Assembly: GCA_030390025.1 (NCBI GenBank)
Contig: CM059431.1
Location: 105,340,001 to 105,404,000, forward strand
Reading direction: 5' to 3'
DNA length: 64,000 nt
Source of the DNA: Squalus acanthias
Taxonomy: Eukaryota
The position numbers and the translations under genes were made by a program. The number at the start of each line of letters is the position of its first letter. Positions within the stretch are counted from its first letter, which is position 1. Below are positions 1 to 64,000 of this stretch, one piece after another. The notes below the pieces were generated by a model. It was not told the origin of the DNA. It searched no databases and was given only the letters and a program-made list of their open reading frames with translations.

Positions 1-929
1 TTCAAAGAAGTCTTCCTGGCAAGGAAAAATGTCTATTCGACCTACAGGCGCGGTCGGGGCTTACTGACCGTGGCGATAAGTATGGTCTTCGTCTCTTCTC
101 ATCTCATCTCATCTCTTCTCGGGCCTTTGGTTCCGATGCCGGTTACCAACACAGGTCTTCGTGACACGACACGAGGTAGATCCGAACGGATCACAAAGTT
201 CAACAGTCTTTTAAAAAAAGACACCAGGCAAACAGGAACAAGACGGCGAGTCAAGAACACAGGAGCAGCCACGAGGATGAACACCAGCAAGATAAGAGAA
301 AGATGGACGGCTGGAGCCTGCAATTATAGTACAAAATCTTCCGTTTCCCGCCCAACCTCAATGTCCCTTCCTTTTGTTAGGGTTTGGCGCTCAAATGTCT
401 TGTATAGGTGATCTCCGGTTTTAATGGGTTTCGGGGCTACTCGTAAATGTCTGAGTACCTGTTAATATTTCTCCCATTGTTTAATCGGTCGGTATTCTCC
501 CTGGAGGGGTTTTGGGGCCTCCAAGTGTTTTCTGTAACTACCCGCTAACGGCTCTCTCATCGTAGAGTCGTTGGGATTTTACATATTAATGTCTTTGGAT
601 GGGTTCTTGATTACTGGGTACAATAGCCTTTATTCGTACCTGGGAGACCGATTCCAGTATCTATGTGTATACTGCAAACCCAAGATGTCTCGTGTATTAT
701 CTTCGATGTGCTGAATCTTAATCGATCTTGCACAAATGTTTATTGGAACGCCATCTTGTCTGCCTGTCGAAAAGTCTAGAATGTTCCGCCACGAGGTGCG
801 GCGGCCATTTTACAAGCTGCTTGTGTCCACTTTGAAACCTGACAGCATTCTGCTGAAATAAAAGCTGTTTGAACGAAACTATGTGTTTTCTCCTTATTAA
901 TAAAATCACGATATATTGCGAATTCTACA
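1..929 (-). repeat. 3' LTR (partial; about 747 bp more expected left of the window)
   Basis: Identical to 11080-12008 except at 206/11285 and 908/11987; begins TGTAGAATTC on minus directly after a purine tract. Confidence 0.95.
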
Positions 930-940
930 GTCCCTCCTGT
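930..940 (-). promoter_or_regulatory. Polypurine tract (plus-strand primer site)
   Basis: Minus ACAGGAGGGAC abuts the TG of the 3' LTR. Confidence 0.8.
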
Positions 941-1376
941 TGATGCGAATAACTCCGCTTATCGTATCAAAAATATTGTGGTGAGCAATATTATCTCGAT
1001 TTTCTCCGAATCCAGAAAATTAATCCCATAACTTAAACTAGCTAGGGTCTTTGTGTCATCCTTATTTCCCAAGAAAATTACATTTTATAGCACCGTAGGC
1101 ATTATTTGCCTTTAAACTTACACCACTTGTTTTCCTTCCAGGCGTAACCAGGCCGATGCCTCTCGTATCACCTGTATATTCATCTTTTATTCAGGGAAAG
1201 GAAAAACAAAACCCAAAACCAAACAATCATTTTTAACTACAACACCATTACCAAAATAATCAACACCAACTCTTAAAACATGTCAAGTTCCAAACGTATT
1301 TACAGTCTTTGAAAATCATGATCGAGTACAAACTTTCGCGGCGCACGTGGCGAGCGGGAGTGACGGCATTTTCCGA

Positions 1377-3729
1377 TCACACGGTGCTTTCATCGTGCAC
1401 GCGCACATAACGTTCTCGCCACTCTCCCGTGTTTTCATGCTTGGTGAGGCGTTTGTCTCTTTTACAATGTACGACCAATAGGTATACTACAATAAAAACT
1501 TGGCATACTACTAAAATGTGGGAGGCTATCCTGATCCATGAAGGTACTTCAATGTTGGTGAACAGATTCCACCACGGTGGAATTACTATATCCAGAATGT
1601 CTGTCCCTCTTTCGACAGTTTTCTGCTCTAATGTGTAAAAATGTTTCTGTGACACCGCGACGGCTTTTAAAAGCTTGGTGAGGTGTTCAGGGAGAGGGGG
1701 AATGAGGTATCCGAAATGCGCGACGAATCGCTGCAAGTCGGTGAAATTCTCTTTTACGGTGAGATGAACCGTGGATGGTTCAGGGATTGGGACAATTCGC
1801 TGTTGTGCTACTTGAACTTCCGCCCGGGGTTTGAAACAGAAACTGCTGTCACTCACCGGACACCGGCTACGGTTTCCATGCTGGTAGTGTCGCGCTGCAG
1901 TGGTAACACAATATGTTCCACCCCCGATGTATGCTACCTGCGGAGGCACATGATCTTGTGCCATTGCCTCCATGGTGCAATTCATGGACTTGGCGCCAGC
2001 CGTTCTGAACCCGCACTGTGGTGTTAAAAAGGCATTCAAGTGCTGGGGACACAGTATTATGTGTGCTCCCCTGCCACGACAACCAGAGAGATCTGTACCT
2101 GTCATCGTTTGCTCCCAGCGGATGACGTAGGGTGGAACCGCTGCATAGCGAATGTGGGCTCCCCCCTGAATGACACCAATGTTCTCTACCCGATACACCG
2201 GGGCGGGCTTTGCTGTGTCGCCCAAAACTGGCATACGTAGTACTATACCCATGATAGTATGGTTTGATCGTCCGCAGTCCACGGGGACTGGGTATGCTTC
2301 TGAAGCTAGCCTGAGCTGGCACGGGCTTAATGCGTTCTGAAAAGGGTGGAGCGCCCGCAGGTGTTTGTTACTTATCCAGGACGGGACCAAACCTTGTTTT
2401 AAATCCTCCAAATTACTGCGGCCCTCGCCCAGTAACCACGCCCCGTAAAGCACGCACACCTCGTTCTGCGCAGCTTGATCGGATGCATTCCGATCTTCCC
2501 TAATCAGGGCATTTACCGTCTTTGCATGTTTCTCTAACTCTGCTATAATTTCCTTTAAATGGAGAGTCATGGCTTGGTCCTCGTGTAAACCCGACCCTAC
2601 CACTTTATTCTCATCTGTTAGAATGTCTTTTAATTGCGTCTTTAAACCATTAATCTGGGTCTGCAGATCCACACTGTCTAGAGCGTTGACCACAGATGTA
2701 CCTGTGTTGAAAGCAGTGAACGCGTCGTTCACTACACCCCTTCTTTGCCTCCCTACTTGATCCAAAACTTCCTGTGGTGCGGTGTACAAACTTGTTTTTA
2801 TCAATTTCCGCGAAATCGAATTCGTAAAATTGTCTGAACATCTTGGTCAACAGGACCTGATACAACTGTTCCGTCTTTTTGGGGCACCACTCTGGTAACC
2901 GTACCTCGGTGAGATTTAAAATCACCGAGGCCACCGCGTAGTGTACCCCCTGGAATAGTATCTGGTCTGTGGGGACCAGTACCAAACCATTCCCGGGTCC
3001 CTTACTAGTTTTAGGGCACCCTTCCTCTTCAGCTGGAACCACCGGAATCGTGGGCGGGGCTTTGCGTGGGCGCGTAATGAGTTCAGTGGCATTTACCGGG
3101 ATCGAAGAGTATGGGGCTCCGCACCCCCTGGTGCTCGCATCCCACCTCATCCCCTGTCCGTTATCCTGCCATTGATTAATGAAGAATATGGATATGCCTT
3201 TGGGGCAAGGGTACTTTGACCCCCACATGCATACATAAATTCCCTCATCCGGTTCCCACCATTTGTCCCAACAGACTCTCACTTGTCCGTTTGTCCCCGT
3301 AATTGTCCGATGGGTATTATTACCCAGTCGTTCCCACTCGACCGAAGAGTTCCTCATGTTTTTGCTCAGCTTTCGCAGCCACCACCATCGGCTCAATGGG
3401 ACATTCCCACTACAAGTCAAACAAATCCGTTTGCCGACGGTGACGCTGATCCTGGGTGCGATGATCCTTACTTTGGGGCACAGTAAAGAAGTCTCTTGGT
3501 AGGCAAACCCCGATGTGCTGGAATACTCCGTTGAGTTCGTTCCCAGCCATCCTGGCCACCTTCCCTTGTGGAAATAGGTGGTGGTCTCCTCAGCCTCCCG
3601 TCTTCCGGTCCCATCCACCGCGATGGGGGCCGTGTCCCCGGAGCATCCAAACACCACGACATCCTTGGTGCGGCCTCGATAGGCCAATCCACATCCGATT
3701 GCCGCGAGCAATACTAGAATTCGTTCCAT
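1377..3729 (-). CDS. env: Envelope glycoprotein, F-type class I fusogen with N-terminal Ig-like domain; ~783 aa after repairing one frameshift near 2795-2799
   Basis: Signal peptide MERILVLLAAIGCGLA (ATG 3729); furin site RQRR (2739-2750) followed by fusion-peptide-like GVVNDAFTAFNTGTSVVNA and heptads LQTQINGLKTQLKDIL; Cys-rich region; TM IASHILVVCQVFIVVYLLVV; short tail. ORFs 2650-3888 and 1377-2804 join if one A is removed from an A5 run. Confidence 0.88.
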
Positions 3730-3742
3730 CCTTCCTTGGTTC

Positions 3743-3765
3743 CTGTGATCAGATAGAATGAGGTA
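3743..3765 (-). promoter_or_regulatory. Putative env splice acceptor
   Basis: Minus CCTCATTCTATCTGATCACAG|GAACCAAGGAAGG-ATG: pyrimidine-rich tract and CAG 13 nt before the env ATG. Confidence 0.6.
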
Positions 3766-4026
3766 GCCAGCCTCGCAAGAGTCTCTGGCTTTTGTGAAGG
3801 GTGAGCGGGTCCCCTGACCTCGCCTCACGTAAACTTCAATGTTCGCTGAATAAACTTTAACTAAACCTATCTCTAAAGCTCCCATCATTTTATCATTTTC
3901 TGTTAAAATTAAACTACAAACTTAACCTTATTTAAAACTATAAACTTATAACCTTAAACTATAAATTTAGAAACCTATCCTAAACTTATTACTGTACAGC
4001 GCCGCCCGTTCCCAGGGCGGCCCCTT

Positions 4027-7000
4027 TTAAATTCTGAGAAGGCTGCTGCGAGCTCTTCCCGACGGTGGGAGGGCTCTGACCTTTTCCTCTGATCTGCCGC
4101 AGCCTGTTGCTGCACTGACCCCTTCCTCTGGGCTGCCGCAGCCTGTAGCTGCTGCTATGGGACCGGGCTGTATCTGGGCTGCCTTAACCTTGAATCTACG
4201 CCTTGGGACAGTCTGGGGCCATACCCACATCTTCCTGGGCTGGGGTTCTCTACTTGACCTACGGGGAGTTGTCGGGGGCAGGAATCCCATGACCGACGGA
4301 CCGGGTTCCGAGACTTCCATCGGGACGACCTGTGGTTCCACCACAGTCGCTGACTCCGCCTCCGCTGACTCCGCCTCCCTAACCTCGGGACTTGCAGCTT
4401 GTGGCTCCGCCCTGCTTGGCCCAGCAGGCGGCCCTTCACTCGCGATCCCTGCCTCCCCCGAGGGTGGGACGTTCAAAGCGGGCGGCTCGGGCTCGGAGGT
4501 TCTCACCGTCACTCCCTGTGTTCCCACAGCGGCTGGCTCCGCCTCCCCTAGCTCCTCCCTCCTGTGTTCGGGACCTGCAGCTTGTGGCTCCGCCCTGTGC
4601 GGATCTCCATCTGCAGTCCGTGTCCTCCCTATACCTAAAATGGGGACGCCCCTTACGTTCCCCAAAACCCACTCGCCTTCATCACTATCCTCATCTGACT
4701 CCCATCCCCACAAAAATGCTTCGTGATCTTCCAGGATGTCTCCTCCCCTGATGCAAGCTGCTTTGCCTGCCTGTGTGCCTTGTGGTCCGACCTGGGGCTG
4801 CGCTCCCCCACTCGCGGGGTTTACCCCTGTGGTTTTCCCTTGCGCACCTGGCTTGTACAGTTTGCACTGGTTTACATGGAACCACTTAGTGCGCCGAGGT
4901 ACCTTTACGGCGTATACCATGGGACTCGCCTTATCTACAATGTTGTAGGGTCCCATATACAGTGGTTCCAGACTCCCTACTCTGGCGTAGTTTCTGACCA
5001 TGACCTGGTCTCCTACTTCCCACTCCCGCGTTTTGCGGGGTTCCAGCAACAGGCGATTGCCCTGATGCTGCCTTCCCATGTTCCCAGCCGCCTGCTCATA
5101 AACCTGCTTCAGGCGCTCCAAGAGGGTCTGGGCGAACTTGTCCCTGCTTATCTCTTGGAGCTGACCCTCAGTGAGCACCGGCGCTAGCACATGGGTGGGG
5201 GTTCGCATGAGCCTCCCAGTCATCACCTCGTGCGGGGAGTACCCCGTACTTTTTGACTGACTGGCCCGGACCCCCATGAGGACTAAAGGCAGAACTTCCG
5301 CCCATTTTTGGGGCGAGTTCCTAGTCTCTTTCCTCAATTTCTCCTTCAGGGTCCGGTTCATGCGTTCAACAATCCCGGATGACTGGGGATTGTGTGCTAC
5401 GTGCCACTTCCCTTCAATGCCCAAAAGCATGAGGGTGTTCTGCATCACCTGGCCGGTGAAATGACTCCCTTGGTCTGACTCCACAAAACGGGGAAGTCCC
5501 CACCGCGAGAACACTTCCCGGACCAAGATTTTTGCAGTACCCAGTGCCGTAGCTGTTCGACAGGGGAAGGCTTCCACCCATTTGGAAAACACATCCACCA
5601 AGACGAGGCAGTATTTATAACCTCCCTGGGTGGTAGGCAGGGGCCCTATGTAGTCGATCTGTATCGACTGCCATGGTCCCTCTACCCTTCTTACGTGTCC
5701 CATGGGCACTTTCCTTTTCTGGGGGTCTGGGTTGTTTGCAGCGCACACAAGACAGTTTGCACAGAACTCGCGGACTTGTTCCCTGAGCCCTGGCCACCAT
5801 CCCGCTTGCTCTACCCGTTGCCAGGTAACCTCGGGCCCGGGGTGCCCTGCCCCTGGTCCCTCGTGAGCCAACTGGAGGAATTCCCTCCTGTGCTGCTGCG
5901 GCACAACCCACTGCTCCTCGCGGAACAGCATGCCTTCCTTAACTGAGAGGGTTGCCGTACTGTACGGACCCTCTACCTGCTTCCCCTCAACAATGGTTTT
6001 TAGGACTGCTTTTAGGGCGGGATCCTGGGTTTGGACGGTCTTAAGGTCCAGGGGCAATGCTACCCTGGAGTTCCCGGGATTCCCGTCCCTGCCTTGGATC
6101 GCTGCCATGGGTCTGGTCCTATAGGGGTCCCAGAAAATGCCGTTGCGGGCACCTTCCCTGGCTAGCGCATCCGCCTGTTGGTTGCCCTCCCCACGGGGCT
6201 CTGTGGAGGAGTGAGCTTTCACCTTATGGATGAAAATCTCCCCTTCCTCCCCTACTGCTGCTAGGATCTTTTCCAGCAAGGGCTTCACCGTTAAAGGTTG
6301 CCCGTCCGCGGAGGTGTATCCACGGCGGGACCAAATGGCCAGGTATTCCGTACACGAATTGCATGTGAACATACTGTCCGAGCAAATCGTGTATGGGGTT
6401 GGGAAAATGTCTGGGTGGGTAACAACGTACACCACGGCAGACAGCTCAGCCTGCTGCGCGCTCATGGTGCTAGGGAGCTTGATCGCCAGGGCAAGGTTTG
6501 CCGCAGGGTCATAAACTCCACACCCTGTGAGTCGTTCGCCAGCAGATACTGTGCTAGACCCATCAACATAAATCTCGCGCCCAGTGGGATGTATCCCGGC
6601 CCGCAAACCTATGTTGACGTCCCACACCCCTTCCACCGAACATCGGTGGGCTGTACCGGGGTATACCAAATTGGCCGCAAGCCTGGGCTCGCAAAGACCT
6701 TTTACTCTAAGATCCATCTGGGAAAGAAGAAGGGTCCAGCGCGCAATACGCCGCTTACGATCCCATCTTTAATCCTCCCATCTAGAAGCATCTTAGTTGG
6801 CTTGTGATGGGTGAGGAGAGTGATGGGAGAGAGCCCTGTGAAGATCGCTGATCTTTTCACAGCCCAATGCGTGGCTAAAAGGTGCCTTTCGCAATTGGAG
6901 AAACTTCTCTCCACATCCGTTAACACCCTGGATGAATAGACAACCGGCCTCAGCTTGCCGTGACGCTCTTGGAGCAGCACAGCGCTCAAGCTGTCCCCGC

Positions 7001-8519
7001 TGGCAGCTACCTCCAGGAAAAACTCCTTCCCCCCATCTATGGCCCCTAAGGCTGGCGCGGTCTGCAGATCCCTTTTTAACTTCTCGAAGGCTGCTTGGCA
7101 GCCCTCGTCCCAAGACCACTCCACTCCCTTATGGAGGAGTCGGAGGAGCGGCGCCGCTGTGGCCGCATAGTCTTCGATAAAATCCCTGCAGTAACCGGTC
7201 AGTCCCAAGAAGGACCTCACACCCCTTATGTTGTTGGGAATCGGTAACTCTTGCACCGACTCCCTCCTAGCTTTGTCTATGGCTCTTTCCCCAGCGCGAA
7301 TGGTCAGTCCCAGGAATTTTACTTCCTGCTGACCGATACGTGCTTTCTTAGGATTTATTTTAAAACCCTTTCTCGCTAGCAGCTCCAATAACTCGTCCAG
7401 CAGTGGTCCATGCTCCTCCCTTGAATCCGTAAATAGGAGCAAATCATCCACGTACTGCACTATCTGATTGGGCTGACTAAACTCCTTTAAACTTCCTGCC
7501 ATACACTGATGGAAAATACTGGGGCTATTGTGGAAACCCTGTGGCAGAAATTTCCATGTGTACTGTTGTCCTTTGAAAGTAAAGGCAAACTTGTACTGGT
7601 CCTCTCGCCGCAGCGGGATAGACCAAAAACCGTTCGAGATATCCAGCACCGTGAACGTGGTCGCGGACGCTGGGATACTCCCTATTAGGTCAGCAACTGC
7701 TGCTACCGTGGGCGCGCAGGCGGGAATGTTACTGTTAAGGACTCTGTAGTCCACCGTGGCCCTCCACGAATTATCCGGCTTCCTAACCGGCCATAATGGG
7801 GAGTTCACGTGTGTGGCTATCGGCCTCAACACGCCCTGTTGCACCAAGGAGGACATTGCTGTCTCCATATCGGGTTCTGCTTCTTTGGGGAAGTTATACT
7901 GCTTTTGGGGCCGGGTCATGGGGTCCCCATCTACGCTGACCTCAAACCCGGTAACCCTCCCACAATCGTGCTTGTGGGTGGCAAACGCGTGCATGTTATC
8001 TGACACGTACGTTTGCATGTCCGTTGGGACATCTGCGACCATAAGCCCGAGGTCGTAGCCTCCGGATGGCTGCATGGTACACAGGACCCCTGTTTCTTCC
8101 TCCCCCGGAATTACCACTACCTCGCCTTTTTCACTCTTAGCCCCCCAGAGACAGTGATTTCTGAGGTCCACGAGGATCCCGTGTCCTGATAGGAGATCGG
8201 ACCCGAGGATACCTCTTCCACCCCCCTCCTGCCATTCCATCAGTATGCACTTCCACTTGATGTGAAGTGCTCCCAAACGAATGGATAGCGGAAGGGAGAA
8301 CGCGCCAGCCTGTTCTTTTCCCGTGAACCCCGCTAGTGTGAATGGGACCTTGGTAGATAGCGGCGAGTCAAAAGGGCTATCTGTATGAATTACGGTGCAA
8401 GAAGCTCCCGTGTCCAACAAATAACTACCCTTCTGTTTCTCTACCTCCATCTCCACCAAAGGTCGCTTCCACGCATCATAGCTGAGCGGACACAGGTAGA
8501 CGGGCTGCGCGGGCTCTAG
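4027..8519 (-). CDS. pol: Pol polyprotein: protease, reverse transcriptase, degenerate RNase H (tether), active RNase H, integrase, C-terminal extension; one frameshift near 6750
   Basis: LLDTGAS; LDISNGFW, LPQGFHNSP, YVDDLL; tether FFLEVAAS...LLTHH; RNase H IYVDGS/AQQAEL/CSDS/HKVKAH/GNQQAD; IN HEGPGAGH...CLVC, IQIDYIGP, ESDQGSHF, GIVERMN, GPY. ORFs 6702-8459 and 4027-6717 join as ...GIVS/RIARWTLLLSQMD. Confidence 0.95.
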
Positions 8520-8522
8520 TCA
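8516..8522 (-). promoter_or_regulatory. gag stop codon in TGA-CTAG readthrough context, in frame with pol
   Basis: Minus CAA TGA CTA GAG CCC; the same frame stays open into the protease (8519 to 8459 is 60 nt). Confidence 0.75.
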
Positions 8523-10328
8523 TTGGGTACTATTAGACGGTCCTGCGGCACCTACGGGGCCGGTAGCAACCGCCACCTTTCCATGTGCACTCAATAATTT
8601 GCGCATGGCTCCCAACACTGATTCGAGGTCGTCGGGAGGGGTGGGTGCACTAGCTTCCCTAGCAGGGACAGGCGTCTGGGCTCGGGCTGCGGGAATTTTA
8701 TCCCTGGAATCCTTCCAAGGGTTCCTGCAGTTCTTGCGCCAGTGCCCTGTCTTCCCACACCCGTAACAAGCATTACTTGCCTGCGGGGCGCGATTACCCT
8801 CCTGATGCCACTCCCTTTGATACGGGGCTGCGGGTCGTACCTCATGTACTTTTCCCTTAAGGGGACGTGTTCCCATACCCCTTATATTGCGATATCCTAA
8901 CGTGAGTCGATTCAATACCGACTCTTCCGTAATGTTGGGGTCATTGGGATCAAACCATGCTTTTGCCTGCTCTCTGACGGCTGGTAAACTGTTGGCTACT
9001 ATGCACCTAAGCCAATGATTTAAACCGGCGCCGTCCATATCGTCGCGCTCTAGCGCACCTAGACAGCTGCGCTGATATACTGGCCACAGCCTGTCGGCAA
9101 AAACCTTCAGGGGTTCTCCCTCCATCTGCACTGTCTGTCCCACTCTAGCAAACGGACCTTCATCGTCCGCCCCCAACACTTCCAGGACCTCATTCTTTAA
9201 TGCCTCATAAGTCTTGGTTCCCCTCTTGCTCTCGTTCGAGAGACACTGAAGGATTGAACTGCCTAACGAAAATAACAGCATTTTTGCTGTTTCCCCATCA
9301 TCGCAGCCGTTGATAGCTGCGGTTTGCTCAATTTCTCTGAAATGTACGGAAGGGTCGTCTAACTCGGTCAGCTTCCGTACGTGATTTATCATAACTCTCA
9401 GCTGGTGTGAGCTGTGAGGCAACACAAGCTGGCCGAGGAGATCCCCTGGTTCCTCCCCACCGTTTCTGTTTGGGCCCCTTTTTATACCCGTTACTGGATA
9501 CAACGGTCCCTTTTCCACTTCTTTCTCAATGGGCTCTTTTGTTTCTTCTACTACTTCCTCCCTTACCCAGGTTTCCGAATAGCTGGGTGGCGCGGAGGGC
9601 GCAGTGGCTAATACTTCCTCTGCTTTACTTGGTGGGGACTTCTGAAACTCCTCTTTTACTAGCGGCTGGGGTGCTGACGGACTGATAAGGCACACCATGC
9701 CGTGCGCTTTGTTCACGGCCTTTTTGAGGTGCTCTATCTCTTTTTGGCAGGCGCTATGATCGGCCCCCTGAAACTTATCCTCAAGGGCCAACTTATATGC
9801 CGCCCTAACCCCCGTTAAGCTCTCTTCCTGAGTTCTTATCTGGGCAGCTTGGCGGGCACATCGTTCCTTTAGTCTGCCCTCACTTAACTTTGCCTCAGTG
9901 ACCTGACACTCGAGGTAATCTATCCTTGTTTTATGGTGACTGGAGATTTCCTGGCTTTCTTGGTGCAACGCACTTAAATTCCTAATGAGCAATTCCCCTC
10001 CAGAGACCTTCTCATCCATTTCTCCCTCTAAATGACTGATTCGAGCTGTTAGCGCTGTAATGACCTGGTTTGAAATCTGGACCTGCCTTTTGTAACACAT
10101 TAGCCAGACTGCTTTCTCGATTGTCTTTTTATGTTCCTTACTATCTGTCCACCTTTCGGCTGCCTCTAGTGGACTCTTATCCGCTAACAATTCACTTATC
10201 CATTTCTTAGTTAGATTAACCTTTCCGAACACATAATCTGCTATCTTTTCCTGCATAACATTTCGTACAGTCACACCAAAGTCTAACACACTACCCTCTC
10301 GCTGCCAGTGTCCTGCCGCGGTCGCCAT
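8520..10328 (-). CDS. gag: Gag polyprotein, 602 aa from the first ATG (alternative ATG at 10256)
   Basis: Intact ORF; N-terminal coiled-coil-like region; PSAP (9669-9680) and PSAPPSY (9579-9599); MHR-like QMEGEPLKVFADRL; zinc knuckle CYGCGKTGHWRKNC (8727-8768). Confidence 0.92.
   Translation of the reverse strand: MATAAGHWQREGSVLDFGVTVRNVMQEKIADYVFGKVNLTKKWISELLADKSPLEAAERWTDSKEHKKTIEKAVWLMCYKRQVQISNQVITALTARISHLEGEMDEKVSGGELLIRNLSALHQESQEISSHHKTRIDYLECQVTEAKLSEGRLKERCARQAAQIRTQEESLTGVRAAYKLALEDKFQGADHSACQKEIEHLKKAVNKAHGMVCLISPSAPQPLVKEEFQKSPPSKAEEVLATAPSAPPSYSETWVREEVVEETKEPIEKEVEKGPLYPVTGIKRGPNRNGGEEPGDLLGQLVLPHSSHQLRVMINHVRKLTELDDPSVHFREIEQTAAINGCDDGETAKMLLFSLGSSILQCLSNESKRGTKTYEALKNEVLEVLGADDEGPFARVGQTVQMEGEPLKVFADRLWPVYQRSCLGALERDDMDGAGLNHWLRCIVANSLPAVREQAKAWFDPNDPNITEESVLNRLTLGYRNIRGMGTRPLKGKVHEVRPAAPYQREWHQEGNRAPQASNACYGCGKTGHWRKNCRNPWKDSRDKIPAARAQTPVPAREASAPTPPDDLESVLGAMRKLLSAHGKVAVATGPVGAAGPSNSTQ
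10310..10327 (-). promoter_or_regulatory. Primer binding site, tRNA-Arg(TCG) type
   Basis: Minus TGGCGACCGCGGCAGGAC, complementary to GTCCTGCCGCGGTCG-CCA, the 3' end of a vertebrate tRNA-Arg-TCG as I recall it; follows the LTR end CCCTTACA after a 5-nt GAAAA spacer. Confidence 0.85.
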
Positions 10329-10577
10329 TTTCTGTAAGGGTTTGCGAGCGTGTCTCTCAGCCTGTGAGATTCGTGTGGCTCTGTGCAGCCTGTATGTCAG
10401 TGCGGGTTTAGGCCTTGTTGCCTGTTCTGGTCTCCAGCCAGTCTGGGAACACTAGACACACCTGTGAGTGGTTCGAATCACTCGCCCTTACGGTTCTAGA
10501 CACTGGACTTAGATGCGAGAGCAGTAATGGAGATGAAACTCATGTAGACTCGGTTGAATGGTACGAAATGGAAAATC

Positions 10578-10583
10578 TTTATT
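10578..10583 (-). terminator. Putative LTR polyadenylation signal AATAAA
   Basis: The only AATAAA I found downstream of the TATA-like box, ~245 nt from the LTR end; two others lie upstream at 11708 and 11818. Confidence 0.5.
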
Positions 10584-11401
10584 GCATAATGTTTAAGATT
10601 ACGAAATACATGTCATAAGCACAGATTAATGACAGTACAATCTTACACGCAGTTATGTAACTAATTCTAGGGAAACGAGGAACGAACGACACACCGTAAA
10701 TGGGGGCACACATTACAATTATCCTTAGTACTTAAACCCTCCCCTATCAATATCTGTCCTAGCTAGATTCGTAGGATTCGAGACTCATGCTCACCACTCG
10801 TGATAACTCGGAGAAATTCCGAATAGCTGATCGGATGTTTTCACCGCAGCACCCACGTGTCGATCAGGGGGTCTCCTGGCCCCACTTGTTTACTTGCTTC
10901 TGCTCCGGCTAGCAGGCTGGAACGTCTGTTGTTATGAAGATCTGTGTTTGTGGGTTTCACGTACCAGTCAACACTTAAGAGAATAATCTCTCGGTGTTCA
11001 TCATGAGGATCTGCCCTGATGGGTTTCACAGACCAGTCAATACCTCAAAGAAGAATCTTCCGGGGTCCGTTCTTTAAAGTTCAAAGAAGTCTTCCTGGCA
11101 AGGAAAAATGTCTATTCGACCTACAGGCGCGGTCGGGGCTTACTGACCGTGGCGATAAGTATGGTCTTCGTCTCTTCTCATCTCATCTCATCTCTTCTCG
11201 GGCCTTTGGTTCCGATGCCGGTTACCAACACAGGTCTTCGTGACACGACACGAGGTAGATCCGAACGGATCACAAAGTTCAACAATCTTTTAAAAAAAGA
11301 CACCAGGCAAACAGGAACAAGACGGCGAGTCAAGAACACAGGAGCAGCCACGAGGATGAACACCAGCAAGATAAGAGAAAGATGGACGGCTGGAGCCTGC
11401 A

Positions 11402-11435
11402 ATTATAGTACAAAATCTTCCGTTTCCCGCCCAAC
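11402..11435 (-). promoter_or_regulatory. Putative LTR core promoter (GGGCGG box plus TATAAT)
   Basis: Minus TTGGGCGGGAAACGG...TACTATAATT followed by a pyrimidine-rich stretch; same motif at 323-356. Confidence 0.45.
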
Positions 11436-12008
11436 CTCAATGTCCCTTCCTTTTGTTAGGGTTTGGCGCTCAAATGTCTTGTATAGGTGATCTCCGGTTT
11501 TAATGGGTTTCGGGGCTACTCGTAAATGTCTGAGTACCTGTTAATATTTCTCCCATTGTTTAATCGGTCGGTATTCTCCCTGGAGGGGTTTTGGGGCCTC
11601 CAAGTGTTTTCTGTAACTACCCGCTAACGGCTCTCTCATCGTAGAGTCGTTGGGATTTTACATATTAATGTCTTTGGATGGGTTCTTGATTACTGGGTAC
11701 AATAGCCTTTATTCGTACCTGGGAGACCGATTCCAGTATCTATGTGTATACTGCAAACCCAAGATGTCTCGTGTATTATCTTCGATGTGCTGAATCTTAA
11801 TCGATCTTGCACAAATGTTTATTGGAACGCCATCTTGTCTGCCTGTCGAAAAGTCTAGAATGTTCCGCCACGAGGTGCGGCGGCCATTTTACAAGCTGCT
11901 TGTGTCCACTTTGAAACCTGACAGCATTCTGCTGAAATAAAAGCTGTTTGAACGAAACTATGTGTTTTCTCCTTATTAATAAAATCGCGATATATTGCGA
12001 ATTCTACA

Positions 12009-13570
12009 CTACGTAGTTTGCTTTGTTTAGATTTAAGACCCTAGTTTCAGATTTAACTAAATCACTGTCAAACTCAATGTAAAATTCTATCATATTATGT
12101 TCACTCTTCCCGAAAGGCCCCTTTACTACAAGGTTATTAATGAACCCTTTCTCATTTCACAATACTAGATCTAAAATAGCCTGTTCCCTAGTTGGTTTCT
12201 CAACATACTGATCTAGAAAACTATCTTGTATACATTCCATGAATTCGTCCTCCACACTATTACTGCAAATTTGGTTTGCCCAGTCTATATGTAGATTAAA
12301 GTCCCCCATGATTACTGTATTACCCTTGTTACATGCGCCTCTAATTTCCTGATTTATACTCTGCCCTACATTACAACTACTGTTTGGGGGCCTATAAACA
12401 ACTCCCACCAATGTTTTCTGCCCTTTGCTGTTTCTTAGCTCCACCCAAACTGATTCTACTTCTTGATTTTTGGAGCTAAGATCCTTTCTCTCTACTGTCT
12501 TTATCCCATTCTTCATTATCAGGGCTACCCCTCCTCCTTTTCCATTTTGCCTATCTCTTCTAAAAGTTAAGTATCCTGGAATATTTAGTTCCCAACCTTG
12601 GCCACTTTACAACCACGTCTCCGTAATGGCTATTAGATCACACCTGTTAATTTCCATCTGCGCTACTAATTCATCTAATTTTTTGCGAATGCTTCGCACA
12701 TTCAGATATAGTGACTTTAGCTTTGACTTATTTCCTTTTTTACTCTCTTTCTCCCTTCCTGACCCACTCTGCTTATTTTTACCCAAAACTCTACTCTGCT
12801 CTAGAGCCTTAACATTTCTCTTGCTGCTTTTAAATTTGCTTTTTCCCGAATCCTCCCACCCCCCTTCATTAGTTTAAAGCCCTGTCTATTGCCCTCGTGT
12901 TATTCGGTTCACCAGGGCACTGGTCCCAGCCCGGTTTAAGTGGAGCCTGTCCCAACAGAACAGCTCCCTCTTTCCCCAGTACTGGTGCCAGTGCCCCATG
13001 AACTGAAACCCCTTCCTCCCACACCACTCTTTGAGCCACGTATTTAAACCTCTAATCTGTTTGCCCCTATGCCAATTTGCACTTGGCTCAGGTAACAATC
13101 CAGAGATTATTACCTTTGAGGTTATGCTTTTTAATTTGGATCCGAGCTCCTCAAACTCCCTCAGTAGAACCTCATTCCTAGTTCTACCTATGTCGTTGGT
13201 TCCTACATGGACCATGACAACTGGATCCTCCCCCTCCCACTCCAAGTTCTTCTCCAGCCGCGAGGAGATATCCTTAACCCTGGCAGGCAACACAACCTTC
13301 GGGACTCCCGATCGTGGCTGCAGAGAACAGTATCTATCCCCCTGACTATACTGTCGCCTACCACTACCACATTCCTTTTTACTCCTCCCACTTGAATGGC
13401 CTCCTGTACCATGATGCCGTGGTCAGTTTGCCCATTCTCCCTGCAGTCCTTGTTCTCATTCACACAGGCTCCCACTGCCTCCGCTCCCGCTCAGGTCTGC
13501 GCTGTGTCCTGGGCCTTCTCCGGTGCTCCCTTTAAGCTGCTACTCCCGCTGCCTTCGCTCCCACTCAGGT
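12009..13570 (-). mobile_element. CR1-clade LINE 5' part (ORF1 SGNH esterase remnant plus ORF2 AP endonuclease), interrupted by the provirus
   Basis: VVGDSIVRG, VHVGTNDIG, DRLHLNRAG (12886-13475, frameshifted); GVVYRPPN, IMGDFNL, PTREQAILDLVL (12157-12516); homology continues to the LTR edge (NKANYV). Confidence 0.9.
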
Positions 13571-13579
13571 CCACACCTT

Positions 13580-13870
13580 CAACATAGTAAAATGTCCCAA
13601 GGCCCTTCACAGGAGTGTTATCAGACAAAATTTGACAACAAGCCACATAAAGATATATTACAACAGGTGATCAAAAGTTTGGTCAAAGAGGTAGGTTTTA
13701 AGCAGCGTCTTAATGGAGGACAGAGAGGTAGCGAGGCGGAGAGGAGCACGGAGGAAATTCCAGAACTTAGGGCACAGGCAGCTGAAGGCATGGCCGCCAA
13801 TGGTGGAACGAATGAAATCAGGGTTGCACAAGAGGCCAGAACTGGAGGAGCGCAGAGATCTCAGAGAGAT
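13580..13870 (-). mobile_element. L2-type LINE 3' end fragment
   Basis: STIGGHAFS..PKFWN..KTLLKTYLF C-terminal motif; similar copies at 19912-20945, 61410-61745 and 61917-62400. Confidence 0.75.
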
Positions 13871-14580
13871 GCGGGGGGTGGGGGGGCGGGGGGGGGGGGG
13901 ATAGCGGGGGTGGCGGGGGGTGCAGAGGCAATGGAGCGAGTTGAGCAAAAGTCAACCTACCACAAACAAAACAGAAAAACATAGGAAAAGAACCAGAAAG
14001 GGACAGAACCCCCAAAAAAGAGTTGCAAAAAGTAAAACAAAAGAGAAAGTATTAACAGACAGAAAAGCACACCGAGCGAAAGAGACAAACACCAGCAGGA
14101 AGACGCAGGAGCAAGGTATGAGAGAGACCATCTCCTCCAACTTACTGTGCGCAATGCGTGGAAATTGTCATTATTTTTAAAATTCATTCTACCCATTCCT
14201 ATTTCTACTTCACTCATATTTATTAACGCTCTGTTGCTCACCTTACTATTAATTTTAAAATTCATTTTTTTCTGTTCGTATTCCATTCCCCAAATCCTTA
14301 TGTTATTAATTCACTCTTACTTGTTTAAAAATTAAATTCCCTTTTACACGCCCCAAATTATAATTTTATTTTACTTCACTGTACCCACTGCTCTATTTCT
14401 TCCCCTCGTTCCCCCTCACTGTCGACTCCCTAAGTTTGTTCACAGCAAAGTCATCTTCCTTTTAAATTTCCAGGCATTACACTTTTACTTTTCCATGTTC
14501 CTTAGCTTTCTTCTTAATTTGATCTCGATGAACCGATACTTTTCTTTGCTGTAAAAAAGAATGAACGTCCTAACTTAATG

Positions 14581-15240
14581 TCAGCTGTGGCTCAGTGGGT
14601 AGCCATGATGCGGAGATGACGGTGTTGGACTGGGGTGGACAAAAATGAGAAGTCGCACAACACCAGGATATAGTCCAACAGTTTTATTTGAAATCACGAG
14701 CTTTCGGAGCGCTGCTCCTTCGATAGACAAAGGAGCAGCGCTCCGAAAGATCGTGATTTCAAATAAAACTGTTGGACTATAACCTGGTGTTGTGCGACTT
14801 CTCATTTCAGTGGGTAGCGTTCGCCTCTGAGCCAGGGACGTGAGCACAAATGTAAGTTGACACTGCAGTGTAGTGCTGAGGGAGTGCTGCACTGTCGGAG
14901 GTGCCGTCTCTCGGATGAGACGTTAAACCGAGGCCCCGTCTGCCCTCTCAGGTGGATGTAAAAGATCTCGCGGCACTACTTTGACGAAGAGCAGGGGAGT
15001 CCTCCCCGGTGTCCTGGCTGAAATATATCCCTCATCAAACACCAAAAAAACCCAGATTATCTGGTCATTATCACATTGCTGTTTGTGGGAGTTTGCTGAG
15101 TGCAAATTGGCTGCCGCGTTCCAACATTACAACAGTGACTACACTCCAAAAGTACTTCATTGGCTGCAAAGCACTTTGGGACGTCCTGAGATTGTGAAAG
15201 GTGCTATAGAAATGCAAGTCTTCCTTTTCTTTTCTTTTTT
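14581..15240 (+). mobile_element. tRNA-headed Deu-domain SINE carrying an inserted palindrome
   Basis: Head TCAGCTGTGGCTCAGTGGGTAGC; core GATGAGACGTTAAACCGAGG...CCCCGGTGTCCTGGC; tail ATAGAAATGCAAGTCTT; about 12 copies in the window. Confidence 0.8.
14604..14806. mobile_element. Penelope-like pseudo-LTR remnant in inverted arrangement
   Basis: ~78-bp inverted arms around a short spacer; 12-bp duplication TCAGTGGGTAGC (14592-14603, 14807-14818); same family at 54237-54348. Confidence 0.65.
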
Positions 15241-15568
15241 TTTACAGCATGAATAGAGGCGGAAAACTTCTTCAACAGCGTTAGTGCTGTGGCACGTGAC
15301 TGGAGCTGATTTCTGGTGGTGTGTGGTATGGATAAACTGTTTGTCAGTAACCTCATGTTATTGCAAGTGACCAGTCAAGCCTGTGGTTTGTATTGATTGA
15401 GGTTTTCTTTTGCGATTGTGTAGTGTCAATCAAAACCAATAACGCATTTTTACTGCAATCTTCAAAATCTCCAGTTTATTCGGTTGAATGCACCTCTGTG
15501 TCATTATAATGGCAGCTTCTGTCGTGCTCTGTTTAAGGAGCGCTGTCATCATATTCTTTAGGAACACT

Positions 15569-16324
15569 GGCCCAGAATTTGCTGTCGTCGGTCAATGAAT
15601 AGCACCCGCCGTTAGCTAGACTTGCCCTTGCCCGTTTAATCCCCACGATATTTTGTGCTGCAAGTTGCTGTCAGTGGGCGTTAGAAACAGCACGGCGCCC
15701 TCTACAGGGCATCTGGAACCTGAGTGAACAGGTCAAGCAACTGTGTATCTCCTCAACCAATCAGATTAAAGGAGTGTGAAATTCACAGCGCCAGGACTGA
15801 ACAAGGAATTGTAAGTTAGAGTGGGTGAATTCAAGGTCAAATCAGGTACAGAAAGGGAAAGAAAGAGAGGAAAAGGAAGATTGGATTCAGAGAGATATAA
15901 AAGAGACAGAAAGAAAAAGTGAAAAAAATGTAATTTAATTTTTTTTTAAATCTCCAACAATTAAAATATGAAGGAAAGAGACTCCACAATTGTAATAGTT
16001 CATTTTTGGTGCCAGAGAGGCAGTAATTAACACTTATCATGTCATTAAAAGGGTACTTCGACTGAAATGACTTGACTTAACTTTCTGTGGCGGATTTAGT
16101 TCTTATCCACTGCGCAAATACAGCAACTTCACGCCGTTCAATGCATTTCAGTTGTGAGGCAGATGGCGAGATGCCGTTCTCGAGAAGCTAACGGCGCATC
16201 TCGGACAGCAACTTTTGGATTTCCACGTTTAACCGCGCACCCGCCCCTCGCCTGAAGTTGTTGTAGCATCAATAACGGCGAGCGCCATTAGCCTCAGCGT
16301 TATTCTGACAGCAATTTTTAGACC
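15569..16324. mobile_element. Non-autonomous TIR DNA transposon (probably Harbinger-type MITE)
   Basis: Imperfect TIRs GGCCCAGAATTTGCTGTC / GACAGCAATTTTTAGACC; related sequence at ~43790-45160. Confidence 0.55.
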
Positions 16325-17879
16325 AATGAGATAAGACCTTTCAGGACTGTACAGATAATTGACTCCTTGCGTGCAATTCCACAGGAGGTCCAGTGGTCAA
16401 AATTAAAGAGCTCCCTTTTTTCCCAGCTTAATTCATTAAATAAAAACTCTGCGCTGATAGTGTTCCTCGTGTTGCGGGGCGAGGGGCGGGCGAGGGGCAA
16501 AGTGCGGGCGGGGGGCGGGGGGGGCGGTCGTTCTGTCACTGAGTCGGGTTGATGTTTGCACCAGGGCTAAAGGGGGCTGCTCATAAGATGCTTTGATGCT
16601 GCACTACAAATACATTGCAGGAATGAAGACGGAGCAAAAAATACCATTTATAATCACTAGAGATCTATGATTACTGTCTATCAAACATTGTACCTTGGCT
16701 GTGGTTTTGCAGTTTTACTAATGACATAGCCTCCTGCATGCTGTCATTAGTATAACAAGACAGTGCCACAGGGGAAAATAGGAGATCGTTTTGAACACTT
16801 ATTTTAATAACCTCCTTATAGATTACCGCTTGATAAATATATATCTCCAAAAACTGGTGTAAAAGATCATTTAAATGATTTGTTAAATACTTCTCAGTTT
16901 TTCTGCCAGCATGATACACTCCCCAGGCTTTATAGCGATGAGCATTTTTTTCATTACCTGTTTTGTGGGATGAGCAATCAATTGATATTCTACAACTTAG
17001 CTCATTAGGCATGTTTTCTCTGAAGTACTGATCCTGAGGTCTACTTTGGGCAACTGTTAAATCAATCATTCCATATTTCTTTACAATACCCGCGGCACAA
17101 AATATTTTAAATGACAAAGCAATAGCCATACAGTACATGGGAGGCAATTAATGTCAGTTTTTTTTTCAAAATGGCTGGGTAATTTTCAGAAAAGTGCTAA
17201 CAATGCAAGGTAAATTTATGGGTTGAGGAATAGACATGTATAATAGCATCAGCTGCTGCCTTTCATCTCTGGTAACCTGAGGTTAAAGTTACAGAAGCGG
17301 TTTTGCTTGCTAGTTATCTGCTTTCAAAACTATCAATAACGTGGGACACAAAAGCAATTTAGTCTTGCAGTTTATCATTTAATTCTGTATTGTTGATCGA
17401 TTTTTGGATACTCAGGGGACCAAGGGCTGTGAGGATAGTACGGGAAGGTGGAGTTGAGGTAGAAGATCAGCCATGATCTTGTTGAATAATAGGCTCGAAG
17501 GGCCGAATGGCCTAGTCCTGCTCCTATTTCTTATGTTTTGTGATACAAGTGCATTTTGGGCTGAAGTTCCAATGGAGCCTTTCATTTCTACCCATCGAGG
17601 TAAAGACTGCATCATATTAATTACGTTCTGAATATTTAACTGCTTGACTTTTAAAATGTACCTCCCTCCGAGAGAACGTAATTAAAGGAGCTGTGTTTCT
17701 TAATAAAGAATTTTTTTGGGTGAGTGGGGGGAAACAGATGAGGGGGACAGAGTTGTGTACATTAAACTATTTCAATTCGACCATCAACAATCTGCCAATA
17801 ATTTGTTTCTCTGTTGGAAGTGACTAATCCCAGGTGGAGTAGTTTTCGGTTTTCCTGTGGCCAAATTAAGCAGTCAGCA

Positions 17880-18115
17880 GCCATATCTTCGCACAAAGGG
17901 TAGTGGAAATCTGGAACTCACTCCCCCGAAAAAGCTGTTGAGGCTGGGGGGTCAATTGAAAATGTCAAAACTGAGATTGATAAATTTTTGTTAGGCAAGG
18001 GTATTAAGGGTTACAGAGAATCAAGATGGAGTTAAGATACAGATCAGCCATGATCTAATTGAATATCGGAACAGGCTCGAGGGGCCGAATAGCCTCCTCC
18101 TGTTCTTATGTTCCT
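17880..18115 (+). mobile_element. CR1 LINE 3' tail fragment (another at ~17400-17540)
   Basis: GATCAGCCATGATCTAATTGAAT...GGCTCGAGGGGCCGAAT...TTCTTATGTTC tail. Confidence 0.7.
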
Positions 18116-18209
18116 GCCAATTCAATGTGTGGTAGGTTCACTATTACATCTGTCACTACAGCTAACCTGGAGGCAAGGTACAAGAAGACCAAGTTAGGAG
18201 AGCTATTCA

Positions 18210-18650
18210 TAAGAACATAAGTATTAGGAGCAGGAGTCGGCCATACGGCCCCTCAAGCCTGTTCTGCCATTCAGTAAATCATGGCTGATCTTCGACCTCA
18301 CCTCCACTTTCCCGTCCAATCCCCATATCCCTTGATTCCCCTAGAGTCCAAAAATCTATCAATCTCAGCCTTGAATATACTCAAAGACTCAGCATCCACA
18401 GCTCTCTGGGGTAGAGAATTCCAAAGATTCATGACCCTCTGAGTGAAGAAATTCCTCCTCATCTCAGTCCTAAATGGCCGACACCTTATCCTGAGACTAT
18501 GCCCCCTAGTTCTAGACTCTCCAGCCAGGGCAAACAACCTCTCAGCATCTACCCTGTCAATCCCCCTCAGAATCTTATATGTTTCAATGAGATCACCTCT
18601 CATTCTTCTAAACTCCAGAGAGTATAGGCCCATTCTACACAATTCCCTAC
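18210..18650 (-). mobile_element. CR1 LINE 3' fragment
   Basis: GLYSLEFRRMRGDLIETYKIL...TRGHSL...RRNFFTQRV; tail ends in CTTATGTTCTTATG. Confidence 0.9.
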
Positions 18651-19197
18651 TTGATTCCCTAATCAATTAAACATAAAACATGTTTAAAAAAAGCACCTTC
18701 TTAAAGAGGCATTATTGCCTTTGTAAAGTTATCAGGATAACTTTGAAACTTTGTTTACAGATCTTCAATGTAGTAACATTACCCTTGAACCAATGATCTC
18801 CTTTGTGTCATTTGAGTGCCTAAAACATCGCACTGCTCGCAGTTGACAGGATTATAATAGACCGAAAAAACAAAAGTGATTCGTGTGTCTTTCAAGAATA
18901 TGCAACAACTGGGTGATTGAAAAAGTATCGAGCCTACTTTAGGAAATATGATAAATGAAATGCTCCTTTCAGGCATTACAGCTCTGTTACACAGTACCAT
19001 GGTGTCATTAAGACAAGGAGAAACATGACAACTAAATGTTGTTTCAGCGAGTAGCACCTTCTCCATTACTTTCTGCTATAGTTTGTACAAGAATAATCAC
19101 TAAATCCCTGATATGCTGACAGTCAATGTTACAGCAACGAGCTCTACATTACAGTTAACAAATTCCAGCATGGTGCAGCACTGCAGTTCATATCCCA

Positions 19198-19897
19198 ATT
19201 TAGGTGTCCTCGTGCAAGAAACACAGAAAGCTGGCATGCAGGTACAGCAAGCAATATGGCATGTTGGCCTTTATTGCAAGGAGGTTGGAGTATAAGAGTA
19301 AGGAAGTCTTGCTACAATTGTACAGGGCCTTGGTGAGACCACACCTGGAGTACTGTGCACAGTTTTGGTCTCCTTATCTGAGGAAGGATATACTTGCCTT
19401 GGAGGCGGTGCAACGAAGGTTCACTAGATTGATTCCTGGGATGAGAGGGTTGTTCTATGATGAGAGATTGAGTAGATTGGGCCTATACTCTCTGGAGTTT
19501 AGAAGAATGAGAGGTGATCTCAATGAAACATACAAGATTCTGAAGGGGATTGACAGGGTCAATGCTGAGAGGTTGTTTCCCCTGGCTGGAGTGTCTAGAA
19601 CTAGGGGGCATAGTCTCAGGATAAAGGGTCGGCCATTTAAGACTGAGATGAGGAGAAATTTCTTCACTCAGAGGGTTGTAAATCTTTGGAATTCTCTGCC
19701 CTACAGGGCTGTGGATGCTGAGTCTTTGAGTATATTCAAGGCTGAGATAGATAGATTTTTGGACTCTAGGGGAATCAAGGGATATGGGGATCGGGCGGGA
19801 AAGTGGAGTTGGTCGATGATCAGCCATGATCTTATTGAATGGTGGAGCAGGCTCGAGGGGCCGTATGGCCAACTCCTGCTCCTATTTCTTATGTTCT
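19198..19897 (+). mobile_element. CR1 LINE 3' fragment (ORF2 C-terminus)
   Basis: LYRALVRPHLEYCAQFWSPY...RRMRGDL...FFTQRVVNLWNSLP. Confidence 0.92.
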
Positions 19898-19911
19898 TAC
19901 TGGCATGGTGC

Positions 19912-20945
19912 AACAACAACTTGCATTTATATAGCGTCTTTAATGTAGTAAAATGTCCCAAGGCGCTTCACAGGAGTGTCATAAAACAACATTTGACTCC
20001 GAGCCACATAAGGAGAAATTAGGGCAGACTTGGTCAAAGAGGTAGGTTTTAAGGAGCATCTTAAAGGAGGAAAGAGAGGTAGCGAGGCAGAGAGGTTTAG
20101 GAAGGGATTTCCAGAGCTTAGGGCCCAGGCAGCTGAAAGCATGGCCACCAATGGTTGAACAATTAAAATCAGGGATACTCAAAAGGGCAGGATTAGAGGA
20201 GCACAGATATCTTGGAGGGTTAGAAAAGAAAGAAAGACTTGCATTTATATAGCGCCTTTCACGACCACCGGACGTCTCAAAGTGCTTTACAGCCAATGGA
20301 GTACTTTTGATGTGGAGTCACTGTTATAATGTGGGAAATGTGGCAGCCAATTTGCGCACAGCAAGGTCCCACAGACAGCAATGTGTTAATGACCAGATAA
20401 TCTGTTTTTTTTGTTATGTTGGTTGAGGGATAAATATTGACCAGGACACCAGGGATAACTCCCCTACTCTTCTTTGAACTAGTGCCATGGGATCTTTCAC
20501 GTCCACCTGAGAGAGCAGACGGGGCCTCTGTTTAACATCTCACCTGAAAGACGGCACCTCCGACAGTGCAGCGCTCCCTCAGCACTGCACCAGAGTGTCA
20601 GCCTAGCTTTATATGTTCAAGTCCCTGGAGTGGGACTATGAACCCACAACCGTCTGACCCAGAAGGCGACTGTGCTATCAACTGAGCCACAGCTGACAGT
20701 GACTGTGATGGGACTGGAGGAGGTTACAGAGATAGGGAGGGACTAGAAAACAAGGATGAGAATTTTTACATCGAGGCGTTACTTAACCGGGAGCCAATGT
20801 AGGTCAGCGAGCACAGGGGTTGATGGGCCAACGGGACTTGGTGCGAGTTAGGACACGGGCAGCCGAGTTTTGGATGACCTCAAGTTTACGTAGGGTGGAA
20901 TGTGGGAGGCCAGCCAGGAGTGCGTTGGAATAGTCAAGTCTGGTG
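19912..20945 (-). mobile_element. L2-type LINE 3' fragment split by a Deu-SINE
   Basis: L2 tail at 19912-20220 resumes at ~20700-20945. Confidence 0.7.
20222..20697 (-). mobile_element. Deu-domain SINE, near full length
   Basis: Reverse-complement match to the 55294-55760 copy. Confidence 0.85.
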
Positions 20946-20952
20946 CAGTTAA

Positions 20953-21922
20953 TGGTCTCGATAATACTCCCCCCACGATGGGCGGAAGGGGATTGGGGGG
21001 GGGGAGGAGGGGGGTTAAAGCCTTAAATATGGGGAACGTGTCCCCAACATGGCTCCAGCCCTTTCTTATGGCGGTGAATATCGGGACATCTGAGTGTCCC
21101 GCTGTGGAATGCTTCATTAACATATTTAAATCAGACTCCCGCAGTGCAACTGGGAACCCGATTTAAAATTGACTGTTGCTGTGCGAGTTTCCCGGGGTTC
21201 AGGAATCCCAGCAGTGAAAGGGAGATGGGAGGTGCCGGCTCCACAAGGCAAGTGCCTTTTCCAGCACTCCTTGTGAGCCAGGAGGATCAGGAGTGTTCCC
21301 CCCTCCCCACCGCCCCGGCAACCTCAGCCCCTCAAGGAAGCCTTCGGCCTCCCCCCCCCCGCCGATTGTGGCCTCTCGCTCCCGCAATGGCCTCTCACTC
21401 TCCCCCCTGCTGCGATCGCCTACCCTCCACCCCCCCAATCCCAGTTGCCGAGTACCATCCCCAAGGGTCCCCGGCTGCAGCCTCTTGCCGCAGGATTTCC
21501 TTCCCACTCACCGGTCAGGCTGTCAATGCGGCTGGCTGACCGGGCGGGAAAGGGAACAAAGAAACCACAATGAGGTCCTGCTGCTATGTTCGGCAGGACC
21601 TCCTCGTCCCTTTGCCCGGTTCTTCGGCTGTTATCGGCTTCCCCCGCACCCTCCCCGCAAATAGGCACCGATTTTAACTCCTGGTGGATTCCCCGCTCAG
21701 GCCTGAACTTAAACCACAGTCGGGACTCAATGATGTCATCAGGCCACAACATGCCGATGTAAAGAAGGACCCTGTCGGCTATGGGTGCCTGTCCTTGCTG
21801 CCTGCTCGGGAGAGCAGGTTAAAATTTCAGACGTTGCGATCATGGTGGCTTTCAGACAGGGGCGATTTTAACTGCTCACCCGCCAGCTTTCTGCCGAGCG
21901 AGTAGGGTTAAAATCGTCCTCT
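20953..21922. mobile_element. GC-rich non-autonomous DNA-transposon-like element
   Basis: Recurrent GATTTTAAC/GTTAAAAT motifs, GC-rich body, no coding signal; boundaries approximate. Confidence 0.35.
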
Positions 21923-23159
21923 ATATGCCCACTGGCATGGTGCGGCATGGCAGTTAATATCTACGGGTACGGTGCACAATACAAGGTTGGGTGCTCGGGT
22001 TCCGTAGTTTTGTAAGCCTCGCAATGAGAACCCCAGCAAGGAGGAAGGGCCCATTAGGCGAGGAAGGGATGGGAGGAAATTGGGCAGAAGGAAAAAAAAA
22101 TTGAAGAACTGAAGCTAAAACTCTTCCAACCGGGGTAAAGAACATACTAGGACCAAGCCATGAAGCGTGTCCACGGACAGAATACCACCTGGTTGTACTA
22201 CAAAACGGATGGAGCTTCCACAATCGCTTCAGCCGAGTGATGTCTAACTTGAATAGGGCGATTGGATTTGATTGCCCATGTGGAAAAAAACATGTTTCAC
22301 AATTGAAAATGCTCGGTTCCTAATTCTTTTAGGATAACAAAAGGGAGGTGCAGTCGACCGATATAATTTAGTCTTGTTAATATACGGACAAATACTGTTG
22401 TTAATATCGGATCAGTGAAATTCTCTTTGAGAGATGTCAGGAATTATTGGCTTACTGACGTGAAACTCATCTTTAAATGATCAGTGTGTGATGGCGTTGA
22501 TGCCCTCAATAGCAGTTGGCAGTACCACAGGTACCAGCAGCGACATCAAGTCTTACACTAATACTTCCCTCACAAACAACTTATATGGTAACATTACACG
22601 AGACACACAACAGTAAAGCCTCATTATCCTTCACTGTGATTTAATTCCTGATGCAGTTTAAATACTTTAAAGAATGGATGCTCTTCAGAAAATTACAATT
22701 TGATTAGATTATTAGATGCAGTTGCTTTAAAGAGGCACCAATGATACAAACATAATTACAGCATACAACACATTCTGAAAATTAATTTGCACCTAGAAAA
22801 GCAATATCAACGTGCATATATTAAAGAAATTGGATGACAGGATATACAAGAGTATATAAAGCATAGTAAAAAAAATCTGCCAGAACACACTAGAAACTGT
22901 AGTTTGGTTACCCAGGACTTGAGCACATAATTTAGGCTGGCACTTCAGTACAGGAGGAGTGCTGCATTGTTGGAGGAGCCACCTTTTGGATGAGATGTTA
23001 AGCCTAAGCCCCATCAGTCTGTTGCGGTCGGCATAACAGATCCCATAGCACAATATCCAGGCTAACATTGCTCCCTCAACCAAAGACAATTTAACCTGTT
23101 GTGCATGTTAGTTGGTGTTTCTGGGACCTTGCTGTGCGCAAATTGGCTGCCCCATTTTT

Positions 23160-23518
23160 TTAAATTAATTCCTGGGATGTGGGCGTCGCTGGCAAAGCCA
23201 GCATTTATTGCACATCCCTAATTGCCCTTGAGAAGGTGGTGGTGAGCCGTCTTCTTGAACCGCTGCAGTCCGTGTGGTGAAGGTGCTCCCACAGTGATGT
23301 TAGGGAGGGAGTTCCAGGATTTTGACCCGGCGGCGATGAAGGATCGGCGATATATTTCCAAGTCAGGATGGTGTGTGACTTGGAGGGGAACTTGGAGGTG
23401 GTGGTGTTCCCACACGCCTGCTGCCCTTGTCCTTCTAGGTGGAAGAGGTCACGGGTTTGGGAGGTGCTGTTGAAGAAGCCTTGGCGAGTTGCTGCAGTGC
23501 ATCTTGTGGATGGTACAT
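23160..23518 (-). mobile_element. LINE 3' end, second CR1/L2-group family
   Basis: Homologous to 30088-30600 and 53077-53425; tail GGGCAATAAATGCTGGC-like. Confidence 0.8.
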
Positions 23519-23519
23519 C

Positions 23520-24700
23520 CATAAAAGAAAAGGTTGCCTTGGTGGACACGGACACTGAAGGTAGATTTTTATGACTAAAAATTGAGGAATTTAATTGTGA
23601 TCTCTTTAATATCTATGCACCGAACAACCATTGCAAGCGGCGCGAGTTTTTTCGGTGGTTATTCACTGAAGTGCCAGAGGCAGAAAACCCATGTATAGTG
23701 AGGGATTTTAATGTATTTTTATCTCGGATGGACATTTCAGTCCAGATGACCTTTAAGGATGATAACTCCAGAGGGATGCTTGTAAAAGTGATGGCAAATT
23801 TAAATTTGAGAGACTCATGGAGGGATCGGAACCCCATAAAAAGGGAGTTCTCCAGAACAGGTTGGGTGGGTGATGTTTTAAAACAGAGCCGAATAGATTT
23901 TGTGTTAATGCAGGAAGGGTTAAGTTCTGAGGTGATGGAGATTTATTACAAAAAGTATTTTTTAGTGACCACTCAGCTTTGGTTCTTAGAATTAGGAACA
24001 GCAGAGTAAAGATTGGTCCAGGGGTGTGGATTTTAAACAATCAATACCTGCAAGAAATTGCTTATAAAGAATGGATTTTAAATATAATAAAGAATGCTCG
24101 GAAGGAATCTTTATTCTTGAAAGAAAGAAGAGTTTGGTGGGACAATTTCAAATATGAGGTAAAAAAAATTTCGGTACATTATGGGAAAGAGAGAGCAGCA
24201 GCTAACCGGTGTCGAGAAGGGAATATAATCAGAAGGTTTAGGGATATCTGTAAAGCAGTTGACGGAGGGGATAAGGGAGCAGAGACCCAGTGGGTGGTTT
24301 TAAAGGAAGAGTGGGAATCATTTCAAGCTGAAAAATGCAAGGGGGCCATTCTCCCGGCAAAGGCTAAAGATGCATTGGAGGGTGAAAGATGCACTAGATA
24401 CTTTCTAGAGCAAGAGAAGCTGCGACAGAGATTATCATTAATTGGAGAGTTGCAGGTTGGGGAGAAGATCATTCATGAAAGTGGGGAGATTTTGGAGGCG
24501 TCTAGTAGCTTTTATCAAGAGTTAGAAACAAAATAAGACATTTCCAATTTGGCGATGGAGAAGGTTAGTGCGTTTATTGAAGAGGTTTTAAAGGCAGATG
24601 AGAGAAGCATGTGTGGCAAAGAAGTAGGATTAGCGGAAATAAAAGTAGCAATAAGTGCAATGAAGGGGGGGGAAAGCCCAGGGTCCGATGGGGATGGCAG
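23520..24700 (+). pseudogene. L1/Tx1-clade ORF2 fragment (endonuclease through start of RT), disrupted
   Basis: NIYAPN, DFNV, DSWR, SRIDFVL, DHS, GPGVWILNN, WWDNFK, EGERCTRYF, ESPGSDG across three ORF pieces. Confidence 0.85.
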
Positions 24701-24750
24701 AAGGAGAGGTAATGGGGACAAGATTCTGCCATCCCTATTTGCAACATTTA

Positions 24751-25643
24751 GGGGTAAAAATTCAGTTGGTTGCGCCTCCCGTTAGCGCCTTAAGAGGGCG
24801 CTAATGGGGCGCAAAGCCGCTAACGCCTGGGCGCAGCGATGTTTGCGCCGCTCGGGAACTTAACTTGACATTGTGCGGCGGCGCTAAAACTTACCGCTGC
24901 GACCACCTGCGCACGCAGATTGTGACGTCATTCCATGGTGCAACGCCCTTGTGGCGCCCCGGAGCGGAAATTGAGTGGCGCCCCCTGCCTTACCGCCTGG
25001 CGCATCCAACGACCAGAAGACTGGAACGCTATCAATCGCTGTGGGGCTGGGGGGGGCGCTATTTAAAGGGGGCCTCTTCCTGTCTTTTATTGTTGGTGGC
25101 ATTTTTGAACTACGCATTCTGAGAGCGAGAGGGAGAGACTTCTGGAGAGATTCAACGTTGTGTGAAGGAGTTTTGGGTACTGAGCAGCACTTTGCAGGTT
25201 CATTTTGATTTGCCATTCCTTGTATCGATTTAGCAGAGACTGTGGGAGCTGCAGTCTGAGCTCTTTGCCTGGTACTCTCCATTGTTCTTTCTAGCACATT
25301 TGATGTGCAAGTCTCTCCAGGCCGAGATTCAAGGCTGCAATGAACAGGATGTGGATGGAAAGCAAGATTAACCATCCCCTTTAAGAACTGGCCCGTGCCA
25401 TTGTGTGTGTGTTCCATTGCTGACTGACATTACATGAGCTTCGCCAGCGCTCTGAGGTAGCGCCTCACTCCTTGGCCTTTGCGCCTTAAGACAGGTGTGC
25501 AGCGCCTGCTTTAGCGCTCCACTCACCTCCCGGAGCGGTAAAAGTGAAGTTTCCAGTCATTGCCGATAATTAGCGCCAGGCGCTAATATTTGCGTCCAGA
25601 CGATATTTGCGCCCCAAATGGGGCGCGACCTAATTTCTACCCC
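24751..25643. mobile_element. Harbinger/PIF MITE
   Basis: TIRs GGGGTAAAAATT / AATTTCTACCCC with TTA on both sides (24748-50, 25644-46); TIRs resemble 46609-50831. Confidence 0.85.
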
Positions 25644-25758
25644 TTAGTCTTTCCTGCCTCCTACCCTAGCACAGACTGTTCCTTCAGATCCTCCCCTCCC
25701 CCCACCCTCTCCCTGCCTCTGCACCTGCTTAAAATCTGTTACCTCTCTAGCCTTTTCC

Positions 25759-25795
25759 AGTTCTGATGAAGGGTCCCAGACCTGAAACGTTAACT
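25759..25795 (+). ncRNA. Minimal type I hammerhead-like motif in a Penelope-like repeat
   Basis: AGTT-CTGATGA-A-GGGTC-CCA-GACCT-GAAACGTT-AACT. Confidence 0.55.
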
Positions 25796-25859
25796 CTGTT
25801 TCTCTCTCCATGGATGCTGCCTGGCCTGCTGAGGGCTTCCAGCATTTTCTGTTGTTATT

Positions 25860-26090
25860 TGAGTTATCCCCGGTGTCCTGGACAATAATTATTCCTCAAT
25901 CAACCTAACCAAAAAAAACCCCAGCTTATCTGGTCATTATCACATTGCTGTTTGTGGGAGCTTGCTGTGCGCTAATTGGCTGCCACATTACAACAGTGAC
26001 TACACTCCAAAAGCACTTAATTGGCTATAAAGCGCTTTGAGATGTCCGGTGGTCATGAAAGACGTTATAGAAATATACGTCTTTCCTTTT
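25860..26090 (+). mobile_element. Deu-SINE 3' half
   Basis: GAGTTATCCCCGGTGTCCTGG core through tail. Confidence 0.8.
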
Positions 26091-27834
26091 TCCTGCGAGT
26101 TAGGTTAAAATTTCCCTCCATGTGTTTTTTTCCCTTTCTCATTTTCTCACCTTTTCCCTCTTGTAGGCTGCGATTTTGCCGGCGCTCAGAGAGGCAGGTC
26201 AGAGGTTAAAGTGCTATTGATTCATGGCGGGTCCCGAACCTGCCGTCAACCCGCCTCCAAACAGTCTTCCCAAGTGTTGGGTCCCCGATTTGTGAATGGA
26301 CCCAACACTTCGTGGCGGGAAATGGATTAAAGGCAATTACCTGCCTATTAACAGGTACTTGTCAGTAGTTTTCAGCCTGTTTGTCGATTTTCCCGCTTCT
26401 GGGTCGGGTTTTATGATGTCCGGACACCAATGTGGTGTGTTGTGAGTCTGGTCTGATGTTTGTGAAAAGACGACAGCTGCAGAAGTGGTGTGAAGGATGC
26501 AATGTTGCACATGGTGAGTTTCAGAGCAAAGAAAATGTTGGTTACTGCATTTTTAAAACATATACAGATTTCTTTAGCTTACAAGTTTTTAAATCCAACT
26601 GTATGTCCAGTGTCACCTCATTGGGAGAACCTCTCTCACCAGTGACAGATCGCTTCTGTCATCTCAGCTGCAGCTGCCATCTATTCCAGTCTGTGGAAGG
26701 AGTCATTGGAGAGTCTGAATGCAAGAGTTCACCTTTGTGCAGCGATTGTCAGTGTTTTCAGCACCTCAATGCTGTCAAACACTGAGAAATCAACTGTCAA
26801 AATAAAATTGTGCGTGGTCCCTTTACCCCCAGGGCGGGCTTAACAAGGTCAATCAAGCGAAAATCAAGTCTGTGGAGCGGAGGCAGCTGGGGGCGGGACC
26901 TGAACCCGGAAACCAGCTGTTCCGCACCCATCCCGCCACCGATCACAAAATCGCGGCCTACGTAGTCAGTGGCTCGTGCTGTGCCACAGCTCCACTGGTG
27001 TTGGCAGCCCAAGTGGTCATTCTCGACGTGCGAGGCTAGACGTGATCCAGCTCCGCTGGCTCCTGCCTCCTGCTGTGCCATTTATCTGGATCTTTGTGCT
27101 ATGCCTGACCTGACTATCCATCCCAGGCATCACTGCATTTCTGTCTCCTGCTGCAAGCCAAGCATGGACAACCATTCAAGCCTTTGCATGCTGTGACCGC
27201 ATCAAATAATTCTTGACCATTTCCAGAGTTACGACAAGGAAGGTAAAGAGGTAGACAATGTTGTCAGGTCGTTCTCTGCCAAACCTCTAATGCAGCAACG
27301 AACGAATACTTTTATAACAAAAAAAAGGGTGCCCTTATTTCCCTATATTTAATCTCCCACATTCAGTAATTCACGTGGTAGACTGGACGGAAAAATGTCA
27401 TCATAGCTACTGGTTTGCAAGCACAGCACTATATATTTTTTTTAAACTGTCCTAATGTGTTCAGACAGTAACAGGGAAAGCTATGCCATTTTTTTTCTCC
27501 CAAGGACAGTTTTAAATCACATTCTTGAGTAGGTCAACAAAGTTATACAACACCAAAGAGTTAAAAGAAAATGGGTCCCCAGATGATTTAATTTAATCTG
27601 TCAATATTAAAGGTTCACTTTAATGTTAAATGTTGCTGCCATCATCATTCACACATCATCTCGAGCCATCTTTTGTTTCTTAAATTGTCCCATTACCTCT
27701 CCTTTTGCCTTGCACTATCATCCCTTTTGTCATTCAATCTCTCCGGCCTTCCATCCCATCACAGACCTTCCCTTTGTTCTTTCCTCCCCTCCTTCCTGCC
27801 CCTGCTTAAAAATCTCTCTTCCCTAACCTTTTCC

Positions 27835-27869
27835 AGTTCTGACGAAGGGTTCGACTCGAAACGTTGGCT
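27835..27869 (+). ncRNA. Minimal hammerhead-like motif (Penelope-like repeat, followed by an inserted CR1 tail)
   Basis: AGTT-CTGACGA-A-GGGT-TCG-ACTC-GAAACGTT-GGCT. Confidence 0.5.
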
Positions 27870-29139
27870 CTGTTTTATAGAAACATAGAAGATAGGAGCA
27901 GGAGTAGGCCATTCGGCCCCTCGAGCCTGCTCCGCCATTTAATGAGATCATGGCTGATCATCCAAATTCAGTACCCTGTCCCTGCTTTCTCCCCATATCC
28001 CTTGATCCTCGATTCTCTCTCCTCGATGCTGCCTGACCTGCTGAGTGTTTCCAGCACTTTCTGTCGTTATTTCAGATTTCCAGCATCTGCAGTATTTTGC
28101 TATTGTATTAAAGGTTCACTTGCTGTCCAAGTTAAGAACATAAGAAATAGGAGCAGGAGCAGGCCATTTGGCCCGTCGAGCCTGCTCTCGTGAGGTAACC
28201 TTCGGGAGATAACTGGAAGACCTCAATGAGAAAACATGGCATCATCATCAGATCAATACATGCAAAATCCCACCCCGCGCACCAAGCTACCCATGAGAGT
28301 GGCTCGTGAGGCCTACTAGTACAGTGAGGAAAAAGCTGTAACACAGGAAAAGTCTGATCTTGAATTAGGAGTGGTGGATGACTAAATCACAGTGGTTCCT
28401 CAACTGTAAGGTCACCTAAAGGACAAACAGTCCCATTCACAACGGGCAGTTCGATCACACGCAAACTTTTCATCCGTACCCACCAGGACGAGCACTTCTC
28501 CAAAACGCCAAAGAAATTGGTGGTTACCATGGAAACTATTTTGCTTGCTACTGGTAGCAATTATATCAATTAGTTTGACAAGGAGATGTAGAAAATCAGA
28601 CTCTATTTTAATTATAGTGAAGGGCATTTTATAGCAATGCATAGTTTTATCACATCAAATATGTATGCTGTTATGAAAATGTGCACATAATGATAAGAAC
28701 ACCATTTTATAGAATGATTATCTAATTGTAGCTAGTGCATCTCTAGCAATAGCTTTGCCACCCAGCCCCACACGGTCACCTTTGAAGTCGCCTAAGGACC
28801 CATTGTTGGCCCCCTCCTCTACAAGATGCCCTTTCGTGACATCATCCACAGCTACGGGATCTGCTGATGCATTAAAGGCACATTGTAAGACAAACACAAC
28901 CACCATCGCCAACCAACACCTCCACAACCAGGTTGAGGGGCCAGCACACGAGTCCACGTAGAGCGGGAAGAAGTTACAACTTTCATTGGCTGAAGGTGGT
29001 TTGGAGAGAGAGAAAACACTCCAGACCTGAGTCCAATGCAGAAGGACTGCTAGGTACGCAGATCAATGGATCTACCTTCAAACTGAGGATAGTGGAACAC
29101 CTAAACTAAGTTCACAATCTTCTGCCGCCATGTAAAATG

Positions 29140-29575
29140 AAACAACCTTCATTTATGGAGCGCCTTTCATGATCTCAGGGCGTTTCAAAGTACTTTACAA
29201 TGAATGAAGTTCATTTGAAGTGCAGTGACTGTTATAATGGAGGGAATCCTGACAGCCAATTTGTGCATATAAACAGCAACAAGATACAAGATCAGATAAT
29301 CTGTTTCAGTGATTTTGGTTGAGGGATAGGCCAGGAGACCCGGGATAACTCCCCTGCTCTTCCTTAAGTAGTGTCAAGGGATATTTTATGTCCACCTAAG
29401 AGGGCAGACATTGGTTTAACGTCTCATCTAAAAGACGGTACCTCCAACAGTGCAGCACTCCCTCAGTACTGCACTGGAGTGTCAGCCTGGATTTTGTGCT
29501 CAAATCTCTGGAGTGGGACTTGAACCCATGACCTTCTGACCCAGCAGCGAGAGTGCTTCCGAGTGAGTCACAGAG
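29140..29575 (-). mobile_element. Deu-domain SINE (diverged)
   Basis: Reverse-complement similarity to other copies. Confidence 0.75.
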
Positions 29576-30028
29576 TGTGGGAAATTGTGCCCATATTCCA
29601 CTACTCTGCATTACAATGTACTGCAGTTCCGACATATTGTACCACCATATTGTTCCAAATTGCTTGCTAGTAATTTTCAACACTCAGTGTAAAATGGCAC
29701 AGAAAAGTAATTGCATGATACTAGTGTCAGACAAAATGCTTCTGCATGTGTTGAAAGCTGGATCCTGATGAAAGTACAGGAATATGATGGGTATCAGCTG
29801 GGAGGATAGAATAAAAACAAGGCTGATGAAATGAGCAAGATAAACTACATGCAGTAACAGAACGTGTTGCAATGATAAAATTACAATGGGGAGGGCATGC
29901 ATGCTAACTAGCTGATAACTGGTACGTTCAGAAAGTTTATTGGCAGACACACATTAGTAGTGAAAATACTCGGAAGAAGTGCTAAAGTTTCTATCAATCA
30001 AAGCAATAAGAGTGAAAATAAAGCACCT

Positions 30029-30985
30029 CTCAGCTGTGGCTTAGTGGGTAGCACGCTCACCTCTGAGTCAGAAGGCTGTGGGTTCAAGGAGTGTGATGGA
30101 ATACTCGGCACTTGCCTGGATGAGTGCAGCTCCAACAACTCTCAAGAAGCTTGACACCATCCAGGACAAAGCAGCCCGCTTGATTGGCACCCCATCCACC
30201 ACCTTAAACATTCACTCCCTCCACCACCGGCGTACCGTGGCTGCAGTGTGTACCATCTACTGCAGCAACTCGCCAAGGCTCCTTCGGCAGCACCTCCCAA
30301 ACCCGCGACCTCTACCAGCTAGAAGGACAAGGACAGAAGGTGCATGGGAACATCACCACCTCCAAGTTCCCCTCCAAGTTACACACCATCCTGACTTGGA
30401 AGTATATCGCCAATCCTTCATCGCCACTGGGTCAAAATCCTGGACCTCCCTCCCTAACAGCACTGTGGGAGCACCCTTACCACACGGACTGCAGTGGTTC
30501 AAGAAGGCAGCTACCATCACCTGCTCAAGGACAACTAGGGATGGGCAATAAATGCTGGCCTTGCCAGCGACGCCCACATTCCTGAATGAATAAGAAAAAA
30601 ACACCCCAGAGACTTGAGCACAAAAATCTAGGCTGACACTCCCAGTGCACTGAGGGAGTGCTACACTGTCGGAGGTGCCAGCTTTCAGATGAGATGTTAA
30701 ATCGAGGCCTCGTCTGCTCTCTCAGGTGGATGTAAAAGATCCCTTGTCACTATTTCGAAGAAGAGCAGGGGAGTTATCCCCGGTGTCCTATTTATCCCTG
30801 AATTAATATCACTAAAATCAGATTATCACATTGCTGTTTGTGGGAGCTTGCTGTGCGCAAATTGGCTGCCACATTTCCTACATTACGACAGTGACTACAC
30901 TTCAAAAGTATTTCTTTGGCTGTAAAACGCTTTGGGACATCCTGAGTATGTGAAAGGCGCTATATAAATGCAAGTCTTTCTTTTT
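30029..30985 (+). mobile_element. Deu-SINE interrupted by a LINE 3' fragment (30088-30600)
   Basis: SINE head stops at GGTTCAAG and resumes ~30603; insert encodes LDTIQDKAARLI...HSLHHRRTVAA and ends in an A-rich tail. Confidence 0.85.
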
Positions 30986-32329
30986 TACCTGGTTCTTTAA
31001 CTCACCCTGTCTTTTTAATATTCTCTCCAGTGAACCGAGCCAGAAAGTCAATTTGAAGGAATTATTTGTCTACATTTATATTAAAAAAAAGTGCAGTCTA
31101 AGTCACAAAACAAAGGCGAGAAATACGACACAAACCATCTCGCATTCTTTTAGTGTTCTATTGTAGTTATGCCCAATTGACGGAAAGTCAGGCTATAATT
31201 TTACATGAATCATGGAGGTATTTTAAATTATCTGTTGCACTTGCAATGAGCTCTGCACAGCCAGAGGCATATTTGCACAGCAGACTGAATCACTCCTGCT
31301 GTAAGACTCGAACTTAAAAGTATGGATTCTCCTTCGGAGTGGGAGGTGGATTAATGAATGCTAATGTTTTAATAAAGTAGGCAACAAACTCTCTAAAGTT
31401 GTTCTGCAGCTCCCTAATCGAAAAAAGCCTTTCAACGGATATCCAGAAGGAAATAAATCACAGAATTAAAGATCAGATTTTACTCTTTTGATTGCACTAC
31501 AGGATACATTTGAAATGTATTACTTAAAAAAAAGCATTAAAAATTCATAATTGCATTTAACTTGACATTTATGCTTCTTTTCGTTAAATTACACCATCCT
31601 GAAAAGGGTAATTGAAAATTAAAAATCAGTTACGTTTTGAATAAATTATAAATATCGTTTGCCCTTTCCCTGAAAATCAAGTTGAAACTGACCAGTCTTA
31701 TTCACAGAAAATAATGAAATCGATTGGTCTTTTGAAGAGTTAATGTGACCTGGTCGTGTAACTCACTCGCAGTCCAGCCGCAGGTTAAGATTGCATGCCT
31801 GCTTTGCTCCCTTATCTCTTAACCCGAGCTTTGAGGCACTCTTGGTCTTCAACAGGACACCAGCTAAAAGGGGTGCTCGACAAACATTTGATTCCAATCA
31901 ATGTGAAAATGACAAAAATGCCTTGTAAGTTACAAAAGGATTATTAAAAAAAAAGAGGACCGTTACGTTAATGTTCTGGTGGAAAGTGTCATGTGAAACT
32001 TGCCTTGGCTTCTCTTTAAGAAAACTTAGCGGTGGTTAAAAGTCCAGCGAGAGATCAGCAACTCAAGCTGAAGTACAAATGGGTGCAGTCAATCAATGCT
32101 GTTGCTGGGGTGAATATGCAGCTTCCTCCAGCACCAGGTGACACAAGTTAAAACCCATCTTTGTTAAGAAACAAGAGGGAAACCAGAACTCCAAGGGCTA
32201 TAACAGAGTTCTACTATAGGCTAGAGTCCAAAAGTGATATCCAGCGTGAGATTAAAGGTGGGTCAATGATTTCCTAAATGAATAAAGACTGATTTTTTTT
32301 GTTCCTTTTCAATTACCTTTTATAACCAG

Positions 32330-32952
32330 ACATAGAGTACAAAAGCAAGGAAGTTGTGATGAACCTTTATAAAACCCTGGTTCGGCCTCAACTGGAGTAT
32401 TGTGTCCAATTCCGGGCACCGTACTTTAGGAAGGATGTGAAGGCCTTAGAGAGGGTGCAGAAAAGATTTACAAGAATGGTTCCAGTGATGAGGGACTTCA
32501 GTTACATGGATAGACTGGAGAAGCTGGGTTTGTTCTCCTTGGAGCAGAGAAGGTTGAGAGGAAATTTGATAGAGGTGTTCAAAATCATGAGGGGTCTAGA
32601 CAGAGTCGATAGAGAGAAACTGTTCCCATTGGCGGAAGGGTCAAGAACCAGAGGACACAGATTTAAGGTGATTGACAGAAGAACCAAAGGCGACATGAGG
32701 AAAAACTTTTTTTATGCAGCGAGTGGTTAAGATCTGGAATGCACAGCCTGAAAGGGTGGTGGAGGCAGATTCAATCATGGCTTTCAAAGGGGAATTGGAT
32801 AAGTACCTGAAGGAAAAAAAATTGCAGGGCTACACGGAAAGGGCGGGGGAGTGGGACTAGCTGAAGTGCTCTTGCAGAGAGCCGGCACGGGCTCGACGGG
32901 CCAAATGGCCTCCTTCTGTGCTGTAACCATTCTATGATTCTATGATTCTATG
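32330..32952 (+). mobile_element. CR1 LINE 3' fragment
   Basis: LYKTLVRPQLEYCVQF...; terminal ATTCTATG repeats. Confidence 0.9.
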
Positions 32953-32984
32953 TGAGGTGACCTAAGATATTCAAAAGCAAAGAG

Positions 32985-33418
32985 GAGAGGTTGGAAAAGT
33001 TAGGTTTGTTCACCTTGGAACAGAGAAGGTTAAGAAGTGACCTCAGAGGTTTTCAAGATGATGTGAGGTTTTGATAGAGTAGGTAAAGAACAATTATTCC
33101 CTCTGGCTAGTGGGTCACTAACCAGAGGTCATAGATTTAAAATCATTGGCAAAGGATCCAGAGGGGAGATGAAGAGAAATTTTTCACTCAGTGAGTTGTG
33201 GGGATCTGGAACACTCGACCTGAAAAGGTGGTGGAAGCTGATTCCATCAATAATTTCAAAAGGGAGTCGGATGGGTTCTGGAGGATGAGGAACTGACAGG
33301 GTTACAGACAAAAAGCGGGGGATGTGGGACTCAGCACGACTGGTCTTTCAAAGAGCCAGCACAGGCACGACGGGCCAAATGGCCTCCTTCTGCGCTGTAA
33401 GTTTCTACGATTCTACGA
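32985..33418 (+). mobile_element. CR1 LINE 3' fragment (older)
   Basis: Degenerate RRLR.DL and TRGHRFK; TTCTACGA tail. Confidence 0.75.
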
Positions 33419-35004
33419 ACTCTTCCGGATGTAAGGAAAGCGGTGGGCTCTTCGTCCACTTTCTGCTGGAATAAAGTTAGGCTCAGCATTCTACACAAGG
33501 TGTCACATTAACCTATGTGACATTAGAGAAGTCGAGAAAAGGCTGTGACTGAGATTGTAGAACGTAGGAATACAAGAATGCCAAATGGCCATTCAGCTGA
33601 TCTAGCTTGGGCTGCTGTTTAGGTCCATATTCATGACGTATGAAACAACTTTTTCCCCCCTCTCCTGCCCTCGCACTGAGTCTATTCTGCTGAATTAGGA
33701 AACTGCCACTCGTGAGTTTTGTTTTCGAATGCTTCAATCTGATCTATATTCAACGTGCAGGGCAGCAGTATATTTTAAAAATTAGCAACTCTATGAAGTT
33801 ACTATTTCTTGCAGTTACAATTAACTGGCAGTCTCTTTATTTTATAATTATGTGGCCTAGTTTCCATCTCCTACAACTTTTCCAAATCTTCTTCCGCAAT
33901 CTCAAGAGAACAGAGAGAGAACTTCCCCAAAATCTTCATATAAACCCAAATTAGATTCCTGGTTGGTTCCTTTGAGCCTGTTTGCCAATTAACTCCTGAT
34001 AAAAAAAAATCAGGCCCCCCCCCCCCAGGCTTCTTGAAAAGATTGGCATGTAAGTATAATGCATTAGTAATGTTCTCTTAAAAGTAAGGCTTCCTATCAA
34101 TCCTCTACATGACCTTAAAAGCGTGACCTTAAAAGCATGACCTCTAGGATCTGGTTTTGAATCTAACCTGGACAGATGTGTTGACATATTTGTCTTTTTA
34201 ATGCTGGAAGGGTCCCAAACGAAATAGCTTTAGAGGACTCTCAAAATTGCCCCAATTGAGAATCCATCATATAAAATTGCCCGCAGTTCCCCACTAATTG
34301 GGACTAAGTTGCAATCTAAAACAGAGAGGCCACAAGGATGCCCGCTGCGAGAAACTGAAATGTCCCACTGGTGAAGTAGATAGACCACTTCAAAAGATTG
34401 GTAGAAAAGCAAATATTGATCTACTGTAGACAGATCTTCAAAGTACATCGAACTCATATTATCCCTGGGCCTGCTTAAGACTGACACTAGATCAAAAATA
34501 GCAAAAAAAAACTCCGTTCTCCAGTATCAGCCATTTTCACATTGATGGGCACAATATATTAAAAAAATAAAAGGTTGCCAAGAAATACGATTTCGGGGTG
34601 AGGTGCAACTTTGGCAGGGGCGCAAAATGGGCAATGGCTGATTACGCCAATGGAAAGTAAAATCAGGCGGGCTGATCCACTGCCGCCAGTTTTGCCGATA
34701 TTGAATTTTAGCCCACCGATAACTTTCTATGGTACTGTATGATGAAACTTGCAAGTTAAAATGCAATATTTAAAGGGTAAATCTCCTTTCTCCAAATTGA
34801 CTTACTTCCCTCGTCCCGTATGGGGGAATAACAATGAAAAACAGTTGCCTTGGCTGTCACATGCTCAGCTGTCATAACTCCTTTCATTGGAAATGGGATT
34901 TGTTGAAAGGGTTGATACAGTTTTAGGAAAGCTTTAGAGCCAATTCATCGTGAAGGCAGATGGCTAAAATTCTACTGCTGGTTTAAGATCAAGTGAAGGT
35001 GTCA

Positions 35005-35535
35005 GCAAGTTCACTTCTGGTCTCCATATTGTAAAAAAGGATAGAGAAGCGCTGGTGAAGGTGCAAAAAAAAGATTTACAAGGATGATACCAGAACTAAG
35101 AGGTTAGAGCTATCAGGAAAGGCTGAACAGGCTCGGGCTCTTTTCCCTAGAAAAGAGAAGGCTGAGGGGTGACCTGATAGAGGTCTTTAAAATTATGTGA
35201 GGGTTCGATAGAGTGGGCGAAGTGAAAGATGTTTCCGCTTGTGGTGAAGTCTAAATCTAGGGGTGATAAATATAAGATAGTCACTAATAAATCCAATATG
35301 GAATTCAGGAGAAACTTCTTTATTCAGAGAGTGGTGAGAATGTGGAACTGGCTACCACAGGGAGTGGTTGAGGCGAATAGATTAGATGCATTTAAGGGGA
35401 AGCTGGATAAGCACATGCAGGACAAAGGATGAGATGAAGAGGGGTGGGAGGAGGCTGGTGTGGAGCATAAACACCGGCACGGAGCAGTTGGGCCGAATGG
35501 CCTGTTTCTGTGCTGTACATTCTATGTAATTCTAT
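35005..35535 (+). mobile_element. CR1 LINE 3' fragment
   Basis: FRRNFFIQRVVRMWN; ATTCTATGTAATTCTATG tail. Confidence 0.85.
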
Positions 35536-36067
35536 GCAGTTACAGACTCCTATCTTTTGTAAAAAAAAAACATAATGAACGAGTTCTGAAACTTTTGACT
35601 TGCACTTTACATTAGATAGTTCTTGCATCTTTGGTTGTGAGGCAATCTATAACCTATTTATTTTAATGAGATTATATTGTTATGCTCCAGCATGCCTTAG
35701 AATAGCCTCAGCCCCAACTTTAGTTGAATCAAACATTTAATGCTTGTTTTGTGGAACTGTCATCTTCACAACAACATCAGACCCCTTTTATCTCTGCTTT
35801 TTCTGTGTTATAAAATGGCATTAAGGTATCCTCTTTAAATATTTATGGGTTGACTAACTATGAATAAAGAAGCACTTTAATGTGCAACTTGTTGTATAGT
35901 AACAACTTTAACAATGATTAGCATTTCTTTTGTTGCAATTGTGTTTCAACACGTATTTTGATCTGTCATTAAATAATGAATACATTTAGTAATGGATCAG
36001 GAATATAATTACAAGGCAATGTGTGTTTTATGCAATTTTATGAATTCTGTTTCATTCTATTGAATAT

Positions 36068-36816
36068 TGGACCGTATTTTCCGATCGGAGGCTTCCCGCG
36101 TGCGGAGGCCTCCGATCTGGAAAAAATCTACAGACTTACCTGAGGGCTCCCGAGGTGCGTATAGTTCTGATCCTGGGCCTCTCCAACTCCAAGTGCGCTG
36201 GCCCTACGTATCCCAGAGGCGCAGGAGGTTCACAAGCGTCCCTGGGATCACGTGGGCCATGGAAAGCCAATCAAAGAAGGGAATCTCCCTTCATACACTT
36301 GACAGATAGACCTGTCAAATATATGAATGGAGATCACCCAAAAACACTTTAAAACATGAAATATATTTTTTTTAAATCACATTTTTAAAATTAGTTGAAA
36401 TTATAATAAATTAAATATTTTAAACAAAAATTTAAGTTTTTGGAAAAAATAATTAAAGTGTTTTACGGGGCTAAAAATAAACTTACCTTTTTTAAAGTAT
36501 TTTTAAATGATAAATGAGTGAAAATTTTTATTTTTTTTCAAATCTTATGCTGGTAAAAACAGGCCTTATGCCTGCTTTTACCAGGCGTAAGATTTCTAAG
36601 GGTTTTCTGCGGGCGGAGGTGCTCCAGAAAGTGGAACTATCCGTCCGCAGAGGCCCTTCTCCAGGGCAGGCGTCCGATCTGTCGAGCATTCTTGACAGAT
36701 CGGAAATGCTGGTTTTCAGCGCATGCGCTGTGTATGCCTGAAACCGGCATTTCCGATGTCCCTACGGGTGGGTACACAGCACATACTCACCCGTAGGCAT
36801 CGGAATATCCAGGCCA
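36068..36816. mobile_element. Non-autonomous TIR DNA transposon (MITE)
   Basis: Imperfect TIRs TGGACCGTATTTTCCGAT / ATCGGAATATCCAGGCCA around an AT-rich core. Confidence 0.55.
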
Positions 36817-37807
36817 TTATGTTTTTGACAGATTAATTTCACTCAGTTTTGCACTTATTCCGCCCTGTGAATCAGGGTACCACAATCAAGGCACATCATT
36901 TAAATGGCCCAGTTACTGTTTAGGGGCATCTCTTGCTTCATAATAAAGTTGTAAGTTGCCAGCTGCAAGATTGTATAGTCGCAACTGCAAGAAGACCTGG
37001 ATATATTTATCATCCCTCACTGTATTGTACTAAATAGCATACCATTCACTTGTCAGAAAAAAAATTGAACTAATAGGAAGAGTTTTTGATTTTTTTTTAA
37101 ATGACAGAGCTTCATATTAAACAACGAAGTAAGTTCATTAGATAAGTTTAGATGAAGAATGCCCTTGGTGTCTTTTGATTTCATCCTGTCAGAATACCAA
37201 CCCCGTCGACTCCTCATTACAGCATCTCACTATTTCCTTAATGACTCCGTGTCCTGGCCTCAACCAACCTTCCTGGGAACTTGTTCCAGCTGTGGAACAC
37301 ACTCTGTGTAAAAGACAGACTTCCTGGCCTCTGTTCCAAACTTGCCCTCTGTCCCAAACTTGCCCTTCACAACTCTGAGGCTGGGCCCTCTTGTTCTGCT
37401 ACAATGGCATACCTAAAAGTACTGTTTTTGATTCACCTTATCCCATTAGGAACCTTTTGGGCCAATTTTAACGACATTTTTTGAATGCCCCTATGATTTT
37501 ACTCCTGGGTTTTTGCTCCCCGCAGTGTCCAGGAGGTGAATCTTCAATTCCTGGAGACTCCAGGGCAATCCTGTAGGGTTGGCGACCCTGGCCACCCCTA
37601 CGGCTTGCCTGCACCTCTCCTTCCTCCAAACCTTTTTTCCCAGTGACCTTTGTGTAAGTCACCACTGAATTTTTAAAGGGCAGAAATTCTTTAAAGCTCT
37701 TACAATCACTGAACTACACAAAAATAAGGTATTAACTGTTTAAGTGTTTTACCAAACTAAATGCCTCCATTTTAGCTTGAATAGTTGAAGCTTCTATTTT
37801 TTTCTTA

Positions 37808-38262
37808 AAAAGAAAGAAGACTTGCATTTATATAGCGCCTTTCACGACCACCAGATGTCCCAAAGCGCTTTACAGCCAATGGAGTACTGTTCTTTTTAGA
37901 GTGTAGTCACTGTTGTAATGTAGGAAACAAGGCAGCCAATTTGCACACAGCAAGCTCCCGCAACCAGCAATGTGATAATGACCAAATAATCTGTTTTTGT
38001 TATGTTGATTGAGGGATAAATATTGGCCAGGACACCGGGGATAACTCCCCCTGCTCTTCTTCGAAATAGTGCCATGGGATCTTTTACGTCCAACTGAGAG
38101 AGAAGACAGGGCCTCGGTTTAACGTCTCATCCGAAAGACGGCACTTCTGACAGTGCAGCACTCCCTCAGCACTGCACTAGGAGTGTCAGCCTCAAGTTTT
38201 GTGCTCAATTCTCTGGACTTGACTCAGTGGCGCGAGTGCTGCCCACTGAGTCACGGCTGACA
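37808..38262 (-). mobile_element. Deu-domain SINE
   Basis: Reverse-complement copy. Confidence 0.85.
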
Positions 38263-38452
38263 CAAAAAATTTACCATTGTAATTGGCAAATATATTCAAA
38301 GAATTGTGTTAATTTAATAATGCATTGATGATTGCTGCTCAATTAATTGTTCAATTCACTGCTGTACCCAGTACTTTATCAATTATTAGTTTGCTGGTGC
38401 CGATTTCTCAATTAATTTATTGATTTAGTGGCATTCAGTGCACTATTGCAAG

Positions 38453-38880
38453 TGTCAGCTGTGGCTCAGTTGGTAGCACGCCTTGCCTCTGAATCAGAAG
38501 AGACGTGGGTTCAAAGTCCCACTCCAGGAACTTAAGCACACAAAACTAGCACTAACACTCCAATACAGTACTGAGGGAGTGCTACACTGTCAGAGGTGCT
38601 GTCTTTCAGTTGAGACGTTAAACTGTTAAAGATCCCATGGCACTATTTTGAAGAAGAGCAGGGGAGTTCTCCCCAGTGTCCTGGCCAATATTTATCCCTC
38701 AATCAACATCATAAAAACAGATTATCTGGTTATTATCACATTGCTGTTTGTGGGAGTTTGCTGTGTGCAAATTGGCTGCCGCGTTTCCCACATTACAACA
38801 GTGACTGTACTTCATTGGCTGTAAAGCACTTTGAGATGTCTGGTGGCTGTGAAAGGCGCTATATAAATGGAAGTCTTCTG
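38453..38880 (+). mobile_element. Deu-domain SINE
   Basis: A box TGGCTCAGTTGG, B box GGTTCAAAGTCC, Deu core. Confidence 0.85.
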
Positions 38881-39173
38881 TTAGTTCATGAATTCACCAG
38901 TACATGTTTAGGTGTGCTGCAGTTTTTATCAGTATCCTTTTGTTGTTATTGAGACATGTGGTGTATTGGTTTCCATATAGGTTGAGCTTTCCTGTTGCAA
39001 CTGTAAAGGGCAATAATTCCAGGACGACATTTTGGTGCAATTTAGGTTTTGCAGTTTATTCAATTAATATTTAATTTCCGTGCTTTAATAGTAGCAACTT
39101 CTGTTTTAGGATAAAAACAGAGAATGCTGGAAATACTCAGCGGGTCAGGCAGCATCTGTGGAGAGCGAAACAG

Positions 39174-39210
39174 AGTTAACGTTTCAGGTCAATGACCTTT
39201 CGTCAGAAGT
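39174..39210 (-). ncRNA. Minimal hammerhead-like motif (Penelope-like repeat ~39110-39212)
   Basis: Minus CTGACGA-A-AGGTC-ATT-GACCT-GAAACGTT-AACT. Confidence 0.5.
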
Positions 39211-39307
39211 GGCAAGGATATATTGTCACCACATTATTTGGGAATATTAAGATAAAACTTTTCAAGATATTACAAGTATTGACTCCTTATGTGAATTGCC
39301 TTAGAAG

Positions 39308-39640
39308 ATCATAGGAACAGGAGGAGGTCATTTAGCCCCTCGAGCCTGCTCCGCCATTAAATGAGATCATGGCTGATCTGCGACCTAACTCCATGTACCC
39401 GCCTTTGCCCCACATCGCTTAATACTTTTGGTTAACAACAATCTATCAATCTCCGATTTAAAATTAACAATTGACCCAGCATTAATTGTCGTTTGTGGAA
39501 GAGAGTTCCAAACTTCTACCACCCTTTGTGTGTAGAAGTGTTTCTGAACTTCAGTCCTTAAAGGCCTGGCTCTAATTTTTAGACTACGTCCTCTTCATCC
39601 TAGACTCCCCAACCAGCGGAAATAGTTTCTCTCTATCAAC
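39308..39640 (-). mobile_element. CR1 LINE 3' fragment
   Basis: CR1 tail GCCCCTCGAGCCTGCTCCGCCATT on plus. Confidence 0.8.
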
Positions 39641-40787
39641 TACTGTGTATATAAAATGTTAAAAGTCTTGTGTCTGTTCGCCTTTCTGTTTTGTAACATT
39701 CACTTCCTGTAACGGTCACATTCTTTCCATCACATTTTTCTTTGGTCATTGTCTATGCTCCTCCATAGTTTGTGTGTTGATGTGACCATATAACCTATGT
39801 ATTATGTGTTCAGAGTGTAAAGCACAAGAGGTGAGCTTAAAAATGTGGGCATGGTCACAAAATGGCACAATCTCTGAGAAGCTTTGCGTCAGGACTAATT
39901 CTTGTATCAGTTTTATCGTTATCTTGGACGCTTCCTTCAGCAAAGTTTTTACACAGTCACAGTTATCTGCAGGCATAAGGTTCTCGTGACGGTCACACGC
40001 CACAGCTAGCGACATTAGTCACATAATGGATCACCCCACATGGTTGAGAGTTTAGAAATTCTGTGACACACGACACCTTTATGTACGTCACTTGCAACAG
40101 CAACACAGCTCTGGCTGCCCACATGCACATTACGATGAGTGTTGGCCATCTGCCAGATTTAGTATTGGAGCCCCACTTGGAGTTTGATTTATTATTCAGT
40201 TATGCAACCATCCAACATATAATGTGTTTGAGCATGAGGATCTATTGCAGATGGATGTGGAAATAAAGCTCAGTTCTAAGGTGTATGAGTAAGAACAAAG
40301 GAATTGCTGGAGGATAAAAGACCGAGTTCACCTTCTACCATCCTGGTAGTCACATGATACAACGATAATGGAGTTGTTGACTAACCATGTCAATTAATCT
40401 CCATCAAATAGTCTACAACAGATCCAGATGTGAGGCAAGGATAACCCCCCCCAGTGGTGCAAAGCTTTGAACCATAGGTCCTAAGTCACCTGTTCCTCCC
40501 CAGCATGCGTGTCTCAAATTATTCATATACTGTATTCCAAAATATTAATTTTCTCCAAGAAACCTATCTGATTTGCATTTGAATGAATCAATACCATTTG
40601 CTTCCAAAGCTGCCCTCGCGATCCTGTTCCATGGATTGACCACTTGCCCACTGAAGTAATATTTCCGCAGATCAGTTTTGAATTTACCCCCCCCCTTAAA
40701 GCGCAGGCCATGTCCTCTGGTTCTACTGGTCTGGACAAGGTGAAACAGCTTGTCATGATCTACAAAGAAAAAAGATGGATCACTCAC

Positions 40788-40877
40788 CTTTCATTATTTG
40801 AGACATCATTCTTCAAATGAGGTTGAGCGACACGTATCATACTCAACTTTGTCACTGAAGGAAGAGGGTCTACCTTT
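40788..40877 (-). other. Candidate 90-nt host internal exon
   Basis: Minus TTCTGCTTTGAATTCCAG|...GAAAG|GTGAGT; open frame KVDPLPSVTKLSMIRVAQPHLKNDVSNNE; no protein recognised. Confidence 0.35.
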
Positions 40878-41359
40878 CTGGAATTCAAAGCAGAATCAAG
40901 CGTGGGTTTAACCAAATTGTTTTGTCTTTCTTTACAATAGCAGTAATGCTTAATAAAGATGTGCAGGTTGTTCCAAGTTGCTGTCTTGTAGATATCTTTA
41001 CAGTGTTACTTGTTTAAAACAGCTGCTGTCGACTTCAGGGGCTTCTTGTACTGCTAGTTATAGCAAAGCCAATGGATAACTCGAGCCCCAAGGGATTGTG
41101 CCCCTAGGACATAGAAGTTGTGTGTAAATCTCACACCATAAGTCCTGTTGAGTGTCATCCACTGTGTAAAAATAACGCTCTATTCTGTCTTAAAATCTGT
41201 ATCGAAGGATCGTACTGTACCTCCTGACTGAAATTAAACTGGCACCACAACCAGTTAGAAATGCAAGAGGAGTGTTCCACTGTCCTACCTTCATGCCATT
41301 TAAAGGTAAGGTCCTTCTGCCACTAATTCATAAAGGTCACTCATTTCAACGATGATACT

Positions 41360-42462
41360 AGAACTGATAGGTTATTCCTATTAGGAAAGATTGAACAGGC
41401 TGGGGCTCTTTTATCTAGAAATGAGAAGGCTGAGGGGTGTCTGGTAGGGTAGACTTAGAGAAGATGTTTCCACTTGTGGGGGAGACCAAAACTAGGGGCC
41501 ATAAATATAAGATAGTCACTAATAAATCCAATGGGGAGTTCAGGAGGAAACTTCTTTACCCAGAGAGTGGTTAGATTGTGGAACTCGCTACCACAGGGAG
41601 TATTGAGGCGAATAGCAAAGATGCCTTTAAGGGGAAGCGAGATAAACACATGAGGGAGAAAGGAATAGAAGGGTATGCTGATGGGGTGAGAAGATTAGAG
41701 GGTGGGAGGAGGCTCGAGTGGAGTATAAACACCGGCACGGACCAGTTGGGCCAAATGGCCTGTTTCTGTGCTGTACATTCTATGTAATTACAGGCGATGA
41801 ACATGAGCAAGGACAGTGTGGTTTTCCAGATGTTTGACCTGTGGATTGACAGCTGCTGAGGTAAAGGATACATGAGCTAAAATTTTCTCCCATTCATAGT
41901 GGGTGGAAAATCTATAAGACGTTTCATTGCATGGTTAACGGTTATTGCAAGGAAGATGTGATTATACTAGACAAGGTACAGAGGAGATTTACGAGGATGT
42001 TGCCAGGACTGGAGAATTTTAGCTATGAGGAAAGATTGGATAAGCTGAGGTTGTTTTCTTGGGAACAGAGGAGACTGAAGGGAGATTTGATTGAGGTGTA
42101 TAAAATTATGAGGGGCCTAGATAGAGTGGATAGGAAGGACCTATTTCCCTTAGCAGAGAGGTCAATAACCAGGGGCATAGATTTAAAATAATTGGTAGAA
42201 GAATTAGAGGGGAGTTGAGGTGAACTTTTTTCACCCAGAGGGTGGTGGGGGTCTGGAACTCACTGCCTGAAAGGGTGGTAGAGTCAGAAACCCTCATCAC
42301 ATTTAAAAAGTACTTGGATATGCACTTGAACTGCCGTAACCTACAGGGCTATGGACCGAGAGCTGGAAAGTGGGATTAGGCTGGAGAGCTCTTTTTCAGC
42401 CGGTACGGACACGATGGGCCAAATGGCCTCTTTCTGTGCCACAAATTTCTATGATTCTATGA
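41360..42462 (+). mobile_element. Two CR1 LINE 3' fragments (41360-41790, 41945-42462)
   Basis: VQRRFTRMLPGL..SYEERL..RRLKGDLIEVYK; TTCTATG tails. Confidence 0.85.
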
Positions 42463-44529
42463 TTAACATCCTTAGTAAGATTTGTGTGTTTTATGGATTA
42501 TCTGACCTTCTAAAACCAGACTTGCCATTGGAGAATGCAGCATGATCTTATAAGGAGCTCAAACGGTACAGGACAGGAGCAATAGTACACAGCAACACAA
42601 TCAAAAATAGCCATTGTACAGGCTTGAGAGCAACATACAAATTGAAACTTGAAATGGAAAACCAATGAGGCATTGGAAAATAATTATCTGATTAAACAGA
42701 AGGGGAACCATGTAACACCAATGGCCAATAGGCATAGTCATCCATCTTGTGAAAAAAAGACTGTTTAGTCCTCGTCTATGCATGTAATTCCCAAGACAAG
42801 GCATGATTTGAATAATATGATAATACAAAGTTAAGGAATAAACATCTCTGCGACAACCAACATTATTAGCAGACCTCCGGCAGCTGACCAATCAGGAGCT
42901 CCCGCAGGAAAGAAATGGCAGTGGTTCAACCACGTGGTGAATACGTCAACCAGACTGCATCCGATGAAGCAGTCAGCAGCTCCTGAGTTCCCACAAGTTG
43001 ATAGCTGAAGGTAGCCACAGCACTAAAGAATGTCGTCATCACCCAGATAAACATGGTGGGGGGAATTTTAACCTCCTGCCCCCCCTCCACCCCACCTGGC
43101 AGAAACCAGGCGAGATGGGGCAGTTAAAATGGAGTGGGTGAAATACACAGTCCGTTCCGCTCGACTGGAGATTTTACTTGTCTGATTTTTCGGGCATATG
43201 AGGTCCCTGCCTGAGTGGCATCAACTAACAGCTATCGATTTATCTCATCTTCTTTCTTACTCTTTTCTACATTGGTCTGATCCAATATTATGAGCCTCGG
43301 CCCTCTATTTATGTTTCATCATTGTATATTTTTTAAAGTATGCGTTTTTTAATATTCACGCGCAACAGAGCACATTCCTGAGATTGTTCCCTTTCCCTGT
43401 GAATCCACCTCCATCTGCTTGTGGATAATATAAATGATGGCTTTATTCACCATGTCCAACTAACTTTGCAAAAATATCTGCCCCTTTCATTTATGTGTTT
43501 TAAAGTACCAGTCGCATGACCACGCCTTATGGTCTAAAGTTGTGATTGCTTCAGAAGGAAGCAGCAGTATACGATCAGGTTTACCAGAAGTTATTTGCAT
43601 ATGCATATATACCCTCCTGAGCTCTAACTAAACTGTTCATGGAGAGTGGGGAGGTCCTTTTCCATGACAGGCTTTGTTTAGACATGAACGGGGCACTGAA
43701 TATACCAAATCACCAATACGGGAACTGCAACGTAAAGTATTATCCTACTTGTAAGAGATGGGGAAGCCAGACACATATCAGACCTCAAGCCACAGGCTAG
43801 CTTTCCACAAAGGGATGGATTGGCCATGAATTTGCTGGAGAGGGGCATCTTGCGGCGTGCCCCGTTTGATAGATTTTTTTCCTTACCCTTCAGCTCGAAA
43901 AAATTTGGCGCCGCAAATTGCGAGAAGTGCAAGCTAATAAAAGCGCGGTTAGGGCATTGGGCATGTGGGACCTTGGTGAACGACTGGACCAATAGTCTAT
44001 CTCCTTAACCCATGTAATTTAAGGATAGAGAAAGAAAGAGAGGAATGGCAGAGAAGGAAATAGGATGAATGAGAGTCAAATTAGATGCAGAAAGAAAAAT
44101 AAAGAGAAGGAAAGTAAGATTTGATGAAGAGAGGGAGAAAAAAGAGACAGAAAGGGAAAGAAAATAAATTTTAAAAACCTCAAGGAACAATTTGCAACAT
44201 GAAGGAATGCGACGCCACAGTTTTAATTGTTCCTTTTCTGGGCCGGAGAGGTTGTGTGGCAATGCAGGAACATAAATCTCATAATTAAAAGGGTCCTTAT
44301 GTCGCTAAATGCCAGCCCTATCTTTCTGCAGTGAGTTTAATTTGTTTAACCAGCGCAAATACAGCAATTTCTTGAAACTCACGGGGAGATTGAGGGCGAG
44401 CTCCCATTTTCGCAAGGCTATTGGCAGAGCAGAGCAAATCGTCCAGCAGCTTGCGGTGATTAGCAACTCAAGGGGTATCTCTTCCTTGCCAGAAGTTGCT
44501 GGATGATTTACACACTAATAATTTACGCA

Positions 44530-45113
44530 CTAGGACCTTGGTGAGACCATACCTGGAGTATTGTGTACAGTTTTGGTCTCCTTACCTAAGGAAGGATATA
44601 CTTGCCTTAGAGGGAGTGCAACAAAAGTTCACCAGACTGGTTCCTGGGATGGGGGGATTGTCCTATGAGGAGAGATTGAGTAGACTAGGCCTATGTTCCC
44701 TAGAGTTTAGAAGAATGAGAGGTGATCTCATTGAAATGTATAAAAATCTTAAGGGGCTTGACAGGGTAGTTGCTGGGAGGATGTTTCCCCTGGCTGGGGA
44801 GTCTAGAACCAGGGGTCACAGTCTCAGAATAAGGGGTCGGCCATTTAGGACTGAGATGAGGAGAAATTTCTTCACTCAGAGGGTGGTGAATCTTTGGAAT
44901 TCTCTACCCCAGAGGGCTGTGGAGGCTCAGTCATTGAGTATATTCAAGACAGAGATCGATAGATTTTTGGATATTAAGGGAATCAAGGGATATGGGGATA
45001 GTGCAGGACAGTGGAGATGAGGTAGAAGGTCAGCCATGATCTTATTGAATGCCGGAGCAGGCTCGAAGGGCCAAATGGCCGACTCCTGCTCTTATTTCTC
45101 ATGTTCTTATGTT
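44530..45113 (+). mobile_element. CR1 LINE 3' fragment nested in a MITE (~43790-45160)
   Basis: LVRPYLEYCVQFWSPY...; flanks resemble 15569-16324. Confidence 0.88.
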
Positions 45114-45754
45114 ATTATAATGGCAAGCGCCATTAAACTCATTTTACCAGCAAATTCTGTAATTTTTACGAGTATACTCAAGTGCGTAAATGAGCATTGA
45201 AGTAGAGCCCTGTAGACAGCATTCACACTTTGACCTAGGCATATGAAACCTTGTTTCTGGACTCTGAATCTAGAAATGAGCTACAGTAAAGGAGATATAA
45301 AAAAAATCAACTGGATTGTTCTCCCAGAAAGGCAGCATTATCATAAAAATAGTCTTTGTTGCAAAGAAGGACAATGTGTGTTGAAGTGAAGGAAGTGCTG
45401 TATGTCATCCCTCATCATTATTTAGCACCAGAGAACTCTGAAAATGAAGATGGGAGGAGGAGAGTGGTGCCACAGATCAAAATACTGGAGACAGCCGCGG
45501 AAAATATTTTAAAAAAACAACATTTACCTCACAGTCGAATGGAAATGTACAGACTTTATTAAGAAATGGATGCCAAATATGCTTAAGGTCACAAATATGT
45601 TTTTTCGAAGTGTTCCCTGGAATGTTTCATTAAAAGATTTCAATTTTCTTACAACATGAAGTTCTGATTCAGATGTGCATTATTTGGCTTGAAGCACACT
45701 GGATACTCACTGTTTGCAATTAATATAGTTGTTGAAACCTTCTTGAAAGGAAAA

Positions 45755-46187
45755 AGAAAGAAAGACTTGCATTTATATAGCGCCTTTCATGACCACCGGA
45801 CTTCTCAAAGCGCTTTGCAGCCAATGAAGTACTTTTGAAGTGTAGTCACTGTTGTAATGTTGGAAACGTGGCAGCCAATTTGCGCACAGCAAGCTCCCAC
45901 AAACAGCAATGTGATAATGACCAGATAATCTGTTTTTGTTATGTTGGTTGAGGGATAAATATTGGCCAGGACACCGGGGATAACTCCCCTGCTCTTCTTC
46001 AAAATAGTGCCATGGGATATTTTACGTCCACCTGAGAGAGCAGACGGAGCCTCGGTTTAACGACTCATCCGAAAGACGGCACCTCTGACAGTGCAGCACT
46101 CCCTCAGCACTGCACTGGAGTGTCAGCTTAGCTTTATGTGCTCAAGTCCCTGGAGTGGGACTTGAACCCACAACCTTCTGACTCAGT
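45755..46187 (-). mobile_element. Deu-domain SINE
   Basis: Reverse-complement copy. Confidence 0.85.
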
Positions 46188-47097
46188 TATGGGAATGTGT
46201 GTGCCATCAAACACGCCTACCGCTTGAAGGATATTACAATGCTCCTGGAAGCGAAGGGATGTTTCATGTGCTTCATTCTTAATAGGCATCATGGCACATG
46301 TCTTCAAGAATCAAGGGACCACAGTGCAGAAATTTCTTAACCATGATCTTGTGGGTGCACCTGCTATCAGTTACTAGTCTATACCCGGCATGGGATGCAA
46401 ATTAAATGGTTACTGCAACTCTTTTCCTGGTTAAGTTCCATATTAGACCTTACAAACTCCACCAAGATATCAAGTGAATTTTTCCAAGGAATGGAACATC
46501 CTAACATCCTTCCAGTTGCAGAAGGGTTGGAGTATAAGAGTAAGGAAGTCTTGCCGCAATTATGTAGGACTTTGGTGAGACCACACCTGGAGTACTGTCT
46601 ACAGTTTTGGGGCTAGAAATTCGGCTGCTTTGCGCCTCCCATCAGTGCCTTCGAAGGGCGGTAACGGGGCACTAAGGGGTTCCCGACCGGGCGCGGCAAA
46701 ATCAGCGACGCCCACAAACTGCCCTGGCGGTTTTGCGCTGGTGCTAACACTTACCGCCCCGCTCTGTTGCGCCCCGTAGATCATGACGTCATCAGGTGCG
46801 CAGCGCTCCGTTACCGCCCCGGATCTGATATTGGCTCCCGGTCCCTGCCTGAGTGCCTGCCGTCAACAACGACAGGTAGAGGAGGCGGTTTGCAGTCGGA
46901 TGAGCGCTGGAGGAGTGGTATTTAAAGGCGTCAACATCCGGTTTATATTTAGTCAGCAAAGAAAGCTGCCTTGTCAGTTTCACATAGGCAAACAGGCGTT
47001 TTGAGCGATTTCAGCGTTTTTCACTTTAAGGAGTCTTCTGCTTCAGAAAAAATTTCATTTAGGTGAGATTTCCAAGTGCAACATTTCCAAACTTCAA

Positions 47098-48155
47098 TAG
47101 GGGCTGTACTGGCAATGGAGGTGGCCCTCCAGCATCAACATCAGAGGCAACGGAGGCAGAGAGAAAGATTGCAAAATGTGGCCAGAGGGAGGAGGGCCAA
47201 CAGGGCTCTCAACAGGAGGCCTTACCCTCCCAGGGTATTCCGGCAGCATTTCTCCTACAGCAATTTCACTGAGGAACAGTGTGTTAGAAGGCTCCACTTC
47301 ACCAAGGACGTGGTCACAGAGCTCTGCCACCTCCTGCAGCCAGACCTTGAGCCTCACATCAGGAGCACCACGGCTCTCTCAGTGGCAGTCAAGGTCACCG
47401 TCGCCCTCAATTTCTAAGCCAATGGATCGTTCCAATGTGCAACAGGAGACATAGCTAACATTTTGCAGTTTGCCATTCTTTGCTGCATCCGCGAGGTCAC
47501 AGATGCTCTCTACAGAAGGAAAAGGAACTACATATCCTTCCCCATGACCAGAGAGAAGCAGCGCGAGTGTGCATTTGGCTTTGCCAGGATAGCGGGCTTC
47601 CCCATGGTGCAGGGCGCCATTGACTGCACCCACGTCGCTATGCGAGCACCGCGTAACAATCCTGAGGTATTCCGTAACTGCAAAGGCTACCACTCACTTA
47701 ATGTGCAGTTGGTGTGTGACCACAAACAGTGAATCCTGACTGACAATACCCGCTATCCTGGCAGCAGCCACGATGCCCTCATCATGCACCAGACCGGTGT
47801 GCCAGCTCTGTTCCAGCCACCATGTCAAGCTCACGGTTGGCTGCTGGGAGACAAGGGCTATCCGCTCTCCACCTGGCTCATGACTCCCCTCCGCAACCCC
47901 AGCACTCGTGCGCAGCACTCATACAATGAGAGCCATGCTGCCACCAGGAACATCATTGAGCAGACCATCGGAGTGTTCAAGCAACGGTTCCGCTGCCTTG
48001 ACCGCTTGGGAGGAGCCCTCCAGTACTTAGCTGAGCGGGTGTCCCTTTTCACGGTGGTCTGCTGCATGCTGCACAACTTGACCATCATGAGGGCCCAGCC
48101 ATTGCCACCAGGCATAGCAGGAGGAGGAAGAGGGAGACAAGGAGGACGAGGATGA
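47098..48155 (+). pseudogene. Harbinger DDE transposase (HARBI1-like), two in-frame stops
   Basis: GAIDCTHV, KGYHSLNVQLVCD, YPGSSHD, LLGDKGYP, YNESH..TRNIIEQTIGVFKQRFRCL, CCMLHN; ORFs 47076, 47463 and 47784 share one frame. Confidence 0.92.
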
Positions 48156-48380
48156 GGACAAGGAGGAACAAGAGCACGAACAGCAGCGACGGAGGAGCCA
48201 GCCACTCAATCGGCCTTGTGGAAGGGCGGACCATGACATCAGACTTTGGTTCCAATGAATTCGAGGCCACTTCCCGGTTGCTCAGCATGTCCCCATCATT
48301 CCATCAATTTCTCATTCCATACCACACCCCAAATCTGAAATGAGACACAGCACCAAATCTGCAACATTCCAATCATAAAT

Positions 48381-50509
48381 TTATCTAAATTCTTTAACAC
48401 ATATATACAACAGTACCCTCTTTACAGTGCCTTTTCCTAATCTACTGCTTCTACATAGTGTCTCCCCAATGGCTGCAGCAGGGCTGGTGGAAGGCTGCTG
48501 AGTGTCAGTGCCAGAAACTACAGATGGCCTTGCAGGATGCCCTCGACCAACTCTGGGCCTGGGAGGCCCGGCTGTAGACTGCACCACCTCAGCATGGGTG
48601 GCGGCAGTCTGGCCTGGCTGGATGACAGGCAGCGACAAGTGCAATGGCGGAGTGGCAGTGGTGGGATCAGGAATGCTGTCATCCTGAGAGAGGTCAGCAG
48701 GTTCCTGCTCCATTGACCCACTCCCACTCCCCCGGGGCAGCACCTCAGCATCCCTACCAATCTGCTGCAGCACAGATTGGTGGCCTGCTGTGACACCATG
48801 AGATCCCGGTGGACTATGGTGGGCCCAGCGACGATGACAGTAGTCAGATCTTTCGTGGCATCCAGTTGAGACTGCATGAGAGCAGTCTGAGATTCAATGC
48901 CACCAACCATTGACTGCATTACAGCACTAAGACGTTGCGGGGCATCCAGCTGAGACTGCATGAGAGCAGTCTGAGACTCGATGGCAGCAACCATTGTCTG
49001 CATTACAGCACTAAGACATTGTGGGGCATCCAGCTGAGACTGCATGAGAGCAGTCTGAGATTCAATGCCACCAACCATTGACTGCATTACAGCACTAAGA
49101 CATTGCGGGGCATCCAGCTGAGACTGCATGAGAGCAGTCTGAGACTCGATGGCAGCAACCATTGTCTGCATTACAGCACTAAGATGTTGCGTGGCTTCCG
49201 CCTGTGCTGCAATGGAAGCTGCCACATCACCCATGACACATGTCATGAGGTTTGGATCCGCACGGTCTCTCTGGGCGTCCAGCATTCTCTGCAGAGTGGA
49301 AATGATGGACTCCATGGTGTGCACAGAGTCTTGTGCAATGTTGGAGACGGACTCCTCCACGCTCCTTACCATTGCCAAGAGGCTCTCGGGCACCCTTGCC
49401 ATTGCACCTATCATCTCGGAGTGCATGCCCATCACCCTTCTTGTGAACGCCTCCCCATCGTGGTCGTCATCTGAGTCGTGTGCAGCAGAACTCGCCCTCC
49501 GGTGAGCTGGCTCCCAAGCTACCCTTTCCCCTTGGCCTTGCTGCAGCCCGCTCGTCCCTGGTGTATCACCCAATGCAGACCCCTCTACTAAACTTGCCTC
49601 TAAAGATCGCCGAGTGCCAGGATCTGAGCTGTTGCCTGCGGGTGAGAGATGCAGTGACGTGGTGCTTTGCTCCTCCTCCTCTTCTCCTTCCTCACTCTCA
49701 GTGGGAGGCTCAGGGACAGGCTGGTCAGCTGGTTGCTGATTCTCTGAAAGCCACAAGACCCGCGTTAAGGTGAGGGCAGGGGGGCAGGAATGGAGCAAGG
49801 AATGCAGACAGTATCAGGAGCTGGAAATTGAGAAAGGATTGTGGTGTGAGGGGGAAGTGGGATGAGAGAAGGAGAGGGGATTAACATACGGTTGTTGCCC
49901 TCAAGGGGGTCGACGTTGCCAATGGCCATGGCGCCCACCACCTGCTGCCCAATGAGTCGCAGCACTCGCTCCTCAAGGTCTGAGAGCTGCTGGAGCTGCG
50001 CATCACCCCCGCCTGTTCTCTGCTGCTCCCTCCTATTGGGGGCCATCTTGGCCTGCAAGAGAAACGAATGTGTGTGAGTCAGAGCCCAGCTATGTGTTTG
50101 GGAGATATGCCTGCTGTAGTTGAATAGCTGTGATTGTAGGCACGGCATGAGATGTGGATGTGAGTTTGAGTGGGTGCAGATGCTTGGTGAGTGAGTGGTG
50201 GGGGTGTGGTGGATTGTGCAGTGTGTACAGACTGAGGTTCGGATGCTGGTAGGACCTGTTGAAGCACATACTCACCCTGACCACCCGAGTGAGGTCGTTG
50301 AATTACTTCCGTCAGTGTGTCAGGCTGCGTTCCACCATACTACTGGCTGAGACCTCCTGGGCCACTTCCTTCCACATTGCCCTGAAGACCTGGGGCAATG
50401 GCTTCCTTCCAGTGTCCGGGAATAGCACTGCCCTCCTTTGCTCCCCTCCCGTGACCAATGCCTCGTCAATGAAATGACGAGCTCTCTGCTTGGGAGTGGG
50501 AGCAGCCAT
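48381..50509 (-). pseudogene. Harbinger Myb/SANT-like DNA-binding protein gene, three exons
   Basis: RARHF...RRAVLF...MWKEVAQEV..R..RK.FNDL (with stops); GT-AG introns 50275-50053 and 49889-49744 keep the frame; RTGGG motif in exon 2. Confidence 0.8.
48857..49192 (-). repeat. 4 x 84-bp coding tandem repeat (28 aa, alternating A/B units)
   Basis: GGCATCCAG recurs at 48857, 48941, 49025 and 49109. Confidence 0.92.
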
Positions 50510-51369
50510 CACGATCAGGGGATTGAGTTGGTTGCAGGTTGTCTTCACACCCAGGAATGCTGATAATGAGCATTTGCACAATGATGCAACCTCCCCTTTA
50601 AGAGCTGGAAGGAGTCACTGTGAAGGATCATTACCGATTGCATAGCACCCAAAATTCATTATCGCTCTGCTGGTAGCGCCAGTGTAGAGCCCTGCTTAGG
50701 TCATTAGCGCTTGATTTAGCATTCCAGGTCTTTCCTGGAGCGCTAACAACCAATTTACAGAAACCTATCAATCATTAGCGCCTGGCACTAATTTTTCAAA
50801 AGTTACGGGGCGCTACCGAATTTCTAGCCCCTAAGAAAGGATGTGCTTGCCTTAGAGGGTGTGCAACAAAGGTTATTAGATTGATTCCTGGGATGAGAGG
50901 GCTGTCCTATGAGGAACTGAGTAGAATGGGCCTATATTCTCTGGGGTTTAGAAGAATGAGAGTTGATCTCACTAAAACGTATAAAATTCTTAGAGATCTT
51001 GACAGGGTAGATGCTGAGAGGCTATTTCCCCTGGCTGGAGTGTCTAGAACTAGGGGTCATAGTTTTAGGATAATGGGTTCGCCATTTAGGACTGAGATGA
51101 GGAGAAATTTGTTCACTCAGAGGTTGTGAATCTTTGGAATTCTCTACCCCAGAGGGCTGTGGATGCTCAGTCAAGGGGTATATTCAAGACGGAGATTGAT
51201 AAAGGGATTCAAGGGATATGGAGATCGGGCGGGGAAGTGGAGCAGATGTAAAAGTTCAGCCATGATGTTCTTGAATGGCGGAGCAGTCTCGAGGGGCCGT
51301 ATGTCCTACTCCTGATCCTGTTTTTATGTTCTTATAGATGTGGATTCAATTTTCACATTGCTACCATCT

Positions 51370-52600
51370 TGTGACCAATGTTCCTGCTAATTTTGTTTTG
51401 GGTGCACGGCCCCTTTAAGGGGTTACATGGCCCATTCAAAATAACACGCCTGCGGGGTTTTTCACACTGAAAGGCTGTGAAGCAATAAGCCATATACCTA
51501 TTCAGAAAAATACACCATTCTATGAAAGAATTCTGGCCTTATTAAAACATGACAAACTAGGGTCTGGAAATCTGGAAGCCTCGACAATCTAAAACTGTTA
51601 CAGCATTCTGGTAATAGAGATAAGATAAGTTGTTGACACTGAATCAATAACCTTATTGAAACAGGAGGTTGGAGGCTCCTGACGGTCTGAATCTTTGGAA
51701 AGAAGACAATGGTGCATCCTGGTTAAGGTGTTCTAAGTTACACTTCGTAAACAGGCACATAAAATTAAGAAACATATGCCTTCGTAAAAATGACATCAAG
51801 TAAAAGAAACACCTTCCGTCACACCGTTTTTGTGATAAGCTTAGAACACCTACAGAGGAGAGACATAATACTGTGTTACAACCAGCTGAAGTGACTAAGA
51901 ATTGCATAGATCACCCTGGTTGAGGTGTTTTAATTTTCACTTCGTAAAAAGACACAAACAGAAGACCTTGGTAAAAATGACATCAAATAGATGCACTTAC
52001 TGTTACACCATTTTTTATGGTGGGCTTGGGACACCTGGGGTAGAGACATCATTCTGCATTGCTACCAGCTGAGGTGACTGTAAGAATAGCAGGGGTCAGC
52101 AGAAAAATGACTAGAGATAATTAGCTTACATCAGCAGAAAACTTCAAAGGAAATACCACTGAAAAAGAATATAAATATTGAACTTTCAAATGGGATGATA
52201 GATTTGCTGTAAAGGGGCAAAGAGATTCTCAGGCTTCAGAGGCGGCTCTGTAAGTCTATAACTCTTTGTATCTCGGGGATCAAGGTATTGTATTTGATTT
52301 TGGTGGATATTCTGAATAAGACTAGGAACTGTAAAACTGAAGCGAAGTTAGGATTTGAGAATAAGGATCTCTGATAATAAGATTGTAAAAGCTTTCTGTT
52401 TTTGGAACTGTTAATGTTGCGATTCAATCACCAACTGTAAACTGCATGTCGGTTCTTTAATAAATCTATATATTTTTAGAATTGTCTCACATAATACTTC
52501 TGTATCAAACTCGCAAACTCAATCTCCGTACACTCTTTGGTGAGGAGTTGCAGAATTCTGGGGGAGTTTTCCAGACCCTCATAATATCCGGCAGGTTACA
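51370..52600 (+). mobile_element. Possible old solo LTR (1231 bp)
   Basis: Termini TGTGACC...GGTTACA; flanks ATCT/GTCT; diverged ~197-bp internal duplication, then TATAAA (~52170) and AATAAA (~52459). Confidence 0.4.
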
Positions 52601-53076
52601 GTCTAGCTAAACTTATTAAAAGTGCTATCTGGAGGGTGCTAACATTTTCAGGTTGTTCCTTTCCTTTAGGGAGAGATGGTCCAGACCTTTAGACCCAATT
52701 AAGCATCTTTAGGATTCGGCTACCTCAAACTTTAGTTGAAAGTGAACGCCTGGGGAATACGCCTGATCTGGGGTAGCCCTAAAGGGGCTAGGACTAGTAA
52801 ATATCCCTTCAAGGCCAGCGAGCCGACTGCGCGGGAAGTCCAGAGAGTGTAAAGGAGACATTGCTCATGACCTAACCAAACTTGTTTTGCGCATTTTTTC
52901 TGCTTTGGAATAGGGGGAAAGGGGGAAAGGGGAGTCCGGGAAAATCGCTAGTGAAAGTAAGTAATGTGTTCAGGAGTCAGCGGCCAAGAATGAGGCAAAT
53001 TCGCAACCGCGAATTACAGCAAAGACTGCAAATACTTATTGTGTTGCCAACAATGATCAAATACAACGCAGCATAG

Positions 53077-53425
53077 ATGCACTGCAGCAACACGCCAAGG
53101 TCTATTCGGCAGCACCTCCCAAACCCGCGACCTCTTCCACCTAGAAGGACAAGGGCAGCAGGCGCATGGGAACACCAACACCTCCAAGTTCCGCTCCAAG
53201 TCACACACCATCCCGACTTGGAAATACATCGCCCGTTTCTTCATCGTCGCTGGGTCAAAATCCTGGAACTCTCTCCCTAACAGCACTGTGGGAGCACCTT
53301 CACCACACGGACTGCAGCGGTTCAAAAAGGCGGCTCACCACCACCTTCTCGAGGGCAATTAGGTATGGGTAATAAATGCTGGCCTTGCCAGCGACGCCCA
53401 GATCCCATCAATGAGTAAAAAAAAA
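53077..53425 (+). mobile_element. LINE 3' end, second family
   Basis: Homologous to 30260-30600; A-rich tail. Confidence 0.82.
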
Positions 53426-54162
53426 TACAGAAGGAATGATCAGAGTCTCGCGCAGCACTCCCAAAACTAAAGTAAAGCCATTCCTATTGCAAAGTAACTT
53501 ACCACATCTATTGCTGACGCAAGTCTGCCGAAGGTGTAGTTGATGTTTTTTTGCTCAGTTTGATTTCTTGTCTTATGCATGTCTTCCTCCGGCACCTATA
53601 AGATGAAACATGAGATTTCAAAAGACCGTAACATCATGCTGTTTATTTTTATAGTGAAAAGGGTAACAAAAATGTTTATCAAATGGCATCAATTTTCAAC
53701 AACTACTTTCCATGTACCTGAGCCAGATAACTGCAAGCAGGATACCAGAACTGAAAGGTTATAACTATCAGGAAAGACTGAACAGGCTGAGGATCTTTAC
53801 TCTAGAAATAAGAAGGCTGAGTGGTGCCCTGATAGAAGTTTTGAAAATTATGAAGGGGCCTGTGCTGGTTCTTTGAATGAGCAAGCCAATTAGTTTCACC
53901 CCCCGGCCCTTTCCCCATCATGCTGAACATTTTTCCTTTTCATGTATTTATCCGTTTCCCTTGTGAAAGTTACTATTGAATCTGCTCCCACCGCCCTTTC
54001 CGACAGTGCATTCCAGATCACAACAACGTGCTGTGTGAAAAAGTTAGGTAAAAAGGCGATTGGCTCATTTAAATGAATCATAATGTTACCATCTTAAGCT
54101 GAGCTGACACCATCAACAACCCTTTCAAAATGATAGAGGTGTAATTAGGTTACCAGAGCACT

Positions 54163-54600
54163 GATGAGACGTTAAACCAAAACCCTGTCTGCTCTCTCAA
54201 GTGGACGTAAAAGATCCCATGGCACTATTTTGAAGACTATTTCCGAAAGCTTGTGATTTCAAATAAAACTGTTGGACTATAACCTGGTGTTGTGCGACCT
54301 CTCAATTTTGTCCACCCCAGTCCAACACCGGCATCTCCGCATCATGACCACTATTTTGAAGAGCAGGGGAGTTCTCTCCTGGCCAATATTTATCCCTCAA
54401 TCAGCATCACTAAAACGGATTATCTGGTCATTATCACACTGCTGTTTGTGGGACCTTGCTGTTTGGATATTGGCTGCTGCGTTTCCTACATTACAACAAT
54501 GACTACACTCCAAAAGTACTTCATTGGTTGTAAAGCGCTTTGGGACATCCTGGGGTCATGAAAGGCGCTGTAGAAATTCAAGTCTTTTGTTTTCTTTTTG
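54163..54600 (+). mobile_element. Deu-SINE with a Penelope-like insertion (54237-54348)
   Basis: 14-bp duplication CACTATTTTGAAGA at 54223-54236 and 54349-54362. Confidence 0.8.
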
Positions 54601-55293
54601 AGTACCCATGATTTCTATGCAAATAAAGCATACAGAGTGGATAGGACATAAGTGTTTGCCTCTCAGAACCTCCAATTTAAGGCACTCTGTCAATAAAGGA
54701 GTGTTATAGACAACAACCTCTTCGGGCTGTCACTGTGTAGCCACTTACTTTGAGATCAATGGAGCAGGAAAACTCTTCAGTTTCACTTATCCGCACACAC
54801 AAATTTGTTGCACATGACATCAGAACAGAAAGCACCTCTCTTTATTGACGAGGAAATCTAACTGATCAAGAGACAGGTAAGACTAACCGGTCACAGATGA
54901 GAGAATGGGGAACAAGGGGACGGAGATTGAGGATTCGATTCATAATTAGCACGTCCTTTCGAAAGCAACACGATTTCAGAACCCACTCAAATCTCTTCCT
55001 GTAATGTGGCGGATATATCTGTTCTCCTTGGCATTAGGAAGGGGAAGCATACGGTGTTTGGTTCCGTTTTACCAGCAGCCACAGACTCATTGCTATGTAA
55101 TGTTGTTGTCAAATAATTGGCAAGTCAAACTGACCATGTTGCAGGTCATGCACTGGGGTAAACTTGGATTTATTGAAGGTTTGGTTCTAGGTTGCATTCA
55201 AGTTAGGTTCTAGCAATTGTTGGATTACAGATTGCCTTCCGCCTATCCACAGAGATTCCCGATGCACGGAGAAGCGGTGAGTTTTCGGCACTT

Positions 55294-55760
55294 GTCAGCT
55301 GTGGCTCAGTGGGTAGCACACTTACCTCTGGCTCAGAAGGTTGTGGGTTCAAGTCCCACTCCAGGGACTTGAGCACATAAATCTAGGCTGACACTCCAGT
55401 GCAGTGCTGAGGGAGTGCTGCACTGTCGGAGGTGCCGTCTTTCGGATGAAACGTTAAACCGAGGCCCCGTCTGCTCTTTCAGGTGGATGTAAAAGATCCC
55501 ATGGCACTATTTCGAAGAAGAGCAGGGGAGTTATCCCCAGTGTCCTGGCCAATGTTTATCCCTCAATCAACATATCAAAAACAGATTATCTGGTCATTAT
55601 CACATTGCTGTTTGTGGGAGCTTGCTGTGCACAAAATGGCTGCCGCGTTTCTCACATATTTCAACAGTGACTACACTTCAAAAGTACTTCATTGGCTGTA
55701 AAGCGCTTTGAGACATCCGGTGGTCGTGAAAGGTGCTACATAAATGTAAGTCATTCTTTA
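55294..55760 (+). mobile_element. Full-length Deu-domain tRNA-SINE
   Basis: A box TGGCTCAGTGG, B box GGTTCAAGTCC, Deu core, LINE-like tail. Confidence 0.88.
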
Positions 55761-58054
55761 CTGTATCATGTTTGGGGTACTTTCCCAGGTGAATATTTCC
55801 AGATTTCCCCTTCATTTTATATTTGCATAGCATGCAAACAATTCATTGATCTTTGAGTATGTTCACAGGTGAAGTCTTGCTCTATCTTTACAATTCTTGT
55901 TACCAGGCCTAGTTTCAACTAAGCATTCTTACCAAGAATCGCTTTCATGTCATGGTTTACCACTTGGGATTTTGAATCATATTTGGGTGGCAGCTAATTT
56001 CTTTCATCCATCTGGTCTGACTCTGTGTTTGGCAAAGGACACAGGTTTGATAGACATTGCCTCTAATGATGTGCTGCACTTTGATGCGCTGTTTCAGTAT
56101 TACGACAGTTGCTTGTGCACGAATGTCCAGGTGAAAGCTGGTTTTAGTGTGACAGGCCATGACAATCAACATAATCATCATTATCTTCCAGTGCTGCTAT
56201 TTCCAACCCCAAAAAACGAATGTAAAATTGATGCACAGATCATTCTTTTTTTTGGTCGTAATCATTTTCTAGGTCGGGTGTTATTTTCTTTCAGTATATT
56301 GAGCCTCAAATAAGCTACAATTGTGAAATATCTTTTGGCATTTACAGCTGGGCAGCTCTCCCTGTTGTTGCCAACAGCCAACTGGACTTATGACAATTCT
56401 TTTGCGCTTGAAATTGTATCTCCTCTTGTCTGTGTGCTTGATCGAGGCTGTGCATACTGCAGTTTGCACTGATCACAGAGCATCGTCTGCTCGGAGCAAT
56501 GATATTTGCTGCTTTCATTCAATCCTTTCATAAATCACATTTTTTCTTGATGGCGAAGCGTTCATCAAACTCACCCATCGGGGTGTCACCCTTCTTACTT
56601 TGCGAGTACACGCTCTGCTCTATCTCCCACACTTGTCTGATTTCCACTTCACCTGCTCGCCCCGACGGGATACCATGGAATTCCCCTTTGCTTTTCCAGC
56701 TCAGCCATTTCCTCAAAGCGGGAAAATTATACGACCTATCACGATATCAGCTTCTGCCTTGTTGAGTTTTGCTCGACACTTAACTCATGTTTCAGAACGT
56801 CGCAGCAGTATTCACCGACAGCACGCTTGGCTTTCCCTCCCTTGCTTGTGGCTCGCGTTGGCTTCTGTTTATTTTTTTCTCTTGCTCACTGAAAACCCTT
56901 TAACAGCTTAGATTAGGCTGCATTTAGCGACACCGCAATTCCTGGACAGAATGGGGATGTTTGGGTAATTCCCCTGTCAATCGCTGCTGTCGGTGACTGG
57001 GATTGATTTTACGCACATAATTTGTATTCCGCAACCATCCTCCACTCACTGCATTTTGCTGGAGAAATAATCCTGCTTTATTCAGGAGACAGTGCTGTAG
57101 TTTTGGTCATGAGTTCTGTTTGCTGTAGTTCGCAGAGACTCCTTTTAAATAGACTCTGTTTGCTGTAAAATAGACTCTGCCGTGAGTCCTGCCGTACGTC
57201 CCGCCCAACCTCTGACTCATTGGCTGACACAGTGCAACTCGTTAGACATTCTGCTTAGATTAACAGTTTCCATTTGTTTTTAGTCGATACAATGCCATTT
57301 CTAACATCATGTAAAGTTGTTGGGTTTTGGTGATCCACACAAACATTATTGATTCCATGCAGCAACAGGAAGTATTTTACTTTACTCACAGAGAATACTA
57401 ATTAACAAAAATACAGATAAAAGTAATGGATCACAGAGACATACATTTTTACAGATAGATCCATTGCAAGAGACCGATTCCTTTCATTTCAGGCCTTCAC
57501 CTTCCAATGGGCTTTGATTAGGAGTGGCAGCAACAGCTAATGTAAACAGGTGGGAGTAATATTTCAAAGGTCGTGGGGTCACTATTTGAGTGCTGCTCCC
57601 CTGGACCACTGTTAGACTATAAAGTTGTTTTTATATTCCTTTCTCCCTCATTAAGTACATGAGGGAGAAAGGAATAGAAGGTTATGCTGATGGGGTGAGA
57701 TGAAGTAGGGTGGGAGGAGGCTCGTGTGGAGCATAAACACCGGCACGGACCAGTTGGGCCGAATGGCCTGTTTCTGTGCTGTACATTCGATGTAATTTTA
57801 AATCTGACTCCTTGAAACCAGTTCTTGTGAGCTGGCACCCAATGTGTACACTGTTAAATCCTCCTGGATCCAGTTTTTTTAATATCCTTATGAGTGTTTA
57901 TGGCCCCGATATTTACTCGGGGCCGTGAATAGAGCGAGGGAGGATTTCCGGATGGGAAATCCAGAAGTACGGTATTCCCGGATGTCTTTTGAATTTTTTC
58001 AGTTGCTTTTTCTGCTTGGCAGTCAGCCTGATTGACAGGAGATTGCGAGGGGGC

Positions 58055-58160
58055 GTCGGAGATCGTGGAGGGGTCAGAGATCGGGGTGGATGAGTCGGAG
58101 ATCGTAGAGGGGTCAGAGATCGGGGTGGAGGAGTCGGAGATCATGGAGGGGTCAGAGATC
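58055..58160. repeat. ~39-bp minisatellite (~2.7 copies) within a MITE-like fragment
   Basis: Unit GTCGGAGATCGTGGAGGGGTCAGAGATCGGGGTGGATGA. Confidence 0.8.
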
Positions 58161-58283
58161 ACTGGGGGGAGTTGGAGATCGTGGGGGGAGGGTATAGAGG
58201 TCAGCTTGTCAGGCTTGGAGGAAACAGTCTTGCTCCTCCTGGCCAATAAGCATTGCTGTAAATGTACTTACCTCATGGAAACT

Positions 58284-58665
58284 GTGGCATAGTGGTTAGG
58301 GTACTGGACTAGTAATCCAATAGGCCTGGACTAATGATCCAGAGACATGAATTCAAATCCCACCATGACAACTGGGGAATTTAAATTCAGTTAAGTAAAA
58401 AAAAATCTGAAATAGAAAGCTAGTATCAGTAATGGTGACCATGAAACTACCGGATTGTCGTAAAAACCCATCTGGTTCACTAATGTCCTTCAGGAGAAGG
58501 AAATCTACTGGCCTATATGTGATTCCAGACCCACAGCAACATGGTTGCATCTGAAATGGCCCAGCAAGCCACTCAGTTGTATAAGGTGGATCACCACCTT
58601 CTCAAGGGCAATGAGGAATGGGCAATAAATGCTGGCATGGGATGCCCACATCCCGTGAATGAATT
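58284..58665 (+). mobile_element. tRNA-derived SINE (second family) with LINE-derived tail
   Basis: A box TGGCATAGTGG, B-box-like GAATTCAAATCC; tail CACCACCTTCTCAAGGGCAAT...GGGCAATAAATGCTGGC shared with the LINE at 53077-53425. Confidence 0.7.
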
Positions 58666-59045
58666 TTTTAAAAAGGATCCAGCCCTTCTCGTCTCCTTTT
58701 ACCTGCCGGGATTCCTGAGTTCAGGGAAACCCGGCCAACGTTAGTTAAAAATAAAATACCTGCTAAAATGGAGGCGCCCAACCTCCTTAAAACAAGACTA
58801 CAAGTTGAGTAATCTTCGGTGCGTGGGAACCATGTAGCTGCAAGGGTCCCAAGCGCGCTGGGAGGCCCTATTTACAATGGCGGTCAAAGGACTTTCATTC
58901 TTCTGAAAGCCATCAAGAGCATCTGCTGCAACTTTCTCAGGTTAACCTTCGCTGATGTTTTGCCTGAAGTCCAGGTTGTTCTAAAAATTTCATCTTTCTG
59001 TGAAAATGTAACACCAACATTGAGAACAGTACCCTCACAGGTCCT

Positions 59046-59770
59046 GGGGGGTAAAATTGAGTTGCGCCCCCTTTGGGGCGCTAACTTCGCCGGGGCATGA
59101 CGTTTAGCGCCCTGAAGAAATTAGCGACCCCGTGGCCGAAATTCATCAGTAGCGCCCCAAGAGGGAAGCGGGGTGCTACTGGAAGCGCCCCGCCTCCCTC
59201 TTGGGGCGCTGCGAGGGAATATCACGGCGCTACGTGCCGCAGTACTGCAGGCCTTCCTCCCCTTCTTAAAGGGGAGGGGCCTTAAGCAGCGCGACCCGGG
59301 GCCCAGCTGAGCCACCAGGGATCGGAGTGCCGGCAAAAGAGCCCGGCACTCAAGAGAAGTGCCGGGCTCACGGAGCGCAGCCGGCACTCCGTGGGGGGAG
59401 GCTTCAGAGGAGGCCAAGGAGGGCAGAGGGGGCAGGTGCTGGCAGGCGGCCAGCAACAAAATGGCCGCCCGGCACCTTCCCTTTAAATTGCACTTCCCCG
59501 GCCGCAGGTAGGCCCCCCGACCCCGTCGGACATAGTGTCTGGCGGTAGGTCAGGGGACGCTACCGAAGATTGCGGCCGGGGCGTGAGCGGGGCGCTGCGC
59601 ACGGCGATGACGTCATTGCTGGTGGCGCAGCGCCGCAGGGCGCTAACGGTTACTGCCGCCGCTAACCTCCCGCTGAATTTCGTGGGAGGCGTTGGCGGCG
59701 CCGCGCCCGGGCGCTAGTTGCTTTGCGCCCCTCTTAGGGCGCTAATGGGAGGCGTAAAGCAACCGACCTT
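59046..59770. mobile_element. Harbinger-type MITE related to 24751-25643, opposite orientation, one end eroded
   Basis: Starts GGGGGGTAAAATTG; right end resembles the reverse complement of 24765-24810. Confidence 0.65.
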
Positions 59771-59944
59771 TTAGGCACTGATTCTTGCTGCACAAAATAG
59801 AGACTTACACTTTAGAGGACAGTCTGGAAGTGCCGATTGTATGGAAAGGAAAATGAAAGTATCAATATTGCACCTTATCACATCCCATTAGAAATAATAA
59901 TGAGATGAAATGACCCATGGGTTTCTTTTGGGTGCTGTGGGTTG

Positions 59945-60177
59945 GCGGAATCACTTGGCCATGACAACGCTCTCCTCCTCTTCAAATAATGCAATGTGAT
60001 CTTTTATCCGCACCTGAATGGATAGGCAGGGCCTCGGTCTCAGACAATGCAGCTCTCCCTCAGTACTGCACTGAATAACAGCGTCGGGTGTGTGTGTGCA
60101 GGTCCTAAGGTGGAACTGGAAGCTACAAGCTTCTGATTCGGAGATGAGCATGTGACCGACTGAGCCACGGCTGACAC
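59945..60177 (-). mobile_element. Deu-SINE 5' half (diverged)
   Basis: CTGAGCCACGGCTGACA is the reverse-complemented head. Confidence 0.7.
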
Positions 60178-61409
60178 TTGTTGAAAAGTTTTGACGGTGG
60201 CTGACAAGGGAAGAAAAAAATACAATGAATTAAACGATAATGAAATGTCGCTGTATGGTGCTTATATTTTTAACTTGTTTGGGCTCAAAGCACGCAGCTG
60301 CAATTTGCCAATCGTTCTTTTTTATTTCCACACCGAACAAGGAGAACAGTATGCAAATATAGAGAATAATTGGTGGCAACTTGTAGCTGAACTTAGACAA
60401 GTTAAAAATAAAAACAGACAGCAGCATCTATTATCGTTCAGGGGAAGTTTTTCCTTTCCTTGTCACTCATCGTAAGAACCCAAACTGAAATATTCACTGC
60501 CGCATTAATAAAAATGTGTCAATGCTTTCAGCTACCTGTACCATTGCTACTGCAGAGGTCAATCGCTTAATAAAATAGCCCTAATAAATTAATAGGTTTT
60601 GTGGAAAAACAGGTTCTTTGTTTAATTGAACACCTCTGTAAAATATCTTATCCACTCTGCAATGCACAATTTGAAGCATTAACTATATACACAGGGAAAC
60701 GTGCAAAGTTGAATCGAAATAATTACTGGTAAAGTATGATTTTGACATGTGGAACATATATAAAGTCAAATTATCTTTCAGATTTCATGCTTGCGATGAG
60801 CATCGATGAATCAATTGGATTTTAGAAGTGACTAATCCTGCAATAAAATGTAATTCCTCAGCAATGTGAGGAATCATCTTTAAAATCTTCACAGAAATTC
60901 TGCACACACTGAGCCCAATCTTCAAATAGTTGCTGTGGCAATGCTGTTCCTGCCCGGCAGTCTCGACAGATGACAGCAGTATGTAGTTTTTATGCAAAAA
61001 GCACAAAATAGCTGTTCTCAATACTTTCACAGGGTGCCAGCAACAGCACAAAGGCATTGAGGCTGAATATTAATGATTGTGTGCACTGCCTGCTAAGTAA
61101 TGATGCTAAATAGCACAAGTTAATGGCTGACGCACTGAATCAACAGCTTTTACCAATTGTCAGAGGAACTTAACAAGTCTTTTCATTGTTTATGTTTCAT
61201 CTCCGCGGACTTAAAACAAATATGAGTGTAAAACGAAACAGCTATGAATTGTCACCAACATGATGCGAGTTTGCAACAGCGAATCCCAGACATCAGTTGT
61301 CCTTCCTGATTCAAGCTATGGTCCTGACATAGCAAGTCTCAACTTCCACTGTGGTGGGGCAGGACTTCCATCCGACGCTGACCCCACCAGAAATCACGTT
61401 CAATTTATA

Positions 61410-62400
61410 ACAATAACGTGCATTTATATAGCGCCTTTAACATAGTAAAACGTCCCGTGGCGCTTCACAGGAGCCTCATCAAACAAAAATTTGACACCGA
61501 GCCACATAAGGAGATATTAGGGCAGATGACCAAAAGAGGTAGGTTTTAAGGAGCGTCTTAAAGGAGGAAAGAGAGGTAGAAGAGGTGGAGAGGTTTAGGG
61601 AGGGAATTGCAGAGCTTAACACCCAGGCAGCTGATGACACGGCTGCCAATGGTGGGCTGATGGAAATCGGAGATGTGCAAGAGGCCAGAATTGGAGCAGC
61701 ACAGAGGTCTCGGAGGGATGTAGGGCTGGAGGAGGTAACAGAGATAACACAGCTTTCAAAATTCTAAAGGGCTTTGTTAGGGTGAATAGGGAAAGATTAT
61801 TCTCTCTGGTTGGGGATGTCTGTGTTCAGGATATCAGGTGAATAAATGGAGGACCTAGGGACTGATTGGAACCTAGTGGCACTGCTGCCATTGAATTGCT
61901 GTTCTGAGCCAAAACTCAGCTGCCCGTGTCCTAACTCGCACCAAGCCCCATTCACCCATCACCCCTGTGCTCGCTGACCTACATTAAGCAACGCCTCGAT
62001 TTCAAAATTCTCATCCTTGTTTTCAAATCCCTCCATGGCCTCACCCCTGCCTATCTCTGTAATCTCCTTTAGCCCCACAACCCCCCGAGATAGCTGCACT
62101 CCTCTAATCCTGCTCTCTTGAGCATCCCTGATTATAATCGCTGAACCATTGGTGGCCGTGCCTTCTGTTGCCTGGGCCCTAAGCTCTGGAATTCCCTGCC
62201 TAAACCTCTCTGCCTCTTCTGCCTCTCTTTTCTCCTTTAAGACGCTCCTTAAAACCTACTTCTTTGACCAAGCTTTTGGTCACCTGCCCTAATATCTCCT
62301 TATGTGGCTCGGTGTTAAATTTTTTGTCTTATAATAATCCTGTGAAGCGCCTTGGGACATTTTACTACGTTAAAGGCGCTATATAAATACAAGCTGTTGT
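61410..62400. mobile_element. Two L2-type LINE 3' fragments in opposite orientation (61410-61745 minus, 61917-62400 plus)
   Basis: Both carry the TTAAAACCTAC..TTTG tail; the plus copy reads HITPVLADL...RLDFKIL. Confidence 0.8.
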
Positions 62401-62657
62401 CGTTCTGTATTTATATAGTTAGTCATTGGGGAGCAAATTGGTCAACGGCCATAGTGCAAAATGGGCTGATGGCGAATTGGGAGCCCCGATTACACCATGC
62501 TTGCTTATTGAAAACAGATTTGCTGATTCACTATCTGGCTATTTTTCTACTGCCGTTGAGCAATTTCACCCCCATTATTTGTAGCGAACACCAATACTTA
62601 ATTCAGATTAACTTTTTACCATCAGGCAATCTGATCAAATGGTGCCTGCTGCATCCA

Positions 62658-63202
62658 GAACATAAGATATAGGAGCAGGAGTCGGCCATTTGGCCCTTCA
62701 AGCCTGCTCCAGCATTCAATAAGATCATGGCTGATCTTCTACCTCATCTCCACTTTCCTGCACTATCCCCATATCCCTTGATTCCCTTAATATTCAAAAA
62801 TCTATCGATCTCTTGTCTTGAATATACTCAACGACTGAGCCTCCACAGCCCTCTGGGGTAGAAAATTCCAAAGATTCATCACCCTCTGAGTGAAGAAATT
62901 TCTCCTCATCTCAGTCCTAAATGGCCGACCTCTTATTCTGAGACTGTGACCCCTGGTTCTAGACTCCCCAGCCAGGGGAAACATCCTCCCTGCATCTACC
63001 CTGTCAAGTCCTGTAAGAATTTTGTAAGTTTCAATGAGATCACCTCTCATTCTTCTAAACTCTAGAAAATATAAGCCCAGTCTACTCAATCTCTCCTCAT
63101 AGGACAATCCCCCCATCCCAGGAACCAGCCTGGTGAACCTTCGTTGCGCTCCCTCTATGTCAAGTATATCCTTCCTTAGGTAAGGAGACCAAAACTGTAC
63201 AA
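62658..63202 (-). mobile_element. CR1 LINE 3' fragment
   Basis: VQFWSPYLRKDI...RRMRGDLIETYKIL. Confidence 0.9.
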
Positions 63203-63532
63203 TGCAAAGGAAAATGCTCCAGGGACTGTGCCTGCCCACCAGCTGCAAGCTTGCATCTGGCTCACAGTGGAAGTGCTAATGTAAACAGTGCCGAATTATT
63301 TACTCTGATTCCAGTTCCCACCTTCAGCTATTGAATTAAAGCCAAGTGTAAATAGGCGAATTTGGATCATATTGGTGTAAATGACTTAATGCAAATCTTC
63401 TGTCATTTTCAGCTGTGAAACAAACTGGGGGCATGTGGTTCCGGCACATAACTTAATACAATCGACTGCCTGAACTGAATCAAGGCAAAAGGCAATACAA
63501 ATGCTACTAGACAAATACAGCTTGAAATCTTC

Positions 63533-63760
63533 TCTTCTTCTTAGGCAGTCCCTCGGAGCCGAGGATGACTTGCTTCCATACTAAAAATGAGTTCTCAGGT
63601 GACTGATGAGTCCAATGCGAGACCTTCAGTCTCTGTCACAGGTGGGGCAGATGGTGATTGAAGGGGCAGGTGGGTGGGGTGCTTGGGTTGATGTGCGTTC
63701 CTTCCGCTGTTTGCGCTTGGCTTCCGCTTGCTCCCGGCGAAGAGACTCAAGGGGCTGGAT
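63533..63760 (-). mobile_element. RTE-clade LINE 3' end
   Basis: Minus ICPTCDRD.RSRIGLISHLRTH motif followed by a GAAGAAGA tail. Confidence 0.75.
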
Positions 63761-64000
63761 TTTGTCAATGGGGACATGATGGAGGCGGGAATCCCACTTT
63801 TTGGGTTGTAGTCCCGCCTCCATCGACTTGTGGCCAACCCACTGTATTTTTCCTTGATTGACCTTGTTAAGCCCGCCCAGCAGGCTTAGCAGGCCAATCA
63901 AGGGTCCCTTGGATACAGGTGACGTCAGCCATTGAAATTTCATCTGTCAAGAGCTTTTGACAGATGAAATTTCAACGTTTGACAGCTCTGTGAAGCTGTC

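Follow-up and report, generated by a model that had tools for sequence, protein, structure and literature searches.

The window analyzed here is the whole 64,000 nt stretch of Squalus acanthias DNA. Positions 1-12008 contain, on the minus strand, a young provirus with the arrangement LTR-gag-pol-env; all its features described below lie on this strand. The 3' LTR (1..929) is truncated by the start of the window, and 927 of its 929 bases are identical to positions 11080-12008: The two LTRs are 99.8% alike. The 5' LTR (10440..12008) was recognized by this repeat and presents an AATAAA near 10577. Its outer end is found at 12008, and its inner end, at about 10440, is approximate. Contig depth drops below about 10428, which is a weak guide only.

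The gag gene (8520..10328) is an open reading frame of 602 codons with a CCHC zinc knuckle near its C-terminus, which matches no Pfam family at E ≤ 0.001. The pol gene (4027..8450) corresponds to the Pfam families RVT_1, RT_RNaseH_2, RNase_H, Integrase_H2C2 and rve. It is formed by a protease-RT-tether part (6702-8450) and an RNase H-integrase part with a long low-complexity tail (4027-6717); the order is RT-tether-RNase H, with a dual RNase H. The remaining six long open frames in the window did not match any Pfam family.

The env gene and its copies

The env gene (1377..3888, with the stop codon at 1377-1379) was defined from the open reading frame lists and their translations. In this copy it is found in two frames, A (2650-3888) and B (1377-2846), separated by a one-base frameshift in a short homopolymer at approximately 2791..2795, near codon 366. 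The first-pass annotation of this DNA had described an immunoglobulin (Ig) module N-terminal to a fusion protein. The module does precede the F2-like part of an F-type glycoprotein, but the fusion protein corresponds to two frames in this copy, since a single frameshift splits the gene.

Such a broken gene might be a decaying relic. According to this reading, the family spreads as a retrotransposon and the env gene, with its Ig part, is irrelevant. The frameshift is in agreement with it, and the same length variant is also present in 13 of the 47 other env copies compared. A first look at the genome gave 11,338 and 7,496 candidates, and these thousands suggest intragenomic amplification. Nevertheless, all 15 other retrieved copies of the window's env type have env open as a single frame, which counts 847 codons between stops, and no fewer than 27 of the 101 genome matches scored are located in a stop-free frame of exactly this length. 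Together with the conservation described below, this makes a relic the least probable of the alternatives considered here.

Contigs from four public runs mostly have the other length at place 2795, and a splice joint of the env mRNA was not seen in them. Contig depth is higher over env and the LTR in two runs which we guess to be RNA; depth cannot be used as a measure of expression.

Organization of the envelope protein

Residues are numbered in the env frame starting at 3888. A hydrophobic stretch after Met54 is a likely signal peptide (residues 54-72; 3673..3729), with Met54 as the likely true start of Env. Upstream of Met54, conservation with the second env family is lost. An N-terminal extension of about 220 residues is found before F2. 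Its first part (residues 73-136; 3481..3672) contains one Cys and one N-glycosylation sequon, and is conserved in the homologues from a skate, a sawshark and the whale shark. Its fold is unassigned, with AlphaFold pLDDT values below 50. Sixteen stretches of a bacterial beta-helix repeat protein of 5014 residues (P0011) matched residues 74-141; we have rejected this hit as a low-complexity match summed over repeats.

The V-type Ig-like domain (residues 137-242; 3163..3480) comes next. It is followed by a linker (3019..3162), which contains C256, the sequon N266, the basic cluster RPRK (273-276) and a Pro-rich stretch. This cluster and the Pro-rich linker had been noticed before, and both are indeed found in front of the F2-like segment. 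RPRK was also considered as a conserved second cleavage site, a reading which was rejected because skate copies have RI or RT in place of the basic pair.

The F2-like segment (2751..3018) begins with CPKTSKGPGNGLVL at C291 and is broken by the frameshift. When the family profile was compared by hhalign with a distant env (P0013), only the part from F2 onward was aligned (probability 97%, E 9e-11). Copies resembling P0013 form a third env family in this genome. A furin-type cleavage site, RQRR (2739..2750), aligns with RHRR, RQRR and RIKR in the homologues. The F1-like ectodomain (1539..2738) has its fusion peptide, G-V-V-N-D-A-F..., directly after RQRR, from position 2738 of the window. It also includes a heptad region, a Cys-rich body with 10 Cys and a membrane-proximal heptad region; the heptad regions were assigned by eye only. 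The last part of the protein (1380..1538) corresponds to the membrane anchor (1467-1538) and the cytoplasmic tail (1380-1466). The top 19-residue hydropathy window of the anchor has a value of 2.55, at frame-B residue 440. Multibasic site, fusion peptide, heptad region, Cys-rich body, second heptad region and anchor thus appear in the order of a class I F-type protein.

Language-model comparisons agree with this assignment. In the ESM Atlas, the named clusters among the matches listed for the F2+F1 part carry Gypsy, Baculo_F or Fusion_gly, with scores of 0.94-0.96 and 205-215 shared features, and with a recognition value of 1817, which is under the line of 2300. As for profile searches, Fusion_gly (PF00523), Baculo_F and Gypsy gave no match at E ≤ 1 in the two frames of the window, an intact copy, the second family or P0013. 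PF00523 did not match anywhere in the whole genome either, under a stricter filter with which the controls were silent too, so this search is uninformative. The F1 frame gave a single chance match among PDB sequences with phmmer (E 1.2). A protein search with residues 300-847 of the intact Env gave three matches only, all of them ERV-derived or chimeric gene models. The sole match of the F profile in PDB, Niban 2, is an artefact, since the alignment was contaminated by a chimeric gene model (P0005).

The Ig-like domain

The segment first noticed (3175-3477) corresponds to residues 138-238, or to about 85-185 if the numbering starts at residue 54 (window 3729), the likely Met of the signal peptide. 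The domain contains this segment and probably reaches about residue 242 (window 3163). The first-pass annotation had proposed eight ordered strands, based on the motifs PKVRII, ISVTVGKR, ICLTC, RWWWLRK, HRTIT, VRVCWD, DEGIYVC and GISIFFI. All of them are present in the order stated. The two core cysteines, C159 in strand B (LTC) and C220 in strand F (DEGIYVC), are 61 residues apart, as had been said. Strand C presents Trp at W168-170, 9-11 residues after C159, and strand F contains D214-x-G-x-Y-x-C220. The domain has additional cysteines at positions 137, 156, 206 and 228, and sequons at N180 and N190.

The residues of the Ig pattern are invariant or nearly invariant across homologues with 45-71% identity. 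The W, G, Y and C of the Ig hallmarks are invariant in the diverse homologue set, and C159 is kept in seven of eight diverse homologues, with F in one degenerate copy. In 7 of 11 homologues, with identities as low as 45%, Pfam Ig_3 matches weakly and in a constant register; no other Pfam family is common to the members. Both features place the pattern beyond chance. The match recurs, but it does not reach the cut-off in any case: The best E is 0.0011, the piece from the window gives 0.012-0.017, and all Ig-clan matches are below the curated threshold (less than 20 bits for the best one vs. 30 bits). Ig chains are 10 of the 11 weak matches found by phmmer among PDB sequences (E 0.25-0.8), and the N-terminal family profile found nothing at E ≤ 1 in the same sequences.

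The predicted fold points in the same direction. Two AlphaFold models contain eight strands each, with pLDDT values of 43.8 and 56.7 and pTM values of 0.34 and 0.48. Seven of the eight strands proposed from the motifs are predicted as strands in both models; A is not, and there is an extra C' strand. The Foldseek lists consist almost entirely of Ig V domains, with E values of 0.008 or weaker and therefore no match at E ≤ 0.001. In a comparison with 48,161 chains by VIA-align, the top matches were the secretory-component chain of secretory IgA (7jg2), FcmuR, pIgR and TREM-1 (Z 5.5-4.9, rmsd 3.1-3.5, 84-91 residues); a Z below 8 may mean merely a common arrangement. A second look gave a VHH (Z 5.5) and the V domain of shark IgNAR (Z 5.1) at the top. 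For the best V-set matches, namely those to pIgR, FcmuR, TREM-1/2, NKp44, IgNAR and antibody V domains, Z is 4.1-5.5 and rmsd 3.0-3.8, over 81-91 of about 94 residues. Cell-surface V-set domains share the Cys-Trp-DxGxYxC hallmarks with our domain, but the identity is only 10-20%, and four extra conserved Cys and a WWW run in strand C set it apart. In the ESM Atlas, the named clusters among the matches listed for the Ig-like segment are Ig families, with scores of 0.92-0.93.

Might a beta-rich domain resemble Ig by chance, being some other sandwich or a fold without known relatives, with conserved Cys and Trp of its own? The low Pfam, Foldseek and Z values, the blank family profile in PDB and oddities such as the WWW run and the four extra cysteines would be in agreement with this possibility. 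However, independent methods agree on the superfamily and on the register. The B-strand Cys, the C-strand Trp and DxGxYxC are all present, conserved and canonically spaced, and the structural alignments cover most of the domain. We consider a chance likeness unlikely. All these methods are weak individually, yet they converge, and an Ig-like domain of the V type is the best reading of the segment, in which we have considerable confidence even if each fold test is weak.

The first-pass annotation had also considered the domain as captured from a host. Such a capture is putative, and a search of 1.84 billion representative proteins did not detect any cellular relative. As no cellular homologue is detectable by sequence, no donor can be named. 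For the N-terminal frame, no relatives longer than the frame itself were found.

Conservation and selection

The homologues in a skate, a sawshark and the whale shark all retain the domain, which is thus conserved among elasmobranchs. We have also compared two env families, A and B, present in the same genome. In three comparisons, the Ig segment shows 63-64% identity and a dN of 0.24, with saturated synonymous sites, so that dN/dS is bounded and not measured. The same limit holds for the other parts of the protein. Residues 73-136 have a dN/dS of 0.14-0.19 (a bound, as dS is saturated). The linker is the least constrained part, with 49% identity and a dN/dS of 0.44-0.48 (also a bound, for the same reason), and the F1-like ectodomain is the most conserved one, with 79-80% identity and a dN of 0.12. 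Inside the Ig-like domain, conservation is higher in the predicted strands (0.82) than in the loops (0.67).

Judging from these sequences, the Ig segment is under strong purifying selection between the two env families of this genome. An identity of 63-64% in spite of saturated synonymous sites, as well as the maintenance of the domain across sharks and a skate, argue against the decaying relic mentioned above.

Comparison with other fusion proteins

F-type fusion proteins are either paired with a separate attachment protein, as in paramyxoviruses, or found as bare fusogens in retroelements, whose choice of cells is unexplained. The F proteins of paramyxoviruses and pneumoviruses have the same class I layout as this Env, with F2, furin site, fusion peptide, both heptad regions, Cys-rich body and C-terminal anchor. 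There is no significant sequence match between them, although Fusion_gly clusters are among the nearest language-model neighbours. To our knowledge, these F proteins have no N-terminal extension and are accompanied by a separate attachment protein. They do have an Ig-like domain of their own, domain II, but this is a separate element, situated within F1 rather than ahead of F2.

The F2+F1 part has its best language-model matches in insect errantivirus Env and baculovirus F (Gypsy PF07253 and Baculo_F PF12259). The errantivirus protein is also the sole env of a retroelement, but it is hosted by Ty3/gypsy elements of invertebrates. An eLife study of errantivirus F-type Env, judged from the terms used in its preprint and eLife versions, names no Ig or receptor-binding domain, and it reports no vertebrate counterparts.

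Lokiretroviruses (Wang and Han 2020, PMC7947760) resemble our provirus in their LTR-gag-pol-env genome and dual RNase H, as far as the available part of that paper describes them. Their Env combines signal peptide, basic cleavage site and fusion peptide with a coiled-coil region and a membrane anchor. When compared by eye, the elements appear in the same order as in our Env and the short F2 motif GPxxG(I/L/V)(V/A/M/I/L)(L/F/V) is alike; neither protein shows similarity to classical retroviral Env. On the other hand, the fusion peptide and F1 are strongly different, and PF00523, which matched Loki-Str in the same paper, does not match this Env.

The main difference is found at the N-terminus. 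The supplement of PMC7947760 contains 23 consensus Env proteins. We have examined 21 of them, 20 of which include the N-terminus. In all 20, the F2 motif is located at most about 15 residues (by eye) after the signal peptide; in this Env it is 224 residues away. Their cleavage site is about 100 residues in, whereas this Env first has its 220-residue extension with the Ig-like domain. Since F2 directly follows the signal peptide in these 20 published proteins, the Ig module appears to be specific to a lineage, and is not a documented general feature of the env family. Such a domain is not mentioned in the literature searched either, which agrees with the original suggestion that the architecture had not been described.

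Role of the Ig-like domain

Our main reading, with a probability of roughly 0.55, is that the segment is a V-type Ig-like domain, located in the extension of about 220 residues of an F-type class I Env that belongs to a lineage of endogenous retroviruses in sharks and rays, and that it is a putative receptor-binding module. After cleavage by furin, the N-terminal piece, from the conserved segment through the Ig-like domain and the linker to F2, would remain attached to F1 and might act as a surface (SU-like) subunit, with the Ig-like domain probably exposed. This domain would be the receptor-binding or attachment module needed by a retrovirus with a single env gene. Receptor binding itself has about even odds. 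The first-pass annotation had suggested attachment or immune decoy, and a role of this kind is inferred from position, conservation and analogy. A receptor-binding module built into the protein is the most likely one for this F-type Env, whose N-terminal Ig-like domain we have not found described in the literature searched.

There are precedents for such a module. An Ig-like core is found in the receptor-binding domain of gammaretrovirus SU, and a galectin-like N-terminal domain on the coronavirus spike. These and other viral entry proteins with host-derived or Ig-like modules may share a principle with our Env, namely a fusion machine with a binding module at its N-terminus. A crocodilian ERV with a captured nectin-3 (PMC4299795) also contains an Ig-superfamily sequence under purifying selection. 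In that case, according to the available part of the paper, a whole recognizable host gene, about 76% identical to its donor, replaces env. In our case, a single, highly diverged domain without a traceable donor is fused in frame into env.

Other viruses use Ig-like proteins for immune modulation, so the domain might be a decoy or shield, which would mimic a host surface molecule, engage an inhibitory receptor or cover the fusion head from antibodies. The two sequons within the domain, N180 and N190, would fit such a role. The viral structure library BFVD gave no match at E ≤ 0.001, and its second-best match is a membrane protein of cytomegalovirus, UL6 (E 0.011). Nevertheless, no cellular protein is close enough to be mimicked, and a retrovirus with a single env still requires attachment, for which no other candidate module was recognized. 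Purifying selection on the framework and variation in the loops fit a binding domain, yet they do not separate both roles. A decoy seems to us quite unlikely.

The trigger of paramyxovirus F comes from a partner protein. The Ig-like domain might likewise regulate fusion, either as a cap or clamp on the prefusion form of F or as an aid in folding or trimer formation, and attachment would then be non-specific or due to residues 73-136. This last segment, to which no role is assigned, shows the same degree of constraint as the Ig part. Against this possibility, the Env of lokiretroviruses works without any extension, as seen in each of the 20 published consensus sequences that include the N-terminus, which means that the F core needs no cap. 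A regulatory role is thus improbable, and attachment through the Ig-like domain remains our preferred reading.

If this reading is true, an F-type Env with a selected, built-in Ig-like module would show a route to receptor specificity without a partner protein. More tentatively, the provirus may belong to an abundant and perhaps still mobile lineage of shark and ray retroviruses, of which the literature searched has no description. The F-type fusogen of this lineage would have taken up a V-type Ig domain long ago, becoming self-sufficient for attachment and fusion. A binding site that diversifies from one virus family to another would then be formed by the variable loops BC, C-C' and FG. This wider scenario is possible, but rather doubtful. 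The summary table of the lokiretrovirus screen (PMC7947760), as its columns read, includes three genomes of Orectolobiformes (Chondrichthyes), none of them positive, which favours a separate or overlooked lineage. Our finding points to a large group of retroviruses with F-type env in cartilaginous fishes. As that table has no positives in this host group, the finding is relevant to the debate on where retroviral env genes come from. A domain of about 105 residues, which may be expressed alone, would also provide a handle on the receptor of an ancient lineage of fish retroviruses.

Structure of the provirus and its env gene

A single provirus on the minus strand fills positions 1–12008 of the window. 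Its LTRs (1–929 and 11080–12008) are identical in 927 of 929 bases, and the 3' LTR (1–929, minus strand) is clipped by the window start. Between them are found gag (8520–10328, 602 codons), pol in two frames (6702–8450 and 4027–6717) and env (3888 down to 1377), all on the minus strand. The pol product contains the Pfam domains RVT_1, RT_RNaseH_2, a second RNase_H, Integrase_H2C2 and rve. RT_RNaseH_2 together with RNase_H gives the dual RNase H arrangement seen in retroviruses and lokiretroviruses; the genome layout fits the latter, of which the provirus may be a member. The whale shark appears in the genome list of the 2020 lokiretrovirus screen, whose columns, in the part of the source available, read as three Orectolobiformes genomes and no positives (PMC7947760).

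The env gene is split over two frames which overlap around 2650–2846. A short homopolymer (about 2791–2795) differing in length by one base accounts for the break. This variant is shared by 13 of the 47 other copies compared (L002–L048), a share which is biased upward, as likeness to the broken frame was the criterion by which 30 of the 47 were picked. At 2795 the other length predominates in contigs of four public runs. The shared frameshift corresponds either to a recurrent change in homopolymer length or to amplification of env-defective copies. In several copies which carry it, both env frames are still open.

Counting residues from the first ATG (3888) and reading across the frameshift, Env has a signal peptide (residues 54–72), a conserved segment whose fold is unassigned (73–136), the Ig-like segment (137–242), a linker with RPRK and a Pro-rich stretch (243–290) and an F2-like segment from C291. 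An RQRR cleavage site follows (2750–2739, minus strand), then a fusion peptide, a heptad region, a ten-cysteine body and a second heptad region, in that order, with a membrane anchor (1467–1538, minus strand) and a short tail (1380–1466, minus strand). In the Env body the elements are ordered as in an F-type class I fusogen. No connection of this body with Pfam Fusion_gly or with any PDB chain emerged from sequence searches. ESM Atlas neighbours of F2 plus F1 which have a Pfam family belong to Gypsy, Baculo_F or Fusion_gly (scores 0.94–0.96, 205–215 shared features), at a recognition value of 1817, under the tool's line of 2300.

The Ig-like segment

The first-pass annotation had proposed an Ig domain from a series of strand motifs, and all of them are found, in the order and at the place described; its residues 85–185, counted from Met54, are residues 138–238 here. 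C220 (in DEGIYVC) lies 61 residues after C159 (in LTC). Pfam Ig_3 matches the piece of 111–116 residues with E 0.012–0.017 (16–16.5 bits), under the cut-off of 30. The match recurs in the same register in 7 of 11 homologues (best E 0.0011), and Ig_3 is the only Pfam family found in more than one of them. A phmmer search of the PDB gave eleven sub-significant matches (E 0.25–0.8): Ten are Ig chains (JAM, antibody), the eleventh falls on a different region.

AlphaFold predicts eight strands in the segment, both for residues 57–365 (16 aligned sequences, mean pLDDT 43.8) and for residues 130–245 alone (11 sequences, pLDDT 56.7, pTM 0.48). In the second model they cover seven of the eight strands proposed from the motifs, plus one C' strand. 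With either model, Foldseek against the PDB gave nothing that reached E 0.001; nearly all the chains it lists are V domains (antibody VL/VH, nanobodies, CD8 alpha, shark IgNAR V, NITR, embigin). Among 48,161 representative chains, VIA-align placed first the secretory-component chain of secretory IgA (7jg2; Z 5.5, rmsd 3.2, 91 aligned), followed by FcmuR (Z 5.1), pIgR domain 2 (Z 5.1) and TREM-1 (Z 4.9). A second look was headed by a VHH (Z 5.5, rmsd 3.0 over 88 aligned residues) and IgNAR V (Z 5.1); a Z below 8 may mean merely a common arrangement. Named ESM Atlas clusters among those listed are ig, I-set or V-set families (0.92–0.93).

A non-Ig fold would be in keeping with the low model confidence and the scores under cut-off; the recurrence of Ig_3 in register and the lists of V domains point to an Ig-like fold. 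Each test is weak and all are concordant, and we consider the chances of an Ig-like fold to be roughly four in five.

Copies and selection

For the N-terminal env frame, 11,338 first-look candidates in its own genome (3.7 Gb) yielded 101 scored matches, at least 27 of them within an open frame that is exactly 847 codons long. All 15 of the 847-codon copies fetched are open. These belong with the window's type, family A. Another family in this genome, family B (123 scored matches of 7,496 first-look candidates), has the same architecture, including the Ig-like segment.

One copy of family A was compared with three of family B. The Ig segment (63–64% identity) has a dN of 0.24, with dS above 2 or not computable owing to saturation. 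For F1 (79–80%), dN is 0.12 and dN/dS about 0.06, with dS close to saturation (about 2.1–2.2). Residues 73–136 (52–55%) have dN 0.35–0.39 and dN/dS 0.14–0.19, and the linker (49%) dN 0.38, dS 0.8 and dN/dS 0.44–0.48. With dN at 0.24 and dS saturated, the Ig segment has been maintained by purifying selection across a long divergence. It is constrained between both families and kept in other elasmobranchs; that it is a relic, one of the rival readings, is unlikely given this constraint. In eight diverse homologues, conservation is 0.82 in predicted strands against 0.67 in loops, with variation concentrated, by eye, in the BC, C-C' and FG loops.

Homologues are found in the skate Rhinoraja longicauda, the sawshark Pristiophorus japonicus and the whale shark Rhincodon typus, mostly as fragments or chimeric gene models. 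Sawshark models P0004, P0005 and P0014 and skate model P0006 are env pieces fused to host genes (zinc-finger, Niban-1-like, cadherin-related). Such models probably arose in annotation, as artefacts of ERV insertions, although they may be real chimeric transcripts.

Distribution and origin of the module

The supplement of PMC7947760, available in part, gives 23 lokiretrovirus consensus Env proteins, of which we compared 21, one being a C-terminal fragment. In all 20 with an N-terminus, the F2 motif GPxxG(I/L/V)(V/A/M/I/L)(L/F/V) lies, by eye, within about 15 residues of the signal peptide, and the basic cleavage site roughly 100 residues beyond it. Unlike these, the window's Env has the motif at residues 297–304, 224 residues past the signal peptide. 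The words "immunoglobulin" and "Ig-like" do not occur in the available text of that paper. P0013, a distant sawshark env, aligns with the family profile only from F2 on (hhalign probability 97%, E 9e-11) and has no Pfam Ig match. The Ig domain is thus not common to this env family as a whole. With the extension lacking in the 20 lokiretrovirus proteins and P0013 matching only from F2 on, the N-terminal module varies between lineages, next to a fusion core that appears to be shared. A P0013-like set in the own genome (7,013 first-look candidates; the three sets may overlap) shares only the F2/F1 part with the window's env. Its copies match P0013 almost only from residue 140 on, and the module at their N-terminus may be a different one.

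When 1.84 billion representatives were searched by phmmer with the frame of 412 residues, 12 matches were obtained, no cellular Ig protein among them. Nine are copies of the window's env type, some within chimeric gene models, and two are distant envs with similarity confined to F2. The other, P0011, a bacterial beta-helix repeat protein of 5014 residues (E 5e-11 against residues 74–141, 16 summed repeats), was judged a spurious product of repeat summation. Host capture is thus possible, with no traceable donor; if it happened, it is old. The original interpretation is upheld in part: An Ig-like fold is favoured by concordant tests, with low fold confidence and no donor traced.

No description of an Ig-like domain on an F-type retroviral Env was found in the lokiretrovirus, ERV, elasmobranch and class I fusion literature, mostly available in part. 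The closest parallel comes from a crocodilian ERV, whose env was replaced by a captured nectin-3 gene (PMC4299795, available in part).

Possible role

Furin cleavage at RQRR would produce an N-terminal subunit some 310 residues long (conserved segment, Ig-like domain, linker and F2), with five sequons and ten cysteines, which would remain attached to F1. Position, selection and analogy suggest that the Ig-like domain may serve for attachment in a virus with a single env gene. Less probable roles are those of an immune decoy or shield, or of a regulator of the fusion trigger.

Other observations

The gag product matches no Pfam family, and its first 200 residues or so look by eye like a long coiled coil. 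An SMC-like gene is reported for some lokiretroviruses (PMC7947760, in the part available). A whale-shark gene model, P0010, has a similar coiled-coil piece joined to an env N-terminus. The pol tail (4027–4900, minus strand) extends about 270 residues beyond the integrase and an SH3-like domain. It is G+C-rich, of low complexity and rich in Pro, Ala and Glu, with repeated AEPQAA-type units, and terminates just before env. In G+C-rich surroundings, a 431-codon open frame (48518–49813, minus strand) matches no Pfam family; it contains a unit of about 29 residues four times in tandem (QTALMQSQLDAPQ.LSAVMQ.MV..IES).

Follow-up and report, generated by a model that had tools for sequence, protein, structure and literature searches.

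Readthrough of a stop codon between gag and pol is textbook knowledge for retroviruses. Foamy viruses make Pol from a separate spliced mRNA. In gammaretroviruses and epsilonretroviruses (MoMLV, with UAG and a pseudoknot; WDSV), an in-frame stop lies between nucleocapsid and protease. According to the available part of a 2026 review, retroviral junction stops comprise only UAG-G types plus three UGA contexts, none of them with CUA, and it is unclear which cis-elements act beyond the gammaretroviruses (PMC13517186). The hexamers listed are UGAAGA for SSSV, UGACGA for ZFERV, UGAAGU for RMEV and UAGGGC for snakehead retrovirus (PMC13517186). For XtERV-S, suppression of a TGA was proposed, with the context unnamed in the part available (PMC8278194).

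Among animal viruses, the same part of the review assigns UGACUA to alphaviruses and one triatovirus only (PMC13517186). Sindbis virus has UGA-CUA with an extended stem-loop, and VEEV has UGA-CGG (PMC13517186). The alphavirus stimulators consist of an 8–12 nt spacer, a bulged stem of 10–12 bp and a loop of 101–154 nt (PMC3159437), and they increase readthrough 3.2- to 9.5-fold (PMC13517186). Readthrough at UGACUAG in human genes is at least about 1.3% (PMC13517186).

Results

The window, that is, the whole 64-kb stretch of Squalus acanthias DNA analysed, carries a provirus at positions 1–12008, on the minus strand. Its order is LTR, gag, protease, RT, tether, RNase H, integrase, env, polypurine tract and LTR, which places it in the Retroviridae. 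The outer part of the 5′ LTR lies at 11080–12008, its outer edge starting TGTAG, and the inner end probably reaches towards about 10460. It aligns with the 3′ LTR, which is truncated by the window edge (1–929), at 927 of 929 bases. With just two differences, the insertion is therefore young.

The gag ORF encodes 602 residues from its first Met and occupies 8520–10328, ending in TGA. It contains a single CCHC zinc knuckle at 8724–8771, a visible motif that Pfam zf-CCHC matches with E 0.0038 and 17.7 bits, below the curated cut-off of 20.8. The first pol frame (6702–8519) encodes protease, RT and tether, matched by Pfam RVP, RVT_1 and RT_RNaseH. The protease DTG is codon 36 of this frame (8414–8406, minus strand). 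The second pol frame (4027–6768) encodes RNase H and integrase and starts past a frame break near 6702–6768; in the relatives P0021 and P0023 pol is continuous at this place. Env (1377–3921) is also in two frames, 2650–3921 and 1377–2846, with an RQRR furin-type site and a putative F-type fusion part. It is followed by a polypurine tract at 930–942, read directly. The breaks in pol and env (the latter near 2650–2846) may be either lesions or errors of assembly. The putative readthrough signal described below is intact, and the copy as assembled encodes no full Pol.

All four env homologues found, at 61–78% identity, come from sawshark and skate; the provirus family therefore lives in cartilaginous fish. 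The provirus belongs to a young multicopy family. Pfam gave zero matches on env. Against the Atlas clusters env scored 0.92–0.95 to Gypsy env, Baculo_F and Fusion_gly, scores of low recognition value, and a single-sequence env fold (pLDDT 37.5) was left out of the argument. An Rfam scan over 1–12100 returned three matches, all at chance level. A single-protein search of viral contigs found no relative. Alignment-based scans of metagenome and viral sequences gave 9 and 13 loci, all at 39% identity or less, which serve here as controls only. Their labels gamma, foamy and beta are our own presumption, made partly from motifs.

The gag frame is open on the minus strand from 10451 to 8523, which is 643 codons from stop to stop, or 602 counted from its first Met (10328). 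It ends CAA TGA CTA G at 8525–8516, with CAA at 8525–8523, TGA at 8522–8520 and CTAG at 8519–8516. The sequence-only reading had described this end, strand unstated, and the open frame into the protease, and both are seen directly. Past the TGA the gag frame stays open for 605 codons (8519–6702). The TGA, the proposed readthrough codon, is the sole stop in this frame over 8201–8900; the remaining two frames have 9 and 13 stops in the same interval. It is placed 68 codons past the zinc knuckle and 36 codons ahead of the protease DTG. The control retroviral loci have an in-frame junction stop at the equivalent place, between knuckle and protease; in eight viral control loci a CCHC ORF lies upstream, and the protease motif follows 25–39 codons past the TAG.

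UGA followed by CUA or CGG defines the type II readthrough context in the available part of the review (PMC13517186), and UGA-CUAG at the gag end falls in this class. A type II stop also has a functional ORF in frame behind it, and here that ORF includes protease and RT. The gammaretroviral type III context is UAG-G, which is found as TAG-G in control loci L011–L017 and L020 but not here.

The heptamer is rare. TGACTAG occurs at 2 of 2350 TGA triplets on both strands of the window and at 1 of 144 on the provirus minus strand, the one being the gag stop. CTA followed by G makes up 14 of the 3025 codon pairs across the ORFs of the element. CTAG is absent at all four other ORF ends.

Divergent copies bear on whether the stop is kept. 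Parts of the junction region are present in 20 listed runs from ten studies and seven organisms; these include no RNA run and bear neither way on expression. Contigs were aligned to the junction from four of the 20 runs, one for each of four organisms. The depth at 8474–8555 is above both flanking bins in all four. Loose ends fall at 8523 in three runs (X1, X7 and X11) and at 8488 in three (X7, X9 and X11), as counted among 24 of the 95 loose-end rows. This suggests that the divergent copies match the element from the stop to about +31 (8489–8522) and differ on both sides. The shared stretch is taken to begin at the T of TGA and to end at +31, because only then do the loose letters, judged by eye, keep a sensible frame. 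Upstream of it, again by eye, only the frame closed by the TGA makes the differences in the divergent contigs synonymous. Substitutions in 8394–8585 number zero among 40 of 199 rows, and no long piece among those listed spans the stop. The alignment boundaries, rather than the letters themselves, suggest that the TGA is kept in the divergent contigs. Rare sense variants, which contigs omit, are possible.

A stop at this place could be a nonsense mutation in a gag-pol ORF that was once continuous in this copy. The copy does have frame breaks in pol and env, and the published annotation gives a single fused gag-pol ORF for 10 of 24 lokiretrovirus sequences (PMC7947760 supplement, in the part available). 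We consider such a lesion highly improbable. Only 1 of the 216 gag/pol sense codons that are one substitution away from TGA is followed by CTAG, the stop sits at the canonical junction position, and the two LTRs differ at so few positions. The divergent contigs also start to match at the stop. We looked for longer, fused Gag relatives and found none, which is weak evidence in the same direction.

The TGA could instead be an ordinary terminator, with Pol made from a separate spliced mRNA or by frameshift. The best solved-structure match of the integrase is a foamy virus, and in the tree the RT falls on the side of class III. The pol frame, however, has no Met before codon 24, which is inside the protease. 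The alignment places residue 5 of HIV protease at codon 16; a start at this Met would therefore remove the N-terminal strand of the protease, and Pol requires residues upstream of any start of its own. Gag and pol are in one frame, and 8371–8700 contains no slippery heptamer. The sole acceptor-like site in a crude scan, at 8671, is upstream of the stop. The other ORF ends, moreover, lack CTAG. Production of Pol by splicing or frameshift is thus unlikely in our judgment.

The gag TGA is very probably a programmed leaky stop that would yield Gag-Pol by readthrough. Readthrough is favored over a lesion because of the position between zinc knuckle and protease, the motif, and the lack of an alternative start and of a slippery site. 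It is also favored because the stretch apparently conserved in the divergent contigs starts at the stop, and because TGA-CTA(G/A) is found at the gag end in other basal retroviral lineages. The sequence-only reading had proposed that Pol is made by programmed UGA readthrough, for which the motif, the junction position and the continuity of the frame argue. Its further claim, that the stop is a signal and not a lesion, agrees with the figure of 1 in 216, the canonical site and the boundaries of the divergent contigs.

Most ribosomes would terminate at the UGA and release Gag. The CUAG would weaken termination and give a basal leakiness. On a minority of ribosomes a near-cognate tRNA, which at UGA inserts Trp, Arg or Cys, would add a residue and the ribosome would read on in frame into protease and RT. 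Gag-Pol would arise at a set ratio, a few per cent. A long predicted hairpin, with a 9-bp basal stem 8 nt past the stop, at the mRNA entry channel, would probably raise the leakiness, much as the stimulators of Sindbis and VEE viruses do.

The hairpin was overlooked by the sequence-only reading. The fold it had proposed as a check, that of the 150 nt downstream, is unremarkable (z −0.61), whereas 225 nt gives z −5.29 with 0 of 200 shuffles. The length of 225 nt was picked after a scan of nine lengths, in which folds up to 150 nt are no better than shuffles and those at 200, 250 and 300 nt have z of −3.3, −4.7 and −7.4. Over +1 to +225 the RNA is predicted to fold into one hairpin. Without the first 8 nt the z is −5.77, also with 0 of 200 shuffles, and the MFE structure and the centroid give the same basal stem. 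The predicted hairpin has 211 nt and begins 8 nt past the stop. The 5′ arm of its basal stem (+9 to +29, 8491–8511, minus strand) lies inside the 8489–8522 stretch common to the divergent contigs; the 3′ arm (+195 to +219, 8301–8325) is present in both MFE and centroid. In the prediction +9 to +17 pair with +210 to +219 in 9 bp with a 1-nt bulge on the 3′ side. The predicted pair probability exceeds 0.9 at +14–17, +19, +21–22 and +24–29. Pseudoknots are outside the scope of the folding tools used.

Readthrough could be real and due to UGA-CUAG alone, with the hairpin a by-product of structured GC-rich RNA or serving, for example, packaging. By z the hairpin window is only the fifth of 84 provirus windows, several others having −3 to −5.7. 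Among six listed variants within the hairpin, three keep the pair, one is unpaired and two, both apical, break a pair; none of the six is compensatory. For UGACUA the available part of the review regards structure as only conditionally required (PMC13517186). On the other hand, the predicted stem begins exactly 8 nt past the stop with a bulged 9-bp helix, and its 5′ arm falls in the shared stretch. None of the nine control junctions has such a fold, their z at 225 nt being between −2.0 and +1.7. We give the motif acting alone a substantial chance, somewhat short of even. A hairpin that is a true readthrough stimulator we hold to be slightly the better bet; from the folding predictions it is a good lead, not a result.

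The same stop context can be found in other retroviruses. We read by eye the 24 lokiretrovirus consensus sequences in the available supplement of PMC7947760. The gag TGA is followed by in-frame CTAG in Ofa, Pyo, Sau and Cne and by in-frame CTAA in Bsp, Dcl and Lro, so that TGA-CTA(G/A) stands at the gag end in 7 of the 24 (PMC7947760). Tfu has X-L-S at the corresponding place, and the supplement text examined holds no junction for six of the 24 (Ape, Aro, Bpe, Lch, Lca and Rca); a TGACTAG in Lch is out of frame (PMC7947760). The Bsp consensus has a second frame shift ahead of the protease (PMC7947760). Stem-loops past the lokiretrovirus stops were noticed by eye only. Several of the published lokiretrovirus pol genes were started at a downstream CTG or TTG, though the frame opens at TGA-CTA, and the terms readthrough, stop codon and frameshift are all absent from the available main text (PMC7947760).

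In a class III ERV of the bullfrog the gag-pol junction reads TGA CTA G, and a frame break follows further on (PMC8278194, available supplement). The motif is not universal among relatives. The junction of XtERV-S2 is TGA CAG G (PMC8278194, available supplement), that of L001 is TAG-GGA, and that of L010 is TAG-GGC.

The F-type-like env suggests a lokiretrovirus, a reading rejected on the RT tree. This careful tree has 30 rows, a subset of an 80-row set from which 13 near-duplicate loci had been removed before a quick tree was made. A 100/95 branch parts the element from the loki-motif stand-ins and the Gypsy-like rows. A joint clade of the RT group of the element and the loki-motif rows was rejected (p-AU 0.0025); for this test the loki rows were stand-ins chosen by motif, and the group under test was defined with the first tree already in view. 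The RT groups with L010 at 98 SH-aLRT in the quick tree; in the careful tree the corresponding values are 82/55 and 91/77, without a star. Among named viruses L010 has the closest RT (46% over 212 aa), and we take it to be the snakehead retrovirus. Its junction equals the UAGGGC hexamer listed for that virus (PMC13517186).

The integrase gives 250–261 bits against loki-motif proteins and 135–137 bits against L010; the tether likewise scores higher against the loki-motif proteins. Env shows no similarity to the examined part of L010. The dual RNase H (tether and RNase H) is common to all retroviruses and so is not diagnostic. From these comparisons the element is most aptly described as an ERV from the class III side whose integrase and env are loki-like.

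Discussion

The sequence-only reading had called UGA-CUAG leaky in alphaviruses and in vertebrate genes. AQP4 and LDHB, two of the genes it named, belong to this group. Vertebrate genes with UGA-CUAG readthrough add short extensions; in the element, by comparison, the extension would be the whole of Pol. For the alphaviruses and MDH1 the statement is borne out, and MDH1 and OPRL1 have the identical heptamer UGACUAG (PMC13517186, available part). The element and the alphaviruses share UGA-CUA and a downstream polymerase, which in the element would likewise be under its control. In the prediction for the element they also have in common a basal stem with a bulge, set off by a spacer (here 8 nt), that closes a long loop (PMC3159437 and PMC13517186, available parts). 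They differ in that the signal of the element is at a retroviral gag-pol junction and in the predicted structure, 211 nt versus 126 and 177 nt.

The in-frame stop between nucleocapsid and protease would serve the same purpose as that of gamma- and epsilonretroviruses, but with UGA-CUAG in place of UAG-G, and with a predicted long hairpin, not a compact pseudoknot. The contrast with gammaretroviral UAG, drawn earlier from the sequence, holds against the TAG-G of the control loci. It does not extend to retroviruses at large, since UGA junctions are already known in SSSV, ZFERV, RMEV and XtERV-S (PMC13517186 and PMC8278194, available parts). These viruses and snakehead retrovirus resemble the element in their aquatic hosts and presumed readthrough, and none of them has UGA-CUA in the parts of the sources available.

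Lokiretroviruses resemble the element in the dual RNase H and in an env, putatively F-type in the element, with an RXKR-like site, and by eye its env is like that of Loki-Dcl (PMC7947760, available part). The closeness of integrase and tether to the loki-motif proteins adds to this likeness. Unlike them, the element has the RT motif LPQGFHNSP rather than CPFGYANSP, lacks the long insert between protease and RT, and has a CCHC knuckle. In the lokiretrovirus survey none of three chondrichthyan genomes was positive (PMC7947760, available part).

The available part of the 2026 review leaves lokiretroviruses unmentioned (PMC13517186). Our literature search, which reached few subscription papers and few Repbase reports, turned up no account of UGA-CUAG in a retrovirus. 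As far as that search extends, an alphavirus-type UGA-CUAG signal at a retroviral gag-pol junction, as the sequence points to here, would be new.

The site offers a concrete, testable junction signal, with a motif common to alphaviruses and vertebrate genes. It has a consequence for annotation, as TGA codons of this kind would be counted as lesions. If general, it bears on the origin of Gag-Pol ratio control at the base of the retroviruses. More speculatively, and with a chance we put well below even, UGA-CUA(G/A) with a 3′ stem-loop would be a Gag-Pol switch that is widespread among basal retroviruses and has gone unrecognised, maybe the ancestral one, and the element an undescribed lineage. 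Such a switch would cover the shark-type lineage, the frog ERV of ERV-S/L-like type and roughly one in three of the published lokiretrovirus sequences. If true, it may predate the gammaretroviral UAG-pseudoknot, frameshifting and foamy splicing within the group of retroviruses plus lokiretroviruses, and the element would be a lineage in which a class III-type RT is combined with an integrase of loki type and an F-type env.

Predicted structures and stops at gag-pol junctions

After the long hairpin, the predicted 211-nt fold beginning 8 nt past the gag TGA, lies a second predicted hairpin at 8220–8296 (minus strand), which spans +224 to +297 counted from the TGA. Its pair probabilities exceed 0.9, but one pair is broken by one variant among those listed.

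Among the control loci, two retroviral contigs from metagenome collections carry in-frame junction stops, TAG-GGA at L001 3112 and TGA-GGT at L003 1040. The L001 integrase is the closest to that of the provirus among the nine reference loci compared. In the epsilon-like element L021 (3843–4000), whose junction reads TAG-GAC, local folding across 100–150 nt reaches z −3.3, which makes the fold a candidate stimulator.

Remainder of the provirus and window

After the provirus integrase, about 270 low-complexity, partly repeated residues follow in the unchanged frame (4027–4850, minus strand). The region 3896–4115 (minus strand) ranks first of the 84 provirus windows by folding strength (z −10.1). 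GC hairpins occupy the end of pol, and perfect hairpins rich in AU come next, immediately upstream of env; together they may indicate where the env splice acceptor lies.

The LTR may be about 1.5 kb long (10460–12008, minus strand); this region contains an AATAAA at about 10583. No sequence stood out as a clear primer-binding site.

Elsewhere, 13400–64000 is dense in LINE/SINE-like interspersed repeats, as usual for a vertebrate genome. A 431-codon ORF at 48518–49813 (minus strand) includes 84-nt tandem repeats (48834–49253); C2H2 zinc-finger arrays have this period.

The provirus, whose RT is non-lokiretroviral, carries a probable F-type env at 1377–3921 (minus strand). PMC7947760 regards env of this type as a lokiretrovirus feature. 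The provirus possibly represents a so far undescribed mosaic lineage of cartilaginous fish.
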